Assembly: GCA_000965745.1 (NCBI GenBank) | Contig: CP009479.1 | Location: 256,001 to 320,000, forward strand | Origin: an uncultured archaeon | GTDB lineage: Archaea; Thermoplasmatota; Thermoplasmata; Thermoplasmatales; Thermoplasmataceae | Direction: 5' to 3' | Length of the DNA stretch: 64,000 nt | Shown: in pieces, positions 1 through 64,000 of the stretch | Layout: the number at the start of each line of letters is the position of its first letter | How positions within the stretch are numbered: the stretch's first letter is position 1 | Notes under the pieces: generated by a model | What the model was told of the DNA's origin: nothing | Databases searched by the model: none | The model's input: the letters and a program-made list of their open reading frames with translations, nothing else | Program-made: the position numbers and the translations under genes

Positions 1-436
1 GGATGGATGCTGCGAGCCCGATCACTTCAGCATCAGCTTCTGCAGTGTCTGGGCCAAATATGTCGGCATTGAACTGTATGTGCTCCCTGAGCCTTCCTGC
101 CTGCGGCTCCTCGTATCTCCATAGCTTGGGCGTGCCGTACCACCTTACCGGCCTTGATATGTCCTTTCTTGAGGTGAGCATTCTAACTACAGAAGGTGTG
201 AATTCCGGGATCATCGTCACTTCCCGCCCTCCTTTGTCAACAAAGGAGTAGGTCTGCGAGACGAGTTCCTCACCAGACTTTATCCTGTAAAGGTCAAGGG
301 ATTCCAGGCTCGGAACATCAACCTTCAGGAAGCCGAAAATCTCAGCCTGCCTTTCAGCTACACCAAGCAGCCTCTTCCTGGGGCCCATGTCCTCCGGGAA
401 CTGGTCCCTGAAACCCTTGATCTTTTCAATCTTCAT
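1..436 (-). CDS. hisS: Histidyl-tRNA synthetase, 5' part (runs off window)
   Basis: Not in the ORF track. Manual translation from ATG at 436: [16 protein letters not shown]...[23 protein letters not shown]...[23 protein letters not shown], class II HisRS motifs. Confidence 0.95.
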
Positions 437-541
437 TCCTGACAGAAATTGCACACCCCCATATTTATTTTCATGATCCTGCCGGAATTCGTGTAAATAA
501 TATGGCTGTTTAATCTATATTCCAGGCTTACAATAATTATA

Positions 542-561
542 TATATGCACTTGTGTATATA
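542..561. promoter_or_regulatory. Imperfect inverted repeat overlapping the TATA box of the HTH regulator (possible operator)
   Basis: TATATGCAC-tt-GTGTATATA (8/9 pairs), 7 nt before ATG 569. Confidence 0.35.
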
Positions 562-568
562 ATATGCA

Positions 569-904
569 ATGGACAGGGACAGGGCAAATGAGGTCTATGA
601 TCTGCTGCGTAACGCAGGATACAGCAGGAACAAGGCCAAGATTCTCGCTCTCCTTGAACAGGTTAAAGGGGCAAGGCTTGAAAGCATGGTTAAGCTCCTC
701 GGCATAAATTCTTCCAGAGCAAACCAGACCCTGAATTTTCTGCTCTCCCAGGGGTTTGTACAGAGAATGGAAAAGAAGGACACCCCCGGAGTCGGAAGAT
801 CCTACCACATATACAGGCTCAGGGTCCCGATACAGGAAGTCATAAGGGCAGGAAAGAACAAGATCAAGGTTTACATTTCAGACGACTTTGATATTGACTA
901 CTGA
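569..904 (+). CDS. Winged-helix transcriptional regulator (TrmB/ArsR-like)
   Basis: HTH plus wing signature LLSQGFVQRMEKKDTPGVGRSYHIYRL. Confidence 0.75.
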   Translation: MDRDRANEVYDLLRNAGYSRNKAKILALLEQVKGARLESMVKLLGINSSRANQTLNFLLSQGFVQRMEKKDTPGVGRSYHIYRLRVPIQEVIRAGKNKIKVYISDDFDIDY

Positions 905-917
905 CTCCATGGCCATG

Positions 918-2063
918 TCATTCCTTGTAGTTTCTATAGGATACGAAGAGCAGTATGTCATAAAGTATTTTTATCCCGCCGCCAAGGAAAAATACTGAAG
1001 AAGCTGCTGTCTCAATAAGCAAGCCGGCTATACCAGGCCCGGGCACCTGCGATCCGTTCCTCACCACGAGGAAGTTTGAATTGCTCCTGATCCTGTGCTC
1101 CGGCGGAATTATGGTATTTATGAAACTGTCCCTGCCCGGGACATCCATCTGGCTTGTGGTCTGCCTGAGGTACAGCATGATCTGGCTCAGCAGCAGGGTG
1201 TGGAAAACAGGGACCATGATCAGGAAGAAATTGCTCACTATGTGGGAATAAACCATTGTGCGTATCAGGCCAAGCCTGTCGGCCAGCATTGAGGCGATTA
1301 TTATTGAAACTGCAGTGACGACATTTATGATGACAAACATCAGTCCTGCCTGGGACAGCGATATGTTGTACACGGCCTTGAACCAGAGTGCAATCACCGA
1401 AGTCACCACCAGGCCTCCCCCGAATGCATCCATCGCGAAGAGGTAGGAGAGTTTCCTGACAGTCTTCAGAGTAGGTTCATCGAATTTTTTCGGGGACTCC
1501 CGCTCAATTTTTTCAGGGAATTTGATCGCAAGGTATGGTATGAATTGCAGGGCCGCAAGAACAAGGTCAATGAGGAAATAAAACTGGAAATTGCCCGAGC
1601 CGTATATGAAAAGTATCAGTGAGGCCAGGGACCCGGCACCGTAGGAAGAGAAATTATAGACGGAGAATGCGTAGTTCTTGCTCCTCTGGGATGGCTCATA
1701 GGTGCTGATTGAGAATTTCTCTATCGTCTCGTTTGCAGTCATGTCACGCCCGGAGAGTGTGATGCCACCAATGATGAGCGCTACAATGAAGAGATAGAAC
1801 CCGCTGGAAAAGAGGAGAATTGCCATTGAAGCAGTAAAGAGGGATGCAAGCAGTAGCATCCTGTTCCTCAGGTTCACCTTCAGGTAGGCGAATGTGTACA
1901 CAAAGACGGTAGAAATAACGACTGCCAGCACAATGACTGCACCAATCCCGAGTGCGGACAATCCCAGCCCTGAGAGGTAAAAAGGCGTGATGACCGCAAT
2001 CATCGTAAGGACGAAGGATCTCACAAATTTTGAGAAGGAAAGGAGGACGCTCTGAAGCTTCAT
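918..2063 (-). CDS. MFS transporter
   Basis: About 12 hydrophobic segments, motif LADRLGLIRT; start moved to MKLQSV (ATG 2063). Confidence 0.85.
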   Translation of the reverse strand: MKLQSVLLSFSKFVRSFVLTMIAVITPFYLSGLGLSALGIGAVIVLAVVISTVFVYTFAYLKVNLRNRMLLLASLFTASMAILLFSSGFYLFIVALIIGGITLSGRDMTANETIEKFSISTYEPSQRSKNYAFSVYNFSSYGAGSLASLILFIYGSGNFQFYFLIDLVLAALQFIPYLAIKFPEKIERESPKKFDEPTLKTVRKLSYLFAMDAFGGGLVVTSVIALWFKAVYNISLSQAGLMFVIINVVTAVSIIIASMLADRLGLIRTMVYSHIVSNFFLIMVPVFHTLLLSQIMLYLRQTTSQMDVPGRDSFINTIIPPEHRIRSNSNFLVVRNGSQVPGPGIAGLLIETAASSVFFLGGGIKILYDILLFVSYRNYKE

Positions 2064-2707
2064 TACAATTCGTGATTCCACGCATTCAATAAATATTTCT
2101 GGATCTGACTGCATGCGAATCGCCAGCCACTCTTGGATGTGGGAACCAGTAGATTAGAGGGTCAATCGTCTCGCACCAGGATATTTAGTTATCACAAATT
2201 ATTGAGGATTATATATATTCTTATACGTAAATGTGCATTAATCATTACATAATTTCTTCAAACGGGCATGGCAGGATCTCCTGTCTTCATTCTCGACAAA
2301 GTGGGATCAGAGGGGGGCAGGCTCATGAACCTGCGTGAACCGGGTGATGCGCCAGGAACTGAGTATTCTCCAGGATACGCTGCACTTGGAGCCACACGTG
2401 GAGAAATTCCGGGAATAGGGATAAACAGGTTGTGGTGAGCCAGCCTGGCAGCGATGCACGATTACCGGAGCCAAAATACAGGAAATGACACCGTCTCCAG
2501 TTATTCATGATGCCAGCATACAGTTGGTTCCTTGTCTGACCGACACGCGATAGGTTGACCGGCCAGATCAGCTTTCCCGGAGATTCTACCGGACCGCTGC
2601 AGGCTGGAAACAGGTGTTTTCCCCCTGGTGGAGGGAGCCCCCATGTAAAAAGGCACTCAATCTCAGGGTTGTCACAAGGATTAACTAATCATTAGGGATG
2701 TTGCAGC

Positions 2708-3853
2708 ATGAACAGACTCCTGATGCATGTGGGGCCGTCCATCGGCAACAGGGATGTCCTTCTTGCCGGTGCAAGAGACAACATCGGTTTTGCGACGAAG
2801 GATTTTGTGCAGGCCATGGGAGATTCCCTGGAAGGCCTGAGAATGGTGATGGGAGTGGGAGGAAAGTTCCAGCCATTCATACTGCCCGGGAGCGGGACCT
2901 CTGCCATGGAGAGTGTTGCTTCATTCCTGCATGAGGGTGACAGGGTGCTCATCATCACAAACGGAATCTTCGGCAACAGGTGGGAAGGCATCTTTTCAAG
3001 ATACAGGGTCAAGTGCGATGTTGTGGGAGCTGAGGCGGGAGAGTCTGTAACTCCGGATATGATCAGGGAGAAAACGGAAGGATCGCATTACAGAATGTCC
3101 TTCATGACCCACGTCGAGACCAGCACAGGTGTCAGGGCGCCTGTTGACAGCCTACTCAAGGAGCTTAAAAAAGTCTCGGACCTCATAACTGTTGATGGAG
3201 TGGCCAGCGCAGGGGGCGAACTTGTTGACGCAGAAAAGAGAGGTATCGATATCTGCCTGACCGCCAGCCAGAAGGCCATTGGTGCACCCCCCGGCGCGGG
3301 GCTGCTCGTCGCATCGGAGAAGGCTATGTCCCAGCTCGCTGACGATTCTCTTGCAGGGTATTCCCTGAACCTGAAAAACTGGCTCCCGATCATGAAAGGC
3401 ATGGAGGAGGGAAGGGGCGGATACTTTGCGACTCCCCCGATTAACACAGTCTTTTCGCTCCAGGAAGCGTTCAGGCTGATTGCCGAAGAGACCATGGCCG
3501 CCAGGCTGGAGCGTCACAAAATGGCTTCCGGGATGTTGAGAGCTGGAATAAGGGGCATGGGAATGGAAGTAGTTGCGGGTGAGGGGATCGAGAGCAATAC
3601 TGTTACAGGTCTGAGGCTCAAGAATTCGAAGCAGAAGGACGTGCTTGAGAAATCCATGAAACTCGGTGTGGAATTCGGCTCCGGAGTTCATCCCGGAGTG
3701 AAGCCTGATTATATCAGGATAGGCCACATGGGATGGGTCCAGGAACACCATGTCCTGAGGGCACTCTCTGTTCTGGAAAGGTCCCTTAAGGCCTCTGGGG
3801 AAAGCATAAAGGCGGCCGAAGGTGTCAAAGCCGCCCAGGAATTCATAACCTGA
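2708..3853 (+). CDS. Class V PLP aminotransferase (alanine-glyoxylate/serine-pyruvate type)
   Basis: GSGTSAMES, THVETSTG, VDGVAS, TASQKAIG (PLP lysine), RIGHMG. Confidence 0.92.
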   Translation: MNRLLMHVGPSIGNRDVLLAGARDNIGFATKDFVQAMGDSLEGLRMVMGVGGKFQPFILPGSGTSAMESVASFLHEGDRVLIITNGIFGNRWEGIFSRYRVKCDVVGAEAGESVTPDMIREKTEGSHYRMSFMTHVETSTGVRAPVDSLLKELKKVSDLITVDGVASAGGELVDAEKRGIDICLTASQKAIGAPPGAGLLVASEKAMSQLADDSLAGYSLNLKNWLPIMKGMEEGRGGYFATPPINTVFSLQEAFRLIAEETMAARLERHKMASGMLRAGIRGMGMEVVAGEGIESNTVTGLRLKNSKQKDVLEKSMKLGVEFGSGVHPGVKPDYIRIGHMGWVQEHHVLRALSVLERSLKASGESIKAAEGVKAAQEFIT

Positions 3854-3856
3854 TCT

Positions 3857-4453
3857 TCAGAAATAGAAGTTCATCGCGGCAAGATTTGCCATCACGAAGA
3901 TAAGCGCTATCTGGAAGAATGCCTGTGACCCTGAAAGCTTGAAATTTATCATGCCCAGCCGCGAGATCTTGCCAACATCGGGCTCCTCTTTCCTGAGTTC
4001 AAGAAATATCCTCAATTCGTTGGGCAGAAATATTCCCAGGCCCTGGATAAGCAGTATTATCACTATCACGCCGGCAGCTATTATCGCGTAATAGTGCAGG
4101 TTGAATATCCCCTCCCATATTGCAAGGTATATTCCCGCAGTTATTGTCACTGAAGAGAGGGAGGGCATGAGGAAGAGCATCATCGGCATCATCTTCTTGA
4201 TGAATTCAACTCTGGCCGGCACGTTCACCTTGGAAAGGACCCTTCCTATTACAATTCCCATGAAGAGGTCTATTCCAGTCCAGAGGGCCCCCATGAGCAC
4301 GTGGACATAATCGAGGTAAAGTTCTTTCCTGGAAACAAGCGCTGCAATAAGAGCGATGACGGGTACAAACAGATACAGAAACGAAGAGCCGCTTACAAGC
4401 TTGTCCTGATTGCTGATGGCAGGCCGGCCACCATCAACAGTGGTAGTTTCCAT
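3857..4453 (-). CDS. Integral membrane protein (about 5 TM)
   Basis: Hydrophobic pattern; DYVHVLMGALWTG. Confidence 0.7.
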   Translation of the reverse strand: METTTVDGGRPAISNQDKLVSGSSFLYLFVPVIALIAALVSRKELYLDYVHVLMGALWTGIDLFMGIVIGRVLSKVNVPARVEFIKKMMPMMLFLMPSLSSVTITAGIYLAIWEGIFNLHYYAIIAAGVIVIILLIQGLGIFLPNELRIFLELRKEEPDVGKISRLGMINFKLSGSQAFFQIALIFVMANLAAMNFYF

Positions 4454-4608
4454 TGATCTGGTTAAAATGTTTCTGTATTAGATGTTTTCCCACACATCCT
4501 TCACACTTCATGGGCCGTATGTTGCCTGCAGGCGTGGAAGAGCACATCAGCAAGGCTTCATGGCCGCTCGGGCCGCCGGTCATGAAATGCGTCCCTGATC
4601 CCGGGGAT

Positions 4609-5003
4609 ATGAGGACAGGCGACACAGACAGGAAAATAATCGATGCTCTGAGAAAAGATCCTGCAATGCCTGTCCCTGATCTTTCCCGTACTATCGTGTT
4701 GTCAGGCACTGTCGTTAGAAAAAGGCTGGAGCTGATGGAGAGGAACAGGATGACTTCAGTCATCGCAGAAGTCAACCTGACGAAGATTGACGCTGTTCTC
4801 TACTCAGTGATATCAGGGAATATCAACGATCTCCTGCCAGGGTCCACAGACCAGGTTATTTTCCTGATAACGGACCGGGATAACGGAATACTTGTCTCCC
4901 ATTCAGACAACATGAAGAGCGCCAGAGAACAGATCCTAGGATGAGAAAAACCGATCCGGAAGCATAAGTCATGGTGGTTTACGAGTACGGGTTCAGGAAG
5001 TGA
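4609..5003 (+). pseudogene. Degenerate Lrp/AsnC-type regulator fragment
   Basis: DTDRKIIDALRKDPAMPVPDLSRT...VVRKRLELME is an AsnC HTH. The frame stops at 4944 and seems to continue shifted (MRKTDPEA*VMVVYEYGFRK*) with another stop. Confidence 0.5.
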
Positions 5004-5212
5004 CGGCGAGCCTTGATAAATTCCAGGGGCAGTCACGGGTCCGGGCAATAGCTTGCATTACAGCGTGACCTTTAATACCATGAGTAAATAATAGATCTGG
5101 AGTTGCAATGACTTTTTTTGACGCCCTATCATTTGGCCACGACCCGGACATCCATTTCGGCAGAAACGTGGAAGACAGCAGGAAGCTTAAGGTCCCGGAA
5201 AGCAGCGGGGGC

Positions 5213-5692
5213 ATGCAGAACCAGTCTCTCGACGTTGAACTCAACTACGACAGAATATTCAGCATTGTGAAGAAGAACGTGAAGAAGCACCTCGGAAAGG
5301 AGAGGTCCGGGCTGGGCCTTGCGCTCTCTGATCTTCCGGCCACACTGGGCGCCTTCTGGCAGGTGGGAGGAAACTACATAGTCATGAACGAGAACCTCGT
5401 AAATGCCATGATGAGAGTATCGTCATCAGTTACTGAATTCAATTCCTATGTTTATGTAATACTTACGCACGAATATCTCCATTCCCTCGGGTATATCGAT
5501 GAGTCAGAAGCCAGGAATGTAACGGAGGAAGTTGTCAGGGCATCCTTTGGTACAGACCATTACGCCTACAGGATGAGTGCAGGAGACATATGGAGGCTGT
5601 ACCCGATGCTGAAGTATGTGAGGGGCGGAAATGGCACAAGCTTCAGGATTGTCAGCACTTTCGACTCTTCATCTACATCCTACATAGGGTGA
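5213..5692 (+). CDS. Conserved hypothetical with HExxH zincin motif
   Basis: YVILTHEYLHSLGYIDE; probable leaderless start MQNQS about 25 nt after CTTAAG. Confidence 0.7.
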   Translation: MQNQSLDVELNYDRIFSIVKKNVKKHLGKERSGLGLALSDLPATLGAFWQVGGNYIVMNENLVNAMMRVSSSVTEFNSYVYVILTHEYLHSLGYIDESEARNVTEEVVRASFGTDHYAYRMSAGDIWRLYPMLKYVRGGNGTSFRIVSTFDSSSTSYIG

Positions 5693-5959
5693 AAACCTTC
5701 TTCCGGACACCTTCCACATTATAGCAGGTTATTTTGCAATGAATAAAGCAGAATTATCACCGCTGTTGATCCAATAATAGCGGCAGGACGGACAGGTGGG
5801 AATAGATAGCCACAACTCCTCCGTTATTTCATTTCCCGGTGGTTATATTTGCAATGAATATCACGCAGGAGGGTACTGCGAAAAGAGGTTGAGCTGTACC
5901 TGGCTCACGTACTTAGATATGGCTGCGGGAGCACTGAGTGAGAGCACTGTGGATGCGGA

Positions 5960-6060
5960 TACCACAATTTTCCGGATGTCCTCGGGCCTCCCCACCCTAC
6001 CTGAAAGGTGCTGCTCATGATCGATCCTTGAAAAGTTCGGCTTCACCATCAGGAGAAATT
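5960..6060 (-). pseudogene. Remnant of a short-chain dehydrogenase C-terminus
   Basis: KPNFSRIDHEQHLSGRVGRPEDI matches the SDR C-terminal 'DH.QHP.GRVG.PEDIA' pattern; no N-terminal Rossmann motif nearby. Confidence 0.5.
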
Positions 6061-6267
6061 CTGGAAGTGCCAAATTCCTCGAAGGCAAACTGCCCGGGCA
6101 GAACATAGACGTGTAGGACAACGAGCCGCCACAGCCTGAACAGGAATGATTATCGCCCGGTTTTCTTGCATGCTGTTGTGAAAAAGGGGGAGATGGAGTA
6201 AAATTCCCTTTTTCCCAAAAACAACCGAGGAAAAATAAATAAACACCTATAATTTAGCTGACACCAC

Positions 6268-7236
6268 ATGAAACCGGATGAAAGCCCTGCTCTAAAGGCT
6301 CTGAAGAATATTTCCTGTCTGATGAACTTTGAAATGCTGGTCTCAAGGCCGGGAATAAGCGAGCCCGATTCGGATTTCATCTGGGCGTCCACCTTCAAGG
6401 CCCCCATCGGGCTGAGTTTTGTCAGGGACGACATATTTTTCAACCTTTTCCTGCCGGAAGGCTCGGAGAGCGATGGAGACAAGAAACTTTTCCTGAAAAG
6501 GGTCGGTGCGAAATTTCAGGATGACCTCTGGCAGGTCAGGAGGAGCATGGACCAGATGAAGGGGCCTTACGGCCAGGGACTCAGGGTTGTCGTTGCAAAC
6601 TTCAGGACCCTCGTGATCGATTATGCCTACATCAAGAATGGCAGGATATATGTTCATTTCACATTCAATGAAGCGGAGCTGGATGATATATCATCGGTGC
6701 TTCTGTCTGTTTCAGGACAGCTTGAAGGCCTGCGTGTCGAGTACATGAAGAGGATCGATGGAGACATCACACTTTTCAAGGGAATAGACGAGATCGATGA
6801 TGTTTCCACTATCACCATTGAGGCAACTCCAACCGGTTCGAGCGCCTCGATGAGGACACGGTACGGCGAGATCTTCTTCGTACTGGGCAATATCAGGGAG
6901 AACGGTGTAAAGGCCATAGGAAGAAGCCCCGTAAACGCCATTCCGGATATAATCAGGCCAGAGGATGTCAACGACATGGGAGGCGGCCTCTTTTCATTCA
7001 GTTCGGGAAACAGACTAATCAACAAGCTTGCAGAGTCCATGGCATCAGACTACGTCGTTCTGTACGGCTTCTACGGCTCGACCGTGAATAGCACAATAAA
7101 CCTGGTGATAAACGTGCCGAGACAGCAGACTGCGGCTGTAATGAGGATCCTGAACAATGCAGTCAAGGATGAGGCAGACTGGAAAGTGAAGCTGAAAGAG
7201 ATCACTTTCTTCAAGGATCTCATTGCCGAAAGGTGA
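6268..7236 (+). CDS. Hypothetical protein
   Basis: 322-aa ORF with host-like codon style; no motif recognised. Confidence 0.75.
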   Translation: MKPDESPALKALKNISCLMNFEMLVSRPGISEPDSDFIWASTFKAPIGLSFVRDDIFFNLFLPEGSESDGDKKLFLKRVGAKFQDDLWQVRRSMDQMKGPYGQGLRVVVANFRTLVIDYAYIKNGRIYVHFTFNEAELDDISSVLLSVSGQLEGLRVEYMKRIDGDITLFKGIDEIDDVSTITIEATPTGSSASMRTRYGEIFFVLGNIRENGVKAIGRSPVNAIPDIIRPEDVNDMGGGLFSFSSGNRLINKLAESMASDYVVLYGFYGSTVNSTINLVINVPRQQTAAVMRILNNAVKDEADWKVKLKEITFFKDLIAER

Positions 7237-7253
7237 TTCTTATGCTATATGGC

Positions 7254-7505
7254 TCAACTGGCACTTGCCCTGCTGCGGTTTCCAGCTATTGCAACAGCAA
7301 GTCCGATGGCAGTTATCACAACACCGACTATAACCAGTATTCCGGATGGGCCATAGGATGATGGCGATGGCCCGTAAGCGGATGAGCCTGCAAAACCTGC
7401 AGATATTGCCTTGCTTACAGTGACATACCAGACCCCGGAATAAGCCCATAGGACAACACCCACAACCATAAGGCCGATGCCCAGTCCGACTCTTTTGTCA
7501 ACCAT
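7254..7505 (-). CDS. Small 2-TM membrane protein
   Basis: Two hydrophobic helices; TATA-like TTAATATA about 25 nt upstream. Confidence 0.7.
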   Translation of the reverse strand: MVDKRVGLGIGLMVVGVVLWAYSGVWYVTVSKAISAGFAGSSAYGPSPSSYGPSGILVIVGVVITAIGLAVAIAGNRSRASAS

Positions 7506-7687
7506 ATATAATCAAATCAGAAAATAATATATTAATGTGTTGCCGAGTGCAGACATCAATTATTTATTTAATAATATTAACATTCACACAGTGCTGAAGC
7601 TATGATCTGCACTGCCACAGTATTATAACTTTCCTGGCAGATAATCGCGCGTGGAACATGGGAGGCGACTGTTTCTCAACGGGGGCG

Positions 7688-8263
7688 CTATGCCAGCCTC
7701 CCCGTGATCTCACCGTACCTGAAGCAGCGTGTTGTATGGTCATTGACCAGCCCGGTTGCCTGCATGAATGCGTAGCATATTGCTGAACCGGCAAACTTGA
7801 ATCCCCTCTTTTTGAGGTCCTTGCTGAGGACGTCCGACTCAGCCGTCTTCGAGGGGACCTGCGATATTTCTGCCCACCCTTTGTCTATTGGTTTTCCGCC
7901 TACAAATTTCCAGATATATGTGTCGAATGACCCGAATTCTTCCTGCACCTTCAGGAATGCTTCAGCGTTTTGAACAGCTGATGAAATTTTCAGCCTGTTT
8001 CTCACTATTCCCGGGTTGGACTGGAGCTCCTTTATCCTTGATTCGCTGTAAACTGCAACCTTTGAAGGATCGAAGTTTGAGAAGGCGTCTCTGTACCCGT
8101 CCCTCTTCTGTAGAATAGTCTTCCAGCTGAGTCCTGCCTGGGCCCCCTCAAGTACCAGGAACTCAAAGAATGTTTGGTCGTCGTGCACCGGGACGCCCCA
8201 TTCTCTGTCGTGGTATTCAACATAGAGGGGATCATCCGGAGGTACCCATTCACATCTTTTCAT
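7688..8263 (-). CDS. tag: DNA-3-methyladenine glycosylase I
   Basis: RCEW...YHDREWGVP, LEGAQAGLSW, GIVRNRLKI, MQATGLVNDH...C. Confidence 0.95.
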   Translation of the reverse strand: MKRCEWVPPDDPLYVEYHDREWGVPVHDDQTFFEFLVLEGAQAGLSWKTILQKRDGYRDAFSNFDPSKVAVYSESRIKELQSNPGIVRNRLKISSAVQNAEAFLKVQEEFGSFDTYIWKFVGGKPIDKGWAEISQVPSKTAESDVLSKDLKKRGFKFAGSAICYAFMQATGLVNDHTTRCFRYGEITGRLA

Positions 8264-8337
8264 CAGGCAGGTTAAAAGGTGAAGATGCTATTTAAATTGA
8301 GTTCTCCAGCCGGGTTTCATGACTCAGTACGGGTGGG

Positions 8338-10341
8338 CTACCATATCTCGATCCTCTTTCCAGCCAAGGGCTTGCCAGTGCTGCTGATATCCGAAAATGC
8401 CTTCTCGAAACCCGGGTGGCAGTAGACGGGAAGAGTTGCCCTGAACCTGTTGGGCGCGTGGGGATCTATTGTTGCGAGAAGCTTCACCATAGGTTCAAGT
8501 ATGTTCTGCCTCCAGATCTGCCCGTACGAGATGTAGAATCTCTGCTCGGGAGTGAATCCGTCTATGTCCTTCCTCAGCTCCGGCTCCTTTCTGAGTCGCC
8601 TCTGAAGCGCCTCATACGCTATGCTCACTCCCCCGAAATCGGCTATGTTTTCACCCAGTGTCAGCTCACCGTTCACATGCAGGCCGGGGAGAACTTCCAT
8701 GGAGCTGTACAGTTCTACAACATCCTCTGCCTTTGACATGAAGTTCTCTTCGTCTTCTGCCGTCCACCAGTCCTTTATATTCCCGTCTTCATCGTATCTT
8801 CTTCCCTGGTCGTCATAGCCATGGGTTATCTCGTGTGAAATGACTGCTCCAATGGCCCCGTAATTCACTGCAACGTCAACTGCTGTATCGAAGAAAGGAG
8901 GCTGCAGTATCCCCGCCGGGAACACGATCTCATTGTCAGGTGGAGAGAAGTATGCGTTCACGGTTGACGGGGTCATGAACCATTCGTCTTTTTCCACAGG
9001 GAGCCCTGCCCTCCTGATATGCCTCCGCACCTCAAAGGAAGCGGACCTGCAGACGTTCCCGAAGTAATCATCTTTCTTCACAACAACCGATGAGTAGTCC
9101 CTGAATTTGTCAGGGTGCCCAATCTTTGCCCTGAACTTCTCAAATTTTGCCATTGCACGCTGTTTTGTTTCATCGGTCATCCAGTCCAGGCCCTTCAGCC
9201 TGTCCACGAAGACTTCCTGAATATCCCTGACCATAAGGGACATCCTTTCTCTCGCCTCATTGTCGAAGTACTTGCGGACATAAAGTTCGCCCATGGCTTC
9301 ACCCACATGCTGATCGATAACCCTCACCGAACGCTTCCATCTCGGCTCCTGCTCCTTCTGCCCCATTATTGACTTCCCGAACATCTCGAAATGTTCTTCC
9401 TGCATGCCTGAGAACAGGTAGTCTGCTGATGCGTTGAGCACATTCCATTTCAGGTATGCTTTCAATTGTTCTATGGGAAGGCCGGGAAGGTATGATTCAA
9501 GAAACTCGAGAAACTCAGGCTGCCCTACAATTACGTAATCAAGCTCAGGAAGCTCCAGGGATTCGAAATACTTTTTCAGGCCGACTTTTGCAAACCTTTT
9601 CTCAAGTTCTGACACTGCCACCCTGTTGTAATTCTTCTCAGCGTCACGGAGTTCCGTCCTGTTCCTGCTCGCCTTTGCCAGGCTTGTTTCAATATCCATG
9701 ACTGAGGCTGCTGACCTGCCAGCATCTTCCTCACTCAAGCCGTAAATGGAAAACACCTTTTTCACGTGATCGGCATATTTCCTCCTTATATCCTCGAATT
9801 TCTCTGAGAGATAGTAGTCCCTGTCAGGAAGTGTGATACCACCCTGATCCAGGTAGAGGCCGTAGATGGAACTGTTCTTTTCGTCAGTTTTTGAGGATAT
9901 GTCAAAAAGCGGGAAAATGCCGTTCAAATGCAGGTTCACAACATTCTCCATGAATTCCCCGAAAGATCCAGTCCTGTCGAAGGAATCCATGAAATCCGAT
10001 ATTGGCCTGAACCGCAATTTTTCCAGAGTCTCGGTATCCATGGCGGAGGCGTAGAAGTCTCCCAGCATGGATTCCACCTTTCCCGTGGCATTTCCCCCGG
10101 ATTGAGTGCATGATTCAAGAATTTCCTTCAGTTTCTGGTTGTTTGATTCGTTCAATTCCGAAAACGAGTTCCAGCTTGACTTGTCCGGAGGAACCTGGTT
10201 CTCTCTTATCCATTTTCCTGAAGAATAAGTGAAGAAGTCCTGCATAGGATCCACCGAAAGGTCCATGTGTTTTATGGAAAACCCCTGGGATTCAATGCCT
10301 CCTCCACTCTGCTCTTTATCACTGCCGTCCGTTTTCTCCAT
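8338..10341 (-). CDS. M13 (neprilysin/PepO-type) metalloendopeptidase
   Basis: VNAYFSP..NEIVFPAGILQPPFF, HEITHGYD, GENIADFGG, DPHAP; start set at MEKTDG. Confidence 0.95.
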   Translation of the reverse strand: MEKTDGSDKEQSGGGIESQGFSIKHMDLSVDPMQDFFTYSSGKWIRENQVPPDKSSWNSFSELNESNNQKLKEILESCTQSGGNATGKVESMLGDFYASAMDTETLEKLRFRPISDFMDSFDRTGSFGEFMENVVNLHLNGIFPLFDISSKTDEKNSSIYGLYLDQGGITLPDRDYYLSEKFEDIRRKYADHVKKVFSIYGLSEEDAGRSAASVMDIETSLAKASRNRTELRDAEKNYNRVAVSELEKRFAKVGLKKYFESLELPELDYVIVGQPEFLEFLESYLPGLPIEQLKAYLKWNVLNASADYLFSGMQEEHFEMFGKSIMGQKEQEPRWKRSVRVIDQHVGEAMGELYVRKYFDNEARERMSLMVRDIQEVFVDRLKGLDWMTDETKQRAMAKFEKFRAKIGHPDKFRDYSSVVVKKDDYFGNVCRSASFEVRRHIRRAGLPVEKDEWFMTPSTVNAYFSPPDNEIVFPAGILQPPFFDTAVDVAVNYGAIGAVISHEITHGYDDQGRRYDEDGNIKDWWTAEDEENFMSKAEDVVELYSSMEVLPGLHVNGELTLGENIADFGGVSIAYEALQRRLRKEPELRKDIDGFTPEQRFYISYGQIWRQNILEPMVKLLATIDPHAPNRFRATLPVYCHPGFEKAFSDISSTGKPLAGKRIEIW

Positions 10342-11045
10342 TGAACTCACAACTCTGAATGTATGGACGGATGTTAGATAAAAGTTGGTTCCGGAATAAG
10401 CGGGTAAAGCTTCCGGTCGTTCCAATTGTAATTTGGCTCCAGATCTGGAGTGTAATACACAAGGATCCGATGCAGAGTAGCTAAACCTAAAATTAATAAC
10501 ATGTTTCTGCTGGCAAATAGAGCGTGCTTGAAATATAGAATCAGAGAAGCTTCAAAGGAAGAACTGCAGGAGGGAGTATCTCCGTCCTGCTTTCGTATTG
10601 TGCGATCATAAACTCAAGCAGGATTATTACTTCCTCAAGCGAAACATATCGACAGCCGTGAGGAGAAGAGGGGGGAGGCATGCCGTCCCCGCTTCCTGCA
10701 CCTTCATTCCCGCATTATGCGGCCTTTTCCTTCCTGGAATGGGTGGCGTGGGCCTCTTGCCTGCTGGAGTTGGTTCAGGATTCGATGGCATTTATCTCGC
10801 AACAAACTTGCTCTGGCCTGGAATGCCTGTCCTGTCTGTGCTGTTCCATGGATTTGCAGCGATCAGGGCAAACAGCCACTTCTGTCCGCAGTCCTCACTG
10901 GCAGGAAGGTGACAGGAGACTGGGTGGAAAAGTCAATGCCATATCTACCGGAAAGGAATTACAGAATATGACGGAAACCATCCATTTCCCTTCGTGTTAC
11001 ATTCGTTGTTGCGGTGCTTCATGAGACAGATTTTCCAGCCTTGAA

Positions 11046-12455
11046 TCACGAACTCCTGACAAGAGATGTGAAAACCCCAGCAAGGCTCAGTATTCCGGAA
11101 AGGAGCATCACGGTCCTGAGTCCGGTCATGAAGCCTGTAACGTCCACCGCCGACAGGTTTGAGTTTATTCCTGAGAAGAGTTCCAGAAGCATGGTTCTGG
11201 GCATGGCTTCCGCCAGCAGAGTGCTCATCACTGCCAGGCTCATCAGTTGACCTACGAACCTCATGGTGCCGAGAGTGCCTGAAGCTGTGCCTGAATATTT
11301 GCGATCCACCGAACCCATGACTGAATTGGTGTTTGGTGCTGAAAAAAGGCCGAAGCCTACACCTATTACGCCAAGTGGCCAGATCATCCCTGTAGGGGTG
11401 ATTCTACCTATGTCGAAGTATATCCCGAAAAATGCAGCGGAAATAATCAGCATCCCCATGGAGGACAGGGCCCGTGATCCAAAGCGGTCCGACAATCTTC
11501 CGCTTATTGGTGAAAAAATGACCATTAGAATGGGTTCCACGGTAAGTATGAGTCCCGATTCCGAAGGCGACAGGCCTGCTATAACCGAGAAATAAATTGA
11601 GAAAACAAAAACTATAGCAAATGTGCTTATGTAATTGAGGAAAGCCGTGAAGTTTGCTGCAGAGAACGTCCTGTTCCTTGTAAACAGCCTCATGTCAAGT
11701 ATCGGTTCCTCTTTCCTTCTTTCAAAGAGAACGAAAAGCACAAGTACAAGAAGGCCGAATCCCAGGAGATAAATCGTTGCTGTGAACCCGTAAACTTCGC
11801 TAAAACTCAGGTAAAGGACTATTGAAAGTATGGCTATAAGAAAAAGGGCGAAACCAAGGTAGTCTATGCTCCTAGCCGCAGTAGGAACATCAACTTTCCT
11901 GAGGAACGCATAAACCGGGATGAGTGAGAGAAAAGCAAAGGCTGCGACTACGTAGAAGAGGGATTGCCAGCCGAGAAACTCGACAAGAACCCCGGCGAGT
12001 ATTGGTCCGGTAGTGAGCCCGAGATATACTGACATGGCATTGATTCCCAGTGCACCTCCTCTTGCATCCGGAGGATACACTGAACTGACAATGGCAGTTC
12101 CGTTTACCGATAGAAGAGAGCCGCCAACGCCCATAACGAGTGTGGAAAATATGAGGAAATACACTGAGTTGGAAAATATTGACAATACTCCTCCTGCTCC
12201 AAAGACAAGGAAACCGAGCATGTAGAATCTTGGCCTGCCAAATATGTCTGAAAGCTTGCCGAAGAGTATCATGAGGGAAGGGAGTGCTATGAGGTACGCC
12301 ATTGGCACCCAGACCATAAGAGTGAATGAAGCCTTGAGAAAATGTCCGATCTCCGGAACAGAGAATGAAATAACACTACTGGTGAAAGGTGGTATGAAGG
12401 CACCAAGAGAAGTTGCAAATAGAACCTTGGGGTTCGAATACCTGCTCATCAGCAT
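11046..12455 (-). CDS. EmrB/QacA-type (DHA2) MFS efflux transporter
   Basis: GKLSDIFGR and GRLSDRFGSR motifs, about 14 TM, EEPILDMRLF. Confidence 0.9.
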   Translation of the reverse strand: MLMSRYSNPKVLFATSLGAFIPPFTSSVISFSVPEIGHFLKASFTLMVWVPMAYLIALPSLMILFGKLSDIFGRPRFYMLGFLVFGAGGVLSIFSNSVYFLIFSTLVMGVGGSLLSVNGTAIVSSVYPPDARGGALGINAMSVYLGLTTGPILAGVLVEFLGWQSLFYVVAAFAFLSLIPVYAFLRKVDVPTAARSIDYLGFALFLIAILSIVLYLSFSEVYGFTATIYLLGFGLLVLVLFVLFERRKEEPILDMRLFTRNRTFSAANFTAFLNYISTFAIVFVFSIYFSVIAGLSPSESGLILTVEPILMVIFSPISGRLSDRFGSRALSSMGMLIISAAFFGIYFDIGRITPTGMIWPLGVIGVGFGLFSAPNTNSVMGSVDRKYSGTASGTLGTMRFVGQLMSLAVMSTLLAEAMPRTMLLELFSGINSNLSAVDVTGFMTGLRTVMLLSGILSLAGVFTSLVRSS

Positions 12456-13143
12456 TTTTCCGTGATTTTACGGATCTGCTGTACAGATTATAACGTTTTT
12501 TATTACACCGAAACAAAAGGGCAACGCCCTTGATACATTTCCACTGACCAGCCTGTTCCCTTTAATCGATGCCTATTTTCCTCACGTTTTGGTCATAGAT
12601 ATGAAGAGATTTTCTATTATCGACATTTCTCTTGCGAATTGTATCCAGAAGATTCAATTGAAATACAAAAACTGTCGTGAAAAACACTCAACTTCTGAAG
12701 GTTTCTGGATTGTAAACTTCAAAAGAGTGCCGAATTCCAAGGCAATGACTCGCTTCACCATCATTTGTTCCTAAACAAGAGGCAAATGCTCAAAACCAAC
12801 AAAATAAAACCAGTAATGATGAGGGGTATCAGGATTTCATAAGTTGGATATACAGGGCATGCATACCATGTAGAAAGGTTTTATCGAGTGTAGGTCCATC
12901 CAAAATACACGCTGTTGGAGTATTAATTTCTGACCTCCTATTAAGGCTGACCCTATCGAAGCCAGGATGGTTCCAATATGTGTCCTTTGAAAGCTCATAA
13001 CAATATTTTCTTCTTTGTTATAACTAGACTGCCCATATTTTGTTCTATCTGCAGATTGAAGTGTCCGCTTCATAAGGAGCAAACTGGACGAATTCGCCGG
13101 AAGCAACGATGCACAATTGATAGTAGAGCCAAAAAAAAGCTAA

Positions 13144-13187
13144 GAGAGCCAATAGAGGGTTTTGAACCCCCGACCTGCTGATTACGA
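13144..13187 (-). repeat. att-like copy of the tRNA-Thr 3' half
   Basis: 38/44 identical to 17842-17885; similarity ends in the anticodon loop. Confidence 0.85.
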
Positions 13188-13464
13188 ATTACATCAAATG
13201 CTTCCTTTGGCAAGTGCAAATAAGACTTGATGATGGGCGACCCCGCTACGCGGATGGAGGTAAGTACTCTGAAATGATGTGTCGACCTTTTTTCATTTGC
13301 ACCGATAGTGAACCAACCTAAATTGTTAGGCTGAAGATATAACTCGGTCAGCTTATTGATATAAATAGTGATTTCGCAAACCTTAGCTCAAGTCCCTATC
13401 GCGATCTCTTATCGGATCAAGGGATGCGATGCGCCTGGAAGGTTTGCAGAAAGGAGTGGTTAAA

Positions 13465-13851
13465 ATGCGGATTGCAAAGGAAGATGTTGACGTTAGGATG
13501 GAAATTCCCGGAGTTGTAGTAAGGCAGAAGAAAGAGTTTGGAGATGTTAGTGACTACCATAAGATCAGCGGTGAGTATTTCACTCTTGCAGCAGGAGTAG
13601 ATACTACTGAACTTTTTCAAGGGTTGGAAGGAAACCTTTGCCAAAGCCCTCATTGGGGATTTGTGTTACGCGGTAAAATTACTACTACAGACTCGTCCGG
13701 CGAAAAAGAGACAGTCCATGAGAATGACCTTTTTTACTGGCCTCCGGGACATAACGTAAAGGTCGATGATGATGCTGAGATAATCATGTTTAGTCCTCAG
13801 GATGAGCACAGCGAGGTCATAGAACACATGATCGCAAAGACCACACGTTAG
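13465..13851 (+). CDS. Cupin-fold protein
   Basis: CQSPHWGFVLRG...DLFYWPPGHN cupin motifs; AGGAG RBS before ATG 13465. Confidence 0.8.
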   Translation: MRIAKEDVDVRMEIPGVVVRQKKEFGDVSDYHKISGEYFTLAAGVDTTELFQGLEGNLCQSPHWGFVLRGKITTTDSSGEKETVHENDLFYWPPGHNVKVDDDAEIIMFSPQDEHSEVIEHMIAKTTR

Positions 13852-14116
13852 GTCTCTGTGTAAATTATCAAAATAAGAGTTATGATCTTCCCATCCATTC
13901 AGGGCATGGCCTGAGAAATTGAAGTGTGTCAGGACTATCCTCTGGTATGGGTGGATGAAATTCCATTCAATGTTCCATATTGCTGAGCTTATGCACTGTT
14001 ACTAATACATCGGTGGGCAGAAGTCGACTCGTCATGTTTATGAAAAGCACTTGAAATTCTGCAACATCCAAGAAGTTTACTTCGGAAACAGTTCATAAGT
14101 CCAATATGCCCAAAAA

Positions 14117-14199
14117 GAGGCCACTGTAGGGGTTTGAACCACAACATGCCTATTACCAGCTAAATCTGGATGCTTCATTTGACAAGTGTAATTGCAGAC
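14117..14199 (-). repeat. Second, more decayed att copy with the same flanking arm
   Basis: GCCACTGTAGGGGTTTGAACC...TATTAC followed by ATGCTTCATTTGACAAGTGTAA, matching ATGCTTCCTTTGGCAAGTGCAA at 13198-13219. Confidence 0.7.
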
Positions 14200-14291
14200 G
14201 ATGAGATGCATAATTTCCCGTAAGATTATGTTAGATATTCACACCTGATTATACTCATTAGTTCTGTTGCCACTCCACAACAAGCAGGATG

Positions 14292-15227
14292 TCAAAAATT
14301 GTAAATTAACCGCACGCCAGTTTCAATTATTTTGTAACCAAGATTTTGACAAAGACTTATTGCAGCTTTATTTTCAGAGTCAACAAAAAGTGTAACAATT
14401 TTAGCATGGGATAGTGCAAGGTCGGTGAATTCCGAAACAATCTCTCTCGAATAGCCCCTTCTCCTATAATTGGGTAATGTTTCTACACCTGAAATGATCC
14501 AATTATGAGTTGCACGAGCATGAATTTGACCAACAGAGGCAAGTTCTCCATTATCTGCAAATATTCCGAATACAATTTCCTTTTCCAGGAAATCACCGGC
14601 TATTCTGATTTTCTCTGCTGTGACATTTCCATTTTCTTGATTTTGGAATGCTGCGTAGTCCAAAGCGTTCTTCCTGCTCAATCTCACTGCTCTTTTTGAA
14701 TTTGCTATACCTACTCGATTGTCAGAGAAGGCCATTATTAGTTCAGTTTCCACTTCGCACTTTTGAAGATACGATTTCAGAATGTCCGAATTCAATTAAT
14801 CGGTAGTTATAATTGAATGTTTCTTTGGAATCAGCTTTACATGAGATGGAATTGCAATTTTGTCGGAATGAGTATAGACCCAAAACAAGTTGTCTTCGAT
14901 TGCGTCAAACATAAAGAGGTATCCAATTACTTTCTCATCTTTATAAGAAACGTAGAGGTGTGCTCTCTCGTTGAAATCATCCTTGCAAAAATACAGCGTA
15001 TATGTACCTTTAACCGGGTCGTTCGTTATGATATAGCCTTCCAAGTCTTTTGACACATGTCTGACCTCCGTTGTAGTTACGCTGCATGCATCAACCATAC
15101 ATTCACGATCAATGAAAGCATTCAAGATGGAAATATCTTCTTGCAATGAGAAGGCGATAATTCTATGAGATCTATGCAAAGCACCATTCATGCCCCTTAA
15201 GCCATGATTTCTCATCTTCTCCACCAC
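14292..15227 (-). pseudogene. GNAT acetyltransferase interrupted by an in-frame stop
   Basis: ORFs 14796-15227 and 14292-14795 share a frame, separated only by TAA (IITTD*LNSD); C-terminal VETLPNYRRRGYS...N.AAISL..NLGY motif. True start uncertain. Confidence 0.7.
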
Positions 15228-15344
15228 CTTTCTTGGCAGTGTTATTAGAAAAGAAGTTCCCCTTTTTGAAACGTGAGAAACGTCAATAAGTTCCTTTTCT
15301 GATATAGTTGGTAATATTACAATAAAATAAAGAAGTTTCAGGAA

Positions 15345-16121
15345 TTAGTAGGCTTGTACAAGCGAAAGGCTTGAGAGGGATTTGACAACCAAGCTTCTGT
15401 CATTATCACCATTATTATTTGAAGACTCATTTTCTCTGTATTCTCCATATAGTGCTATGAATTTTTCATCACATGTATAGAAATTTATCTCTGAATACAT
15501 GTCTTCTTTGGAGCCCAGAGCCAATATCACTATGAGCTCTGAGAGTATCTCTTTGTCTTTTCCGTGTCCATTCTCGTTAAAAAATTTTGAAATTGAACCA
15601 CCCTCAATCGCTTTTCTCAGCTTAGTTGAATCTTCAAGCTTTGCCTTAGAATCAATAGTGGGAAATAGAGCAGTTATCCTAATCATTATGCTGTGATTAT
15701 TGTCGCTAGCTAGATGTAATAAGTCCTCCTGAATTTCATCGAAGGACATACCCATAAGTGTGTTGCTAATGCTGTTAAAAGCAGACAAAACAAACTCTAC
15801 TCTATTTTTCTTTATGATTTCTCTGTCTTCTGCTAGCATTTTCTCGATATCTACCAATGCCTTGGCCTTTCCTCTGATATCAAGTGCGTCCCAACCTCTA
15901 TTAGATCTTTCAAGATGCTTAAGATGGTCTCTTACCTTTGCTGATAAAAGTGCAAATGCTTCAGCGAGAATCTCTTCGATTTCTACCAACACTCTGCGAC
16001 TCAACTTGATTTGTCGACTCTTAAAATCAGAAATGAACTCCAAAGCTTTCTTGTGTCTCTTCCTGTTCAGATAAACTGCGTCAAATGCTATGTTTGTATC
16101 TATGAATTTTCCGTCTGTTAT
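15345..16121 (-). CDS. PIN-domain protein
   Basis: The frame extends upstream of the track start: ITDGKFIDTNIAFDAVYLNRKRHKKALEF (PIN DTN motif); C-terminal GKDKEI and FYTCDEKF. Confidence 0.75.
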   Translation of the reverse strand: MTDGKFIDTNIAFDAVYLNRKRHKKALEFISDFKSRQIKLSRRVLVEIEEILAEAFALLSAKVRDHLKHLERSNRGWDALDIRGKAKALVDIEKMLAEDREIIKKNRVEFVLSAFNSISNTLMGMSFDEIQEDLLHLASDNNHSIMIRITALFPTIDSKAKLEDSTKLRKAIEGGSISKFFNENGHGKDKEILSELIVILALGSKEDMYSEINFYTCDEKFIALYGEYRENESSNNNGDNDRSLVVKSLSSLSLVQAY

Positions 16122-16133
16122 TAGGACCCCCCC

Positions 16134-16847
16134 TCAATCAGGTATTGGCGGAATCTCTTTCAACCTTTCAACAAACTCTTTTCTTCCTTTAGAAAATTTC
16201 TCGGTTTCCCCTAATGACATTAATCTTAGCTCTGCAAACCGTCTTATCATAATTAGTTCATCCAGCTCATCCTTAACATAGGCGTAGATGATTACCTGAT
16301 AAATGAAAGATGCAAAAGAAAGAATTACTTTTTCTTCGACGCTCAGTTTGTTTGTTTTTGACAGAGCAAATGCTATGCTTCTCAAAAGATTTGTATACAG
16401 ATCGTAGTATGAAAGGAATAGTGCATCGTTAGTGTTCCAGGTTTCCTTCTCTTTAATATCTTTTAGGACCTCCGGTCTAAGCTTTTCGAGATTGGAAATT
16501 GATTCAATCACATAGTCTCTCCAAAGTTCGTTCTTTTCCTTTTCCGACATATCCTGCAGAAACTGATCCACATAATCGAATCTGTCATCTAATTCTTTTA
16601 TCTTCTCTTCATAATCATCAAGAATGGATTCGTTAGGTTCCTCAAATGATACTTCTGTTCTCATCAATTCAAGCATTATGCCAGCCAAGTTTTCATAGAC
16701 TGTTGTGCTCTTTTTAACGTAGTCTCTAATCAAGTCTTTGACGACTTTCCTCGCAATGTGGTCCCTCTTCATTTTCCTTTCAATTGAGTTTAGAGGCTTT
16801 GGGACTATTAAGCTTCTAAAATACTCATTATTACTAAGGACGGACAT
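16134..16847 (-). CDS. Hypothetical helical protein upstream of the PIN gene
   Basis: 238-codon ORF from MSVLSNNE, charged and helical, island codon style. Confidence 0.7.
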   Translation of the reverse strand: MSVLSNNEYFRSLIVPKPLNSIERKMKRDHIARKVVKDLIRDYVKKSTTVYENLAGIMLELMRTEVSFEEPNESILDDYEEKIKELDDRFDYVDQFLQDMSEKEKNELWRDYVIESISNLEKLRPEVLKDIKEKETWNTNDALFLSYYDLYTNLLRSIAFALSKTNKLSVEEKVILSFASFIYQVIIYAYVKDELDELIMIRRFAELRLMSLGETEKFSKGRKEFVERLKEIPPIPD

Positions 16848-17151
16848 TCCTACTACATGCATATTAATCGATCTATTTACTTTAACCTTTTCACATAATG
16901 TTATCATGCGAAACCTAAGAACTCCTTTGTGGCAATACAAGATAACCATTTTCTTCGTCTTAACTTATTGGGTCCTTGACCCTATTTTATACCTTCATTT
17001 TGGGAATGCTGACATATCCGGGGCTTCAAATGAGAACAAACGGCTTGTATTCTTTGCTGGGCCCTTCAGTTTCTCATAGGATTTTAATGCAGGAACTCCT
17101 TTTTTCGAGGCTCTAAAGGATGCTATTCTAAGTGGCAATTTCTGGATACCT

Positions 17152-17487
17152 TTGGCAGTTATACTCGCCGCTGAATTGATAGTACCTCATGGTTTCAAAA
17201 TTGGTTACCTAAAGTTTTCAATGGGAACTTCATATTTGTACGCCGTCATTTCGTCTTACCTTGTGTCTGCTTCCTACTGGCATTATTATTATAAGCATAC
17301 ACCTTCTCCCGGGACTTCCATCATAGCGTTTTCATTGGTTATTGTGTACTGGTTTTTTTCCATGTTACTGTTTACAACAAGGATCAGAACTGGTAGAACA
17401 CTGCAAGAATTCTTGAAAATTCTTAGGAGGTGTATTGTTATCTTTTTCAGGAATTTATATTGCATTCTTTGGATATATTTCTGGTAA
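17152..17487 (+). CDS. Hydrophobic ORF, probably a fragment of a decayed membrane-protein gene
   Basis: TM-like segments, TTG start, hydrophobic coding-like sequence on both sides. Confidence 0.35.
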   Translation: MAVILAAELIVPHGFKIGYLKFSMGTSYLYAVISSYLVSASYWHYYYKHTPSPGTSIIAFSLVIVYWFFSMLLFTTRIRTGRTLQEFLKILRRCIVIFFRNLYCILWIYFW

Positions 17488-17844
17488 CGGAGCCGCCGTG
17501 CTTCATCTTCTTGGTTTTCTTTTCTTTGTTGTAATTACAGCATTTGCATCCCAGCTCTTAAAAATAAGAGGCCCAGATTTAGCAAAAAGGAAAAACTGAC
17601 ACGTTAAACGCATAATTGATTGTATCAAACTGCGAGATGCCCTTCTGAGTTCATAAGAAGCGATCCTATGCCATCTGGACACCTGAGTTGGTAGTTTGCC
17701 ATGTGGATTATCCAGAAGTGAGATGAGGGGAAAACTGACATCAAATTGTTTTTCAAAGCTACAAAAAGGTGAGAAGCTCCTGATTCCTCTTCTGTATTTA
17801 AATGACCACAGATATGATCCAATTAATTACATGAGTTAATAGAG

Positions 17845-17917
17845 AGCCACTGGAGGGTTTCGATCCCCCGGCCTGCTGATTACAAGTCAGCTGCTCTGCC
17901 AGCTGAGCTACAGTGGC
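17845..17917 (-). tRNA. tRNA-Thr(UGU)
   Basis: GCCACTG TA GCTC AGCTGGCA GAGC A GCTGA CTTGTAA TCAGC AGGCC GGGGG ATCGAAA CCCTC CAGTGGC T; full cloverleaf, CCA not encoded. Confidence 0.96.
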
Positions 17918-18007
17918 TGGTTGCCCTGTGGGCAAATAGGGTTAATCCCCTACTCAATTAAAATTTTCCCATAGTCACCGATTTTTTAAAGAAAGAGATG
18001 AGGGGCG

Positions 18008-19996
18008 TCATTTCCCCTTGAATTCAGGATCCCTCTTTTCCAGGAACGCTGAAATACCTTCCTTCAGATCGTCTGTGCCATAGAGCAGGCCCATGGCAAT
18101 TGATTCCATCTCAAGGCCGTTGTCCATGGAAATCTCACTCCCCTTGTTTATAAGCCTCTTTGCCAGTGCTGCGGCAGGAGGCGAGACCCTCCTGGCAAGG
18201 TCTGACGCAAACCTGATCGTTTCTTCGTCAACCGATTCCTTGGGAAACAGCCTGGACACAAGGCCAATCTCATTCGCTTCCCTGCCGGTCATGTACTCAG
18301 TTGTCAGAATATAATATAGAGCTCTGGACATGCCGACCAGTTTACTGAGCCTCTGTGACCCTCCCCACCCGGGGAGAAGCCCGCGTTTCAGTTCCGGAAA
18401 GCCAATCTGCGCTTCATCCGTTGATACACGGATATCGCATCCGAGTGCCAGTTCAAACCCGCCGCCAAGGGCGTAGCCCTTTATCTCGGCGATCGTGATC
18501 TTCGGGATTTCAGAAAGCATCCTGAAAACACGCTCACCCCTCCTCGAGCTCTCGGTGAAGTCCAGGCCGCCTGCTATGAACTCCGACAGCTGTGCACCGG
18601 CAGAGAACCTTTCACCCTTGCCTGTCACGATTATCACGTTTACCTCCCTGTCATTCCACAGTTCCTTAATCGCCGCTTCAAGTTCGGAAATGACCTGAGA
18701 GCTGATCAGGTTATTCCTTGTGTTGTCAATGAGTATCCTCCTGACTTTCTCATCAACCTTCTCGATTTTCACCAGCTCTCCCGATACTGTTTCCTCAACG
18801 GGCTGGGTTTTAGCAGACTTAGCTTCTTCCTTTGCCACGTTTCCCTTTGTGATTATCTCCTTGAGCTTTCCTTCCTTTATGGACTGCGCGGGAGCAAAAA
18901 CATCCACGTTGAACTTCTTCTGGAGCTCCTCGAGCTTCCTTTTTATCTCCGCATTCGTAAGTCCCTTTGCAACGGTGATAGGGCCGAACGGCCTGTTCAT
19001 GCCAAGCCTGTACCCGGTTTCCACCTCTTCCGGGGTACTAATGCCTTCTTCAAGTACCTTGACTGCCTCGTTCACCTCAAGTGCCAGAACGTCCATCAGC
19101 TGCACCTTGTCGGTAGGGTCGGCCTTTGGCATCGCCGCCTTTCCTGAGCTCCAGTCGTAGAACCCCTTTCCGGTCTTGGCCCCCAAAAGGCCTTTTTCAA
19201 CCATTTCACCGTATATCCTGCACTTTCCGTAGTCGGGCGAAAGCTCCTTTGCGTAATATTCGAGGGAGTGCACTACGGTGTCGATTCCAACATAATCCAT
19301 CAGCTCGTATGGCCCCATCGGAAGCCCCTGCCCCTTTGCGAATGCGTCAACTTCCTCCGGCTTAGCCATTCTGTTGTCGAGCACAAGGCAGAACATCAGT
19401 CCCTCCGGAGCGCTTATCCTGTTCACCACGAATCCTGCGGTATCCTTGAGCACTCTGACGGGGGTTTTGCCCACCCTCTTCACGATTTCCAGCGCGGTAT
19501 TGAATGTGTCATCTGAAGTATCCCGGCTCTTGATTACCTCCACCAGATTCATCAGCACGGGAGGGTTGAAGAAATGCAGGCCCACAACCTTGTCGGGCCT
19601 CGACGTAGCCCTGGCAATATCTGTTATCCTTATGTTTGAAGTGTTGGAGGCGAGTATAGTTCCCTTCCTGCAGAATTTGTCCAGATCGGAGAACACCTTT
19701 GTCTTAAGATCCAGTTTTTCCGGAACAGCCTCAATTACAAGGTCTGCGGAAGAGACCATGCTCTCCATATCTGATCCGAAGGACATGTTCCCGAGTGATG
19801 CCCTCATCTTTTCCCCGTCCAGCTTCCCGGACTTGACCAGCCTTTCCATGCTTTTCCTGATCTGTTCCTCTCCCTTCTTGAGGGCTTCCTCGAAAGAGTC
19901 GAGCAGATTTACCCTGTACCCTGAAAGTGCCAGTACCTCCGCGATGCCATGTCCCATGACACCGGCGCCGACTACGGTGATCTCCTTTACCTCCAC
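18008..19996 (-). CDS. 3-hydroxyacyl-CoA dehydrogenase / enoyl-CoA hydratase fusion
   Basis: GAGVMGHGIA, EAVPE, SNTS, GLHFFNP; C-terminal crotonase ALGGGFELALGCD, FPELKRG. Confidence 0.95.
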   Translation of the reverse strand: MEVKEITVVGAGVMGHGIAEVLALSGYRVNLLDSFEEALKKGEEQIRKSMERLVKSGKLDGEKMRASLGNMSFGSDMESMVSSADLVIEAVPEKLDLKTKVFSDLDKFCRKGTILASNTSNIRITDIARATSRPDKVVGLHFFNPPVLMNLVEVIKSRDTSDDTFNTALEIVKRVGKTPVRVLKDTAGFVVNRISAPEGLMFCLVLDNRMAKPEEVDAFAKGQGLPMGPYELMDYVGIDTVVHSLEYYAKELSPDYGKCRIYGEMVEKGLLGAKTGKGFYDWSSGKAAMPKADPTDKVQLMDVLALEVNEAVKVLEEGISTPEEVETGYRLGMNRPFGPITVAKGLTNAEIKRKLEELQKKFNVDVFAPAQSIKEGKLKEIITKGNVAKEEAKSAKTQPVEETVSGELVKIEKVDEKVRRILIDNTRNNLISSQVISELEAAIKELWNDREVNVIIVTGKGERFSAGAQLSEFIAGGLDFTESSRRGERVFRMLSEIPKITIAEIKGYALGGGFELALGCDIRVSTDEAQIGFPELKRGLLPGWGGSQRLSKLVGMSRALYYILTTEYMTGREANEIGLVSRLFPKESVDEETIRFASDLARRVSPPAAALAKRLINKGSEISMDNGLEMESIAMGLLYGTDDLKEGISAFLEKRDPEFKGK

Positions 19997-20000
19997 AGGA

Positions 20001-20336
20001 TCACTTCCTGGCCTTGTTTATGATGCTTGTGAGTTTCTGCGCGCTGAATACATCCCCTGATACTTTCAGCTTCCCGCTCATGAAAGCCTGGACGGGGTTG
20101 AGGTTACCCGAGAAAAGTTCGGAGAGGACTGAACCCGTTGCACTTATTGTGGCAGCTGCCGAAGATGATTTCCCGTCTTCCAGCGAAACTTTGCCCTTGT
20201 CTATTGAGACGTAGTATGGAGATTCGTCGGAAACATCAAACTGAAACGTCTTGGACCAGGAGGTGAGTTCCTTCAAAACCTCCGGTGAGCTATTTGCTTT
20301 TTCAACTATTGCTGCCAGGTCTTCCTTAGATGTCAT
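20001..20336 (-). CDS. SCP2 (sterol carrier protein 2-like) lipid-binding protein
   Basis: LFSGNLNPVQAFMSGKLKVSGD signature. Confidence 0.9.
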   Translation of the reverse strand: MTSKEDLAAIVEKANSSPEVLKELTSWSKTFQFDVSDESPYYVSIDKGKVSLEDGKSSSAAATISATGSVLSELFSGNLNPVQAFMSGKLKVSGDVFSAQKLTSIINKARK

Positions 20337-20535
20337 TGTACTCTAAAATGAATGGACAGTTATATATTTTGCAGATAATATTCGTGCTGGTCTGTGCCAT
20401 GCTTCGTTAAGCCCGGAGATCTGAGAAAGGCGAAAGCAGGTTCATGACAAAATGCCGGAATACGGGACTCTCTTTTTTATAATTGTTTGAAAATATCTGG
20501 GAACATATAAGTATATCTTCAAGCTATGCCAATTT

Positions 20536-21840
20536 GTGCCAGTATATGGGCTTAACAGAAACCAGTGGGTTCAGATAATTTCGTCGTGGTCGGGTTGGCT
20601 GATGGACGGGTATGTGACTATCGCGTATGCCCTGGTAGTTGTAACGATGCAGCCCATCTTCTTCCCCGGAAATGTAGGGCTTATCGGCGGATTCCTCGGG
20701 CTGGCCTTTGGTGCTATCGCAAGGTCGGTCGGATCGCTCTTCCTAGGGAACTTCCTCGGTGACAGGATAGGAAGAAAGCGCATGCTCACCCTGACAATTC
20801 TTCTATTTTCAATATTCAGCGCACTCATAGGCGTCCTTCCGACGTACAGCAGCGTCGGTATAGCAGCCCCGATCCTCCTTTACGTTCTCCTCTTTGCAGT
20901 CGGGCTCTTTGCCGGTGCTGAATACGGCGGGGGTGCCGCACTCTCATCGGAGAGCGTTCCCGCAGAGAAAAGGGGTTTTGTCGGCGCTTTTGTCCAGAGC
21001 GGATTCGGGACCGGGTATTTCATCGCCGGTTTCATGCTGTCTGCCCTCGGGCTGATATTCTCGGGGCCTGAGTTCTCTGCAATAGGATGGAGGGTCCTGT
21101 TCTTCACGACTCTTGTGCCTGGAGCACTCACCCTGCTCATAAGGGCCGTGACTCCGGAATCGGAAGTTTTCAAGCAGATGGTGGGTGAAAAGAGGGTCGA
21201 AAGGATTCCTGTAGCCGGAATGCTGAAGGAAGCCGGCGGCCCAATGGTCCTCGCCATATTGATAACGACCGGCCTTCTTTACATAAACACAGGAACATTC
21301 GCCTTCTATCCGTCGGTTCTTCAGGCACACCTCATGGACAACAATGTTGTTTCCGTGGGGTTCGTGCTTGCGCTCATAAACCTCATCTCACTCTTCGGCG
21401 TCTGGTTCGGCGGGGCGATTTCAAACCTCGTCGGTGGGAGGAAGGTGTCCATGGTAATCTACACTGTTCTTTTCGTTATATCCGCATACCCGCTTATCCT
21501 CCTGGGATACTCCGCCAACATATACAGCGAGATAATCGGATTCGGCCTTCAGGCATTCATTGAAGCAATGATATTCTCGACCCTGCCGGCTTTCCTTTCC
21601 GAAACCTTCAGCAAGAAGTACAGAACAACGGCCGTTGGCTTCACATACAATGCGGGAGGAATTGTTGGAGGATTCGCCGCAGTCTTCATAACGCTGAGTG
21701 CGGGATTCATGGAGTTCAGAACAGCATGGGTGCTCAACCTCGGGATAGCCGGGCTGGTCATGATCCTTGCAATTGCAGCGTCTAGAGAAACATGGAGCGC
21801 GAGAGCAAAGGGCGAAAAGAAAGATCTCATTCATGAATAG
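20536..21840 (+). CDS. MFS metabolite:H+ symporter
   Basis: LGDRIGRKR, GAEYGG, ESVPAEKRG, ETFSKKYRTTA. Confidence 0.9.
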   Translation: MPVYGLNRNQWVQIISSWSGWLMDGYVTIAYALVVVTMQPIFFPGNVGLIGGFLGLAFGAIARSVGSLFLGNFLGDRIGRKRMLTLTILLFSIFSALIGVLPTYSSVGIAAPILLYVLLFAVGLFAGAEYGGGAALSSESVPAEKRGFVGAFVQSGFGTGYFIAGFMLSALGLIFSGPEFSAIGWRVLFFTTLVPGALTLLIRAVTPESEVFKQMVGEKRVERIPVAGMLKEAGGPMVLAILITTGLLYINTGTFAFYPSVLQAHLMDNNVVSVGFVLALINLISLFGVWFGGAISNLVGGRKVSMVIYTVLFVISAYPLILLGYSANIYSEIIGFGLQAFIEAMIFSTLPAFLSETFSKKYRTTAVGFTYNAGGIVGGFAAVFITLSAGFMEFRTAWVLNLGIAGLVMILAIAASRETWSARAKGEKKDLIHE

Positions 21841-21885
21841 GCGGGAGCCTGTTCACCATATTCCATACCGTCAACAGTGCTGGTT

Positions 21886-22377
21886 TCAGTCCGTTCTGAC
21901 TGCTTCCCTCGGATCTTCCTTGAAAACGTTCATCACAAGAATTGTGCTGCTCCTCTCTATTGATTCGAGGTTCGAGATCCTGTCAACGATCCTTGAAATG
22001 TCCGCTCTGGACTTTCCGCGTATCAGGACAACGAAGTCGTTATCCCCCATTACGTAATATACCGCCCAGATTCCTTCGATCTGCCCGAGATCCCTTGCAA
22101 CAATCTCCGAGTAGGACGGCCCGTACCGCGCCCTTATGAGCGACACCGCAGTAACCTGCTCCGGCAACATTTCCTGGTTTACGAGCGGGTAGAATCCCTT
22201 GAGGAAATTGATGTCCCTCATTCTCTTGAGCCTGTTATGAACGGTGGATTTTGACACTCCGATCTCGTCGGAAATTTCCCTGAGCTTCACGTCTCCGATT
22301 TTCAGAAGGGATTTCAGTATCTTCCTGTCGGTCTCATCCAGAAAATCATCTGCTGGATTCGGTGCATGACCTTCCAT
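21886..22377 (-). CDS. Lrp/AsnC transcriptional regulator
   Basis: LDETDRKIL...EIGVSKSTVHNRLKRM; YYVMGDNDF. Confidence 0.9.
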   Translation of the reverse strand: MEGHAPNPADDFLDETDRKILKSLLKIGDVKLREISDEIGVSKSTVHNRLKRMRDINFLKGFYPLVNQEMLPEQVTAVSLIRARYGPSYSEIVARDLGQIEGIWAVYYVMGDNDFVVLIRGKSRADISRIVDRISNLESIERSSTILVMNVFKEDPREAVRTD

Positions 22378-22481
22378 AAAACATAGAATGCACCCTTGAA
22401 ATAAAACTTCTTTTTTATAAAAATCAATATACAAAAATGATTACTTACTCAAAAATGAAAAATGGGTTTATGTGAAAAATG

Positions 22482-23141
22482 TCAGAGTTGTGAATAAGCT
22501 TCCTGGACGTAGTCGGCGAACTGGTCGTCAGGGTAGGCGCCCACGAACTGCACATTCCCGTTGATCACTATGTGCGGAACGCTCGAAACTCCGGCCTCTT
22601 CAGCTTCATCGCTGAATTCCAGGGACTCTATCATCTCTCCGGTTATGTTCTTGTTGATGAGTGCGAACTTGTGTGCAGTCCCCACGGCTTTCGGGCAGTA
22701 TGGGCATGTTGGCGTAACATAGACCTGGATCTTAACGGGCTTGTCTATCTTTGAGATTACCTCCATTGCCTTTGAGGAGATCTCGGCCTCGCCCTTTGAC
22801 ACGTTCTTGAGGTCCTCCATGAGGGATCCGAACTCATATCCGGACGGCAGCCCGTAATACCTTATCCGGCCATCGGCCTCGCCGTGTTTTGACACGATTG
22901 TTGCGGGATATTTGTCGATCCCGAATTCCTCGGCCTTATCCTTGTCGTCTTCAAAAACGTAGGATACAAAGTTTATCTTGTCTGAAAGTTCAGCCACTTC
23001 CTCTGCAAGCTGCACCGATTCCTTGCAATACCTGCAGTCAGAATCGTTGGATGTAAAAACCACAAGGTCAACAGTTTCCTTCAGGTGCTTGCTGAATTCA
23101 TCTGTCAGATATTGTCTGTCTTCGTCTCTTATTAATGGCAT
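22482..23141 (-). CDS. Protein disulfide oxidoreductase (two thioredoxin folds)
   Basis: CRYC and CPYC motifs, GLPSGYEF, SSVP. Confidence 0.92.
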   Translation of the reverse strand: MPLIRDEDRQYLTDEFSKHLKETVDLVVFTSNDSDCRYCKESVQLAEEVAELSDKINFVSYVFEDDKDKAEEFGIDKYPATIVSKHGEADGRIRYYGLPSGYEFGSLMEDLKNVSKGEAEISSKAMEVISKIDKPVKIQVYVTPTCPYCPKAVGTAHKFALINKNITGEMIESLEFSDEAEEAGVSSVPHIVINGNVQFVGAYPDDQFADYVQEAYSQL

Positions 23142-23298
23142 AGGATACTAATTTTAACACATTACTTAAGCTTTGCTATACATAATTGTTTACCTTGCCT
23201 GCCGGCTAATGGGAAAAGAACAAAGCCCCAAATCTGCAACGGGCAGATCTGCAGCCATAGTTGGAAAGATTTTCATAATATAAAACTCATGTGCAGGT

Positions 23299-24036
23299 GT
23301 GACAGAGAAGCTTTACTGGAAGGACCAGAGAATGAGGGAGTTTTCCGCTGTTGTGCTGAAATCAGGTGAAGATGGGGTTGTTCTGGACAGAACTGCCTTT
23401 TACCCCAGGGGCGGAGGACAGCCTGCTGACACGGGCCTTCTGAAACAGAACGGCAGCACCTTTTCGGTCGAAAATGTTGAAAAGAAGGGGGACGAAGTTA
23501 TACACGTCCTATCAGACGGTGAGCTGCCCAACACGGGAGAGACAGTGCAGGGTGCAATAGACTGGGGCAGGAGGTACAGCCACATGAGGTACCACACCGC
23601 CATCCATATACTGGACGGAATAGTCACACAGAGGCACAATGATGAGGGCACCCTCACCGGAGGGCAGATATACCAGGACAGGGCTAGAATCGACTTCGAC
23701 ATGTCCGATCTTTCAAGGGAGAAAGTCCAGGAGCTGATAGATGAGGCCAATGAGGTCATAGGTTCAGGCCTGAAGGTCTATTCAAAGGAGATCAGCAGCG
23801 ATGAGGCCCTGAGCATTCCGAACATATCAAGGACCCTTCCCGGAAGGGAGCTTCTGGAAAAGCTCGAGAGCATACGCATTGTCGTTATTGAAGGGCTTGA
23901 CGAGCAGGCTGATGGCGGAACTCATGTGTCAAATACCACAGAAGTGGGAAAGATAGTTTTCAGTAAGCTTCAGAGCAAGGGCAAGAGGAACAAGAGGCTT
24001 GAATTTGTCCTTGAGGATGATAACCCACATGGATGA
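23299..24036 (+). CDS. alaXM: AlaX-M alanyl-tRNA editing protein
   Basis: DRTAFYPRGGGQPAD, MRYHTAIH, QADGGTHV. Confidence 0.9.
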   Translation: MTEKLYWKDQRMREFSAVVLKSGEDGVVLDRTAFYPRGGGQPADTGLLKQNGSTFSVENVEKKGDEVIHVLSDGELPNTGETVQGAIDWGRRYSHMRYHTAIHILDGIVTQRHNDEGTLTGGQIYQDRARIDFDMSDLSREKVQELIDEANEVIGSGLKVYSKEISSDEALSIPNISRTLPGRELLEKLESIRIVVIEGLDEQADGGTHVSNTTEVGKIVFSKLQSKGKRNKRLEFVLEDDNPHG

Positions 24037-24658
24037 CATTGAGATAGAAACCATAGTTGTTGGGCCTTTGATGACCAACTGCTACGTAATTTCAGAAGGC
24101 GGTGACTGCATAGTCATAGATGCGGGAGCAGAAGGCGAACGGATCGTGGAAGCGATAAGGAACAGGGGGCTCTCACTGACATATATCCTGGCAAGCCACG
24201 GCCACTTCGATCATGTTGCGGGAATTGAGCCATTGAGGGAAGCATTCGGGGCACCGTTCCACATCCATTCCTCAGACCTCGGGATGTTCAGGGGTGCCCA
24301 CGATATGGCAAAGAAATTTGCCGGAACAGATATTGAAGATCTCATGGATCCGGAGGGGTTTATTGGGGAAAACGGGTACACTTTGGGAAAAACGGAGCTT
24401 GTCCCAGTCCACACTCCCGGCCACACCGGGGGAAGCACGTCCTTCCTCATAGGGAAACACCTTTTCTCTGGAGACACTCTTTTCAGGGGGAGCATCGGGA
24501 GAATGGATTTTGGCGGGTCCGTGGAAGCTATGAAAAATACCATCGAACAGCTCAAGAAAATGGATGACGATATTTTAGTGCATCCAGGGCATGGCCCAGG
24601 TACCACAATAGGTGATGAAAAGAGGGAGAATCCTTTCCTCACGTACTACAAACTGTGA
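24029..24658 (+). CDS. MBL-fold metallo-hydrolase (glyoxalase II-like)
   Basis: SHGHFDH, HTPGHT, FSGDTLF, PGHG. Confidence 0.92.
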   Translation: MDDIEIETIVVGPLMTNCYVISEGGDCIVIDAGAEGERIVEAIRNRGLSLTYILASHGHFDHVAGIEPLREAFGAPFHIHSSDLGMFRGAHDMAKKFAGTDIEDLMDPEGFIGENGYTLGKTELVPVHTPGHTGGSTSFLIGKHLFSGDTLFRGSIGRMDFGGSVEAMKNTIEQLKKMDDDILVHPGHGPGTTIGDEKRENPFLTYYKL

Positions 24659-24693
24659 TTCAGACTGTTTCTGATATCTGTCAGGTGCTCAAA

Positions 24694-25122
24694 ATGACTG
24701 AAGACCTAGAAAGCATTGCGGAAAAAATACTCTCCAGCCTCGACATCAGGCCGTTTCCGGACGGATACATAGAAGATGGCGGGAAACTCGCAGAGTTTGA
24801 CCTTCCGAAGGGAGATGAGGTAATGATGTACAGGGAGCTTGAGGGCGTTTTCGTCATGTTCGGCTATGAGAGGATATTCTTCAAGGACCCCTACGAGGCA
24901 AAATACGTTTACTACTGTGCAAAGAGGGGCATGTCAAGGATCAGGATGCCGGAAACAAAACCGCTCAAGAGAATCATAAAGGAGTTCCAGGCTGATGTTG
25001 AGAACCTCAGGGCGCAGCTTGAGAAGGAAGCTGCCATGTTCAGCCTCAATGACGATGAAAGGTCCAGGCTCGTTGAGATATGTGCCGGAAAGCTGGGCTA
25101 TGACGGCATAATGGACATTTAG
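24694..25122 (+). CDS. Hypothetical protein
   Basis: AGGTG RBS before ATG 24694; third gene of the alaX operon. Confidence 0.75.
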   Translation: MTEDLESIAEKILSSLDIRPFPDGYIEDGGKLAEFDLPKGDEVMMYRELEGVFVMFGYERIFFKDPYEAKYVYYCAKRGMSRIRMPETKPLKRIIKEFQADVENLRAQLEKEAAMFSLNDDERSRLVEICAGKLGYDGIMDI

Positions 25123-25817
25123 CCCGTACCCTGCTGTGCACCTGCCGGGCCTGGAATATTTTCGAGGATGGCGAGGAATTCCTCCCTGCCTATCATGGAG
25201 AATTCCGTGAACGTGGATGAAAATTCCCTGATCAAGGATTGCACAAGCTTGCCCCTTTTTATATCCACATAGCCCATCACCGACGGGTCCAGCCCGCATG
25301 GGCTAATCCTGCTGAACCCTTCCAGCGGTTCAGGCGAGATGTTTATTGCTATGCCGTGGTACGATACATGCTTGTCGATCGCCATTCCAACAGAAGCCAC
25401 TTTCCTGTTCCCTTCCACGGTCCATATGCCTGGCTCCTCCCTGCCGATGTATGCCTCCACGCCATTCTTTCCCAGTGCGGATATAACAGCGTTTTCCACC
25501 TTCCTGACAAAAGCCCTCACGTCAACCTTTCCGTTCTCGGAGAGTTCGATTACAGGGTAGACTACAAGCTGTCCCGGCGAGTGGTATGTAACATCACCGC
25601 CCCTGCCTGTCCTCACAGGGTCTATTCCGGGCCAGTTCCCGGGGTCGCTCTTCCTGCCTATTGTGTAAACGGGCGGGTCGTGCTCAAGAAACAGTATGAC
25701 GTTTCCTATGGAGTTTTCCTTCCTCATCCCCACCAGCCTAAGCTGGAGATCGAGACATTCCCCGTATGGTATAGTTCCCAGATCAACTGCGTGATTTGAA
25801 GTGTAGCGATTTGCCAT
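25119..25817 (-). CDS. lipB: Lipoyl(octanoyl) transferase
   Basis: LEHDPPVYTIGR, RGGDVTYHSPGQLVVYP, KVASVG, HGIAIN, PCG. Confidence 0.93.
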   Translation of the reverse strand: MANRYTSNHAVDLGTIPYGECLDLQLRLVGMRKENSIGNVILFLEHDPPVYTIGRKSDPGNWPGIDPVRTGRGGDVTYHSPGQLVVYPVIELSENGKVDVRAFVRKVENAVISALGKNGVEAYIGREEPGIWTVEGNRKVASVGMAIDKHVSYHGIAINISPEPLEGFSRISPCGLDPSVMGYVDIKRGKLVQSLIREFSSTFTEFSMIGREEFLAILENIPGPAGAQQGTG

Positions 25818-27102
25818 AAGAGGCCTCTGCAGACTCTTTTACACCCTCTGAAATGGTTGGATGCGGGTGTATGGTGAGCCCTATATCCATGGCGAGCAGC
25901 CCCGATTCTATTGCAAGCGTGATCTCTGAAATCAGCTCGGACGAATGTGGTGCCACTATTCCCGCGCCCTTCACGTAGCCCTTCTCATCATAATAGATGC
26001 TGAAGTTCCCGAGCGAGTTGTTCATTCCAAGGGACCTTCCGTTGGCAGCTGCCGGGAATCTTGTGTGCTCCCCTTCGAACTTTCCGGTGTACGCTATCTC
26101 AGGGTCTGAGTAAATTACGTATGGCATGGCCCTGTAGTCCACTACCGTATCCTCTCCGGAAATGTTGTCAGCCACCACATCGGCTTCATAGAATGCCTTG
26201 TGGGCAAGCATGGGCCCCCCCGAAACGTCACCGATCGCGTACACGTTCGGAATGTTCGTCTTCTTTCTCCTGTCCGTCTTTATGAAGCGCCCGTCCATCT
26301 CCAGCTGGAGGTTCTCGAGGCCCAGGCCCTTCGTGTTCGGTACCCTTCCGACTGTCAGAAGAACCTTCTCCGACTCAATGGCTGTGCCATCCTCAAGTGA
26401 AACAGTATAATTCCCGCCTTTCCGGACACCGCTCACCCTGGCCGATGTCCTGATCTCAACGTTGAGTTCCCTCAGCCTCCTCTGGACCGGCCTGACAAGC
26501 TCATGTTCAACTTCCGGGAGAATGGACTGCATCATCTCAATTATGGTAACCTTCGTGCCGAGTTTGGCAAAGGCAGTCCCGAGCTCGATCCCTATGTATC
26601 CGCCCCCTATGATCACAAGGCTTTCAGGTATTTTCTTGATATCCAGTATTTCACGGTTGAAATCAACGCCCTCAAAGCCATCAAGCCTTATTGGGCTGGA
26701 TCCCGTTGCGATGACGAGGTTCTCACCCTCGAATACCTCGTCTCCGGCCTTCACATGCCTTGAGTCTGCAACGTAAGCCTCTCCCCTCACTACCTCAACG
26801 CCGTAGGATTTGCAGAGAGTCTCCACACCGGATGTCAGCTTGTTTATCATGGACCATTTCCAGTCCTGCCATGTGTTCATGTCAAGTGAGTAATTCAGAT
26901 CAACCCCGGGCATGTCCTTCAGGTAGCCTATGGAGTTTCCAAGCTCAATGAATGCCTTTGACGGGATGCACCCGTAATTCAGGCACTCACCCCCTATCTT
27001 GTCCTTCTCAATGAGCAGCACTTTCTTCCCTTTCTGGCCAAGCCTTATTGCTGTGGAATAACCACCCGGCCCGGCCCCGATTATTATTGCATCGTAAGAC
27101 AT
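25783..27102 (-). CDS. lpdA: Dihydrolipoamide dehydrogenase (E3)
   Basis: GAGPGG, GGECLNYGCIPSK, HPHPTISE. Confidence 0.96.
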   Translation of the reverse strand: MSYDAIIIGAGPGGYSTAIRLGQKGKKVLLIEKDKIGGECLNYGCIPSKAFIELGNSIGYLKDMPGVDLNYSLDMNTWQDWKWSMINKLTSGVETLCKSYGVEVVRGEAYVADSRHVKAGDEVFEGENLVIATGSSPIRLDGFEGVDFNREILDIKKIPESLVIIGGGYIGIELGTAFAKLGTKVTIIEMMQSILPEVEHELVRPVQRRLRELNVEIRTSARVSGVRKGGNYTVSLEDGTAIESEKVLLTVGRVPNTKGLGLENLQLEMDGRFIKTDRRKKTNIPNVYAIGDVSGGPMLAHKAFYEADVVADNISGEDTVVDYRAMPYVIYSDPEIAYTGKFEGEHTRFPAAANGRSLGMNNSLGNFSIYYDEKGYVKGAGIVAPHSSELISEITLAIESGLLAMDIGLTIHPHPTISEGVKESAEASYGKSLHFKSRS

Positions 27103-27115
27103 CGGTTAACACATC

Positions 27116-28426
27116 CTATTGGGAGAGTATCAGGATAGGCTCCTCGAGCAGGCCCTTCAACCTCTTTATGAACCTCGCCGCCACTGCACCGTCCACGAGC
27201 CTGTGGTCGCAGGATAGCGAGAGGTACATCTTCTCCTTCTCGACACCGTCCTTCCCGATCTCGGTCAGAGTCCTGTGCACTCCGAGGATTGCAACTTCAG
27301 GGTAGTTGATTATCGGAGTTGACATTATTCCGGCGATTGAGCCCACGTTCGTCACTGTGAAGGTTGAGCCCTGGACCTCATCCAGCTTCAGCTTGTTCTC
27401 CCTTGCCCTCCCGGCAAGATCCGAAATTTCTGATGAAAGGGCTACCAGGCTCTTCCTGCCAACGCCCTTGGCGACAGCAACAGTAAGCCCGTCGGGAGTG
27501 TCTATTGCAACTCCGATGTTGTAGTATTTCTTCAGGATGTACCTGCGGTTCTCCTCATCGTAGGTTGCGTTCAGATAGGGAAAATCCTTCAGTGCCAGTG
27601 CGGCAGCCTTGACAAAGAACGGCGTGAACGTGACGGTAATGCCGTCGCGCTTCAGCTTTTCCACGTTTTCCCTGATGGGCCCGACGTTGATTTCCTCGAA
27701 TATTGTGAAGTGGGGTATGATCTGCTTTGATTTTGTCATTTTCTCGAAGATCAGCCTTCTGAGGCCTTTGGGCACCAGGATCTCCTCGTTTTCCGAAAGA
27801 GCTTCGGTTTCTGCGGGCTTACGGGCGGGAGCCTCCGGTTCGCTGACCGGGATTTTCTCTTCGGCCTTTGGCGCCTCTGCAGCTGCCGGCTCCTCCCTCG
27901 GCTGTTCCCGGGCGGCAGGCGGTGCGGGCGCTTCACCTTCAAGATCCTCGAGTGTGACGCGGCCGTTCGGCCCCGATCCTCTCATATCAGAGAGCCTTAT
28001 TCCCCTCTCCCTGGCGATTCTTCTCACAGCGGGTGATGCCAGGGGTATTCCGCCTGGTGACTCTTCCGGCTCCTCCACGGCTTCTGCCACTTGCGGGGGC
28101 GCGGGCTTCTCTTCCTCCTGCACTGGTGCCTGCTGCTCTTCTGCAGGGGCAGGCTCTTCAGGCTGCGGCTCCTCCGGCTCACCTTCAACCCGGATGTCGA
28201 GCAGGACCTTTCCAACTTCGACGATAGAGCCCTCTTCGTAGTATAACTTGCCGACAGTGCCGTCGACGGGCGAAGGTATATTCACCGTGACCTTGTCTGT
28301 CATTACCTCGACCATGTCCTGGTCCCTGCTTATGTGCTCACCGGACTGGACGTGCCACTTGACTATCTCCCCCTCGCTCACACCTTCTCCTATATCGGGT
28401 AGTTTAAAACTGTACAACATAATCAC
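27116..28426 (-). CDS. Dihydrolipoamide acyltransferase (E2)
   Basis: Lipoyl domain EVMTDKV, ASPAVRRIARE, DHRLVDG; Pro/Glu/Ala-rich linkers. Confidence 0.95.
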   Translation of the reverse strand: MIMLYSFKLPDIGEGVSEGEIVKWHVQSGEHISRDQDMVEVMTDKVTVNIPSPVDGTVGKLYYEEGSIVEVGKVLLDIRVEGEPEEPQPEEPAPAEEQQAPVQEEEKPAPPQVAEAVEEPEESPGGIPLASPAVRRIARERGIRLSDMRGSGPNGRVTLEDLEGEAPAPPAAREQPREEPAAAEAPKAEEKIPVSEPEAPARKPAETEALSENEEILVPKGLRRLIFEKMTKSKQIIPHFTIFEEINVGPIRENVEKLKRDGITVTFTPFFVKAAALALKDFPYLNATYDEENRRYILKKYYNIGVAIDTPDGLTVAVAKGVGRKSLVALSSEISDLAGRARENKLKLDEVQGSTFTVTNVGSIAGIMSTPIINYPEVAILGVHRTLTEIGKDGVEKEKMYLSLSCDHRLVDGAVAARFIKRLKGLLEEPILILSQ

Positions 28427-29397
28427 CTGAATTCCAGCACTTTCTGCACTGCAGCCATAATCCTCTTCTCATTGGGAACATAGTACTCCTCCAGCCTGTA
28501 CGGGAATGGCGTGTCCGGCCCCGTAACTCTCAGAATCGGGGCATAAAGGTATTCAATCATCCTTTCCGAAATCAGCGCCGAGATCTCTGCTCCCATGCCG
28601 AGTGTCCTTGGCGCCTCATGGACGACAACAACCCTTCCGGTCTTCCTGACAGATTCCGTAATGGCATTGATATCAAGCGGCACGAGTGTGCGCAGGTCGA
28701 TTACATCTGCACTCACGCTGTTGTTGCTCACCGCCCTGGACACCAGGGGGACCATGGATCCGTATGTGATGATGGTGACATCATCGCCTTCGTGAACAAG
28801 ACTGGCCTTGCCCACCGGGATCTTGTAATCCTCCTCGGGAACCTCTGCCTTTGACGCCCTGTAGAGTTTTTTTGGCTCAAGGAAGATCACGGGGTCCGGA
28901 GAGTCGATAGCGGATGAGAGCATTCCCTTTGCGTCATATGGGTTTGAGGGTGTCATGACAACAAGCCCTGCCGTGTGCGCAAAGTATGTCTCACCGCTCT
29001 GTGAGTGGTAAAGCCCGCCCCTGATTCCTCCGCCGTAAGGCGTCCTCAGTACGAGGGGCGCGGTGATCAGGCCCGCTGTCCTGTACCTCAGCTTGGCCAT
29101 CTGGTTGATGATCTGGTCCATTGCCGTATAGATGAAATCCTGGAACTGTATCTCTGCTATCGGCTTGAGGCCGGATGATGCCATCCCAATTGCCATTCCC
29201 ACTATGCCGAGCTCCACGAGGGGAGTGTCAACCACCCTCTCCTCCCCGTATTTATCCAGTAGCCCGTCTGTTACTCTGAATACTCCTCCATCCTTTCCGA
29301 TATCTTCGCCGAGGAGTATGATTGAGTCGTCCTGTGACATCCTGAGGTCCATTGTGGAATTCAGGGACTGGACCATGTTCATTACCTTGGAACTCAT
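28423..29397 (-). CDS. 2-oxoacid dehydrogenase E1 beta
   Basis: GEDIGKDGGVFRVT, EIQFQDF, GLYHSQS. Confidence 0.95.
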   Translation of the reverse strand: MSSKVMNMVQSLNSTMDLRMSQDDSIILLGEDIGKDGGVFRVTDGLLDKYGEERVVDTPLVELGIVGMAIGMASSGLKPIAEIQFQDFIYTAMDQIINQMAKLRYRTAGLITAPLVLRTPYGGGIRGGLYHSQSGETYFAHTAGLVVMTPSNPYDAKGMLSSAIDSPDPVIFLEPKKLYRASKAEVPEEDYKIPVGKASLVHEGDDVTIITYGSMVPLVSRAVSNNSVSADVIDLRTLVPLDINAITESVRKTGRVVVVHEAPRTLGMGAEISALISERMIEYLYAPILRVTGPDTPFPYRLEEYYVPNEKRIMAAVQKVLEFR

Positions 29398-30407
29398 AGA
29401 ATCTCCCTCATCTGTTCCTCAAGATTCCACGTAAGCTCCGCGAGAACATCGTGGAACATCGTCTCAGGGTCCGGGGCAGGAATCTTCTCCCTCTCGTCGA
29501 ATTTCTGTTCAACTATCCTGACCGATTCCTCTTTTATCCTGCTGACAACGTTGTCGTTGATGAAGCCCATCTCCTTCAGGGTGTTTGCCGCAACCTCGAT
29601 GGGGTCCTTCTCTGATCCTTCCTGAACTTCGTCCGTCCTGTACTTGCTCGTGTCGTCGGATGTGGAGTGCGGGCCCATCCTGTAGCTCACAGCTTCGATA
29701 AGTGTCGGGCCGTTTCCTGCCCTTGCCTGCTCAACAGCTTCTGCCGTAACCTTGTATGTCTCTATGAAATCGTTCCCGTCCACCTTGACCCCACGCATTC
29801 CGTATGCGTCGGCCTTCTTCCATATCTCGGTTTTTGTCTGCTTTTCAACGGGGGTCGAAATGGCCCAGCCGTTGTTCTCGCACATAAAAACAATTGGGAG
29901 GTTGAAAACTGCAGCCATGTTCATGGCCGCGTGGAAATCAGGTGTCGATGAAGATCCTTCACCGAAGGTGGCAAAAACAATGTTTCCCTTCTTCCTGTAT
30001 TTAATTGCATAGGCGGCGCCAACCGCCAGTGGCAAATTGGTCGCAACCGGGCTCTGGATGGACATGAAGTTGTAATTCCTGGCGACAAAATGGCTTGGCA
30101 TCTGCCTTCCCTTCGCCAGATCGCTGCTGTTCCCGAAAACCTGGTCCAGCATTACCTCTATAGGCACCCCACGGTGTATCATCAGGGCAACATCGCGATA
30201 GTACTCGTATATGATGTCCTCCTTTGACAGAGCCATCGAGGCCCCTACCTGTGTAGCTTCCTGGCCTGTAGAAGGTGTGTAGAACCCTACACGTCCCTGC
30301 CTCTGCGCAGTTATCAACTTTCTGTCCAGGGTTCTGGAAAGAACCATTGCCCCGAAACCTCTTACATATTTCTCTCTTTGAGCCTGTTCATTAAGTTCCT
30401 CTACCAT
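29394..30407 (-). CDS. 2-oxoacid dehydrogenase E1 alpha (probably branched-chain)
   Basis: QRQGRVGFY, GRQMPSH, GEGSSS...ENNGWAIS, HSTSDD; AGGAGG RBS before MVEEL. Confidence 0.93.
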   Translation of the reverse strand: MVEELNEQAQREKYVRGFGAMVLSRTLDRKLITAQRQGRVGFYTPSTGQEATQVGASMALSKEDIIYEYYRDVALMIHRGVPIEVMLDQVFGNSSDLAKGRQMPSHFVARNYNFMSIQSPVATNLPLAVGAAYAIKYRKKGNIVFATFGEGSSSTPDFHAAMNMAAVFNLPIVFMCENNGWAISTPVEKQTKTEIWKKADAYGMRGVKVDGNDFIETYKVTAEAVEQARAGNGPTLIEAVSYRMGPHSTSDDTSKYRTDEVQEGSEKDPIEVAANTLKEMGFINDNVVSRIKEESVRIVEQKFDEREKIPAPDPETMFHDVLAELTWNLEEQMREIL

Positions 30408-31257
30408 TGTACAACCTCCTTTGAGCCCACGCTTCCGCCGCTTTGTAGGATGTCCTGACAAGCGGCCCTGAAGCCACAAAAGCAAATCCGATTCTGTAAG
30501 CCTCTCTTTCGAGATCGCTGAATCTTTCTGAAGATGAGTATTCAACAACTTCCAGCTGTTTCCTGGAAGGTCTGAGGTACTGGCCTATGGTGACTATGTC
30601 CACCCCGGCGTCCCTCATGTCCTGGAATGTTTCCGAAACCTCCTCGTCGGATTCACCAAGACCAAGCATTATTGATGACTTTGTGATCTGGTCCGGGTTC
30701 TTCTCCTTGATGTATCTGAGAACATCAAGGGACTGCCCATAGCCGGCTCTAGGGTCTCTTACCCGTGAAGTGAGCCTCCTTACTGTTTCAACGTTGTGTG
30801 CAAATACAGCAGGCTGCTCGCCGATAATCCTGTCAATGTGTTCCTTCTTTCCCTGGAAGTCCGGAGTAAGGACTTCAATGAGTGCGCCAGATTCCTTTGC
30901 CTTCCTTATCACCCTGGCAAAGTGTGATGCCCCCTGGTCCGGGAGATCATCCCTGTCCACCGAAGTTATGACTGCATAAGCCAGCCCCATGGCGCGTATT
31001 GATTCAAGGACCTTTTCCGGCTCCATCGCATCAAGAGGCCCCATTCCCCCGTGTGTAACTGAACAGAACCTGCATCCCCTTGAGCAGTTCCCGCCCATGA
31101 TCATGAATGTCGCGGTCCCGCTTTCCCAGCATTCCGCTATGTTCGGGCACCTGGCTTCCTCGCATACTGTATGGAGCGATCTGGACCTGAGCGTATCCTT
31201 TATCCTGAGGTAGTTCTCCCCACCCGGTATTTTCACCTTTACGTACTCAGGCCTCAC
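30391..31257 (-). CDS. lipA: Lipoyl synthase
   Basis: CEEARCPNIAEC, CSRGCRFC, VRTSY. Confidence 0.96.
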   Translation of the reverse strand: MRPEYVKVKIPGGENYLRIKDTLRSRSLHTVCEEARCPNIAECWESGTATFMIMGGNCSRGCRFCSVTHGGMGPLDAMEPEKVLESIRAMGLAYAVITSVDRDDLPDQGASHFARVIRKAKESGALIEVLTPDFQGKKEHIDRIIGEQPAVFAHNVETVRRLTSRVRDPRAGYGQSLDVLRYIKEKNPDQITKSSIMLGLGESDEEVSETFQDMRDAGVDIVTIGQYLRPSRKQLEVVEYSSSERFSDLEREAYRIGFAFVASGPLVRTSYKAAEAWAQRRLYNGRGT

Positions 31258-31464
31258 GAACTAAAATGTGCAATAGATATACTAAATTATCGTTAGGTAT
31301 TCGGAATTCGAAAATCGAAATTAAGTCAAATGCCGTATTGCTGGTCATTTGCACGCACCAATCAGTGCCATGATACAGTGTAACATTACGTTTTTCACAA
31401 TCCTCTGCATACCGCACTGTGGATCAACTCTTAAGTACTTCTGACGAAATACCATCTGATCTCT

Positions 31465-32373
31465 ATGGACGAGAACTCAAAGGTATGGTATAACGGGAAG
31501 ATCATTCCGTATGGTGAGGCCAAGGTTCCGGTTCTCACACATTCGTTACAGTACGGCACGGGAATTTTCGAAGGAATAAGGGCATATGAGACCAAGGATG
31601 GCGCTGCGATCTTCAGGCTCGAGGAGCACATGAAGAGATTCATGAGAACTGCGCATATTTACTCCTACGATCTTGGATACGACCTGAAGGAGCTAATGGA
31701 AGCAGTCAAGACCGTGGTCAGGGAGAATGGGCTGAAATCATGCTACATCAGGCCGTTCGCATTCGTCGACGATGACAGGATCAACCTTGTAACCCATGGG
31801 AAGAAGATAAGCACCTTCATAGCTGCGCTTCCATTCACGACACTGTTTGACAAGGCAGACAAGGGAATAAGCTGCAAAGTATCGTCCTGGAGAAGGATAA
31901 ACTCGGACATACTCCCGATACAGGCAAAGGCCAGCGGGAACTACATAAACTCAATAGCTGCAGACCTTGATGCACACGCATCAGGCTTCGATGAAGCGAT
32001 ACTGCTGTCCCTGAACGGGTTCGTTGCCGAAGGTGCGGGAGAGAACATATTCCTGGTAGAGGACGGGGAGATAGTAACGCCCAGCAAGGAATCCGACATC
32101 CTGATAGGAATAACTAGGGATGCGATCATAAGGATAGCAAAATCCATGGACCTTACCGTGACAGAAAGGTTCGTCCACAGGGACGAGCTGTACTATGCGG
32201 ACGAGATATTCTTCGCAGGAACGGCAGCGGAAGTCACGCCCATAGTCAACGTTGACGGCGTGAAGGTCGGCAGTGGTTCAGTGGGCGAAATAACCGGAAA
32301 GATCAGGGAGGCTTTCTTCAAGGTCGTGAAGGGTGAAAGCTCACAGTTCAAGGACTGGCTGACTGTGGTCTGA
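31465..32373 (+). CDS. ilvE: Branched-chain amino acid aminotransferase
   Basis: LQYGTGIFEGIRAY, AKASGNY, EGAGENIF, GITRD, GTAAEVTP. Confidence 0.96.
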   Translation: MDENSKVWYNGKIIPYGEAKVPVLTHSLQYGTGIFEGIRAYETKDGAAIFRLEEHMKRFMRTAHIYSYDLGYDLKELMEAVKTVVRENGLKSCYIRPFAFVDDDRINLVTHGKKISTFIAALPFTTLFDKADKGISCKVSSWRRINSDILPIQAKASGNYINSIAADLDAHASGFDEAILLSLNGFVAEGAGENIFLVEDGEIVTPSKESDILIGITRDAIIRIAKSMDLTVTERFVHRDELYYADEIFFAGTAAEVTPIVNVDGVKVGSGSVGEITGKIREAFFKVVKGESSQFKDWLTVV

Positions 32374-32466
32374 ACCTTTTTTTAATTTTATACCCTATAC
32401 TCGATTTACCCCCTTTTTCTCCCGCAGTTGTGTATGTGCCCTGCTCCTTTTGTGGTAGCCGGGGGC

Positions 32467-33150
32467 CTACTGACTGGGCTTGAAATCCACGTAAAGGCTG
32501 TTTATTGAGTCCCAGAGCTTCGGGAACAGGTAGGAGTTGTAACGGTTTATGAGAAAATCAGTTGTCCCACCCTTCAAGCCTGCCGTCCTGTCCCCTATTA
32601 CTCCGAATACCAGGTACAGGTGGGCGATTGCGAACTCCTGAACGCGGTAGTCATACCACATCATCGCTTTCAGGAGGGCCTGCATATCATGGTGCCCCGT
32701 ATCATCGGGTTCCTCCTGCAGCAGCTTGGGTATCGTGAGCGAATACTTTGCAAGCCTTTTCTCAAACAGCGGCCATAAGCTCCTTGCGAGGCGTTCGGAT
32801 TCATGGTACCTGGGAGAGTCTGCAGTGCTCGCCCCTTCCCCGATTATCTTCCTTATCTTCAGGAAGTCATTTGGCCAGAGGCGCATCAGGAGCTCCTGAG
32901 ATTTCTGAGTCAGCCCGCCCCACAGGTTTGCGGCCTGCCCGAGCAGGTCAACTGCTTCCCAGACGTCACTCGCCTGCAGTTTTTCATTGATTCTCTTCAA
33001 CATCAGATTTATCCTGGTCCAGATGAATTCGGCCTCCTGCTGGACTCCCTGGAAATCGCGTTCCCCATCGCAGATCAGATCCTCCTCTTTTTTCTGAAAA
33101 GACAGCATCTTGTCAGCGCTCAGGTACCGTTCATAAGCTGTTTCTGCCAT
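32467..33150 (-). CDS. Tryptophan 2,3-dioxygenase-like heme protein (divergent)
   Basis: YERYL...LSFQ, F...QQEAE..W, F..IR..IG, H...V..VIG, LFPKLW follow the TDO pattern. Confidence 0.75.
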   Translation of the reverse strand: MAETAYERYLSADKMLSFQKKEEDLICDGERDFQGVQQEAEFIWTRINLMLKRINEKLQASDVWEAVDLLGQAANLWGGLTQKSQELLMRLWPNDFLKIRKIIGEGASTADSPRYHESERLARSLWPLFEKRLAKYSLTIPKLLQEEPDDTGHHDMQALLKAMMWYDYRVQEFAIAHLYLVFGVIGDRTAGLKGGTTDFLINRYNSYLFPKLWDSINSLYVDFKPSQ

Positions 33151-33439
33151 AGAAAAATAACTGGTCAGTTTATATTAATATTATGTACAGACTTGCCACA
33201 GTCTCATCTTCTGAAAAATTTCCTGACTGGCCATGTTTAGCTGACCCCCCGGGGCACATTCCATGTATTCCAACGAAAAAGGTTGAGGTGATTTCAAAAC
33301 GGTCTTTTTTCCCTCCAACCCCATGTCATGCGCCAGTGGGCAGTACAGTCCCCCTCAGTTGCGAAGGGGCGGATTCAAGCCCGATGCCGGTCAGCGTGGA
33401 CAGCCCCTGGGAGTAAGCTCACCTATTTCCTGCAAATTT

Positions 33440-33901
33440 CTACTGCACTACCGAGTATATGTCAAGGGTCCCGGCGAAGTTGTGGTCGGGAACCTGTATA
33501 TTCACAGTAATGTGTGAAGTCTGGCCCGGATTCACGGTTACAGGTAGATTTGGATTTTCAGACACCACGTCAAAGCCGGATGCCTTCACGAAGATCGCTG
33601 TGACCCTGTGGGCCTTGCTGTCGTGGTTGTGGAACGCTATTGTGAAAGAAACTGTCTGCCCTCCCCCGTAGGTCTCATAATTGGCGGTAACGACCTGCAC
33701 CGCGCTGCCGAAGAAGTTGTCAGAAGTGCTGCCGTAACCGAGATGAAGTGTTATTGACGTTATATTCACCGTAACGCCTGTGTCAGAACCTGTAACAAGG
33801 TAAATGCCGGTTGAGACTGCCAGCGCAGCAACAACTGCAGCAGTAACAATGAGCTTGGCTTTCTTCACTGATTCAGGCTTCCCAACTTCAACAGGTTCCA
33901 T
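33440..33901 (-). CDS. Membrane-anchored Ig-like beta-sandwich protein
   Basis: N-terminal TM, then PNLPVTVNPGQTSHITVNIQVP. Confidence 0.7.
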   Translation of the reverse strand: MEPVEVGKPESVKKAKLIVTAAVVAALAVSTGIYLVTGSDTGVTVNITSITLHLGYGSTSDNFFGSAVQVVTANYETYGGGQTVSFTIAFHNHDSKAHRVTAIFVKASGFDVVSENPNLPVTVNPGQTSHITVNIQVPDHNFAGTLDIYSVVQ

Positions 33902-33995
33902 CAGTACATGTAGGATATTCCACATAGTAAAATTTTGCCGGGAATCCATCCCACAAAAATAATTAAAAGTAGAGATCATTTGCATTGGAGGCATT

Positions 33996-35984
33996 ATGTC
34001 CGTACCTATCACAAGCCCGACCCTTGTTTTCGTCCCGCTATATGAACTGGCGATTGATTATTCGCTGTCCTTTGCAGTTACAGCCTTCGTGTTTTACTGG
34101 TGGTACAGGTCATACAGCAGGATCGGCATAGGGTTCAGCGAGATGGGGGCCTACCTCCGCTCAAACTGGAGGGGAATGGCTTCAAAGTACCTTTCATTCG
34201 GAATCTTCCACCGGAAGAACAAGGAAGACCATTACGCGGGCACAATGCACATAATGATCTCTTTCGGCATCCTGATACTTTTTATCGCCACATCGCTGAT
34301 TTTCCTGTCCCATGACATAATCAAGCCGCTGTTCCACTTCGGCATACTGGTCGGCGCGTTCTATCTCAACTTCGAAGTCTGGGCCAACATCGGCGGGGTA
34401 ATGCTGATTGCAGGCCTCATTATGGCACTCTACAGGAGGCTGGCAAAGAGGGTAAGGCTCGATACAGTAGCCGATGACTACATGATAATAGCCGGCCTCA
34501 TGATACTTGCACTCCAGGGTTTTTTCCTGGGGGCCTTGAAAATTGCCCTTTTCAGAAATGCCTTTGACGCCTACAGGTTCGTTGAGTGGGGCCTGAGCTA
34601 CATCTTCCCGGCAGTAGGCCTTACAGGAAACCTGGGCATAGCCTTCTACAGGGGACTCTGGTTGGTGCACATTGCGTCAGCATTCGCACTGGTTGCCTAC
34701 CTGCCGTATTCCAAGCTTTCCCATATGGCCCTGGCTGCTGTATACATAAGCGCCCACAAGGAAAAGCCCAGAGGGGAGATGACGACCCCGTTCATGCTTG
34801 CCGAGGCCCTTGAGACCGGAAACTTCGAGTTCACCGTAGGGGCAAAGAAGGTTACAGACCTGCCGAAACTGAAGCTGGCAGAAGCAATGGCCTGCACTGA
34901 CTGCGGAAGATGTGAGCGCGCATGCCCTGCGGTTATGGCCGGAAGTGACCTTGACCCCAGAGTGGTTGTCCAGAACGTCAAGAAAACAGCAGGAAATGGA
35001 GAGCTGGAGCTGAACCCGGGAATATTGACCGAGAATGCCAGCTGGGCCTGCACAACATGCCAGGCCTGCGTGGAGGAATGCCCTGTTGTTATAGATCCGC
35101 ATTCGTATGTTTTGGAGGCAAGAAGGAATCTCGTGATGGAGAACAGGATCTCAAAGGAGACCGGGCAGTACCTCAACAACCTCACCAACACCCTCAACCC
35201 GTTCGGCAACCCCCCGGGGGACAGGGACAAGCTCCTGGATTACGCCCCCAAGTTTGATTCCGACAAGGAGGTTCTGTACTGGGTCGGATGCATGGGCGCA
35301 TTTGATCCGAGGGATAACAAGACCGCCATAACAATCCTGGAGTTGCTGAAGAAAGCAAACGTGAACTTCGGGATCCTGGGCTCAGAAGAGAAATGCACCG
35401 GTGAGACCGCAAGAAGAATCGGTGAGGAAGGGAGGTTCCAGGAGCTCGTGATGCAGAACGTTGAGACTTTCCAGAATCACGGGGTCAAGAAGATAGTCAC
35501 CGCCTGCCCGCACTGCTACAACACATTCAAGAACGAGTACCCCAAATTCGGCCTGGAAGCTGAAGTGGAGCACCACTCTGAGTTCCTTGCCAACCTCGTG
35601 AAGGAAGGGAAGCTCAGGATGCGCAGGGGGAAGGGGAACATAACTCTTCACGATCCATGCTACCTCGGCAGGATAAACGACGAGTACGACAACACGAGGA
35701 ACATTGTGAGCTCTTCCGGAAACCTTACCGAGATGGAAAGGTCAAGGGAAAAGAGCATGTGCTGCGGTGCCGGAGGGGGAAACTACTGGTACAAGGTCGA
35801 AAGCCAGGACTCCGTGAGCAAACTCAGAATGCAGCAGGTTCTCGAAACAGGTGCAGATCAGCTTGCTGTTGCCTGCCCGTTCTGCATGCCCATGCTTTCG
35901 GACGCTGCAAGGACCCTGAATGCAGAGAACAATATCGAGATCAAGGATGTTGCAGAACTAATCAGGGACAACCTGGAAGAATAG
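33996..35984 (+). CDS. FadF-like membrane Fe-S oxidoreductase (NarI-like TM + 4Fe-4S + 2 CCG domains); probable ETF:quinone oxidoreductase
   Basis: TM histidines, CTDCGRCERACP, CTTCQACVEECP, ACPHC, CCGAGGG, ACPFC; lies near etfAB. Confidence 0.88.
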   Translation: MSVPITSPTLVFVPLYELAIDYSLSFAVTAFVFYWWYRSYSRIGIGFSEMGAYLRSNWRGMASKYLSFGIFHRKNKEDHYAGTMHIMISFGILILFIATSLIFLSHDIIKPLFHFGILVGAFYLNFEVWANIGGVMLIAGLIMALYRRLAKRVRLDTVADDYMIIAGLMILALQGFFLGALKIALFRNAFDAYRFVEWGLSYIFPAVGLTGNLGIAFYRGLWLVHIASAFALVAYLPYSKLSHMALAAVYISAHKEKPRGEMTTPFMLAEALETGNFEFTVGAKKVTDLPKLKLAEAMACTDCGRCERACPAVMAGSDLDPRVVVQNVKKTAGNGELELNPGILTENASWACTTCQACVEECPVVIDPHSYVLEARRNLVMENRISKETGQYLNNLTNTLNPFGNPPGDRDKLLDYAPKFDSDKEVLYWVGCMGAFDPRDNKTAITILELLKKANVNFGILGSEEKCTGETARRIGEEGRFQELVMQNVETFQNHGVKKIVTACPHCYNTFKNEYPKFGLEAEVEHHSEFLANLVKEGKLRMRRGKGNITLHDPCYLGRINDEYDNTRNIVSSSGNLTEMERSREKSMCCGAGGGNYWYKVESQDSVSKLRMQQVLETGADQLAVACPFCMPMLSDAARTLNAENNIEIKDVAELIRDNLEE

Positions 35985-36052
35985 ACTTACCGGCCTGCCC
36001 TGAAGATACAAACATTCAACTATCTCCACCTTTTATTTATGAATTGATAGAA

Positions 36053-36898
36053 ATGTTTGAGCAGGGTCTTCTTGAAGGGAAGAATATCATAATCACAGGC
36101 GGCGGAACTGGTCTGGGAAGGAGCATGGCCCTGAAGTTCGCCTCGCTTGGAGCCGGAATTGCCATACTTGGCAGAAGGAAAGAGCCTCTGGAGGGAACAG
36201 TGCAGGAGCTGAAAGACAGTGGGGCGGATGCAGTCTTCTCGGTCTGCGACATAAGGAAGCCGGATGAAATAGAGGCAGCATTCAATTCATTCCAGGAACA
36301 TTTCGGGTCTCTTGACACACTCGTAAACAATGCTGCCGGCAACTTCATCAGCCAGACTGAAAAGCTTTCCACCAATGCGGTTGATGCAGTCCTGAATATT
36401 GTGCTTCATGGCACATTCTACTGCACGCTCGATATGGGCAGGAGGTGGATAGCTTCCGGCAGGAAAGGCACAATCCTCAACATAGTCACGACCTACGCCT
36501 GGACCGGGTCCGGCTACGTGGTACCATCAGCGGCTGCGAAAGCCGGGGTCCTGGCACTCACCAGGTCACTTGCGGCTGAGTGGGGAAAGTACGGCATAAG
36601 GCAGGTGGCGATTGCACCGGGGCCTTTCGAGACGAGAGGTGCATGGGACAGGCTTGCCCCTACCGAAGATATAGCGAAAGTGATGGCTGCCAATGTGCCG
36701 CTGGGGAGAACCGGCACCCACGAGGAGCTGGCCAACCTGGCAACCTACCTGATATCTGACTATGCCGGATACATCAACGGGGAGGTTGTTGCCATAGACG
36801 GAGGCGAATGGGTAAACGGAGCCGGACAGTTCAACAGGCTGTCCATGCTCTCAGATTCGGACTGGGAAAAGATAAGGTCATTACGGAAAAGAAAGTGA
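36053..36898 (+). CDS. 2,4-dienoyl-CoA reductase-like SDR
   Basis: TGGGTGLG, NNAAGNF, PSAAAKAG (no catalytic Tyr), DGGEW. Confidence 0.88.
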   Translation: MFEQGLLEGKNIIITGGGTGLGRSMALKFASLGAGIAILGRRKEPLEGTVQELKDSGADAVFSVCDIRKPDEIEAAFNSFQEHFGSLDTLVNNAAGNFISQTEKLSTNAVDAVLNIVLHGTFYCTLDMGRRWIASGRKGTILNIVTTYAWTGSGYVVPSAAAKAGVLALTRSLAAEWGKYGIRQVAIAPGPFETRGAWDRLAPTEDIAKVMAANVPLGRTGTHEELANLATYLISDYAGYINGEVVAIDGGEWVNGAGQFNRLSMLSDSDWEKIRSLRKRK

Positions 36899-36956
36899 TT
36901 GCAGGCCCCTGACAAATTCCAGGGCTGCGCGATCCATAATTGGGGATAAAACAGGA

Positions 36957-37850
36957 TCAGGACTGCAGTGCCTGCACAAGCTTGGGGACGATCTGGTACA
37001 GGTCTCCCACAATCCCGTAATCAGCTTCCTCGAATATCGGGGCATCCTTGTCCTTGTTCACGGCTATAACAGTCTTTGAATCCCTCATTCCCGCTATGTG
37101 CTGGATCTGGCCTGAAACTCCAAGAGCAATGTAGATCTTGGGCTTGACCTTCTTTCCTGAGAGGCCAACCTGCCTGTCTTCCGTGAGCCACTGGTAATCA
37201 AGGCATACCGGCCTTGAACCTGCCAGTTCCCCCTTGACTGCTTTTACAAGAGGCTCCACCTCGGATATGCCCTCCTTCTTTCCCAGTCCCCTTCCGACGC
37301 ATACTATGACCTCAGCCTTCTCGAGATTCACCGCAGTTGCCTGCTTCTCTATCCTCTCAACAAGAGAGAGCTTCGAATCCCCAAGCTGGACTTCCTCTGT
37401 CGCTGATGCTCCTTCTGCAGGCTCAGGGTCGGCGATGCCGGGCATAAGGGTAAGCACCTTTGCGCCTGATTCCTCTTCAACGACTGTCTTGCCGCCGTGG
37501 GCAAACCTCCTGGTCACAGCCTTGCCGTCCTTTGGCTCGAATGATATCAGTTCCGTCATTGGCTGGAGCCCAAGTGAAGCGGAGAGAGACCCTGCGATCT
37601 CCCTTCCAAGGGTTGTTGATCCGAGGAAGATGAAGTCGTATGATCCGTTCTCGTATATCTGCCTGATCGCAGATGAGATGTTGTCGTAGAATGAGTCGCC
37701 CTTGAGTGAGTAAATCTTGCCTGCACCGTAATTGAGGACATCACCTGCGCCTTCTGCTTCCGTAACGCCGTCAGCGTCCATCATTTTCCTGATGTATGTC
37801 AGGGATTCCTGAAGAACTGATACATTGTCGGAATAGACTAGTGCCTTCAT
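36957..37850 (-). CDS. etfA: Electron transfer flavoprotein alpha
   Basis: GRGLG, QVGLSGK, GVSGQIQHIAGM, NKDKDAPIF. Confidence 0.95.
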   Translation of the reverse strand: MKALVYSDNVSVLQESLTYIRKMMDADGVTEAEGAGDVLNYGAGKIYSLKGDSFYDNISSAIRQIYENGSYDFIFLGSTTLGREIAGSLSASLGLQPMTELISFEPKDGKAVTRRFAHGGKTVVEEESGAKVLTLMPGIADPEPAEGASATEEVQLGDSKLSLVERIEKQATAVNLEKAEVIVCVGRGLGKKEGISEVEPLVKAVKGELAGSRPVCLDYQWLTEDRQVGLSGKKVKPKIYIALGVSGQIQHIAGMRDSKTVIAVNKDKDAPIFEEADYGIVGDLYQIVPKLVQALQS

Positions 37851-38593
37851 CTTATCACCTCTTTTATTGCCTTTACAACCTCGGGGATACCTTTCTCAGG
37901 GTCTTCATAAACTTCCCTCTTCCTGTCGCTCTTGGGAGCCCTGTCAGACAGCACCTTCACCCCGGATTCTTCGTTGATTCCGGCCTGTTCACTGTTAATC
38001 GGCTTCCTTCCGGCTGCCATTATCTGAAGGACAGGAGGCAGCCTTGGCTCGTTGATCTCCTGTGCGACGGATATGATCGCGGGCAGTTTTGATGAGAGTA
38101 TGACATTGTGGTCTTCCAGAACCCGGGTTACCTTGACCTGGCCGTCCGCGGGCTCCACCGAGATAGCGTTCCCGATCAGCGGCTCTCCCAGCAGGGATGA
38201 CAGCATGCCGGGCAGCAGGCCTGTGTATGTGTCCGCAGACTGGTTTCCCAGTATCACCATGTCATGCTCCATTCCCTTCAGCTTCCCTGCCAGCACTTTT
38301 GCGGTGAGGGCGGGCGAGTTGTCCTGGTATCCCGTGATGACGAAACCTTCGTCCACACCCATTGCATATGCCTCTTTCATCGCCGCATTTGACCTGTCCG
38401 TCCCGAATATGAGGCCGGTCACCTTTCCACCGTTCTTCTCCTTGAGCTGCACCGCCGCCTCAATGGCGTTCTTGCTAAGATTCTCGATCCTGAGCGGCAG
38501 ATTCTGTGTCATCGGCTCACCGGTATTCTGATCGGTTTTCATCTGATCTATATCCGGTATCTGTTTTATCAGAACAGCGATATTATACGGCAT
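37847..38593 (-). CDS. etfB: Electron transfer flavoprotein beta
   Basis: KQIPD, AMGVDEG, GNQSAD, NEPRLP. Confidence 0.93.
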   Translation of the reverse strand: MPYNIAVLIKQIPDIDQMKTDQNTGEPMTQNLPLRIENLSKNAIEAAVQLKEKNGGKVTGLIFGTDRSNAAMKEAYAMGVDEGFVITGYQDNSPALTAKVLAGKLKGMEHDMVILGNQSADTYTGLLPGMLSSLLGEPLIGNAISVEPADGQVKVTRVLEDHNVILSSKLPAIISVAQEINEPRLPPVLQIMAAGRKPINSEQAGINEESGVKVLSDRAPKSDRKREVYEDPEKGIPEVVKAIKEVIR

Positions 38594-38896
38594 AACAAAT
38601 CACTATCACCATAGTATCTTTTTAGGTTTATATTTTCGCCTGCACTGTTCCTGCATTGGTGGAATAAGCTGTTATGCGTGGTTTCCATGAGGTCCGGTGG
38701 AGATGCGCAGCGATGTCGGGCCACTCCTCCCGGTTCCATCTGAATTCCGTGGGTGCATACCTGACCGGATTTCTGAGATTCGAACCTCCTGGGCTGGAAG
38801 TGCCTAGACACCAATTAACAGTGGATTTGCGGTTGCAACTGTTGAGAAACACTTTTTACCATCAATTGCGTTGAATATAACAGGTGTGATTTTCGA

Positions 38897-40090
38897 ATGA
38901 GCGAAGGCAATGAGGTTTACCTCGTTAATTACAGAAGAAGCGCTTTTTCCCGTTCAAGGCCCAACGACCCTGAAAGGGACGCGTTCAATTCAATAAGGAT
39001 GGATGAGGCGCTGGCCAGACTTATAGACAACTCTGCGGCCGAGACGGGCATAAAGAAGGAGGAGATAGAGGATGTCATAGTGGGATGCGCGATCCAGGCG
39101 GATGAGAACTGGACATATGGCGGGAAGCACCCGGCCCTCCTTTCAAGCCTTCCCGTGTCGGTGCCCTCCATGGCACTGGACCGTGCGTGCGCATCCTCCC
39201 TCAATGCGCTGACCATAGGGTCGATGGAAATAATGTCTGGTAACGCGGAAATAGTTCTGGCGGGCGGAATGGAACACATGACCCATGTCCCCCTAGGGAA
39301 TAATGATCATATCAAGCCCAATATCAAGCTGCTTGTGAGGCCGGAGTACCAGAAATATGACATGAACACGGGGTATTCCATGGGCCTGACAGCCGAGAAA
39401 CTGGCCGGGGAGAGGAAGATCACCAGGGACGAGATGGACGAATTCTCGCTGAACAGCCACCTCCGGGCGGCAAAGGCGAGAGACAGCGGGTTCCTTGGCG
39501 GGGAGATCATGCCCATGGAAGTGGAGAAAGACGGGGATTTCGTGACAGTGGACCAGGACCAGAGCATAAGGGACAGAGTTTCCATGGAACAGATGAAGAA
39601 ACTTTCGCCTGCCTTCAGGAACGACGGCGTGATAACAGCAGGGAATTCATCGCCACTGAATGCCGGTGCAACCCTTACCATGCTAATGTCAAAGAAGAAG
39701 GTCGATGAATACGGCCTGGAGCCACTGGCAAGAGTTGTTTCAATGGGCTGGGCTGCGGTTCCCCCCTCGATAATGGGTGAGGGGCCTGTGCCTGCGTCAA
39801 GAAAGGCCCTGAAAAGGGCAGGCCTCAGTGTCGATGACATAGACTACTGGGAGATAAACGAGGCGTTCGCTGTGGTGGTGCTCAACGCGATCAGGGAGCT
39901 TAACATAGATCCGGAAAGGGTGAACGTGAACGGAGGCGCAATAGCCATAGGGCACCCTCTGGGAGCTACTGGCGCAAGGCTTGCGGGAACACTTGCCCGG
40001 ACCCTGCAGAAGAACAGAAAGGACCTCGGAATGGCTACACTCTGCGTAGGCGGAGGCCAGGGCTACTCTGTTGTGTTTGAGAGGGTGTGA
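38897..40090 (+). CDS. Acetyl-CoA acyltransferase (thiolase)
   Basis: RACASS, EINEAFA, GHPLGATG, LCVGGGQG. Confidence 0.96.
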   Translation: MSEGNEVYLVNYRRSAFSRSRPNDPERDAFNSIRMDEALARLIDNSAAETGIKKEEIEDVIVGCAIQADENWTYGGKHPALLSSLPVSVPSMALDRACASSLNALTIGSMEIMSGNAEIVLAGGMEHMTHVPLGNNDHIKPNIKLLVRPEYQKYDMNTGYSMGLTAEKLAGERKITRDEMDEFSLNSHLRAAKARDSGFLGGEIMPMEVEKDGDFVTVDQDQSIRDRVSMEQMKKLSPAFRNDGVITAGNSSPLNAGATLTMLMSKKKVDEYGLEPLARVVSMGWAAVPPSIMGEGPVPASRKALKRAGLSVDDIDYWEINEAFAVVVLNAIRELNIDPERVNVNGGAIAIGHPLGATGARLAGTLARTLQKNRKDLGMATLCVGGGQGYSVVFERV

Positions 40091-40094
40091 AAGC

Positions 40095-41219
40095 ATGGAT
40101 TTTGAATTTCCGGAGGAAATAGTGAGTTTCAGGGAGAAGGTGAGAGAGTTCGCGGAGAGGGAGTTTACACCGGAACTGGCAAGAAAATTCGACCGTGAGG
40201 AGAAGTATCCGGATGAGCTCAAGGACAGGGTCATCAGGGAAAAGCTGGTGGACCCTTCAGACCCCTGGAAGACGCTCGTCGCCATAGAGGAGCTCTGCAG
40301 GCATGACCCGGGATTGGGAATATCAGCGACTGTTCCGTTCTTCGGCGAGGAAGTCCTTCTGCTCTTTGGAAGCGATGAGCAGAAGAAGAAGTACCTGGAA
40401 AAAGTGAACAACGGCGAGGCAATGATGGGTCTCGCCGTCACAGAGCCCGGCGGAGGCAGCGACGTAGCAGGCATAAAGACCAATGCAAAGGACATGGGCG
40501 ACCACTACCTTGTCAACGGCTCCAAGATGTTCATCACAAATGGCGGGATCGCCGATTACCTTGTCATGCTTGTTAGGACATCCGAGCCCGACGAGAAGAG
40601 GCACCACGGTCTCAGCACATTTCTCGTGGAGACAGGATGGGAGGGTTTCAAGGCCAACAAGCTTGTAGGCAAGCTTGGTGTCAGGGCAACCAATACTGCG
40701 GAACTGCAGATCACAAACATGAAGGTCCCAAAGGAGAACCTCATCGGAGAGGAGGGGAAAGGGTTCTACTACATCATGACATTCTTCAACATCAGCAGGG
40801 TCTTTGTCGCAGCCCAGGGCCTGGGAATTGCCCAGGGAATACTTGACCGCTCCGTGAGATTCGTCAACGAGATGTCGCATGAAGATGAAGGCTACAACAG
40901 GGAGCAGATACAGTTCCATCTTGCAGACATAGCAACAAGGGTTGAGGCTGCAAGGAACCTCACGTACAAGGCAGCCTCGTTCCTCTTCCAGTTCAAGCCG
41001 GACCCCATGATAACGAGCATGGCGAAGGCCTATGCTTCCGAAGCTGCAGTTTTCGCCTCCGAGAAGGCAATGGAGATCACGGGCCTTTTCGGCCTTACTT
41101 CCGATCTGGAACGGTATTTCCGGGATGCAAAGATCACTGAGATCTGGGAAGGGACGAGCGAAGTGGAGAGGCTCATCATTTCCAGGATGCTGAGAAAGGC
41201 ACAGGCAGGTGAGCAGTAA
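40095..41219 (+). CDS. Acyl-CoA dehydrogenase, catalytic-type subunit
   Basis: TEPGGGSD, NGSKMFITN, IWEGTSE. Confidence 0.93.
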   Translation: MDFEFPEEIVSFREKVREFAEREFTPELARKFDREEKYPDELKDRVIREKLVDPSDPWKTLVAIEELCRHDPGLGISATVPFFGEEVLLLFGSDEQKKKYLEKVNNGEAMMGLAVTEPGGGSDVAGIKTNAKDMGDHYLVNGSKMFITNGGIADYLVMLVRTSEPDEKRHHGLSTFLVETGWEGFKANKLVGKLGVRATNTAELQITNMKVPKENLIGEEGKGFYYIMTFFNISRVFVAAQGLGIAQGILDRSVRFVNEMSHEDEGYNREQIQFHLADIATRVEAARNLTYKAASFLFQFKPDPMITSMAKAYASEAAVFASEKAMEITGLFGLTSDLERYFRDAKITEIWEGTSEVERLIISRMLRKAQAGEQ

Positions 41220-42271
41220 TGGTTACAGAAGAGCATGAAATCCTGAGGTCAACCGTAAGGGAATATGTGCAGAAAACACTCGAACCTGGTGCGCTGGATA
41301 TAGAGAGGGATGGACTTGGCGAAGAGATCAGGAAATCAGTGTCTGCCCAGGGGTTCCTCGGGGCCAGGATCAGCAGCGACCTGGGAGGCTCTGATCTCGA
41401 TGAGGCAGGATACCTGATACTCCTGGATGAGATAGCGAGGGCGTCGCCTTCGGTGAGCGTCGACATAATGCTCCTGAACTCTTTCTTCTATCCGCTCGCC
41501 TCCGGTTCCGATGAAGGCAGGGATGCAGTGAAGAGGGTCCTGTCTGAAGGAAAAGGGGCAACGGTGGTTCTCAACACCATCCTGGAGGGATACAGGAATG
41601 AGGGTGAACTCATGGACGGTTCCTCAAAGATTACTGGAGTAAGGGACAACGTGCTGAACAGGAATGCCGCAATGTCAATCCTGGATGCCGGGAACGGATC
41701 GCTTGTGCTGGTCGATGATGCTTCCGTTTTCTCAAAAAAGGATTATTCCCTTGGATTCAGGGGACTTGGAATGGCGAAGATGGAGATGAGGGGCACAGAG
41801 TTCAGGACTGTCGCCGGGAAGGGGGCAGAGCATGCCCTCGACAGGGCCATGAATGAGTCTGACCCTGCAGTATCAGCGATCGCACTGGGAATCATTTCGG
41901 GATGCCTTCAGAAAGGGATAGACTACTCGAAGGTAAGGAAGACTTTCGGGCAGCCCCTGAGTGCGTACCAGCCGGTCGCATTCACCCTGTCCTCCCTGAA
42001 GGCCGAGGAAGAATTGCTCAGAAGGACATTGTATTCCGGGGACCTGGGGGAGAAGGAGAAGCTGATGCTGAAGATCAGTTCACTCGACCTGGCAAAGAGG
42101 GCTTCGAAGTATGCCCTGCAGGTGCACGGAGGCTACGGGTATTTCGAGGATTTCGGTGTGGAGAAGTTCTACAGGGACAGCACTGCCCTCGCGACTCTGT
42201 TCGGCAGATCGGTTAGGGACATGGAAAGGCTCTCGCACCATATCTACGGAGAAAAAGCAGGGTTCCTGTAA
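41219..42271 (+). CDS. Acyl-CoA dehydrogenase-like, non-catalytic subunit
   Basis: RKTFGQPL and QVHGGYG kept; TEP..GSD and EGT absent; TAATG overlap with the upstream gene. Confidence 0.85.
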   Translation: MVTEEHEILRSTVREYVQKTLEPGALDIERDGLGEEIRKSVSAQGFLGARISSDLGGSDLDEAGYLILLDEIARASPSVSVDIMLLNSFFYPLASGSDEGRDAVKRVLSEGKGATVVLNTILEGYRNEGELMDGSSKITGVRDNVLNRNAAMSILDAGNGSLVLVDDASVFSKKDYSLGFRGLGMAKMEMRGTEFRTVAGKGAEHALDRAMNESDPAVSAIALGIISGCLQKGIDYSKVRKTFGQPLSAYQPVAFTLSSLKAEEELLRRTLYSGDLGEKEKLMLKISSLDLAKRASKYALQVHGGYGYFEDFGVEKFYRDSTALATLFGRSVRDMERLSHHIYGEKAGFL

Positions 42272-42282
42272 AAATAAATTTT

Positions 42283-42744
42283 TTATGAGGTTTCGGATGC
42301 TTCCACGGCTTCCGGGACCTCTTCGTATTCTTCTTCATATCTTCTAGGGCTCAAAATAGATCCGCCTATGAACCCTCCAATCGCCGGCACCACTATTGCA
42401 CTTACTGCAAGTGCCTTGATGAGCACGACCGGCTGCATTGCCATTGCAGCCTGGAGTTTTCCCATTACATCGGTTACGAGCTGGTTTGATCCAATAAATG
42501 CGGTGTAGGTGGTCAGAACAGACGGGGATACAAGGATGCTCAGAGCTATTACTATACCCGACACTACTGCCCCGGACACGATAGCCGAAACCGTTCCCCT
42601 GAGGGAGCCTCTTGCCACCAGGCCTGCAACAAGCCCGGCGACAATCCAGCCATAGACGGGGAGCCAGCCAAGAACTATGAAAGTGAGTATTCCTGCCGCT
42701 ATTGAGGCTCCTGCACTCCCATATTCAAGATCTGATGATGGCAT
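42283..42744 (-). CDS. Gly-rich membrane protein
   Basis: Four hydrophobic segments, acidic tail. Confidence 0.75.
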   Translation of the reverse strand: MPSSDLEYGSAGASIAAGILTFIVLGWLPVYGWIVAGLVAGLVARGSLRGTVSAIVSGAVVSGIVIALSILVSPSVLTTYTAFIGSNQLVTDVMGKLQAAMAMQPVVLIKALAVSAIVVPAIGGFIGGSILSPRRYEEEYEEVPEAVEASETS

Positions 42745-42956
42745 GTGAATCCGTGGCAATTACTATGTAAATGTATATATTATTTTGCATGTTATGCATA
42801 ATTTTCAGTAAAGTACAAAGTTCAATACGAAAATAAATTGCACAAATTGCCGTTTCCGGAAGAAGTATAATCTGTTTCTTTGCGCAATGTTGCGGATTTC
42901 TTCCCCCGATTGCGCCTTCCCGTAAAGTTCCGCAGGTGCCTGAAGAAAAAGGATGG

Positions 42957-44147
42957 CTACCTGAACTGCTTACCGTCGTGGAAGACATGGGCAATGTGCC
43001 CGGGTGACGCGTCCTCTATATTCCTGTCGGGTTTGCCCTTGATCACCAGAATGTCGGCAACTTTACCCTTCCTGAGCCGCCCTGTTTCCGGCAGACCGAG
43101 GCAGTCCGCGGCAACAGATGTTCCAGATTTCAGCGCCTCCAGGCTCCCCAGGTGTTCTGCAAGAAGCTTCATCTCCGTATAGTTCATGCCATGCGGGCTT
43201 TCCCCTGCACCCACAAAATCTGTTCCCGCAGCTATCTTCAATTTGTGCTCCCTTGCTATCTCCATCTCCTCGCCGAGGTGCCTCGCTATCACCTCTGACC
43301 TCCTTGTGCCTTCAGCAGGCTTGTGTATGGAGTATACGCTCAGGGTGGGAACGTAGTAGATCCCCTTGGACCTGATCAGCTTCGCAGTTTCGCCGGTGAG
43401 CTCCAGGCCATGCTCTATGGAGTCTATGCCTGCTTCAACCACGTTCCTGATGGCCTGCTCACCGTATGCATGGGCCGTTGCCTTCACGTGTGACCGATGG
43501 GCTTCATCAGCAATGGCAGTGAGCTCTTCCACCGTAAGGTGGGGTTTCCACTGCCCATCGTGGCTCATTGTCCCGGAAGCGTAGACCTTGATAGCTTCCG
43601 CCCCGTCCCTCATGCAGAGCCTTACTGCCTTACGGCATTCCCATGGTGAATCGCAGTAATACGAGTATGATAGTTCGTGTGCCATGTGAATGGGCAGAAT
43701 CTTGTAGTCATCGTTTCCGCCCGTCTGGGCCAGGGATTTTGCTGCGGAGATCACCCTCGGGCCCTTTATCTCTCCGGCCCTCTCAGCCTTGCTTATGTGC
43801 GTTCCAACCTTGCTTCCGAGGTCACGCACAGCTGTGAAGCCTGATGAGAGGAGGTTCCACATGTCTGTTACGCTCCTGATGGCCACGGTCGCATCGGGAG
43901 TAACATTCCATTCCGCGAGATCGAGCGTCTTTGACCCGAAAAAGTGCATGTGCACATCGATGAACCCAGGCGTTATGGTGCTTCCTTCGACCTCTACCAC
44001 CCTGGCGTTGCGCGGCTCTTCGATGCTGCCCCTCTCTCCGGCACCTGTGATGAGGCCTGACTCTACATCGAACGCCAGAACGCCTTTTTCAATGATTTCC
44101 TCGCCATCGAACAACCTTCCCCTGATAACAACTGCCTCTCCCGCCAT
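42957..44147 (-). CDS. Metal-dependent amidohydrolase (Xaa-Pro dipeptidase-like subgroup)
   Basis: PGFIDVHMH, IKVYASG, AHAYG, SIEHG, AGTD. Confidence 0.92.
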   Translation of the reverse strand: MAGEAVVIRGRLFDGEEIIEKGVLAFDVESGLITGAGERGSIEEPRNARVVEVEGSTITPGFIDVHMHFFGSKTLDLAEWNVTPDATVAIRSVTDMWNLLSSGFTAVRDLGSKVGTHISKAERAGEIKGPRVISAAKSLAQTGGNDDYKILPIHMAHELSYSYYCDSPWECRKAVRLCMRDGAEAIKVYASGTMSHDGQWKPHLTVEELTAIADEAHRSHVKATAHAYGEQAIRNVVEAGIDSIEHGLELTGETAKLIRSKGIYYVPTLSVYSIHKPAEGTRRSEVIARHLGEEMEIAREHKLKIAAGTDFVGAGESPHGMNYTEMKLLAEHLGSLEALKSGTSVAADCLGLPETGRLRKGKVADILVIKGKPDRNIEDASPGHIAHVFHDGKQFR

Positions 44148-44287
44148 GGTGATTCAACTGCACGAACATAGATAAATTATTGGTGGCTTTGGAGGGATAT
44201 ACGCATTTCCGGCAGTCTCAGCCTGCCTTAAGGGGAATCCGGGAAGAAATAACAAAGTTAAATAAATTCAAGTTTCTAGTAATCTGC

Positions 44288-45469
44288 TTGCTCTCTACTG
44301 TTCTCTATCAATTTCTTGTCATTCTTGCATCTGCTGTCATCATGGGGGAGTTTTTCCGCCAGATAGGTTTTTCATCCGTTGCCGGCGAGCTTATCAGCGG
44401 AATCATAGTAGGGCCTTCCGCACTGGGGCTCGTGAACAACCCCCAGGAACTGAGCCCGCTAGCCTTCGTCGCCCTTTTCTTCATCATCTACCAGCTTGGA
44501 TTCAACGCAAAGACAGAGAAGCTGAAGAGATACGTTGTCAAGGGGATGACAGTAACGGTAAGCGCTTTTGCTGCCCCCTTCGTGATTGTCCTGATTATCT
44601 CGCGGAGCATATTCGGATTCGGGGCAGTGGAGGACTTCGTGCTTGCCCTGGCTGTTTCCGTTCCTTCCATATCAGTAGTCTCGGTCCTTGTAAGGGACGC
44701 AGGCATAGAGGACAGGGAGAGCGGCCACGTAATACTGGCGGGAATCGTCATCGTTGACGTGCTGGCGTTCATACTTCTCGCAGCGCTCACCAGGACGATC
44801 ACGGATACACTCAGGATAGTCCTGTTCACGGCCATCTTCATCGCCGCCTTCCTCATCCTCGATTATTTCATTTCACGGAATCTCGCTGGCACAAGAAAGC
44901 TCTTCAGGGGAGCTGCAAGGGTGATAAAAGGCGAGGAGCTGGCCTATGCGACGCTGATCCTCACCGGGCTTGTGGTGTCAGAGCTGTTCCAGATAATGGG
45001 GCTGGTATATGTTCTAGGCGCTTTCTTCGCAGCCCTGATCGTTCACGATGAGGTCATTGGTGTGCGTCTCTTTGAGAAGGTTTCAAAAACTGTCAACAGC
45101 ATGAACAAGGCGTTCTTTGCCCCCTTCTTCTTCGGCTATGCCGGCTCCGAAGTGATACTCTGGGAAAACAGTTACTTCAACATTTTCAGCATAATTCTTC
45201 TTTCCCTGTTCGTAGTGGGAATATCCATCGTGTTCACCTATTTCCTCTCCGGAAGGTACTTCGGAGACGACCCGAACGGAAGGCGCAGCGTTTCAGTCAT
45301 AATGGCGGGAAAAGGCTCTGTCGGGATAATAATTGCAAATGTCGCCCTTGACGCGGGAATAATATCCTATGGAGCAAACTCGCTAATCATACTCTCCACC
45401 ATAGTGGGGTCGCTTGCAGTGACTCTTCTCCTGAGAGGGCACAGGGAAGAGGCTGCAATGATCGGGTAG
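44288..45469 (+). CDS. CPA2 cation:proton antiporter
   Basis: GELISGIIVGPSALG, LGAFFAA, FFAPFFF; start uncertain (TTG). Confidence 0.85.
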   Translation: MLSTVLYQFLVILASAVIMGEFFRQIGFSSVAGELISGIIVGPSALGLVNNPQELSPLAFVALFFIIYQLGFNAKTEKLKRYVVKGMTVTVSAFAAPFVIVLIISRSIFGFGAVEDFVLALAVSVPSISVVSVLVRDAGIEDRESGHVILAGIVIVDVLAFILLAALTRTITDTLRIVLFTAIFIAAFLILDYFISRNLAGTRKLFRGAARVIKGEELAYATLILTGLVVSELFQIMGLVYVLGAFFAALIVHDEVIGVRLFEKVSKTVNSMNKAFFAPFFFGYAGSEVILWENSYFNIFSIILLSLFVVGISIVFTYFLSGRYFGDDPNGRRSVSVIMAGKGSVGIIIANVALDAGIISYGANSLIILSTIVGSLAVTLLLRGHREEAAMIG

Positions 45470-45470
45470 G

Positions 45471-46427
45471 TCAGGTCTCAGCCTCCGAGCCAAGGCCAAG
45501 TTTCTGGGCTTTCCTGACGTTAACGAAGTATGAAAGTATTCCGATTATTGCCACGGACCCAATGACAAGGAAGAATCCGAGGCCCAGTTCATGCAGGTTC
45601 GGGATGCCGAGCGGAGTCACTATCGAGTAATTGTTGATCTGCGGGTATGCAAGCACCAGTGCACCGCCGGAGACGAATGCAAGGCCGCCGTATGAGAGAA
45701 CGGAAGAACTCATGCCCCTGGCAACGAATTCTATGCCCTGCCTGCTGAGGCCCTTCACGGATGAAAGCCACCTTCCGAAGCCGGATCCGAGTATGATCTG
45801 CATGGTCATGGTCCCGAGGCCGAACAGGGCACCGGGGAGGAAGGCAACGTAGGGCGATGGCATGCTCGGGGCAATGAAGACGTAGATAAATATGGAGAAG
45901 ACTCCCATGCCGAATCCCGCTATGAGCCCATGGACAAAGGCAAGCCTGTTCGGGACCTTCCTGTAGTAGGGCGATGCATCCGTTGACTCAAGAGGGTTGA
46001 TCCTGTGCTCGAATTCCAGCTTCTGGTCCGGGCTTCCCTTTCTGTGGACTCCGAAGAGGTAGCCAAGCTTTTCCTCTATGAAGTGGAAATGCGGGTACTT
46101 GAGCTTTTTCATGATGTAAAGGCCAGACACGGTCATGACCGAACCGACTATGATGTAGACTATACCGAGGCTCTCGTTCGTGAAGAGGAAACTCGCCAGT
46201 GCAAAAAACGCCAGTTCCGAAACGAATGCGCTCTGGAGCGTGAACCCTGATGAGAAGATGAAGCCTGCCTTCGCACCCTTCCTGGAGCTGTAGTTGCCTA
46301 TGGCATAGGAAAAAGTTATTGGCCAGGTGTGCTCATCCGGGGTTATTCCATGGACTATCCCTATAACGTATGCAGCGAGCAGGGAGAGCAGAAAGCCTGA
46401 TACTTCCAGGCCGAGAAAATCTATCAT
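45471..46427 (-). CDS. His-motif transition-metal transporter (NiCoT/RcnA/UreH-like)
   Basis: GIVHGITPDEHTW, His-containing loop, FVHGLIAGFG; 2 nt downstream of the DtxR gene. Confidence 0.72.
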   Translation of the reverse strand: MIDFLGLEVSGFLLSLLAAYVIGIVHGITPDEHTWPITFSYAIGNYSSRKGAKAGFIFSSGFTLQSAFVSELAFFALASFLFTNESLGIVYIIVGSVMTVSGLYIMKKLKYPHFHFIEEKLGYLFGVHRKGSPDQKLEFEHRINPLESTDASPYYRKVPNRLAFVHGLIAGFGMGVFSIFIYVFIAPSMPSPYVAFLPGALFGLGTMTMQIILGSGFGRWLSSVKGLSRQGIEFVARGMSSSVLSYGGLAFVSGGALVLAYPQINNYSIVTPLGIPNLHELGLGFFLVIGSVAIIGILSYFVNVRKAQKLGLGSEAET

Positions 46428-46429
46428 TT

Positions 46430-46852
46430 CTATTGCCTCTCCTCAAGCTCTATGGCTTCACCGTGCGGGCACATCTTTGGGCTTCCAATGGATTTTGACA
46501 CCTTGCTTGCCGATGACACAGGTATAAGGTAATCGAACTTCTCTACCTCCTCGCACGCATTGTCAGTTGGAACCCCTGATGTTACGAAAAGGGTCTCCAT
46601 TACCCTGTGGATGAAAAGCAGCGAGGATACGGTGGCTTCCCCTTCCTTCGTGAGGAGAACCATTCCCTTCTTTCTCTCCACCATTGATTTTTCCTCGAGC
46701 CTTTCAATAATATTGAGGGCGGTCGGAGCTTTTATCCCCATATCCCTTGATATTTCCGACAGCCTCGCGGGAAATTCCCCATCCTGAAGCCTGGAAAGGA
46801 CCAGAAGGCAGTCTCTTTCCTTCTTTGTGACTTCATTAGTATTAATGGTCAT
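46430..46852 (-). CDS. DtxR/MntR metal-dependent repressor
   Basis: HTH, HRVMETLF, CEEVEKFDY, CPHG. Confidence 0.9.
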   Translation of the reverse strand: MTINTNEVTKKERDCLLVLSRLQDGEFPARLSEISRDMGIKAPTALNIIERLEEKSMVERKKGMVLLTKEGEATVSSLLFIHRVMETLFVTSGVPTDNACEEVEKFDYLIPVSSASKVSKSIGSPKMCPHGEAIELEERQ

Positions 46853-46875
46853 ACGTTAGTATGGTACTAACATAT
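46851..46875. promoter_or_regulatory. Palindromic operator for the DtxR-family regulator
   Basis: ATAc-GTTAGTA-tgg-TACTAAC-aTAT: perfect 7-bp arms between the TATA box (TTAAATAT on the minus strand) and the start codon. Confidence 0.75.
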
Positions 46876-46907
46876 TTAAGTGTTGTTAATAAAATAAAGA
46901 AATGAAA

Positions 46908-48122
46908 TCACTCATCGGTCGCCGCGTCCCCTTTATCGTCCGGATTCCGGGTAATTTCCCTGAAATGCGTTGCAAGATAAAGGAAGATGAGCGACAGGGC
47001 CACAATAATGCTCAGTGTGACTGTTGTCCTGAGAAGGGATGCCTCGGTGAGAGTCAGGGTTACGAGGATTCCGCCCGAAACACCGCCAATGAACTGCCCG
47101 GAAAACTGCATTGTGTTGTATATGCCTATGTTTGCCCCGTAGCTGTCCCTCTTTGATATCCTCGATATCAGCGGATAGAAGACTATCTCGTATATGGAGA
47201 ATCCCGAGAAGAAGACTATGGCGCCGACGAAGAACCAGTTCCTGTTGCCTGTGTAGTGGGGGGCCAGGAAGACGAGTGGTACGCTTACGAGCATTACCGC
47301 CAGTGATATGACGGAGAACATGGTGGTCTTGCCACGGTCAGCGAACCCTGAGGACCCGACTGCAACGATTCCGCCGATGATTACAGGCCAGAGAAGGAGG
47401 AGATCATACCCATGGGTGCCGTAGGCGCTGGTGCCGTAAAGTGGAAGGTAGTAGAAGAATACAATCATGTAGAGGGAGATCAGGAAACCGACAGCCCCAA
47501 CAAGGATTGCCCTTCCCTGGATCCTTCCTGCGGACCTCCTCTCCTTCGCAGTCATCTCAGGTTTCCTGTATTTTACCCTCATCATCGGGAATATCCCGGC
47601 GATTCCGAGTATCCCGGACAGCAGGAAGAGGAATGAGGGGCCGAATATTCCCGACAGGTACGGGCCGAGCACAAGGCCGACCATGAAGGAGAACCCTATT
47701 GGGATTCCGAGAATTGCCATCGCGATGTTCCTCCTGTTCTGGGGGACGCTCTCCTGAACCATTGCCATCCCGGATGAAGTCACCGCTCCGGCACCTGCAA
47801 CGAGCCTTCCTATGATCAGCCCGTATATGTTGAACGGATGCCACGCAATGAGATTCCCTATGATGTAGGGTATCATCCCCAGAATGATCACATTCTTCCT
47901 GCCGAACCTGTCTGAAAGTATGCCGAAGGGTGCCTGGAAAAGTGCCATGGTAAGGCCATAGGCACCAAGCGCAATACCGATGAGAATAGAAGAGTCAGTG
48001 TATATTTTCCCATAGAGTGTGAAAACAGGAACAACAAGGAATATTCCAAACATCCTCAGAACTTCAATCACCGCTACTGCGGAAATCATCTGCTTCTGAT
48101 TTCTGTCAAATGCCCTCATCAT
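46908..48122 (-). CDS. MFS transporter (YajR-like)
   Basis: LRMFGIFLVVPV, QAPFGILSDRFGRK. Confidence 0.9.
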   Translation of the reverse strand: MMRAFDRNQKQMISAVAVIEVLRMFGIFLVVPVFTLYGKIYTDSSILIGIALGAYGLTMALFQAPFGILSDRFGRKNVIILGMIPYIIGNLIAWHPFNIYGLIIGRLVAGAGAVTSSGMAMVQESVPQNRRNIAMAILGIPIGFSFMVGLVLGPYLSGIFGPSFLFLLSGILGIAGIFPMMRVKYRKPEMTAKERRSAGRIQGRAILVGAVGFLISLYMIVFFYYLPLYGTSAYGTHGYDLLLLWPVIIGGIVAVGSSGFADRGKTTMFSVISLAVMLVSVPLVFLAPHYTGNRNWFFVGAIVFFSGFSIYEIVFYPLISRISKRDSYGANIGIYNTMQFSGQFIGGVSGGILVTLTLTEASLLRTTVTLSIIVALSLIFLYLATHFREITRNPDDKGDAATDE

Positions 48123-48279
48123 TGAGAACTACCACTCCGGAATGGCACATTTCTATTAAACGGTTAGTTTCAGGTTAATAAAATCGCAGAGTCCCCATGG
48201 TTCATTTCAGGGCGTTCAAAAGAGCAGTGCGAGAGAATGACAGACAAAACTATTTATATCGGAGAATACTGCACTGTTA

Positions 48280-48354
48280 GTGAGTCTGACAGCAAGTACC
48301 ACGGAACTCAACTTTTCAGTCGTCGGTATTTTGCAGATTATTATTGGACTCTAA
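48280..48354 (+). CDS. Putative ilv leader peptide (24 aa)
   Basis: GTG...TAA = MSLTASTTELNFSVVGILQIIIGL; starts about 21 nt after the TATA box TTTATAT (48253-48259). Confidence 0.65.
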   Translation: MSLTASTTELNFSVVGILQIIIGL

Positions 48355-48387
48355 GCACGCGGCCAAGTGTTGACGTGTGTTTCATTT
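48354..48387 (+). terminator. Putative attenuator hairpin with U-rich tail
   Basis: AGCACGCG (48354-61) pairs with CGTGTGTT (48374-81, two G-U), inner CAA/TTG, then TCATTT and the RBS GAGGTG. Confidence 0.5.
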
Positions 48388-48398
48388 GAGGTGGTTTT

Positions 48399-50111
48399 TT
48401 GAGAGGTGCCAGACTTCTTCTAGATTCTTTGGCCCGGCGTGGGGTTGACACAGTATTCGGGATACCCGGGGGTGCGAGCCTTTCCATATATGAGGAGATG
48501 TCCTCAATGGATCTGCGGCACATCCTCGGAAGGCACGAGGGCAGCACGGTGTTCATGGCAGACGGTTTTTCCAGGGTCTCCCGGAAACCGGGCGTATTCC
48601 TCGGTACATCGGGCCCTGGAGCAACCAATGCAGTCACCGGTGTAGCTACAGCCTACACCGATTCTTCCCCGGTGATATGCATAACTGGGCAGGTAGCAAC
48701 GCAGTCCATGGGCAGGGATGCATTCCAGGAGGCGGATAGCTTCAACCTCATGGTTCCGGTGACAAAGTGGAACTTCAAGCTGAAGCATGGGGCGGAAATA
48801 CCCCGGGTGATAAACAGGGCATTCAGGATTGCGACCAGCGGCAGGTTCGGCCCGGTGGCGATAGACGTTCCATCGGATGTTGTGAGCAAAGAGGTGGACG
48901 AAGCCTCGATACAATGGGCTGATGAGCCCTCATTGGCAAACAGCTCTGACCTGTCGGAACTGGCGAATGCTGTCAGCATGATAAGAAACGCTGCAAAGCC
49001 TGCAATAATCGCAGGGGGCGGCGTAAGGTGGTCCGATTCCGGAGACGTTGTAATAAGGCTCGCCGAAAAAATAGGCGCTCCGGTTGTGACCACTGTCATG
49101 GGCAAGGGTGGAATACCTGAGGACCACCCACTGGCGCTGGGGACAACGGGAATGCATGGGAGGAGATCGTCCCACTGGGTGCTCAACGAGGCGGACCTTG
49201 TAATCGCGGTCGGAACCAGGTTCAGCGACAGGACGACAGGAAAAACGAGCGGGTTCCTGCCAAACGCGAAGGTCATCCACATAGACATAGACAGGGCGGA
49301 GATAGGGAAGAACATAACCGGCGTAGTGGGCCTCGCTGGAAATTCTGCAGATGTGCTTAACGCGATCATGAGCGGCCTTGATTATCAGGCGGAGTCCAGG
49401 AGCGAGTGGGTGAAGAAGGTAAGTGAGGTGAGGACGTTCTGCCAGTGCGATTTTGACCTCCCCGGGAATCCCATAAAGCCCCAGAAGCTGATGAGTTCAC
49501 TGTCTAGGCTTCTGCCTGATGACGCCATCCTTACAACGGACGTTGGGCAGCACCAGATGTTTGCCTCGCATTTCTTCGAGACAAGGGGCAGGAGGCAGTT
49601 CATAACATCAGGCGGCCTCGGCACAATGGGCTTCGGGTTCCCTGCTGCAGTGGGGGCAAAGATAGCCGCTCCAGAAAGGAAAGTGGTGAGCATTGTCGGT
49701 GACGGGGGATTCCAGATGAGCTATTCTGAATTCATAACGGCAGTCGAGAACGAAGTGCCTGTGTTCACCGTGATAATGAACAACCAGAGCCTCGGGATGG
49801 TGAGGCAGTTCCAGAAACAGTTCTACGGGAACAGGGTATACGCCGCTGATTACCGGAGAAGCCCCGACTTCGCGAAATTCGCTGAGGCCATGGGCGGAGA
49901 GGGTGTAACAGTGGAAAAGGCAAGCGAGATAAACGAGGCCATCGCGAGGGGGCTGAAGAGCGATGTCCCCTTCATCGCGGATGTCAGGGTGGACATAAAC
50001 GAGGACATACTGCCTATGACACCGCCGTGGATGGGGCAGGAAGGCACGATTTACGGAAGATGCAAATGGAGGGACGTGAAGGTTGAGGAGCCTCAGAATA
50101 TTGGCAACTGA
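48399..50111 (+). CDS. ilvB: Acetolactate synthase large subunit
   Basis: FGIPGGA, RHE, TSGPGATN, RFSDR, GTMGFG, GDGGFQM...NN..LGMVRQ; TTG start. Confidence 0.95.
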   Translation: MRGARLLLDSLARRGVDTVFGIPGGASLSIYEEMSSMDLRHILGRHEGSTVFMADGFSRVSRKPGVFLGTSGPGATNAVTGVATAYTDSSPVICITGQVATQSMGRDAFQEADSFNLMVPVTKWNFKLKHGAEIPRVINRAFRIATSGRFGPVAIDVPSDVVSKEVDEASIQWADEPSLANSSDLSELANAVSMIRNAAKPAIIAGGGVRWSDSGDVVIRLAEKIGAPVVTTVMGKGGIPEDHPLALGTTGMHGRRSSHWVLNEADLVIAVGTRFSDRTTGKTSGFLPNAKVIHIDIDRAEIGKNITGVVGLAGNSADVLNAIMSGLDYQAESRSEWVKKVSEVRTFCQCDFDLPGNPIKPQKLMSSLSRLLPDDAILTTDVGQHQMFASHFFETRGRRQFITSGGLGTMGFGFPAAVGAKIAAPERKVVSIVGDGGFQMSYSEFITAVENEVPVFTVIMNNQSLGMVRQFQKQFYGNRVYAADYRRSPDFAKFAEAMGGEGVTVEKASEINEAIARGLKSDVPFIADVRVDINEDILPMTPPWMGQEGTIYGRCKWRDVKVEEPQNIGN

Positions 50112-50328
50112 TGAAGAGGGTACGCTGCAGAGAACAATATTTGAGTTCAGCAGGAGGAACATACCCATAGGGAGGCTGATGTACAGCCATGAGAAAGATT
50201 CGGTCACCATGCACATAGGCGTGGAGAGGGATGAGGACGTCAACAGGGTGCTGAAGCACCTGAACAGGATATACGGCGTGAGAGACGTAAGTATACTCGA
50301 GAATGAGGAAGTGAGAGAAAAATGGTAA
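50083..50328 (+). CDS. ilvN: Acetolactate synthase small subunit (ACT domain only)
   Basis: GTLQR...FSRRNIPI...[10 protein letters not shown]; lies between ilvB and ilvC. Confidence 0.8.
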
Positions 50329-51332
50329 AGGCATATTATGAGAAAGACGGAGATTTGAGCACACTTGACGGTAGACAGGTATCCGTCATTGGCTATGGAA
50401 TACAGGGAAGGGCCCAGGCCCTCAACTTGAGGGATTCCGGTGTGAATGTGGAAGTTGGCCTGAGGAAAGGCGGAGCCAGCTGGAAAAAGGCTGAAGAGGA
50501 CGGTTTCAAGCCCCTGACAGTATCGGAAGCCGCAGAATTAGGCGATGTTGTCATGGTACTGATACCCGATGAGGTACAGGCCGTTGTCTACGCGTCAGAG
50601 ATCGCCCCCGGGCTGAAAAAGGGAAACACGCTTGAGTTTGCCCACGGGTTCAACGTTCATTTCAGCAAGATCGTGCCGCCCGACGGCGTGGATGTTGTCA
50701 TGGTGGCGCCGAAGGGGCCCGGACAGATGGTCAGGCGGACGTACCTCGAAGGGTTCGGCACGCCAAGCCTTGCAGCAGTGGAAAAGGACCATTCCGGCAA
50801 AGCCTGGGAAACCGCAATGGCACTTGCAAAGGGGATAGGGGCAACCAGGGCAGGCGTTATAAAGACCACCTTCAGGGAGGAAACTGAAACGGATAACTTC
50901 GGAGAACAGGTCGTCCTCTGCGGTGGAGTCTCAGAACTGATAAGGAAATCGTTCAACTATCTCACATCCGAGGGGTACCAGCCTGAGATCGTGTATTTCG
51001 AGGTTCTGCATGAGCTGAAGCTAATCGTGGACCTGATCCAGGCAGGAGGACTTGAGAATATGTGGAACAATGTCAGCAACACTGCAGAATATGGCGGGAG
51101 AACAAGAGGTCCTGTTGTTGTCGACAGCGGAACAGAGGAGAAGATGAAGAAGATCCTCGCCGACATAAGAAGCGGCGCTTTCGCAGAGGAGTGGATGTCC
51201 GAGGTCGCAAAAGGGGTTCCAAACCTCGACGGCATGAGGAAAAAGGGCTCTGATGAAACCATTGAGAAAGTGGGAAAGGAGCTCAGGAGCATGTTCGTCA
51301 AGGGCGAGGAAGCTACTTCTGCAGCGAGATAA
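50322..51332 (+). CDS. ilvC: Ketol-acid reductoisomerase
   Basis: [35 protein letters not shown]. Confidence 0.97.
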
Positions 51333-51408
51333 GCTTCAGGAGGCCTCCAACCCATTTTTTCCAGCGGTTCAACAATAACTGTGCATTTTTCGGATGACCA
51401 GAGCAGGG

Positions 51409-52497
51409 TCAAGCCTTCTCGAAAAGGAAGATGTATTCATGCTTGAAGACGTAAAAACCCCCCGCAAGGGCCCTGTACCTCCACAGCTCCTTCTGGGACT
51501 GCTTGCCCTTTGTCTGGTCAAAGTTTTTGACTATTATGGATTTCAGCCTGAATCCCGCTTCCAGAACTTTTTCCATGGACCTGAAGCCCAGCGGTACCCA
51601 TTCTCCTTTTGAGTACTTGTCCCCTATGATTAGGGCGAGATGCCTCCTGTCCTCCAAGACGGAATGAGCTTTTTCAGCACATGCGGATATGCCATTTAGA
51701 AATACATCAAGCGAGGATGCGTTGGACAGGTCTTCTTCATCCCCGCTGAACTTTATTATGTCCCAGTAGGGAGGGTGCATCAGTACCAGCTGGACAGATT
51801 CGATGCCGAGCTTTCCCAGTTCACTGGAATAATCTGCAGAAGTGCTGTCTGCCCTCACTGCTTCAACCCTTGTGCCATACCGGTCCTCTTCCTTTGAGAG
51901 GTTCTCCCTGGCGAGATCCAGCGCTTCCCGGGAAAGGTCAAATCCTACGCCATTCCTTCCCTGCCTCCTGCACTCAATAAGCGTGGTTCCGCTTCCCACA
52001 AACAGGTCAAGTACACAGTCGCCCTTCCTGGTGAACCTCTTCAGCAGCTGGTAAGGGATCTGGGGGATGAAGTTTCCCCAGTAGCCCGCGTTGTGGGCAC
52101 CTGTGCTGTCCCGCTTATCAAGGTACCACAGGCTGTCTGTGTACACATCCTCATACTCCTTCCACCTGTTGAGGTTGATGTCGTTGACCCTGCCCGGCTT
52201 CTCCTCGATCAACCCCCTGACGAGCCTGTTGATATAGTATTCAGCCCTTTCCATTTCCCTCGCTTCAAGGATCTGGTCGAGCTCGGACATGATTCCCTTA
52301 CGCTGGAGTTCCGTGAAAAAAGAGCTTCCGGGATTTGTATTTTCGAGTGTTCTCCGTATCTCAGATGCCTCTGTGCGCACGTCTTCCAGCCCCTCGAGGC
52401 CAAGCAGATGCCTGAGGCGGTTTATCAGGCCCTCTGCCGAGGTAAATGAAACCAAGTTGCCCACATCTGTGGAATCGCCGGAACTGCTGCGCCTCAT
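51409..52497 (-). CDS. Orphan amino-type (N4-C/N6-A) DNA methyltransferase
   Basis: DLFVGSGTT (motif I), HPPY (motif IV); no adjacent endonuclease. Confidence 0.85.
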   Translation of the reverse strand: MRRSSSGDSTDVGNLVSFTSAEGLINRLRHLLGLEGLEDVRTEASEIRRTLENTNPGSSFFTELQRKGIMSELDQILEAREMERAEYYINRLVRGLIEEKPGRVNDINLNRWKEYEDVYTDSLWYLDKRDSTGAHNAGYWGNFIPQIPYQLLKRFTRKGDCVLDLFVGSGTTLIECRRQGRNGVGFDLSREALDLARENLSKEEDRYGTRVEAVRADSTSADYSSELGKLGIESVQLVLMHPPYWDIIKFSGDEEDLSNASSLDVFLNGISACAEKAHSVLEDRRHLALIIGDKYSKGEWVPLGFRSMEKVLEAGFRLKSIIVKNFDQTKGKQSQKELWRYRALAGGFYVFKHEYIFLFEKA

Positions 52498-52674
52498 ATT
52501 CGACCCTGGATAAGGGAATGAATGATTCATCTTAAAAGTGTCATCCCGCGCATGAACACACATCCGGAAAATGGAGATCTGCCCTGGGAGATGTTGAGGA
52601 GGGCAAAACATTGCATCTGCCTCATTTTCCCGTACAGGCAGAAACTTGATAGGGTGCCTCGTTTAGCCCCGTTG

Positions 52675-53097
52675 ATGATATACAACCAGGAGTCTGATAT
52701 CCGGCTCATGTGCCTGAAATCACCCAGGGGGCCTGAAACTGCTGCAGAAACCATGGGAAAGCTTGAAAGTGCACTTTCATCACTGAAAGGCAGAAGGTTT
52801 TACGGCCTTTTCAGGGAACATGAAGGCGGTGAAACTTACCTGGCATGCACGAGAATTGAGCCGGGAGACAATCCTGAGGCCCTTGGGTTAATGAGAGTGG
52901 AAATACCTGAGGGAAAGTATGACCGCGAAAAGCTTCCAGGCTGGGAGGAAAAATGGGATGGCACCAGCATAGAGGGTTTGCCTGAGCTCTTCGGGAGAAT
53001 GTTTGAAAGGAATGCCGGAACCGTTGATGCTGAAAGATTCTGCGTGGAGTATTACAGGAGCCGAAAAGAGCTGATTCTCATGCTGCCGTTGAAGTAG
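52675..53097 (+). CDS. GyrI-like small-molecule-binding protein
   Basis: FYG...YLAC...EIPEGKY...VEYY pattern. Confidence 0.65.
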   Translation: MIYNQESDIRLMCLKSPRGPETAAETMGKLESALSSLKGRRFYGLFREHEGGETYLACTRIEPGDNPEALGLMRVEIPEGKYDREKLPGWEEKWDGTSIEGLPELFGRMFERNAGTVDAERFCVEYYRSRKELILMLPLK

Positions 53098-53145
53098 GCG
53101 CGTGATATCTGCCCAACCCCATATGAGGAGATTTCGGGACGCTCT

Positions 53146-53670
53146 CTAAAGTTCAAGGCCCATGAATATCTCGTCCACCAGGGTCCCATTTATGAGGGCG
53201 TTGTTCTTGAGGCTCCCCTCGACCTGGAAGCCTTTCTTGATGTAGAGGCCAATTGCGCCAGTGTTTGAAGAGAATACCCCGAGATGGATCTTGCTTATGC
53301 TTCTTGCTCTGCCCCATTCCATGGCATAATCGATAAGCGAGTTTCCAGCATTGAGCCCCCGGAATTCCTTAAGAATCCACATCCCAAGCGTCCTGACATG
53401 GCTGCTCTTGGGGGACCGGGAGTAAGGAGTCAGCACCAGCCCGCCTATTATCCTGCCGCCAACAGCCCCTATGGCAAAAAGGCTATCCTTTCCGTTTTCT
53501 TTCCAGCGTTCGCCCCATATTCCAGCTGTCTCATGAGGGACCTCTTCTGTATCGAGGTAAACTCTCTCAGATGCAACCTGCCTGAAGGTCTCCGCTGCCT
53601 CTCCCATGTCTGATTCTTCCGCTAGCCTGATTTCAAGCTCCCTTCCATCGCTAAGAAGATAATCGTTCAT
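53146..53670 (-). CDS. GNAT N-acetyltransferase
   Basis: ILKEFRGLNAG, NTGAIGLYIKKGF. Confidence 0.9.
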   Translation of the reverse strand: MNDYLLSDGRELEIRLAEESDMGEAAETFRQVASERVYLDTEEVPHETAGIWGERWKENGKDSLFAIGAVGGRIIGGLVLTPYSRSPKSSHVRTLGMWILKEFRGLNAGNSLIDYAMEWGRARSISKIHLGVFSSNTGAIGLYIKKGFQVEGSLKNNALINGTLVDEIFMGLEL

Positions 53671-53744
53671 TGTTCACGACCCCGGAATACTCCAGAAACT
53701 GGTGTGGATGAATATTTTGGGCAGAGTGGAAAAAAATGAGAAAA

Positions 53745-54389
53745 TCAGCTGCGGGCCGCTGCGTTTTCCACACTGATGGGAATTCTCCTTCTGTTCAGCT
53801 GTGACAGAAACTGCCTGAGTGAGAACATCTGGTCGAAATCAAGAGTTACGTTGCTCTCTGATTTGTCCATCGAGAGTGTGACCATCTGTATTCCCCTCTG
53901 GGGAATCCTGACTACAGCGTTGCTTATCTCATTGTAATGAAACTGGAGATAATTCCCGTTGTGCGGGACATTGAATCCGTTGGGGTTGAATTTTACCGGG
54001 AAGAATATTCTTCTGGCGATCTGAGGAGCTATGAACATCAGGAGCAGAACTGGCAGGAAGTAATACGGAGATATCGCGAGGAATTCTATTGATACGATGT
54101 AAACACCAAGAAATACAGCGTATATAATCATAGGGAAAAACCTGTAAAGGCTCCCTTTGGTCTGAATGTTTATGGTATCCCCGGCTGCAACGTTTGGTGC
54201 GGTCCTGACCGGTTCGGCCTCAGAAACTTCCTCTTTCTGGATGACCGTTTCCTGAGTGACCGGCTCCTGAGGGGTGGATCGCGTGTTTCCGCTAACAGTG
54301 CCCTCGCCCAAATAATTGCCGCATTCACCGCAGATCATGTCTGTTGACTTTACTTTGTGCCCGCAATTGGAGCACGTGATTTTGGCCAT
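53745..54389 (-). CDS. Zinc-ribbon membrane protein with PH-like C-terminus
   Basis: CSNCG...CGECG, two TM helices. Confidence 0.75.
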   Translation of the reverse strand: MAKITCSNCGHKVKSTDMICGECGNYLGEGTVSGNTRSTPQEPVTQETVIQKEEVSEAEPVRTAPNVAAGDTINIQTKGSLYRFFPMIIYAVFLGVYIVSIEFLAISPYYFLPVLLLMFIAPQIARRIFFPVKFNPNGFNVPHNGNYLQFHYNEISNAVVRIPQRGIQMVTLSMDKSESNVTLDFDQMFSLRQFLSQLNRRRIPISVENAAARS

Positions 54390-55027
54390 GGGAATCAATG
54401 TAGTTCTGATATTTATACTTTGTAGTCTCAATACACTGCGGCTCGGGAAGAGATTTCTGACCTGTCAAGGTTTGCAAGCAGAAATAAACATCGGGTTGTG
54501 CTGAAAGCAGGATGAAACCTGTAAGGCGGTAATCCCTTCCCATGGAGTGGCCCAGCGGGCGGTAGGTTACTGTTTCTTATCTGACCATGCCTCCGCAAAC
54601 AGGACACTCTTCTTGGGTACTGGCCAGAATGAGGCCGACACTGTTCTCCAGACATGCCGTGAATTTTCCTGCACGGAAACCAGGGGCAGGCCTCTCTTTG
54701 AGTGCTGTCTCCCCCGGCAGTCATATTTCCCCTACGCCCGTACCTCTCCCGGATCGTGTGGCCTTATCTGTTCGTGACTGCAAAGAAAACCCCAATGAAG
54801 CGGATTATAACATACAAACCGTGGAATATCCTGCCCTTCACCTGTAACACCTGGCCCGTCTCCTTTCCTGAAGACTGCAGTTAGTTCATGACTTAAATTG
54901 CAAGACATTTTGGTAAACACTGTGATGGGCTTTCAAGGCAGGAAAAAGCGTTTTCAAGGGCCCGGCATAAGATTTACTGCCAACTTTTTTTAGCCAAATT
55001 GGCATCATGCAGCCGAGGGGAGGTATA

Positions 55028-55252
55028 ATGGAGATCGAAGATTTTCTGGAGTCAATCTCGGAATCAGAATATGTGTATTATGACCCAGATACCGGCCTGT
55101 TCTTCAGCTGGAACGGTTTGCAGGTCGTGACGGTGTGGACGACGGATGAGGACGACTACGAGAACATCGATATGTTCACGATCGAGTCGGGGCATGACAC
55201 TGATTTTGTTCAGGAGAAAATTGACGGATACCTGGAATCAATTGAAGAATGA
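55028..55252 (+). CDS. Small very acidic protein
   Basis: GGAGGT RBS; 74 aa, D/E-rich. Confidence 0.7.
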   Translation: MEIEDFLESISESEYVYYDPDTGLFFSWNGLQVVTVWTTDEDDYENIDMFTIESGHDTDFVQEKIDGYLESIEE

Positions 55253-55401
55253 ACAGGATGTTTGTAATCCTTTTGTGGCGGATCGAAAATGTTCAACTGC
55301 GGAATCTTAATGACATACGGGGAGAAGATGGCCCCCAATGTTGCATCAATCCATGCAGGAATTATGGAGATTGAATAAACCTGAAGATATGGACTCTTAA
55401 T

Positions 55402-56925
55402 CCTTAACTCTTTAGTTTTTACGTAACATGTTGAGGCTCACTCCAAGATCCGTCACCAGCTCTCTCGCCTTCTTCGGTATCTCTCCCATGATTTCCCCTC
55501 CCTCCAGGGCGTATATCTTGATCCTTGACAGGATCAGGAGAATGTCTCTCACGCTGTATTTCCCATCGGTCCTGTTGAGTATCTGGAAGTGAATGTTCAG
55601 TGCGAGAAGGTTGAGGAAGAGATAGGAAAAGAGCATGTGATCGTCCCCGAGATATGACCGATCCGCCTCCAGATCATTCTTGAACACATTGAATGCGTAT
55701 TCAACATACTCTCGCTGCTTGTACAGCCTGTATATCCTCTCCGGGCTCTCTTTGAGGTCGGAGAGAAGATGCACCTTCCCGAATACTTGTGAACCCTCCA
55801 GGAATTGCTTCCGGCTTCTCTTTCCCTGCATGACCCTCTCGAGATAGTCCTTCTCCTCCTCCATCCTCAGTACCGGATCCTCGAATGCATACACTCCACT
55901 CACTGGATTCCAGTATTTCACAGGCCTGCCATCATAATCGAAAACGCCGGTGAACTCACTCGAAGCAGGGATCAGCGATGAGTTCCTCTTCAGCGGAATT
56001 ATGTAGTCAAGATGCAGTTTCCTGAGCTTCTTTATGTTATCAGCCGAGTAAAATCCCTTGTCCGCTATGATCACGCACCGCTCAACCCCGGCCATGATCA
56101 TGGTAGCCTTCATCGTGGAAACATCCCTGATCGAGCCCGGAATGATCCGTATGAATGTTGGCTCTCTCCTCGTGGATGAAAACAGCATCATCAGGTTGAT
56201 CTGTGGCAGATGTGTTCCATGGGAGTTGTGGCCCATCTCCAGAATCGGTATGCTGGAGGATCTGGAGAATATTGCCGTGCTGTCGATGAGTATGTATTCC
56301 CCTCTTGCGCACAGTGATCGCATGACCTCAATCATGCTTTCCTCCGGAAGGGATGAAAGCATTCCAGAGATCGATTTTGCAGTCATGCCTTCATTGAAGA
56401 CCTTGGATAACCATGTCTTCTCGAAGAGATATCGTACCGACTTCATGGGGAGAGGTTGTATCTCCCTGAGAAGCACGTAGATCATGATCCTCTCATGCAG
56501 GTAAGGAAATACCTGCCTCAGCATGGGGAGGATGCTCTTCTCGGCGATTCCGTAGAGAAGGGCAATGTTCCCGTATTCGTAGTCTCCCCTTATCCCCGAT
56601 ATCGCCTGCTTCTTCACGATGCCCCGGGGAGTGACGACTCCAAGGTACTCCGGTGGAAGCGATACTGTCTTCTTCCTTACCCTGTCCCACTTCGTTCTGG
56701 GCCTGTATGCGTAATAATTGTTGCCAAAGTTCCTGATCTGGATCCTGGGTCCCTTGTATTTCTGCACCCAGTCAGGTAATTCATCCATGATACGTACATA
56801 TACATAACATGCATATAAGAATTCCGCGAGGGAAGCATATTCAGAAAGAACTCGAAAAGGCCGACAGATAAAACGAAGTCACGCGATAGGGAACAAACTG
56901 TTATGTAAAACTGGAAGAGTTAAGG
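55402..56925 (-). mobile_element. IS1634-like insertion sequence (1524 bp)
   Basis: TIRs CCTTAACTCTTTAGTTTTTACGTAACA / CCTTAACTCTTCCAGTTTTACATAACA; 6-bp target duplication CTTAAT at 55396-55401 and 56926-56931. Confidence 0.92.
55412..56788 (-). CDS. DDE transposase (IS1634/IS4-like)
   Basis: LIDST, IADKGFYS, YKQREYVEYAFNVFK; stop codon lies inside the TIR. Confidence 0.93.
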   Translation of the reverse strand: MDELPDWVQKYKGPRIQIRNFGNNYYAYRPRTKWDRVRKKTVSLPPEYLGVVTPRGIVKKQAISGIRGDYEYGNIALLYGIAEKSILPMLRQVFPYLHERIMIYVLLREIQPLPMKSVRYLFEKTWLSKVFNEGMTAKSISGMLSSLPEESMIEVMRSLCARGEYILIDSTAIFSRSSSIPILEMGHNSHGTHLPQINLMMLFSSTRREPTFIRIIPGSIRDVSTMKATMIMAGVERCVIIADKGFYSADNIKKLRKLHLDYIIPLKRNSSLIPASSEFTGVFDYDGRPVKYWNPVSGVYAFEDPVLRMEEEKDYLERVMQGKRSRKQFLEGSQVFGKVHLLSDLKESPERIYRLYKQREYVEYAFNVFKNDLEADRSYLGDDHMLFSYLFLNLLALNIHFQILNRTDGKYSVRDILLILSRIKIYALEGGEIMGEIPKKARELVTDLGVSLNMLRKN

Positions 56926-57307
56926 CTTAATCCATAGGTCGGGGGTTCGAACCACCTCGGACCCGCCATATCTCTGTTTATTTCTGTGAGCATTTTCATT
57001 ATTGGATTTTTATTGAATATGAGAAAGTAGTCCATCTTTCAGTTTTGAATGTGGGAGAAACTTGGATTAGGCCAACTTGAAAGAAATTGCGATAATAATT
57101 TTAAATAAAATTGAATAAAGTGATGCGTCCAATTTATAAGGAGACTTCGTGATAGTTTGTCCACATCCTGTAAATCGTTCCCATTAAAAGTAGTTCCAAG
57201 TATCATTGCTTAATATGACAATAACCCAAGCTTTAAGGTGTCAAAAAACCCCATCAGGTTTACCTGCTTATTCGCAAAGTGAAATTAAAATATGTACAAC
57301 ACTATAT

Positions 57308-58009
57308 GTGATAGTGGAAAAACCAACTCAGGATGACCAACAGAAGAAGAAAGAAATCATAGTATTAGATCCGTCTGCCCTTCAATACTTGATTGACATT
57401 AGTCTGACTTTGCAGGATGGTTATGAGGTATTTCTACCGGATGAGTTGTATGAGGACTTGGATGAACAGAAAAGATTTTTCTTGATTAAGTTGTTAAACT
57501 ATTGGAACGGCTATAAGTTGTCAGATAAAAGAATCGACAAACTAATATCAGACATTAGAGGTGGGAAAAGAATTCATAAATTTTCAGAATTGGAGTTTGA
57601 ATATAATGATGAGGGAGACCTAACCCTTGAAGAACTTATCAAAAGCAGAAAGGGCCCCCGCGATAGGGAACTAAGATATTGGATTTTTAAAATCATTTCC
57701 AAAACTATAGCGTTTGCTAAGAAATTTCAAGCCTCTATCGTTTCAATGTCTAACAAATTGTTCGACTTACTTTCATCCACATCTATGAATATCTTAAACC
57801 TTTCAAAGGGGTATGTGAAATCTCTGAAAGAATTGCCAGTACTTGTCAGACTGTTGAAGGATAACAAATGGATCAAGAAGAGTAAAAAATACATATCATA
57901 CATAATTGATATGATATCTGGCATAATCGGAGCTTCTAGTATACATCCCATTCTGGGTGGGGCACTTGGAGTAACTGTCCCGAATGTTTTACTCGTGATG
58001 GACCCTTGA
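57308..58009 (+). CDS. PIN-like protein with C-terminal hydrophobic hairpin
   Basis: IIVLDPSAL and VFLPDELYEDL resemble PIN strands 1 and 2; tail IIDMISGIIGASSIHPILGGALGVTVPNVLLVMDP. Start uncertain. Confidence 0.55.
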   Translation: MIVEKPTQDDQQKKKEIIVLDPSALQYLIDISLTLQDGYEVFLPDELYEDLDEQKRFFLIKLLNYWNGYKLSDKRIDKLISDIRGGKRIHKFSELEFEYNDEGDLTLEELIKSRKGPRDRELRYWIFKIISKTIAFAKKFQASIVSMSNKLFDLLSSTSMNILNLSKGYVKSLKELPVLVRLLKDNKWIKKSKKYISYIIDMISGIIGASSIHPILGGALGVTVPNVLLVMDP

Positions 58010-58131
58010 ATTTATTAAGTTGCTGGCACATCGAGGCCAGGGGTTTAAAGCTTAATCAAACGAAATTCAGCATAATTTATTTATACCGTTGAGTAAATGT
58101 TTCATTAAGTAGGAGTTTACCAAGATTTAGA

Positions 58132-58788
58132 ATGAACAGTGGATTCAGATATAAGAAGAACAGTGGATTTCATTACAGGCCTTACAAAAGGCCCAAAAGA
58201 AATAGGCGTCATGGTACTGTAACATGCTGCTGGTGCCACCAGCCCTTGTCAGACCCCTTAGCAAGGAGTAGGAGGATGGGATCAGATTGTTTTGCAAAAC
58301 ACAACGGTAGGTGCCCACCAGTGAGTTCTACATTTGGTGAGGTTTATTCACATAATCCTTTCGAAGATTCTGGTCTGGAACATCTCTACAGGGTTAGAAA
58401 ATCCCTTAAATTTCTATTTACGACAAAACTTGGTAGGTCTTTACTGTCAAATGCCATAGTTCATGCTTTGTCTCCTATACCAGGCATGGCTCCAGTTGTA
58501 GTAGCATATGATGTCTACAAGGCGTATAAATACGCAAAAATGGGGCATGAAGTCTATACCGCTGTTGAGCGTTGGAGGCAGCACGACAAAAAAGATTTGC
58601 TTAAGACGGAGGGAAACCTCCAAAAGGAAAGCGTTGATGACATAATGGAGAGAACACAAAGTTCAATAATGGATATGGCAACGGTAAATAGAATGGACGC
58701 AAGTTCTTATTCTGATATGATGAGAGGGACACTTTCGGAATCAGCAAGGCATGGATTTGATGAGTTTGCAGGGTTTGTATTGTCATAG
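58132..58788 (+). CDS. Zinc-finger protein (DUF6011-like)
   Basis: CCWCHQPLSDPLARSRRMGSDC fits CxxC..LxDP....GxxC; basic N-terminus; AGGAG upstream. Confidence 0.65.
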   Translation: MNSGFRYKKNSGFHYRPYKRPKRNRRHGTVTCCWCHQPLSDPLARSRRMGSDCFAKHNGRCPPVSSTFGEVYSHNPFEDSGLEHLYRVRKSLKFLFTTKLGRSLLSNAIVHALSPIPGMAPVVVAYDVYKAYKYAKMGHEVYTAVERWRQHDKKDLLKTEGNLQKESVDDIMERTQSSIMDMATVNRMDASSYSDMMRGTLSESARHGFDEFAGFVLS

Positions 58789-58802
58789 GTGGGAATATAT
58801 AT

Positions 58803-59084
58803 ATGAGTAAAGAATCTGAAATAATAGGGGTAATCTCTGCGAGGAAATACGCACTTTTCGAAACGATCAAAACAGAGCTTTTGGGAAAAAGTGAATTGCA
58901 GGGGTATGACAAAGAAGAGCTTCAAGCAAAATTAAGAGACGCGATATCTACCCTTCCCAATATGATGTTTCTTAGCGAAGAGGAAAAGGAGACTAATAAA
59001 ATAAGACAAGAACTAAAACTTGAACAAATTGGAATTGCCGAGAAAGAAGTTTTTGAGAGGATCAGTAAATACTTGTCGAGTTAG
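58803..59084 (+). CDS. Small helical hypothetical protein
   Basis: AGGTGG RBS, 14 nt after the previous stop. Confidence 0.7.
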   Translation: MSKESEIIGVISARKYALFETIKTELLGKSELQGYDKEELQAKLRDAISTLPNMMFLSEEEKETNKIRQELKLEQIGIAEKEVFERISKYLSS

Positions 59085-59252
59085 ATTCCCTTCTTAAAAA
59101 GTCTCTTTTAAATTTTACTTTGTATTAGTCCATTTTGGCAAACGATAGATTTTTTGGGCATTTAATGGCCTTTTGCCATCATGCCGCATTGTAAGTGATG
59201 GGGGAGTGGAAGATTAGCGGAACCACGTTGACTTTGTAATGACAAAATCAAT

Positions 59253-60245
59253 CTATTTAAACAACAGATCCAGTATATATGGGGACGGCCCCAAAAGATA
59301 TTGATCCTCCTGGATCTTTCCTAAGTTCATCCCAATCCGAAAGGTTGGTCTTGGAGGGCTATTCTCTAGCGTTTCTATCACACGTTTTACTCTCTTATCT
59401 TCTTCTGAATATCCCACTACGAATACAGAGAAAAATTCCTCATTTATTCCTTGTTCAGACATATATTTTTCAAAATATTTGAACACGTAACCGTCTTCAT
59501 CGGGGAATACCCAACCTAGATTGCCTACTACATTATTTTCATCAAATTCCTCAACATCTCCATGAAATTTCCAAAGATTTCCCCTTGAAGCTACATGAAT
59601 ATTTTTGTTCACTTTTTTAAACTCTTTTGGAAGTCCCCTAATGGCTTTTTCTAATAGGTCGTCCCAATTGAGACTTATTATCTCCTTAATCTTGTTGGGA
59701 AAGTTTTCTGCAATTAACTGATGAGATATGCCGGGAGATTTTTTATCAAGCATTTCTCTAAAAACCTTCTTGAATTTGTAGCATTTTTTAGGGTCGTTTC
59801 GTAGGTCTACATAATCGATAGCTCCACAAAAACGTAATATATCTTTCAACTCATTAGAAAGAGGCATTCCACTTTCAAAAGAAAGTCCAGCACCTGCAAT
59901 GAAGATAGCTCCTTCAACATCGATCTTTTGTTTTGCAGCGCTCATCTTTGTATGCTGACCCAATATAGCTTGAAGAAACGTTCGAGAATACTCTTCAACT
60001 GTCTTAAGTTGTAATGAAGGGTTTAGTTTTCCAATTGTTTTGTCCTCTTCCGAGTACTTCTCCTTCACTTGGTCAAAAATTCTATGCAATATTGGCTCTA
60101 GATTCTCAAGGTTTTCTCTTATATTCGTCAGATAATTCTTCAAGAAACGCACAGTAGAACCTCGCAGAGCCTCAATTGAGGCATCACTTGTGCCAAAACT
60201 CATTAAAATCGCCATGGACCCCCAATAGTCTCTTCGAGTATTCAT
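59253..60245 (-). CDS. SIR2-like (NADase-type) domain protein
   Basis: IFIAGAGLSFESGMP, ISLNWDDLLE, WKFHGDV, VVGYSEED. Confidence 0.88.
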   Translation of the reverse strand: MNTRRDYWGSMAILMSFGTSDASIEALRGSTVRFLKNYLTNIRENLENLEPILHRIFDQVKEKYSEEDKTIGKLNPSLQLKTVEEYSRTFLQAILGQHTKMSAAKQKIDVEGAIFIAGAGLSFESGMPLSNELKDILRFCGAIDYVDLRNDPKKCYKFKKVFREMLDKKSPGISHQLIAENFPNKIKEIISLNWDDLLEKAIRGLPKEFKKVNKNIHVASRGNLWKFHGDVEEFDENNVVGNLGWVFPDEDGYVFKYFEKYMSEQGINEEFFSVFVVGYSEEDKRVKRVIETLENSPPRPTFRIGMNLGKIQEDQYLLGPSPYILDLLFK

Positions 60246-61092
60246 CGTGGCTAATCACCCCATTTAGAAATTTCTTTCTCAACGCTGATGAAACGTTATC
60301 CACTTCGTTCAAAATTATCATCCTAAATTTGAAGTTGATTTGACTCTGTATTTTTTCAATTTCTTTAATGTTCTTTGACTTTTTTTCCACATTATTCTCC
60401 TCTAGCTTAGATTTCTCATCCTTGTATTCGATTGCAGAGTCCAATTCATCTAACTCTTTTTCGAGGTCCACCCCATATAGCTTTCTTCTATTGTCAAAGT
60501 CCTTGTTTAAAATTTTTTTAATGTATTGAAGATGGTTTCTTGAATACTTGTACAACTCAATAGCTTGGTTAAGTAATACTATGTTAGACAATGTTAGCAA
60601 AGTATTTTCCTTTGCCTGAGCATATGCCTTGGAAAGAGATTGATCCACAAAGTATTTGTCCAAACCGGAAAATCCAACTAACGTTGAATTTATCAATAAT
60701 TTCTTGTCTGTTGAATGTGTGATTGACGAGTCATTAAATCTTAGACCCGCTAAAGATGCAGACGGCCCGCTACTTTCCTTCTCAAGTGTCGTGCTTCCCG
60801 CCAATTCTTGAAGTTCTATGGCAGTTTCGCTCACTTTTTTTATTTTCTTTATGTTCTCCATCAGGTCAACTTTCTTCTCTTCTATCGCTTGCCTTTTTCC
60901 GCCCAACCTTTTAGTTCTGTACTTCTTAAGAGCAATACTTGAATCTCTCGGGCTATCAACTTTCTCAATGACCTCAAGTTGAAACTTTGTAGAATTCAAT
61001 AGCGTCGATAACCTCTCATATAACTCTTTTTGATCATATTGAGGGTATAGGCTGTACAAACGATCAATCAACTGACTGATGTCCATGTTCAT
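60184..61092 (-). CDS. Coiled-coil protein; possibly the N-terminal half of the SIR2 gene
   Basis: K/E-rich heptads; overlaps the SIR2 ORF by 62 nt. Confidence 0.7.
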   Translation of the reverse strand: MNMDISQLIDRLYSLYPQYDQKELYERLSTLLNSTKFQLEVIEKVDSPRDSSIALKKYRTKRLGGKRQAIEEKKVDLMENIKKIKKVSETAIELQELAGSTTLEKESSGPSASLAGLRFNDSSITHSTDKKLLINSTLVGFSGLDKYFVDQSLSKAYAQAKENTLLTLSNIVLLNQAIELYKYSRNHLQYIKKILNKDFDNRRKLYGVDLEKELDELDSAIEYKDEKSKLEENNVEKKSKNIKEIEKIQSQINFKFRMIILNEVDNVSSALRKKFLNGVISHDEYSKRLLGVHGDFNEFWHK

Positions 61093-61096
61093 TGCA

Positions 61097-62011
61097 TCAC
61101 TTCAATTCTCTTTTTAAGGTCTGTGACATTAATTCTGATAATTTGTTTCTGAACTCTGGGGGTAGTTCAATTACTCCTTCCTTTGATTTGGAATCTTGGT
61201 TGATTTCCATGAACACAATGAAGGCTTCCCTCCATTTTCTGAGATATTCCCACACAGTCTTAGTCGTTCGTCCTTCATCTTCAATTATATCTTTCAAATT
61301 GTTTATGGTCTCAAAGTAGGCTGATTTTACTTTTTCTTGATAAAGCTTCGTATCCATTTTCAAAAAGCTTTTTGTATAATCAAATAACCAATCCATAGAC
61401 ATCAAAAGAGCGAGAAATAAGATGTCTCCCTTTACATACCCGGTTAGATTTCCAATTCGTTGTGCTTCGTTAATGACTCCTTTAAAGAGATTGTTTGAGG
61501 GAAAGAGGAGATATTCCTTAGAAGAAATCAAGAAATCAATCAACCACTTAAAGGACGCTTCTGTATGTAATATGTCAATTTCTCTTTCATAGTATGCTTC
61601 ATCTTCTCTAACATCATGTTCGAACTTCCTAAATGCATTCCTAAAGTTCAAGAAGAGGTTCCATAAATTTTCAGTCGCATTCTTTCCTCTTAAATCTAAT
61701 GAGCCTAAGTGAGTGAGTAGTTCTGTCCCAGGGAGCCTTGCTTGGCTTAGATATTCTGTCTCAAGCTTAGTTGGGTCTTGATTCGAAAATGCTGTATAAT
61801 TTATTGCGGCAATTCTAATTATAAAGCCAGCTATACCGGAATTTATGTCATTTGAAATCATAGCGTCCGAGAGAACTCTATTGGAGTATATTGTCATAAA
61901 AAAGTAATCGGACTTATCGAAAGCAGCTTGAGCAGCTTCAATATGATCTCTTATCACCCCATGATCTTTTGTGCTAGACACTCCTAAAACCACCAAGTTA
62001 TCGACAAACAA
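61097..62011 (-). CDS. All-alpha hypothetical protein, first gene of the SIR2 operon
   Basis: 304-aa ORF ending 4 nt before the next start. Confidence 0.72.
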   Translation of the reverse strand: MFVDNLVVLGVSSTKDHGVIRDHIEAAQAAFDKSDYFFMTIYSNRVLSDAMISNDINSGIAGFIIRIAAINYTAFSNQDPTKLETEYLSQARLPGTELLTHLGSLDLRGKNATENLWNLFLNFRNAFRKFEHDVREDEAYYEREIDILHTEASFKWLIDFLISSKEYLLFPSNNLFKGVINEAQRIGNLTGYVKGDILFLALLMSMDWLFDYTKSFLKMDTKLYQEKVKSAYFETINNLKDIIEDEGRTTKTVWEYLRKWREAFIVFMEINQDSKSKEGVIELPPEFRNKLSELMSQTLKRELK

Positions 62012-62255
62012 TAAAGTGAGTCTATGTTTGCCATCTTGTCACAATATAAACTGCAATATTAAAATTTAGCAGACGGCATACACTCTAGTGCATGAATGTG
62101 CTATGGCATTTTCAAAATCTTTGAATGGCCCATAAACTATGAGACAATAACCCCGTTTAGGACCATGACTAAATTTGGCTCAAGTCAAGGATTTCCAACC
62201 TTAGCAAGCATTTTGATAAACAGTAATTTTTTTGGACTAAGAGTATAGCTAGATA

Positions 62256-63440
62256 TTATTTTGTTTCTGCATGATGTAATTCGAAGAATTTTCTTTTCAA
62301 TAACCTGTCATCTGTGCCATGAGTCAAATAATTCTCAAGCATACCTAATTGAAAGATACTATTTGTGAAGTCAATAGCTCTCAAAATCGAATCAAGAATG
62401 TCACTGATTGCAAGAATGCTACTTCCAACAATCTTAAACTCTGTCGATTTCGTTTTGGACCCCTTGGCAAATTCATTTATGCCTTCAAGGTGAATCCTTT
62501 CCTTTTTGGTTCTGAGTATCTTCACGAAATGACATAGAATAGGGTCAAATTCCCCATTTATTTCCCTTTCATCTGGTCTTTCAATCGTTATCCAATCAAA
62601 GAAGGCTTTAGTACTATCTGGAAATGTCAATATTGCTCTTGAAATGACTGACCCACGCTGGTCTTCATTTATTAATCTAATAATGCTTGCAATTACATCT
62701 TCAGGTGGATATTTTTCGAACCCCAATAATAAAGCTGTTCCAAGGGCTTGATCCGAGCTAAGTTTCCATGATTCTTTTAATTCCAGAGCCCTTCTCTTTC
62801 TCTCTTCTGTGGATTTTTCCAAATTTTTGACGCTTCCTCTGAATTTAGGCATTTTTTCACGGAAAAAATTAGCTTCATTAAGATTAGAACTTCTTTTGAT
62901 TAAGTCCTCTAGGTGATTAACCACAAGGTCTGGAAAGATTAGGGTATCCTCGTAGGGAGTGTTTGAATTCATGTCTTCTGTTAGAACCCGGTGAATATCA
63001 ACGTCGGGAATGAGTTCTTCACTCATGATATACTTAGCGGCATCGGCGAATCTTAGTGAATAAAGGACAGCAAACTGCCTAAACCAAGGAGAAACCATAA
63101 AATCATGTAAAATATCATTTCCCAATGCACACATATACTGAAAAGTCAAGGGCACACGGACACTTCCCTTAAAGGATAGACTGTAGTGGATTTTCTTCTT
63201 ACTTTGAGATCTTGTTCTATTATACTCATCTTTTTGGTTACCATCGGAGTGTACTATTCCTTGAGAAATTAGAACAGATAAGTGATTTCTAATTGTCCTT
63301 TGTTGAGATATACCTATTTCCTTCGATAGAATTGTTGTTATTTCCTTTAGACTCTTATAGCCAGTTGCCAGAGCATTTATGATATACCCCCTAGTCTCAT
63401 TCGGGAGGCCCCTTTGACCAACCTTTCGCTTTGTAACCAC
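62256..63440 (-). CDS. Protein with N-terminal winged HTH
   Basis: IINALATGYKSLKEITTILSKEIGISQQRTIRNHLSVLISQGIV. Confidence 0.7.
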   Translation of the reverse strand: MVTKRKVGQRGLPNETRGYIINALATGYKSLKEITTILSKEIGISQQRTIRNHLSVLISQGIVHSDGNQKDEYNRTRSQSKKKIHYSLSFKGSVRVPLTFQYMCALGNDILHDFMVSPWFRQFAVLYSLRFADAAKYIMSEELIPDVDIHRVLTEDMNSNTPYEDTLIFPDLVVNHLEDLIKRSSNLNEANFFREKMPKFRGSVKNLEKSTEERKRRALELKESWKLSSDQALGTALLLGFEKYPPEDVIASIIRLINEDQRGSVISRAILTFPDSTKAFFDWITIERPDEREINGEFDPILCHFVKILRTKKERIHLEGINEFAKGSKTKSTEFKIVGSSILAISDILDSILRAIDFTNSIFQLGMLENYLTHGTDDRLLKRKFFELHHAETK

Positions 63441-63653
63441 TGGTGATTAGTCAGATTGAGTATTTTAGCTTTTGTAAATTTAACATATGATTCTTTTTCT
63501 CCTAATTTACATAAGTCTCTTTCATATCCCGTTATACCTTACAGAATTGTTAAAACATGCATAGGATTCATCTATAAGTGATCCCCGCCCATTCAAAAAA
63601 ATTGCCATATCTGTTGTGGATAACATTAGCATTGATTTCGTTTTTCTTATTTT

Positions 63654-64000
63654 GACATTGTCAACTTCCGGTTGATAAGTACCGGTGATACCAGTAGGAT
63701 GTCCGCAGGAGACCTTCTTCAGTCTTGAACCGGTGCTTAAAAAGCCATGACTGTACTGAGAAATGCTGTTCCGCCTTGTCTGAGGTCTTCTCCACATCAG
63801 GATTCTCAAGATACAGGAACACCTCCTTCCTGTGCTTTTTCACCCATTTGAGGAAGGATGCCATGATACTGTCACCGCCATAGAGGCTGTTGATCCTGTC
63901 AAGCATTATTTCAACGATCTCCCTCTCACTCATGCCCTCAGTGAGCTTCAACACCGCATCCCGGTTCTTTCCCAGCTTCTTCAGGTTTGTTCTATTCTGG
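63654..64000 (-). mobile_element. C-terminal part of a DDE transposase / IS end (family uncertain)
   Basis: GC rises again; FLYLENPDVEKTSDKAEQHFS...RFKT resembles the TNN..E motif; stop at 63661 next to the possible end GACATTGTC. Confidence 0.65.

Follow-up and report, generated by a model that had tools for sequence, protein, structure and literature searches.

In the 64,000-nucleotide stretch of archaeal DNA analyzed here (the window), a 24-codon upstream open reading frame (uORF) rich in valine, isoleucine and leucine codons (V/I/L) lies between the promoter of ilvBNC and ilvB itself. The locus raises the question of whether a ribosome reading this uORF could report the supply of branched-chain amino acids to an operon for their synthesis. 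In bacteria, leader-peptide attenuation is a textbook mechanism built on the coupling of transcription to translation; our literature searches found no published description of it in archaea. An initial annotation had proposed such an attenuator, with the layout of the bacterial ilv leaders, and our analysis supports that interpretation in part. We find that the uORF is probably a cis-acting sensory leader that responds to branched-chain amino acid supply, with attenuation of ilvB translation more likely than termination of transcription.

Organization of the ilv operon and its leader

The ilvB gene (48399..50111, + strand) encodes the large subunit of acetolactate synthase, with Pfam TPP_enzyme N, M and C domains beginning at residue 1 and a score of 651.8 bits against the NCBIfam model TIGR00118, above the cut-off. 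Because the IlvB profile alignment begins at residue 1, the TTG assigned as its start is right. An ilvN-like gene follows (50083..50328, + strand), encoding an 81-residue small subunit that comprises an ACT domain only (a weak ACT_AHAS_ss match below the cut-off; PRK11895, E 2e-4), and a short gene of this kind also follows ilvB in related contigs. The third gene, ilvC (50322..51332, + strand), encodes ketol-acid reductoisomerase, with KARI_N and KARI_C domains.

The TATA box of the ilv promoter (48252..48259, + strand; TTTATAT at 48253-48259) is preceded by an A-rich, BRE-like stretch, and its position is kept in four species of the genus and in more distant loci. The leader uORF occupies 48280..48354 (+ strand), from a GTG start to a TAA stop at 48352-48354. 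Its GTG lies 27 nt past the TATA box, inside the 26-30 nt peak that we found genome-wide for the distance from TATA-like motifs to start codons, which bears out the leaderless spacing originally proposed. The same distance is 27-31 nt in all genus sequences and in the sampled distant relatives with a leader. The uORF is probably leaderless; the most likely start of ilvBNC transcription is the GTG at 48280 or a base very close to it. GTG and TTG are weak start codons on leaderless mRNAs. A transcription start a few bases 3' of 48280 would eliminate the uORF start codon. Because there is a single TATA box and the 45-nt spacer between uORF and ilvB holds no promoter-like element, we infer that the uORF and ilvBNC are co-transcribed.

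Of the 1263 genes in this genome that are preceded by a gap of 60 nt or more, 18 (1.4%) have a uORF with at least eight V/I/L residues in an 11-residue window, so that the ilvB uORF, seen in one genome, is uncommon and not compelling alone. The heads of both branched-chain operons in this genome are within that 1.4%.

Conservation of the uORF among relatives

The alignment of relatives that the initial annotation had called for does recover a conserved V/I/L-rich uORF. It has 24 codons in all six genus sequences, starting with GTG or TTG, and 23-24 codons in G131, L305, L307, L308 and L309, relatives whose IlvB proteins are about 60% identical. Most sampled distant relatives have the uORF; L310 and L312 are without it, and family f11 is without any uORF before ilvB. 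In the compared leaders the uORF stop consistently lies 33-48 nt from the ilvB start, and a 23-24-codon frame at the same promoter distance persists even among lineages too diverged for their leaders to be aligned. V/I/L codons are scarce, at background or low levels, in the 24-codon uORFs of L309 and L307.

Within the genus, leader pairs differ at up to 37 of 69 compared sense-codon bases. Synonymous changes had been expected; those found are mostly non-synonymous, and the variable columns of the six uORF sequences are spread 15/15/19 over the three codon positions. What is kept is therefore the length of the uORF and its codon content, and not the peptide. Three blocks are conserved at the nucleotide level, third codon positions included: the first 10 nt, a tandem ATT ATT, and the stem and loop of the hairpin that follows the stop codon. 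Judged by these comparisons of sequence, the uORF is not a chance ORF.

Branched-chain codons in the leader

Eight of the last 11 residues of the uORF are V, I or L, and leader codons that match the product of an operon are the hallmark of sensory leader peptides. The candidate control codons (48319..48351, + strand) are Val14-Val15 (48319-24), Ile17 (48328-30), Leu18 (48331-33), Ile20-22 (48337-45) and Leu24 (48349-51). The valine pair is GTC GTC and all four isoleucine codons are ATT, so that runs of at least two consecutive codons for a sensed amino acid are present as GTC GTC and ATT ATT ATT; these features, like the TATA box and the 24-codon GTG frame, stand where the initial annotation had placed them. 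Codons 21-22, ATT ATT (48340-48345), are invariant at the nucleotide level in all six genus sequences, and a tandem ATT ATT also occurs in G131, L305 and L308 at other codon numbers. ATT accounts for 27% of the isoleucine codons in genes of this genome. Use of a non-preferred codon such as ATT is also expected from non-coding DNA.

Across the class, we compared one locus per genus in 21 genera, choosing the most V/I/L-rich uORF in each, which introduces some selection bias; the tests treat loci as independent despite their kinship. The mean V/I/L count in the last 12 residues is 7.3 for the 21 ilvB leaders vs 2.8 for 76 other ORFs from the same regions (Mann-Whitney p 3e-12). V/I/L codons make up 61% of the last 12 codons of the ilvB leaders (V 27%, I 15%, L 20%), and the other hydrophobic residues are rare (F 1.2%, M 0.4%, A 2.4%, W 0%). 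These compositions support a richness that is specific to branched-chain residues and does not reflect general hydrophobicity.

Leaders before leuA and other operons

The leuA-leuCD operon of this genome carries its own conserved uORF, which is Leu-rich. Tails of the uORFs before leuA are dominated by leucine (L 105, V 13, I 29 of 263 residues), compared with L 50, V 67 and I 37 of 252 in the ilvB leader tails (Fisher p 1e-11, uncorrected for phylogeny). The last codons of the leuA uORF (UCACCC) are predicted to pair with the leuA Shine-Dalgarno sequence (GGGUGA), with a fold z of -2.26, and in G131 the corresponding pair is UCACCA:UGGUGA, changed on both sides.

In searching for leaders of other pathways, we found no Trp uORF at the head of the trp operon of this genome, and hisG was not found in this genome. 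Elsewhere, uORFs with Thr, His or Ile runs precede genes for an MFS transporter, a ferredoxin oxidoreductase, an ABC ATPase and a transposase, and were taken as chance.

RNA folding between the uORF and ilvB

Folding places a hairpin directly 3' of the stop codon (48355..48378, + strand), with an outer stem (48355-59/48374-78), an inner stem (48360-64/48368-72) and a bulged A at 48373. The initial annotation had described an 8-bp stem here (48354-61/48374-81), followed by TCATTT, GAGGTG and the TTG at 48399. All of these are in the sequence and the 8-bp complementarity exists, but the predicted fold uses another register, GCACG/CGTGY plus the inner 5-bp stem with the bulged A, and in this genome it is no more stable than shuffled sequence (z -0.09). 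The whole leader likewise folds no better than shuffles (z 0.52). Within the genus the hairpin undergoes G.U, A-U and G-C exchanges, with one U.U mismatch in one lineage. A hairpin at this position recurs further afield: in g16, the nearest other genus, and in family f12, the corresponding position, at the stop codon or spanning it, holds a stem of different sequence, and in the f12 relatives the 5' arm includes the stop codon and the 3' arm the first G's of the Shine-Dalgarno (SD) sequence. An exact-pattern scan of genome and metagenome collections for the hairpin block matched three same-genus MAGs, the remaining hits being chance matches in GC-rich bacteria; a protein-pattern scan of genome contigs returned mainly bacterial IlvB and no useful leaders. 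A cmscan of 47000-49500 against Rfam, with E up to 10, gave a chance miRNA match only.

Downstream of the hairpin lies a U-rich spacer (GTTTCATTT; 48379..48387, + strand) that is T-rich in all genus sequences; its counterpart in g16 is A5, and a T tract is absent from the f10, f12 and f28 leaders. The SD sequence of ilvB, GAGGTG (48388..48393, + strand), is invariant in the six genus sequences and g16. It is followed by a T6 run ending in the ilvB start codon (48395..48400, + strand), present as T4-T7 in all genus sequences and absent outside the genus. Oligo-T is an archaeal intrinsic termination signal, and the T6 run could be a termination or pause signal of this kind or a mere spacer between SD and start. 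A terminator scan found no terminator-like site between uORF and ilvB.

Two pairings that involve the uORF itself deserve mention. The end of the uORF, CUC-UAA, is able to pair with the last three U's of the spacer joined to the GAG of the SD, and by reading, the G003 variant (a UAG stop with CUU) would retain this pairing, which is a weak, at most suggestive candidate for SD sequestration. A possible long-range helix joins GAGUCUGA (48282..48289, + strand) to UUGGACUC (48343..48350, + strand; codons 22-24) and appears in the centroid fold and in the minimum-free-energy folds of two relatives. A core of 5-6 bp is kept in the genus, where two one-sided changes retain pairing and two terminal positions break it, and the helix was not found in g16; we regard it as weakly supported. 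The second pairing put forward in the initial annotation (AGTC-CGGTA with TATTG-GACT) exists here and is not kept in other species of the genus. Also set aside were an ACCAC:GUGGU anti-SD pairing, present here and lost in relatives; a helix between the 5' end and CAGACUU (ilvB codons 4-6), which by reading is specific to this genome; and a frameshift at ATT ATT ATT and the hairpin, which is contradicted by the lack of a slippery sequence and by a TGA at 48387-89 that closes the ilvB frame.

Folding 7-12 orthologous leaders free and with the ribosome-covered part masked revealed no conserved, mutually exclusive antiterminator pairing, and in the genus the accessibility of the SD and start codon did not change consistently, so the switch anticipated from such folds did not emerge. 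Across 24 leaders, accessibility was 0.46 in the stalled state vs 0.38 with the ribosome at the stop codon, a weak trend that followed the expected direction in 16 of 24.

Discussion

We propose that a ribosome would load on the 5' end of the ilvBNC transcript, since the transcript most likely begins at or near the GTG at 48280, and would translate the 24 codons. A shortage of charged tRNA-Ile (and Val or Leu) would make it dwell on codons 14-24, above all on ATT ATT at 21-22. Assuming a bacterial-like footprint, its leading edge would then extend to the final sense codon and the stop, where the hairpin has its foot. Dwelling there would alter the folding of the 45-nt spacer and raise ilvB expression. 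Initiation at the SD and weak TTG of ilvB is a more likely point of regulation than termination at a hairpin-plus-U signal; such control may be likened to the translational attenuation of mycobacterial leaderless Cys sORFs or erm leaders.

Classical transcription attenuation would instead have the hairpin and the T-rich stretch at 48379-87, or the T6 run at 48395-48400, terminate transcription when the leader is read fast, with stalling preventing it. The hairpin is followed by T-rich sequence in all six genus sequences, and oligo-T does act in archaeal termination. In another family, g29 (L006, L285, L286), an L/V/I-rich uORF precedes a C-run/G-run hairpin and then a T6-7 tract, some 50 nt from ilvB; no TATA box intervenes, and the arrangement looks like a bacterial attenuator. 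We nevertheless consider this mechanism unlikely at the present locus: the orthologous leader folds yielded no conserved antiterminator pairing, the T tract is replaced by A5 or missing outside the genus, and the hairpin energy is unexceptional. Moreover, a plain terminator would have the wrong sign, because a ribosome stalled at the Ile codons would leave the hairpin intact and one at the stop codon would melt it. The bacterial ilv layout originally proposed is thus not supported by its T-rich tail, unconserved beyond the genus, or by an antiterminator in the folded leaders.

The better conservation of uORF length and position than of V/I/L content, as L309 and L307 illustrate, together with the steady distance to ilvB, is what would be expected of a constitutive uORF that senses nothing, for example one that delivers ribosomes to the SD-dependent ilvB by termination-reinitiation or sets a fixed low level of translation. 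Such a role appears quite unlikely, as it leaves unexplained the branched-chain tails, the scarcity of hydrophobic residues other than V/I/L, the invariant ATT ATT and the Leu-specific leuA leaders. That the frame is incidental, and the region an untranslated RNA element or else a transcription-factor operator in the DNA, is improbable. The conserved nucleotide blocks fit this reading, and relatives have a conserved motif upstream of their TATA box that suggests additional control by protein regulators; but a 23-24-codon frame is kept at the same promoter distance where leaders cannot be aligned, the G.U pairs of the stem fit RNA and not a DNA palindrome, and no Rfam family matches. Least credible, and highly improbable, is a functional small hydrophobic or membrane peptide. 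The C-terminus is hydrophobic, and its counterpart in g29 has a hydrophobic stretch of up to about 17 residues, but here the stretch spans only 13, the amino-acid sequence is not conserved even in the genus, the hydrophobicity is limited to V/I/L with F/M/A/W depleted, and the leuA leaders switch to Leu.

A sensory leader of the kind that we favor would resemble known bacterial systems in part. The E. coli ivbL (ilvBN) and ilvL (ilvGMEDA) leaders are SD-dependent, 32 codons long and act through 1:2/2:3/3:4 alternative hairpins and a rho-independent terminator. The present leader shares with them, and with trp/leu/ilv-type attenuators, a short ORF before the operon, here conserved in length and position, and clustered codons for the amino acids of the operon, in this case Val/Leu or Ile/Val/Leu runs ahead of acetolactate synthase genes. 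A ribosome-dependent antiterminator was not found among the folded orthologs, nor was any sequence similarity to ivbL or ilvL, or Rfam similarity in the scanned region. The C. glutamicum ilvBNC attenuator, with leader peptide IlvL, is leaderless and controls transcription through a 292-nt leader whose three hairpins include a terminator (PMC11857589). Both loci combine an ilvB-ilvN-ilvC operon with a short peptide that starts approximately at the transcription start (here predicted) and contains clustered Ile/Val/Leu codons. The archaeal locus differs in its 45-nt spacer, single predicted hairpin, lack of an evident antiterminator, and archaeal promoter and RNA polymerase.

The mycobacterial leaderless poly-Cys sORFs of the 'Cys ribulon' unmask a downstream ribosome-binding site (RBS), for which a sequestering duplex has been demonstrated (bioRxiv 10.1101/834739). 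Here too a leaderless sORF is predicted to be the first cistron, with consecutive product codons and a proposed action on the next RBS, and several operons (ilvBNC and leuA-CD) would share one sensed amino acid. The sensed amino acids would be branched-chain and not Cys, and the RBS duplex is a prediction, clear for the leuA leader and weak for ilvB. Translational attenuation by the ermC and cat leaders, outlined in the same source (bioRxiv 10.1101/834739), likewise has a ribosome halted within the leader refold a hairpin close to the next start codon, as is proposed here; arrest there results from a drug and the nascent peptide, and not from lack of charged tRNA.

On balance we lean towards a ribosome-sensed regulon for branched-chain amino acid synthesis in the Thermoplasmata, comprising leaderless mini-ORFs with V/I/L codons before ilvB and Leu codons before leuA, and operating without need of a bacterial-type terminator. 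Such mini-ORFs would read charged-tRNA supply and set the expression of the downstream enzymes in a form adapted to archaea. A sensory uORF would account for the unusually long 5' UTRs before ilvB and directs annotators to a class of missed mini-genes, and the presence of two leaders in a single genome, one for ilvBNC (Ile/Val/Leu) and one for leuA-CD (Leu), offers a directly testable system. If confirmed, the locus and its many relatives would show that archaea employ their ribosomes to sense amino acids, that leaderless mRNAs lend themselves well to such sensing, and that attenuation logic either arose or was retained alongside RNA polymerase and termination machinery that differ from those of bacteria.

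The ilvBNC locus and its leader

The window (G000:C1:256001-320000) belongs to a complete 2.23-Mb genome (G000) of the class Thermoplasmata. Its ilvB gene begins with a TTG at 48399 and encodes a protein with the full set of three TPP domains, starting at residue 1 (TIGR00118 score 652 bits). Downstream lie ilvN (50083-50328), whose 81-aa product comprises the ACT domain without the C-terminal domain, and, directly after it, ilvC; ilvN shares 29 nt with ilvB and 7 nt with ilvC, and its short form is present in related contigs too. Upstream, a 276-nt gap separates ilvB from a divergent MFS transporter gene, which bounds the gap at 48122. All features that the initial annotation placed in this gap are found there: a TATA box (48253-59), a GTG (48280) opening a 24-codon uORF that ends at a TAA (48352-54), a stem, the GAGGTG and the TTG. 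The stem itself is more aptly represented as GCACG/CGTGY enclosing a further 5-bp stem, with one A bulged out (48355-48378).

Within this genome, uORFs with at least 8 V/I/L per 11 residues occur in 1.4% of upstream regions (18 cases), and the single-genome observation exceeds chance only moderately. Neither the whole ilvB leader nor the post-stop hairpin of this genome folds better than shuffled sequence, no terminator-like site was found in the leader by a simple scan, and the leader region has no Rfam match. Among the 18 cases is a uORF within 100 nt upstream of a distant paralogue of IlvB among the TPP enzymes (27% identity), encoded outside the window at G000:C1:1034722-1036312 (-). A motif of approximately TGCTAATTCGTCACAAG adjoins the ilvB TATA box upstream in family f12 and related contigs (L305, L307-L310, L313, L314, L345-L349) and is degenerate at 48236-48251 of the window; a transcription factor that works alongside the leader may bind there.

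Conservation of the reading frame

The 24-codon frame is found at the same place in three other species of the genus and in two contigs from sequencing-run assemblies, with GTG or TTG as start codon. The peptide is variable: pairwise differences reach 37 of 69 compared sense-codon bases, and variable columns are distributed evenly across codon positions. Conservation extends to the frame and its length, codons 1-3, the ATT ATT pair at codons 21-22, Leu24 and the stop. Alignment of related upstream regions bears out the predicted uORF but not the synonymous changes expected of it, most codon changes being non-synonymous. In the nearest other genus (G131, IlvB 60% identical) an ATG-started 24-codon uORF contains ATT five times and the 5-bp stem immediately 3' of the TAA is a different one, and f12 relatives have ATG uORFs of 23-24 codons. 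The uORF start lies 27-31 nt downstream of the initial T of the TATA box in every case compared, and since this is the modal distance for start codons generally in this genome, the spacing points to leaderless mRNAs. By a rough estimate, chance would produce a 23-24-codon frame at a constant distance from the promoter with a probability of ~3% per independent lineage, and its persistence in leaders diverged past alignment argues for uORF translation.

Branched-chain specificity

In a class survey sampling one ilvB locus per genus, a V/I/L-tailed uORF ends 50-65 nt before ilvB in families f10, f26, f28, f32, f35, f36, f1 (genera g1 and g16) and f6 (g29), and in part of f12; it is absent from the 12 f11 genera sampled and the sole f27 locus sampled. 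On average, 7.3 of the last 12 residues are V/I/L, as opposed to 2.8 for the remaining ORFs in these regions (p = 3e-12, phylogenetically uncorrected and with the most V/I/L-rich uORF chosen per locus). Together V, I and L make up 61% of the tails and the enrichment is confined to these three, with F, M, A, W, Y and C depleted, a depletion that a membrane peptide would not show. Leu predominates in the tails of leuA uORFs from 22 genera (105 L, 13 V, 29 I), whereas those of ilvB leaders hold 50 L, 67 V and 37 I, a contrast likewise uncorrected for phylogeny but independent of how uORFs were chosen. No Trp leader precedes the trp operon. Other homopolymeric uORFs stand before unrelated genes and are regarded as chance occurrences.

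Genera g3, g19 and g20 of this genome's own family (L007-L010, L287-L294) are without the 24-codon leader. Some 65-90 nt upstream of ilvB they have a 22-nt block, GGTTTATCTAACATCTGTGGCG, that hardly varies and has a T run behind it. Very short ORFs of variable length all end Arg/Gly-Phe/Leu-Ile, their TAA stop lying within the block, and may constitute a different device with one Ile as the test codon. Many f11 genomes have two adjacent ilvB-like copies, and many f11 matches hold one in-frame TGA or TAA, which could be run-through into the neighbouring copy or recoding.

A second candidate leader of the same genome, before leuA-leuC-leuD (L295:336-416 = G000:C1:1628136-1628216, outside the window), is a uORF of 26 codons, or 22 counted from an ATG, rich in Leu and Val; it has 8 Leu (five encoded by the rare TTG) and lacks Ile. 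The relatives G002 and G131 keep the C-terminal half of this uORF. Its codons UCACCC are predicted to pair with the leuA SD GGGUGA (fold z -2.26), the G131 equivalent being UCACCA:UGGUGA, and a perfect palindrome, GTCATGG..CCATGAC, lies between TATA box and uORF.

Proposed mode of action

Hairpin variants within the genus comprise G.U, A-U and G-C exchanges plus a single U.U mismatch. Other lineages also have a hairpin adjoining or containing the stop codon, of unrelated sequence. L305, L308, L311 and f28-f36 have strong versions, in f12 the 3' arm extends into the SD, and in g29 a T6-7 tract follows, resembling a bacterial terminator. The g29 loci (L006 reverse strand, L285, L286) have the most bacterial-looking attenuator layout of the survey: an SD-led 34-codon uORF with an L/V/I run of 15-17 residues, then a C-run/G-run hairpin and the T tract ~50 nt before ilvB, with no TATA box between uORF and ilvB.

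The genus keeps the T-rich tail and a T4-7 run at the start codon, the next genus does not, and no conserved antiterminator was found in leader folds. The element shares the sensory leader design of the classical attenuator family but departs from it in the antiterminator and probably in the terminator. Folding gave no consistent sign of the proposed ribosome-dependent switch of RBS access: 30-nt masks over control codons or stop produced no consistent change in SD/start accessibility, and across 24 leaders there was only a weak trend.

If ribosome footprints resemble those of bacteria, a ribosome held at codon 21/22 would reach just the stop codon and leave the hairpin intact, while a terminating ribosome would melt its 5' arm. 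This is the wrong sign for a plain terminator, and the right one if the last uORF codons pair with the ilvB initiation region, either as CUC-UAA:UUU-GAG at the SD or as CUCU:AGAG past the start codon. Such pairing is weak here and clear in the leuA leader. On this geometry and the leuA pairing we favour, though hold loosely, translational attenuation of the mycobacterial leaderless-sORF kind.

Enterobacterial ilv leaders are among the closest working systems. So are the leaderless IlvL attenuator of C. glutamicum (PMC11857589) and mycobacterial Cys sORFs (bioRxiv 10.1101/834739). The literature searched gave no archaeal example of such a leader; a tool paper remarks, in a general way, that archaea too have regulatory uORFs. 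Judged by sequence comparison, this leader uORF is real, conserved and product-specific, and it probably acts as a ribosome-based BCAA sensor for ilvBNC.

Follow-up and report, generated by a model that had tools for sequence, protein, structure and literature searches.

SIR2 NADases are recurrent immune effectors, and it is the partners of each that determine how it is activated. Kongming (KomABC) comprises three genes: KomC, a stand-alone SIR2 NADase of 264 amino acids, is complexed with the adjacent KomB, and the third protein provides the input (bioRxiv 10.1101/2024.12.20.629578, PMC13454610). In DSR2, the sensing parts joined to the SIR2 NADase are helical, have no enzymatic role and bind a phage protein (PMC10981675, PMC11087589). 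The cassette described here was found in a window (the whole stretch of DNA that was analysed, 64,000 nucleotides) from a Thermoplasmata genome of 52% GC. It lies in an island of 36% GC and is made of three tightly packed minus-strand genes, A, B and SIR2, as the earlier note had observed (Table 1). We lean, with moderate confidence, towards reading A-B-SIR2 as a self-sufficient conflict system of three components that is spread horizontally and belongs to the abortive-infection type.

Table 1. Features of the A-B-SIR2 cassette, in positions of the window
Feature	Position	Strand	Description	Basis
Gene A	61097..62011	-	304 aa, all-helical, family without a name	ORF and homologues in synteny
Gene B	60184..61092	-	302 aa, helical with a disordered linker	ORF
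SIR2_2 effector gene (putative)	59253..60245	-	330 aa, longest ORF	Pfam PF13289
B stop/SIR2 start overlap	60184..60215	-	different frames	Read from the sequence
TATA-like TTTATATT	62043..62050	-	about 35 nt upstream of the A start codon	Read from the sequence

The two closest solved sequences to the SIR2 protein are the ThsA-type 'USG protein' (7uxt, E 4e-7) and KomC (8zsf, E 6e-4). The resemblance to Kongming extends to this second-best match, but KomA is of the deaminase type and KomB is a HAM1-like NTP pyrophosphatase, whereas A and B are helical and match neither. Profiles of A and B run against the PDB, Kom chains included, returned no Kom chain at E 10 or better, and neither KomA/KomB-type Pfam domains nor an evident nucleotide-signal enzyme were found in the cassette. 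As for Thoeris, whose ThsA is a SIR2-SLOG protein, the NWD and HGD motifs align with the NYD and HGD of the ThsA-type sequence (NxD and HGD), and PADLOC ThsA models match at E 4e-4. However, the protein here has no SLOG or other signal-binding domain, its SIR2 domain stands behind a helical N-terminal extension of its own, and it has other partners; Pfam and PADLOC found no match to the Thoeris TIR protein (ThsB) in A, B or the neighbouring genes. The helical sensing parts of DSR2 have the function that we propose for A and B. DSR2 is, however, a single polypeptide of about 1000 amino acids with an N-terminal SIR2 domain, whereas here there are two separate helical genes and a C-terminal SIR2 domain in a protein of 320-330 amino acids; the DSR2 chains of the PDB match neither A nor B, whether by sequence or by fold.

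Other systems with a SIR2 component agree less well. The adjacent HerA-type P-loop ATPase of SIR2-HerA (Nezha) was not found with Pfam or PADLOC. The cassette has no PIWI or APAZ domain of the kind found in short pAgo SPARSA, and weak Aga_SIR2 matches cover the SIR2 domain only (E 2.4e-5). With the NCBIfam model for Avs5, the score is 11.9 bits where 1000 would be required, and the cassette has no P-loop. Lamassu with a SIR2-type LmuA would bring LmuC and an SMC-like LmuB ATPase with Walker motifs; B is a protein of 302 amino acids without a Walker A motif, and PADLOC matches neither A nor B at E 0.01 or better. The absence of TIR, HerA/Walker A, PIWI and STAND motifs, first noted from the sequence alone, thus holds in these searches.

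The SIR2 protein probably starts at ATG 60215, giving 320 amino acids, in agreement with the N-termini of its relatives. An N-terminal helical extension of about 100 residues precedes the SIR2 domain (approximately 108-330), which is therefore C-terminal, as the earlier note had it. The domain matches Pfam SIR2_2 (PF13289) at 32.2 bits for a cut-off of 24.5 (E 1.4e-7). Most of the 62 homologues (about 30-52% identity, lengths of about 300-420 amino acids) also carry PF13289. The motifs GAGxS, NWD, HGD and GYSE are intact, and twelve of their residues are invariant in 26 family members: G118, G120, S122, N193, W194, D195, H228, G229, D230, G278, Y279 and E281. The protein is thus a predicted NAD-destroying enzyme.

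Could it instead be a regulatory deacylase or ADP-ribosyltransferase acting on a target in the cell or the mobile element, A and B being its substrates or its specificity factors? Enzymes of the SIR2 fold do include deacylases and ADP-ribosyltransferases, and CobB-type models match weakly over the Rossmann part (E 8.6e-6). However, the scores against the CobB-type NCBIfam models (17-25 bits) are far below every cut-off (221-395 bits; for example, 24.9 against 243), and the family matched is SIR2_2, a defence-type family, not classical SIR2. The CxxC zinc-ribbon motif is absent, and the protein has only two cysteines. The gene is accessory, rare and patchy across domains, and the SIR2 protein was found in none of 60 same-family and 400 same-phylum genomes. 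Finally, a HEPN-type protein can stand in behind the same partners (see below). We regard this alternative as improbable; a housekeeping deacylase, one outcome that had been envisaged, does not fit these observations.

The partners proved much harder to place. Modelled with AlphaFold2, A is all-helical (pLDDT 83.7, pTM 0.79), as had been read from its sequence. The model of B (pLDDT 76.9) also consists of helices, two of them 35-37 residues long, but has a disordered stretch at 101-143, so that its former description as a coiled coil is only roughly right. Neither protein has a Walker A motif or a usable match in Pfam, NCBIfam, PHROGs or PADLOC (nothing at E 0.01 or better in the last), and profile searches of the PDB with the A and B family alignments (A2 and A3) returned rows at chance level only. 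Structure comparison was equally unrewarding: the best E-values with Foldseek against the PDB were 0.37 for A and 0.51 for B, the A model reached 0.42 against BFVD, and the ESM Atlas gave no usable match. In the wide VIA-align search, A scored highest with four-helix bundles such as CheA P1 (Z 10.7) and B with helical hairpins (Z 7.5); neither score reaches the level that is meaningful for helical proteins with this tool. Comparison of the A, B and SIR2 profiles with one another by hhalign found no internal homology. Two weak PADLOC matches, of A to DUF3644 (E 0.018) and of B to Csm3 (E 0.086), were rejected as chance, not being reproduced across family members. The earlier view of two helical partners and a SIR2 protein that correspond to no named system is therefore supported.

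Word-seeded homologue searches with A and B found the window's own proteins only, and we obtained their homologues through synteny with the SIR2 relatives. The genes do co-occur elsewhere: the order A-B-SIR2 is found in 22 fetched loci, representing 15 distinct cassettes, in Thermoplasmata, Thaumarchaeota, Dehalococcoidia and Bacteroidetes MAGs and metagenomes, that is, in two domains. A, which may begin either at TTG 62011 or at GTG 61981 (the latter giving the 294-aa form of the databases), is the conserved first gene of this three-gene form, with 22 homologues in synteny (HMM E-values of 1e-91 to 1e-135) and invariant residues N44, R45, S48, Y140, E182, R185, W260, R261 and F264 in alignment A2. 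Wherever the DNA upstream of a SIR2 relative could be read, B lies directly 5' of it (39 matches, alignment A3), and stop and start codons usually overlap; basal lineages have a two-gene form with a short B. For unsaturated pairs, dN/dS is 0.15-0.33 in A, B and SIR2, which are under purifying selection; together with the homologues in synteny, this establishes the three as real coding genes. Pairwise identities of the three proteins correlate (r ~0.94), with means of 0.39 for A, 0.29 for B and 0.48 for SIR2. A is thus more conserved than B and nearly equal to SIR2. Such conservation would be out of the ordinary in a viral sensor that evolves fast, and it counts against the abortive-infection reading.

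The cassette is accessory, rare, patchy across lineages and horizontally mobile. B, like SIR2, was found in none of the 60 same-family and 400 same-phylum genomes, and A occurs in 2 of 401 Dehalococcoidia-class genomes, both already known as carriers. Searches of plasmid and phage collections with SIR2 and A (tblastn) gave no match, and a SIR2 pattern scan of IMG/VR found nothing. Within the window, GC content falls from about 0.52 to about 0.36 at approximately 56.9 kb, stays there to the window end and remains at 0.34-0.49 across the next 18 kb; the window's own island also encodes transposases, an HSDR_N nuclease and a PIN protein. The locus had been described as an AT-rich, tRNA-linked island; the AT-richness stands, but the tRNA link found no support: the sole tRNA found by ARAGORN is a tRNA-Thr at 17844-17917, and an Rfam search of 55000-64000 gave no match. 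No flanking gene is common to unrelated loci, and we rejected as a conserved fourth gene the 394-aa wHTH protein at 62256-63440, which has no counterpart in the other loci. Type I restriction-modification genes adjoin the cassette in three loci (L004, L029 and L054). As such neighbours occur in only about 3 of about 20 independent contexts, and many flanks are housekeeping genes, the association with defence islands is modest.

The TATA-like element upstream of A is a possible archaeal promoter for the operon. A and B are separated by 4 nt. B overlaps the longest SIR2 ORF by 62 nt, or by 32 nt when the latter is counted from ATG 60215, and this stop/start overlap suggests translational coupling of B and SIR2. 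Given this overlap of 32-62 nt between two reading frames, beside a short T run, B and SIR2 might also be one gene that a frameshift of one base or a fault in the assembly has split, and whose true product is a fusion of about 612 amino acids. However, all related loci follow the pattern of a B ORF and a separate SIR2 ORF that overlap, by 4 to 8 nt or longer (for example, L009, L029, L013 and L041), and the homologous SIR2 proteins start where M11 stands here. The 131 representatives of the B family recovered from 1.84 billion proteins include no natural fusion, none of them exceeding 468 amino acids. At the junction, contigs from four runs of two studies agree and are free of indels, in assemblies where rare variants are dropped and some runs may be the source of the genome itself. 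We therefore give very little credence to a split gene.

B itself can be divided into an N-terminal domain of about 95 amino acids, a variable disordered linker (about 101-143) and a C-terminal module of about 140 amino acids. The C-terminal module is present in every SIR2-linked form, and the N-terminal domain is found together with A: it occurs in 22 of 22 A-positive loci and is absent from A-less loci with enough upstream DNA, with the sole exception of L020. This link mostly tracks one clade of the SIR2 tree and hence does not represent many independent events. A sister family of B (A7, about 285 amino acids, roughly 20 proteins, among them P0148, P0150 and P0158) also occurs in databases. 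It is too variable for a pattern scan, and in 400 Dehalococcoidia-class genomes we found nothing of it beyond B's own N-terminal domain.

Two predicted (pro)virus records in IMG/VR (L054 and L055) contain A (E ~1e-87), a B-like protein that has only the N-terminal domain in common with B and, in place of SIR2, a small HEPN-type protein of 121-123 amino acids; neither record has a SIR2 relative. The small protein of L055 matches Pfam HEPN at 23.3 bits for a cut-off of 22 and has an RVDADH motif. The variant is known from these two loci only, and in one of them the motif His of the small protein is replaced by Tyr. We call this an effector swap: A and the N-terminal module of B stay the same, and a HEPN-type protein takes the place of SIR2. 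Taken together, a rare mobile cassette, a predicted NAD-destroying SIR2 protein and a HEPN swap in relatives make an antiviral (abortive-infection) system without a name the most likely interpretation.

Exchange of effectors behind a constant partner is also a habit of toxin-antitoxin modules. TAC and HEPN-MNT modules are compact, translationally coupled and carried by mobile elements, and their toxins, HEPN among them, are exchanged behind a conserved partner. The cassette shares with them its compact, coupled and mobile layout and the exchange of effectors. It may thus be a tripartite toxin-antitoxin (addiction) module, the main rival to our reading, with SIR2 or HEPN as the toxin, B as a labile antitoxin and A as a chaperone or stabiliser of B; its role would then be to stabilise mobile elements, with or without protection from viruses. 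The succession of an antitoxin-like gene and a toxin with overlapping stop and start codons is consistent with this, as are the disordered, hypervariable linker of B, the HEPN domain (a classic toxin fold) swapped behind a constant partner, and the location in mobile islands and predicted proviruses. One A-less variant of B also has a winged-helix HTH N-terminus (HTH_11, E 2.9e-5), as many antitoxins do. However, Pfam searches found no DNA-binding domain in the long forms of B, which at about 300 amino acids is far above the typical size of an antitoxin, and A matches no chaperone family or fold. A and B show neither a SecB-like chaperone, an MNT nucleotidyltransferase nor a known antitoxin fold, and the gene order of TAC is unlike A-B-SIR2. 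We consider an addiction module unlikely, though a serious contender; toxin-antitoxin logic is used by many named defence systems, and this reading overlaps the abortive-infection one rather than excluding it.

How might an abortive-infection cassette of this kind work? NADase activity, physical contacts, the question of which protein senses what and the antiviral function itself are all things that we infer. A would be the conserved helical input (sensor) component, onto which the N-terminal domain of B (residues about 1-95) may dock. On the evidence, B is better seen as an adaptor or regulator than as the plain sensor that the earlier reading made of both helical proteins; its C-terminal module would be effector-specific, with the N-terminal helical extension of SIR2 (residues about 1-105) as its probable binding partner. 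Once released or activated, the SIR2_2 effector would hydrolyse NAD+, and the infected cell would be arrested.

Our searches of the literature, whose coverage is incomplete, found no description of the A-B-SIR2 triad, and the cassette adds to the known partners of SIR2 two families that match nothing known. The two-gene form, the three-gene form and the replacement of SIR2 by HEPN define which parts of B are effector-specific and which are associated with A. It is quite possible, if still somewhat doubtful, that A and the N-terminal domain of B constitute the portable input module of a previously unrecognised three-component immune family, common to archaea, bacteria and their proviruses. By way of C-terminal halves of B that suit one effector each, the module would arm interchangeable effectors, a SIR2 NADase in one case and a HEPN RNase in the other, and A would be a new helical infection sensor. 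Almost no immune systems have been tested in Thermoplasmata, Thaumarchaeota and Dehalococcoidia, and for these lineages the cassette gives a testable wiring diagram for what may be a new sensing module.

The three cassette genes, A, B and SIR2, lie on the minus strand of a 2.23 Mb genome assembled as a single contig. A and B are 4 nucleotides apart, and the SIR2 ORF overlaps that of B in another reading frame. The N-termini of homologous SIR2 proteins align with Met11 of the longest SIR2 ORF, so that the probable start is the ATG at 60215; SIR2 would then likely be 320 amino acids long and overlap B by 32 nucleotides. The sequence suggests that B and SIR2 are translationally coupled, and a TATA-like TTTATATT, about 35 nucleotides upstream of A, is a possible promoter. 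We regard as highly improbable the alternative of a single frameshifted gene spanning B and SIR2: the two are separate overlapping ORFs in all relatives, the contigs of four runs, drawn from two studies, agree at the junction, and an exhaustive profile search of 1.84 billion proteins returned 131 representatives of the B family, none longer than 468 amino acids.

Coordinates of the cassette, its surroundings and the sister cassettes
Feature	Position	Strand	Remark
Gene A	window 61097-62011	-	304 aa ORF
Gene B	window 60184-61092	-	302 aa ORF
SIR2 gene	window 59253-60245	-	330 aa, longest ORF
wHTH protein	window 62256-63440	-	394 aa, upstream of A
Non-coding element	window 62156-62238		about 75 nt, between wHTH gene and gene A
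Three ORFs	window 57206-59084	+	267, 218 and 93 aa, convergent to the SIR2 operon
IS4-type element	window 55397-56930		exactly at the GC drop opening the island; 37-nt terminal inverted repeats
DDE_Tnp_1 transposase of IS4-type element	window 55412-56788
Stand-alone HSDR_N_2 nuclease-domain protein	L002 4536-5627		island continuation
Mutator-family transposase	L002 5889-7052		island continuation
PIN protein	L002 10199-10591		island continuation
Sister cassette	L054:4983-7072		IMG/VR record
Sister cassette	L055:5001-7139		IMG/VR record

The operon sits inside a low-GC island. GC content falls from about 0.52 to about 0.36 near 56.9 kb of the window and is still 0.34-0.49 over at least 18 kb beyond the window end, where the island goes on into locus L002 (genome positions 319001-337000). 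Besides the IS4-type element, the island contains other transposase-like genes, an HSDR_N nuclease and a PIN protein. Both the GC step and the ORFs bear out an earlier note that had placed three minus-strand genes in an AT-rich island; for the tRNA linkage that it also claimed, neither ARAGORN nor Rfam provided confirmation, and neither detects a tRNA at the IS4-type element. The wHTH protein has a weak N-terminal ArsR/Csa3-like winged helix (E about 1e-3 to 4e-5); its long C-terminal part has no assignment. We considered it as a cassette member and rejected it, as it has no counterpart in the related loci L003-L046. Candidate identities for the non-coding element are local repeat, MITE, att remnant and small RNA; it has copies in the same genome at C1:1598953-1599035 (84% identity) and C1:1183933-1183998 (82%), and is also found on higher-depth foreign contigs in two runs. 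The sole family match among the three plus-strand ORFs is a weak DUF6011 zinc finger in the second (E 5e-4), and no counterparts of these ORFs were found near other cassettes.

The SIR2 protein passes the Pfam SIR2_2 threshold (32.2 bits; cut-off 24.5). The earlier note read its GAGxS, N, HG and GYS motifs as intact; invariant across a 26-member alignment are G118, G120 and S122 of the GAGxS loop, N193-W194-D195, H228-G229-D230 and G278-Y279-x-E281. About 100 residues of helical extension precede the domain, which spans residues 108-330 approximately and is thus C-terminal, as had been proposed. The family numbers about 60 clusters; the best solved match to its profile is the ThsA-type chain 7uxt (E 4e-7), whose NYD and HGD motifs align with NWD and HGD, followed by KomC, the Kongming NADase (8zsf, E 6e-4). 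We disfavour a role as regulatory deacylase or ADP-ribosyltransferase, which appears quite unlikely: the protein reaches 17-25 bits in CobB-type deacylase models, which require 221-395 bits, and we found no CxxC zinc-ribbon motif in it. The two partners are indeed unrecognised, with no usable match for A or B in Pfam, PADLOC (2023 release), NCBIfam, PHROGs, PDB sequence profiles or the ESM Atlas, nor by Foldseek in the PDB (both models) or BFVD (A model). Best VIA-align Z-scores (10.7 for A, 7.5 for B) are within the range that the tool calls common for helical proteins. A is predicted, with good confidence, to be all-helical, with about 13 helices (pLDDT 83.7, pTM 0.79), and B helical with disorder at 101-143 (pLDDT 76.9, pTM 0.49). 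Neither has a Walker A motif, and the A, B and SIR2 families are unrelated to one another.

Word-seeded searches for A and B returned no homologues; these were obtained instead from DNA fetched around SIR2 relatives, at 11 species-genome loci and 33 metagenomic ones. A B homologue stands immediately ahead of SIR2 in all loci with readable upstream DNA (39 matches after profile iteration), which shows B to be an obligatory partner of SIR2. A precedes B in 22 fetched loci, representing 15 distinct cassettes. Named hosts of this three-gene form are Thermoplasmata, Thaumarchaeota, Dehalococcoidia and Bacteroidetes MAGs, and those of a shorter two-gene form are a Deltaproteobacteria MAG and Candidatus Methanodesulfokora. 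No flanking genes common to unrelated loci were found, so the unit consists of exactly the A, B and SIR2 genes. The three proteins co-vary in pairwise identity (r about 0.94), and for each gene the unsaturated pairs give a dN/dS of 0.15-0.33. Together these data show a mobile, selected, cross-domain cassette.

The N-terminal domain of B, about 95 residues long, carries a conserved basic motif. A variable linker joins it to the C-terminal module, whose roughly 140 residues are the only part retained in short two-gene forms. The N-terminal domain is present in 22 of 22 A-positive loci and, L020 excepted, missing from those A-less loci whose upstream DNA is long enough: A is shown to be an optional partner tied to this domain. 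The link mostly tracks one clade of the SIR2 tree and hence does not represent many independent events. One A-less two-gene cassette (L025:2433-3191, assigned from sequence) encodes a B in which a winged-helix HTH replaces the N-terminal domain (HTH_11, E 2.9e-5; MarR, 2e-4; one member matched).

The cassette is accessory, and its distribution is patchy and transfer-driven. Searches for B in 60 further genomes of the host's family (3 of them congeneric) and in 400 sampled from the phylum found none; A occurs in 2 of 401 Dehalococcoidia genomes, both known carriers with one copy each, and nowhere in the genome of a two-gene carrier (G442). Plasmid and phage collections yielded nothing similar. 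In the SIR2 tree, short-B two-gene forms are basal, and a Thaumarchaeota copy falls inside a crown clade also containing Dehalococcoidia copies. The nearest SIR2 relative of the window copy is from a Thermoplasmatales MAG; the copy pairs with that of Thermoplasmatales UBA582, at just 48% identity. Type I restriction-modification genes adjoin the cassette in L004, L029 and L054 and housekeeping genes occupy many other flanks, so the defence-island association is real but modest.

The profile search also returned a sister family, of about 285 residues, that has only the N-terminal domain in common with B; its C-terminal half differs. It has at least about 20 representatives, all on short contigs (among them P0148, P0150, P0151, P0154, P0158, P0159, P0162 and P0167, aligned in A7). 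Scanning IMG/VR with the A alignment retrieved two records, by classification a provirus and a linear fragment. Each encodes a clear homologue of A (E about 1e-87), a sister-family protein and, in the place of SIR2, a protein of 121-123 amino acids; neither encodes a SIR2 relative. The cassette in L054 is followed by a type I methylase gene. The small proteins share 35% identity: one exceeds the Pfam HEPN threshold (23.3 bits vs 22) with motif RVDADH, and the other has RRRADY at this position. These cassettes show an exchange of SIR2 for a putative HEPN-type effector. Since they combine A and the B N-terminal domain with another effector, these two elements form a constant module, whereas the effector and the C-terminal half of B change jointly.

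We somewhat favour an abortive-infection-type system in which SIR2 depletes NAD+ under the control of B, with A as input. A would bind the N-terminal domain of B and provide the input, while the C-terminal module of B would bind and control the effector; activation would lead to NAD+ depletion by SIR2 (for the sister cassette, to cleavage of RNA), and infected cells would stop growing. The main rival, a tripartite toxin-antitoxin or addiction module, is a lesser possibility that accommodates the gene order, the disordered linker of B, its HTH-bearing variant and the HEPN swap, and overlaps in practice with abortive infection.

Among known systems, ThsA of Thoeris and KomC of Kongming are closest to the SIR2 domain. 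Kongming is most alike in layout, being also a three-gene system whose small SIR2 acts with an adjacent partner, and DSR2 in logic, where helical parts that are not enzymes gate a SIR2. The partner features that define Thoeris, DSR1/2, SIR2-HerA, SPARSA, Avs5, Lamassu and Kongming are absent from the cassette, and a full-text literature search of incomplete coverage found no paper on the A-B-SIR2 triad. Given this coverage and the age of the PADLOC release, we rate the cassette not as categorically new but as a case of SIR2-effector immunity, itself known, in which the new elements are the partners A and B.
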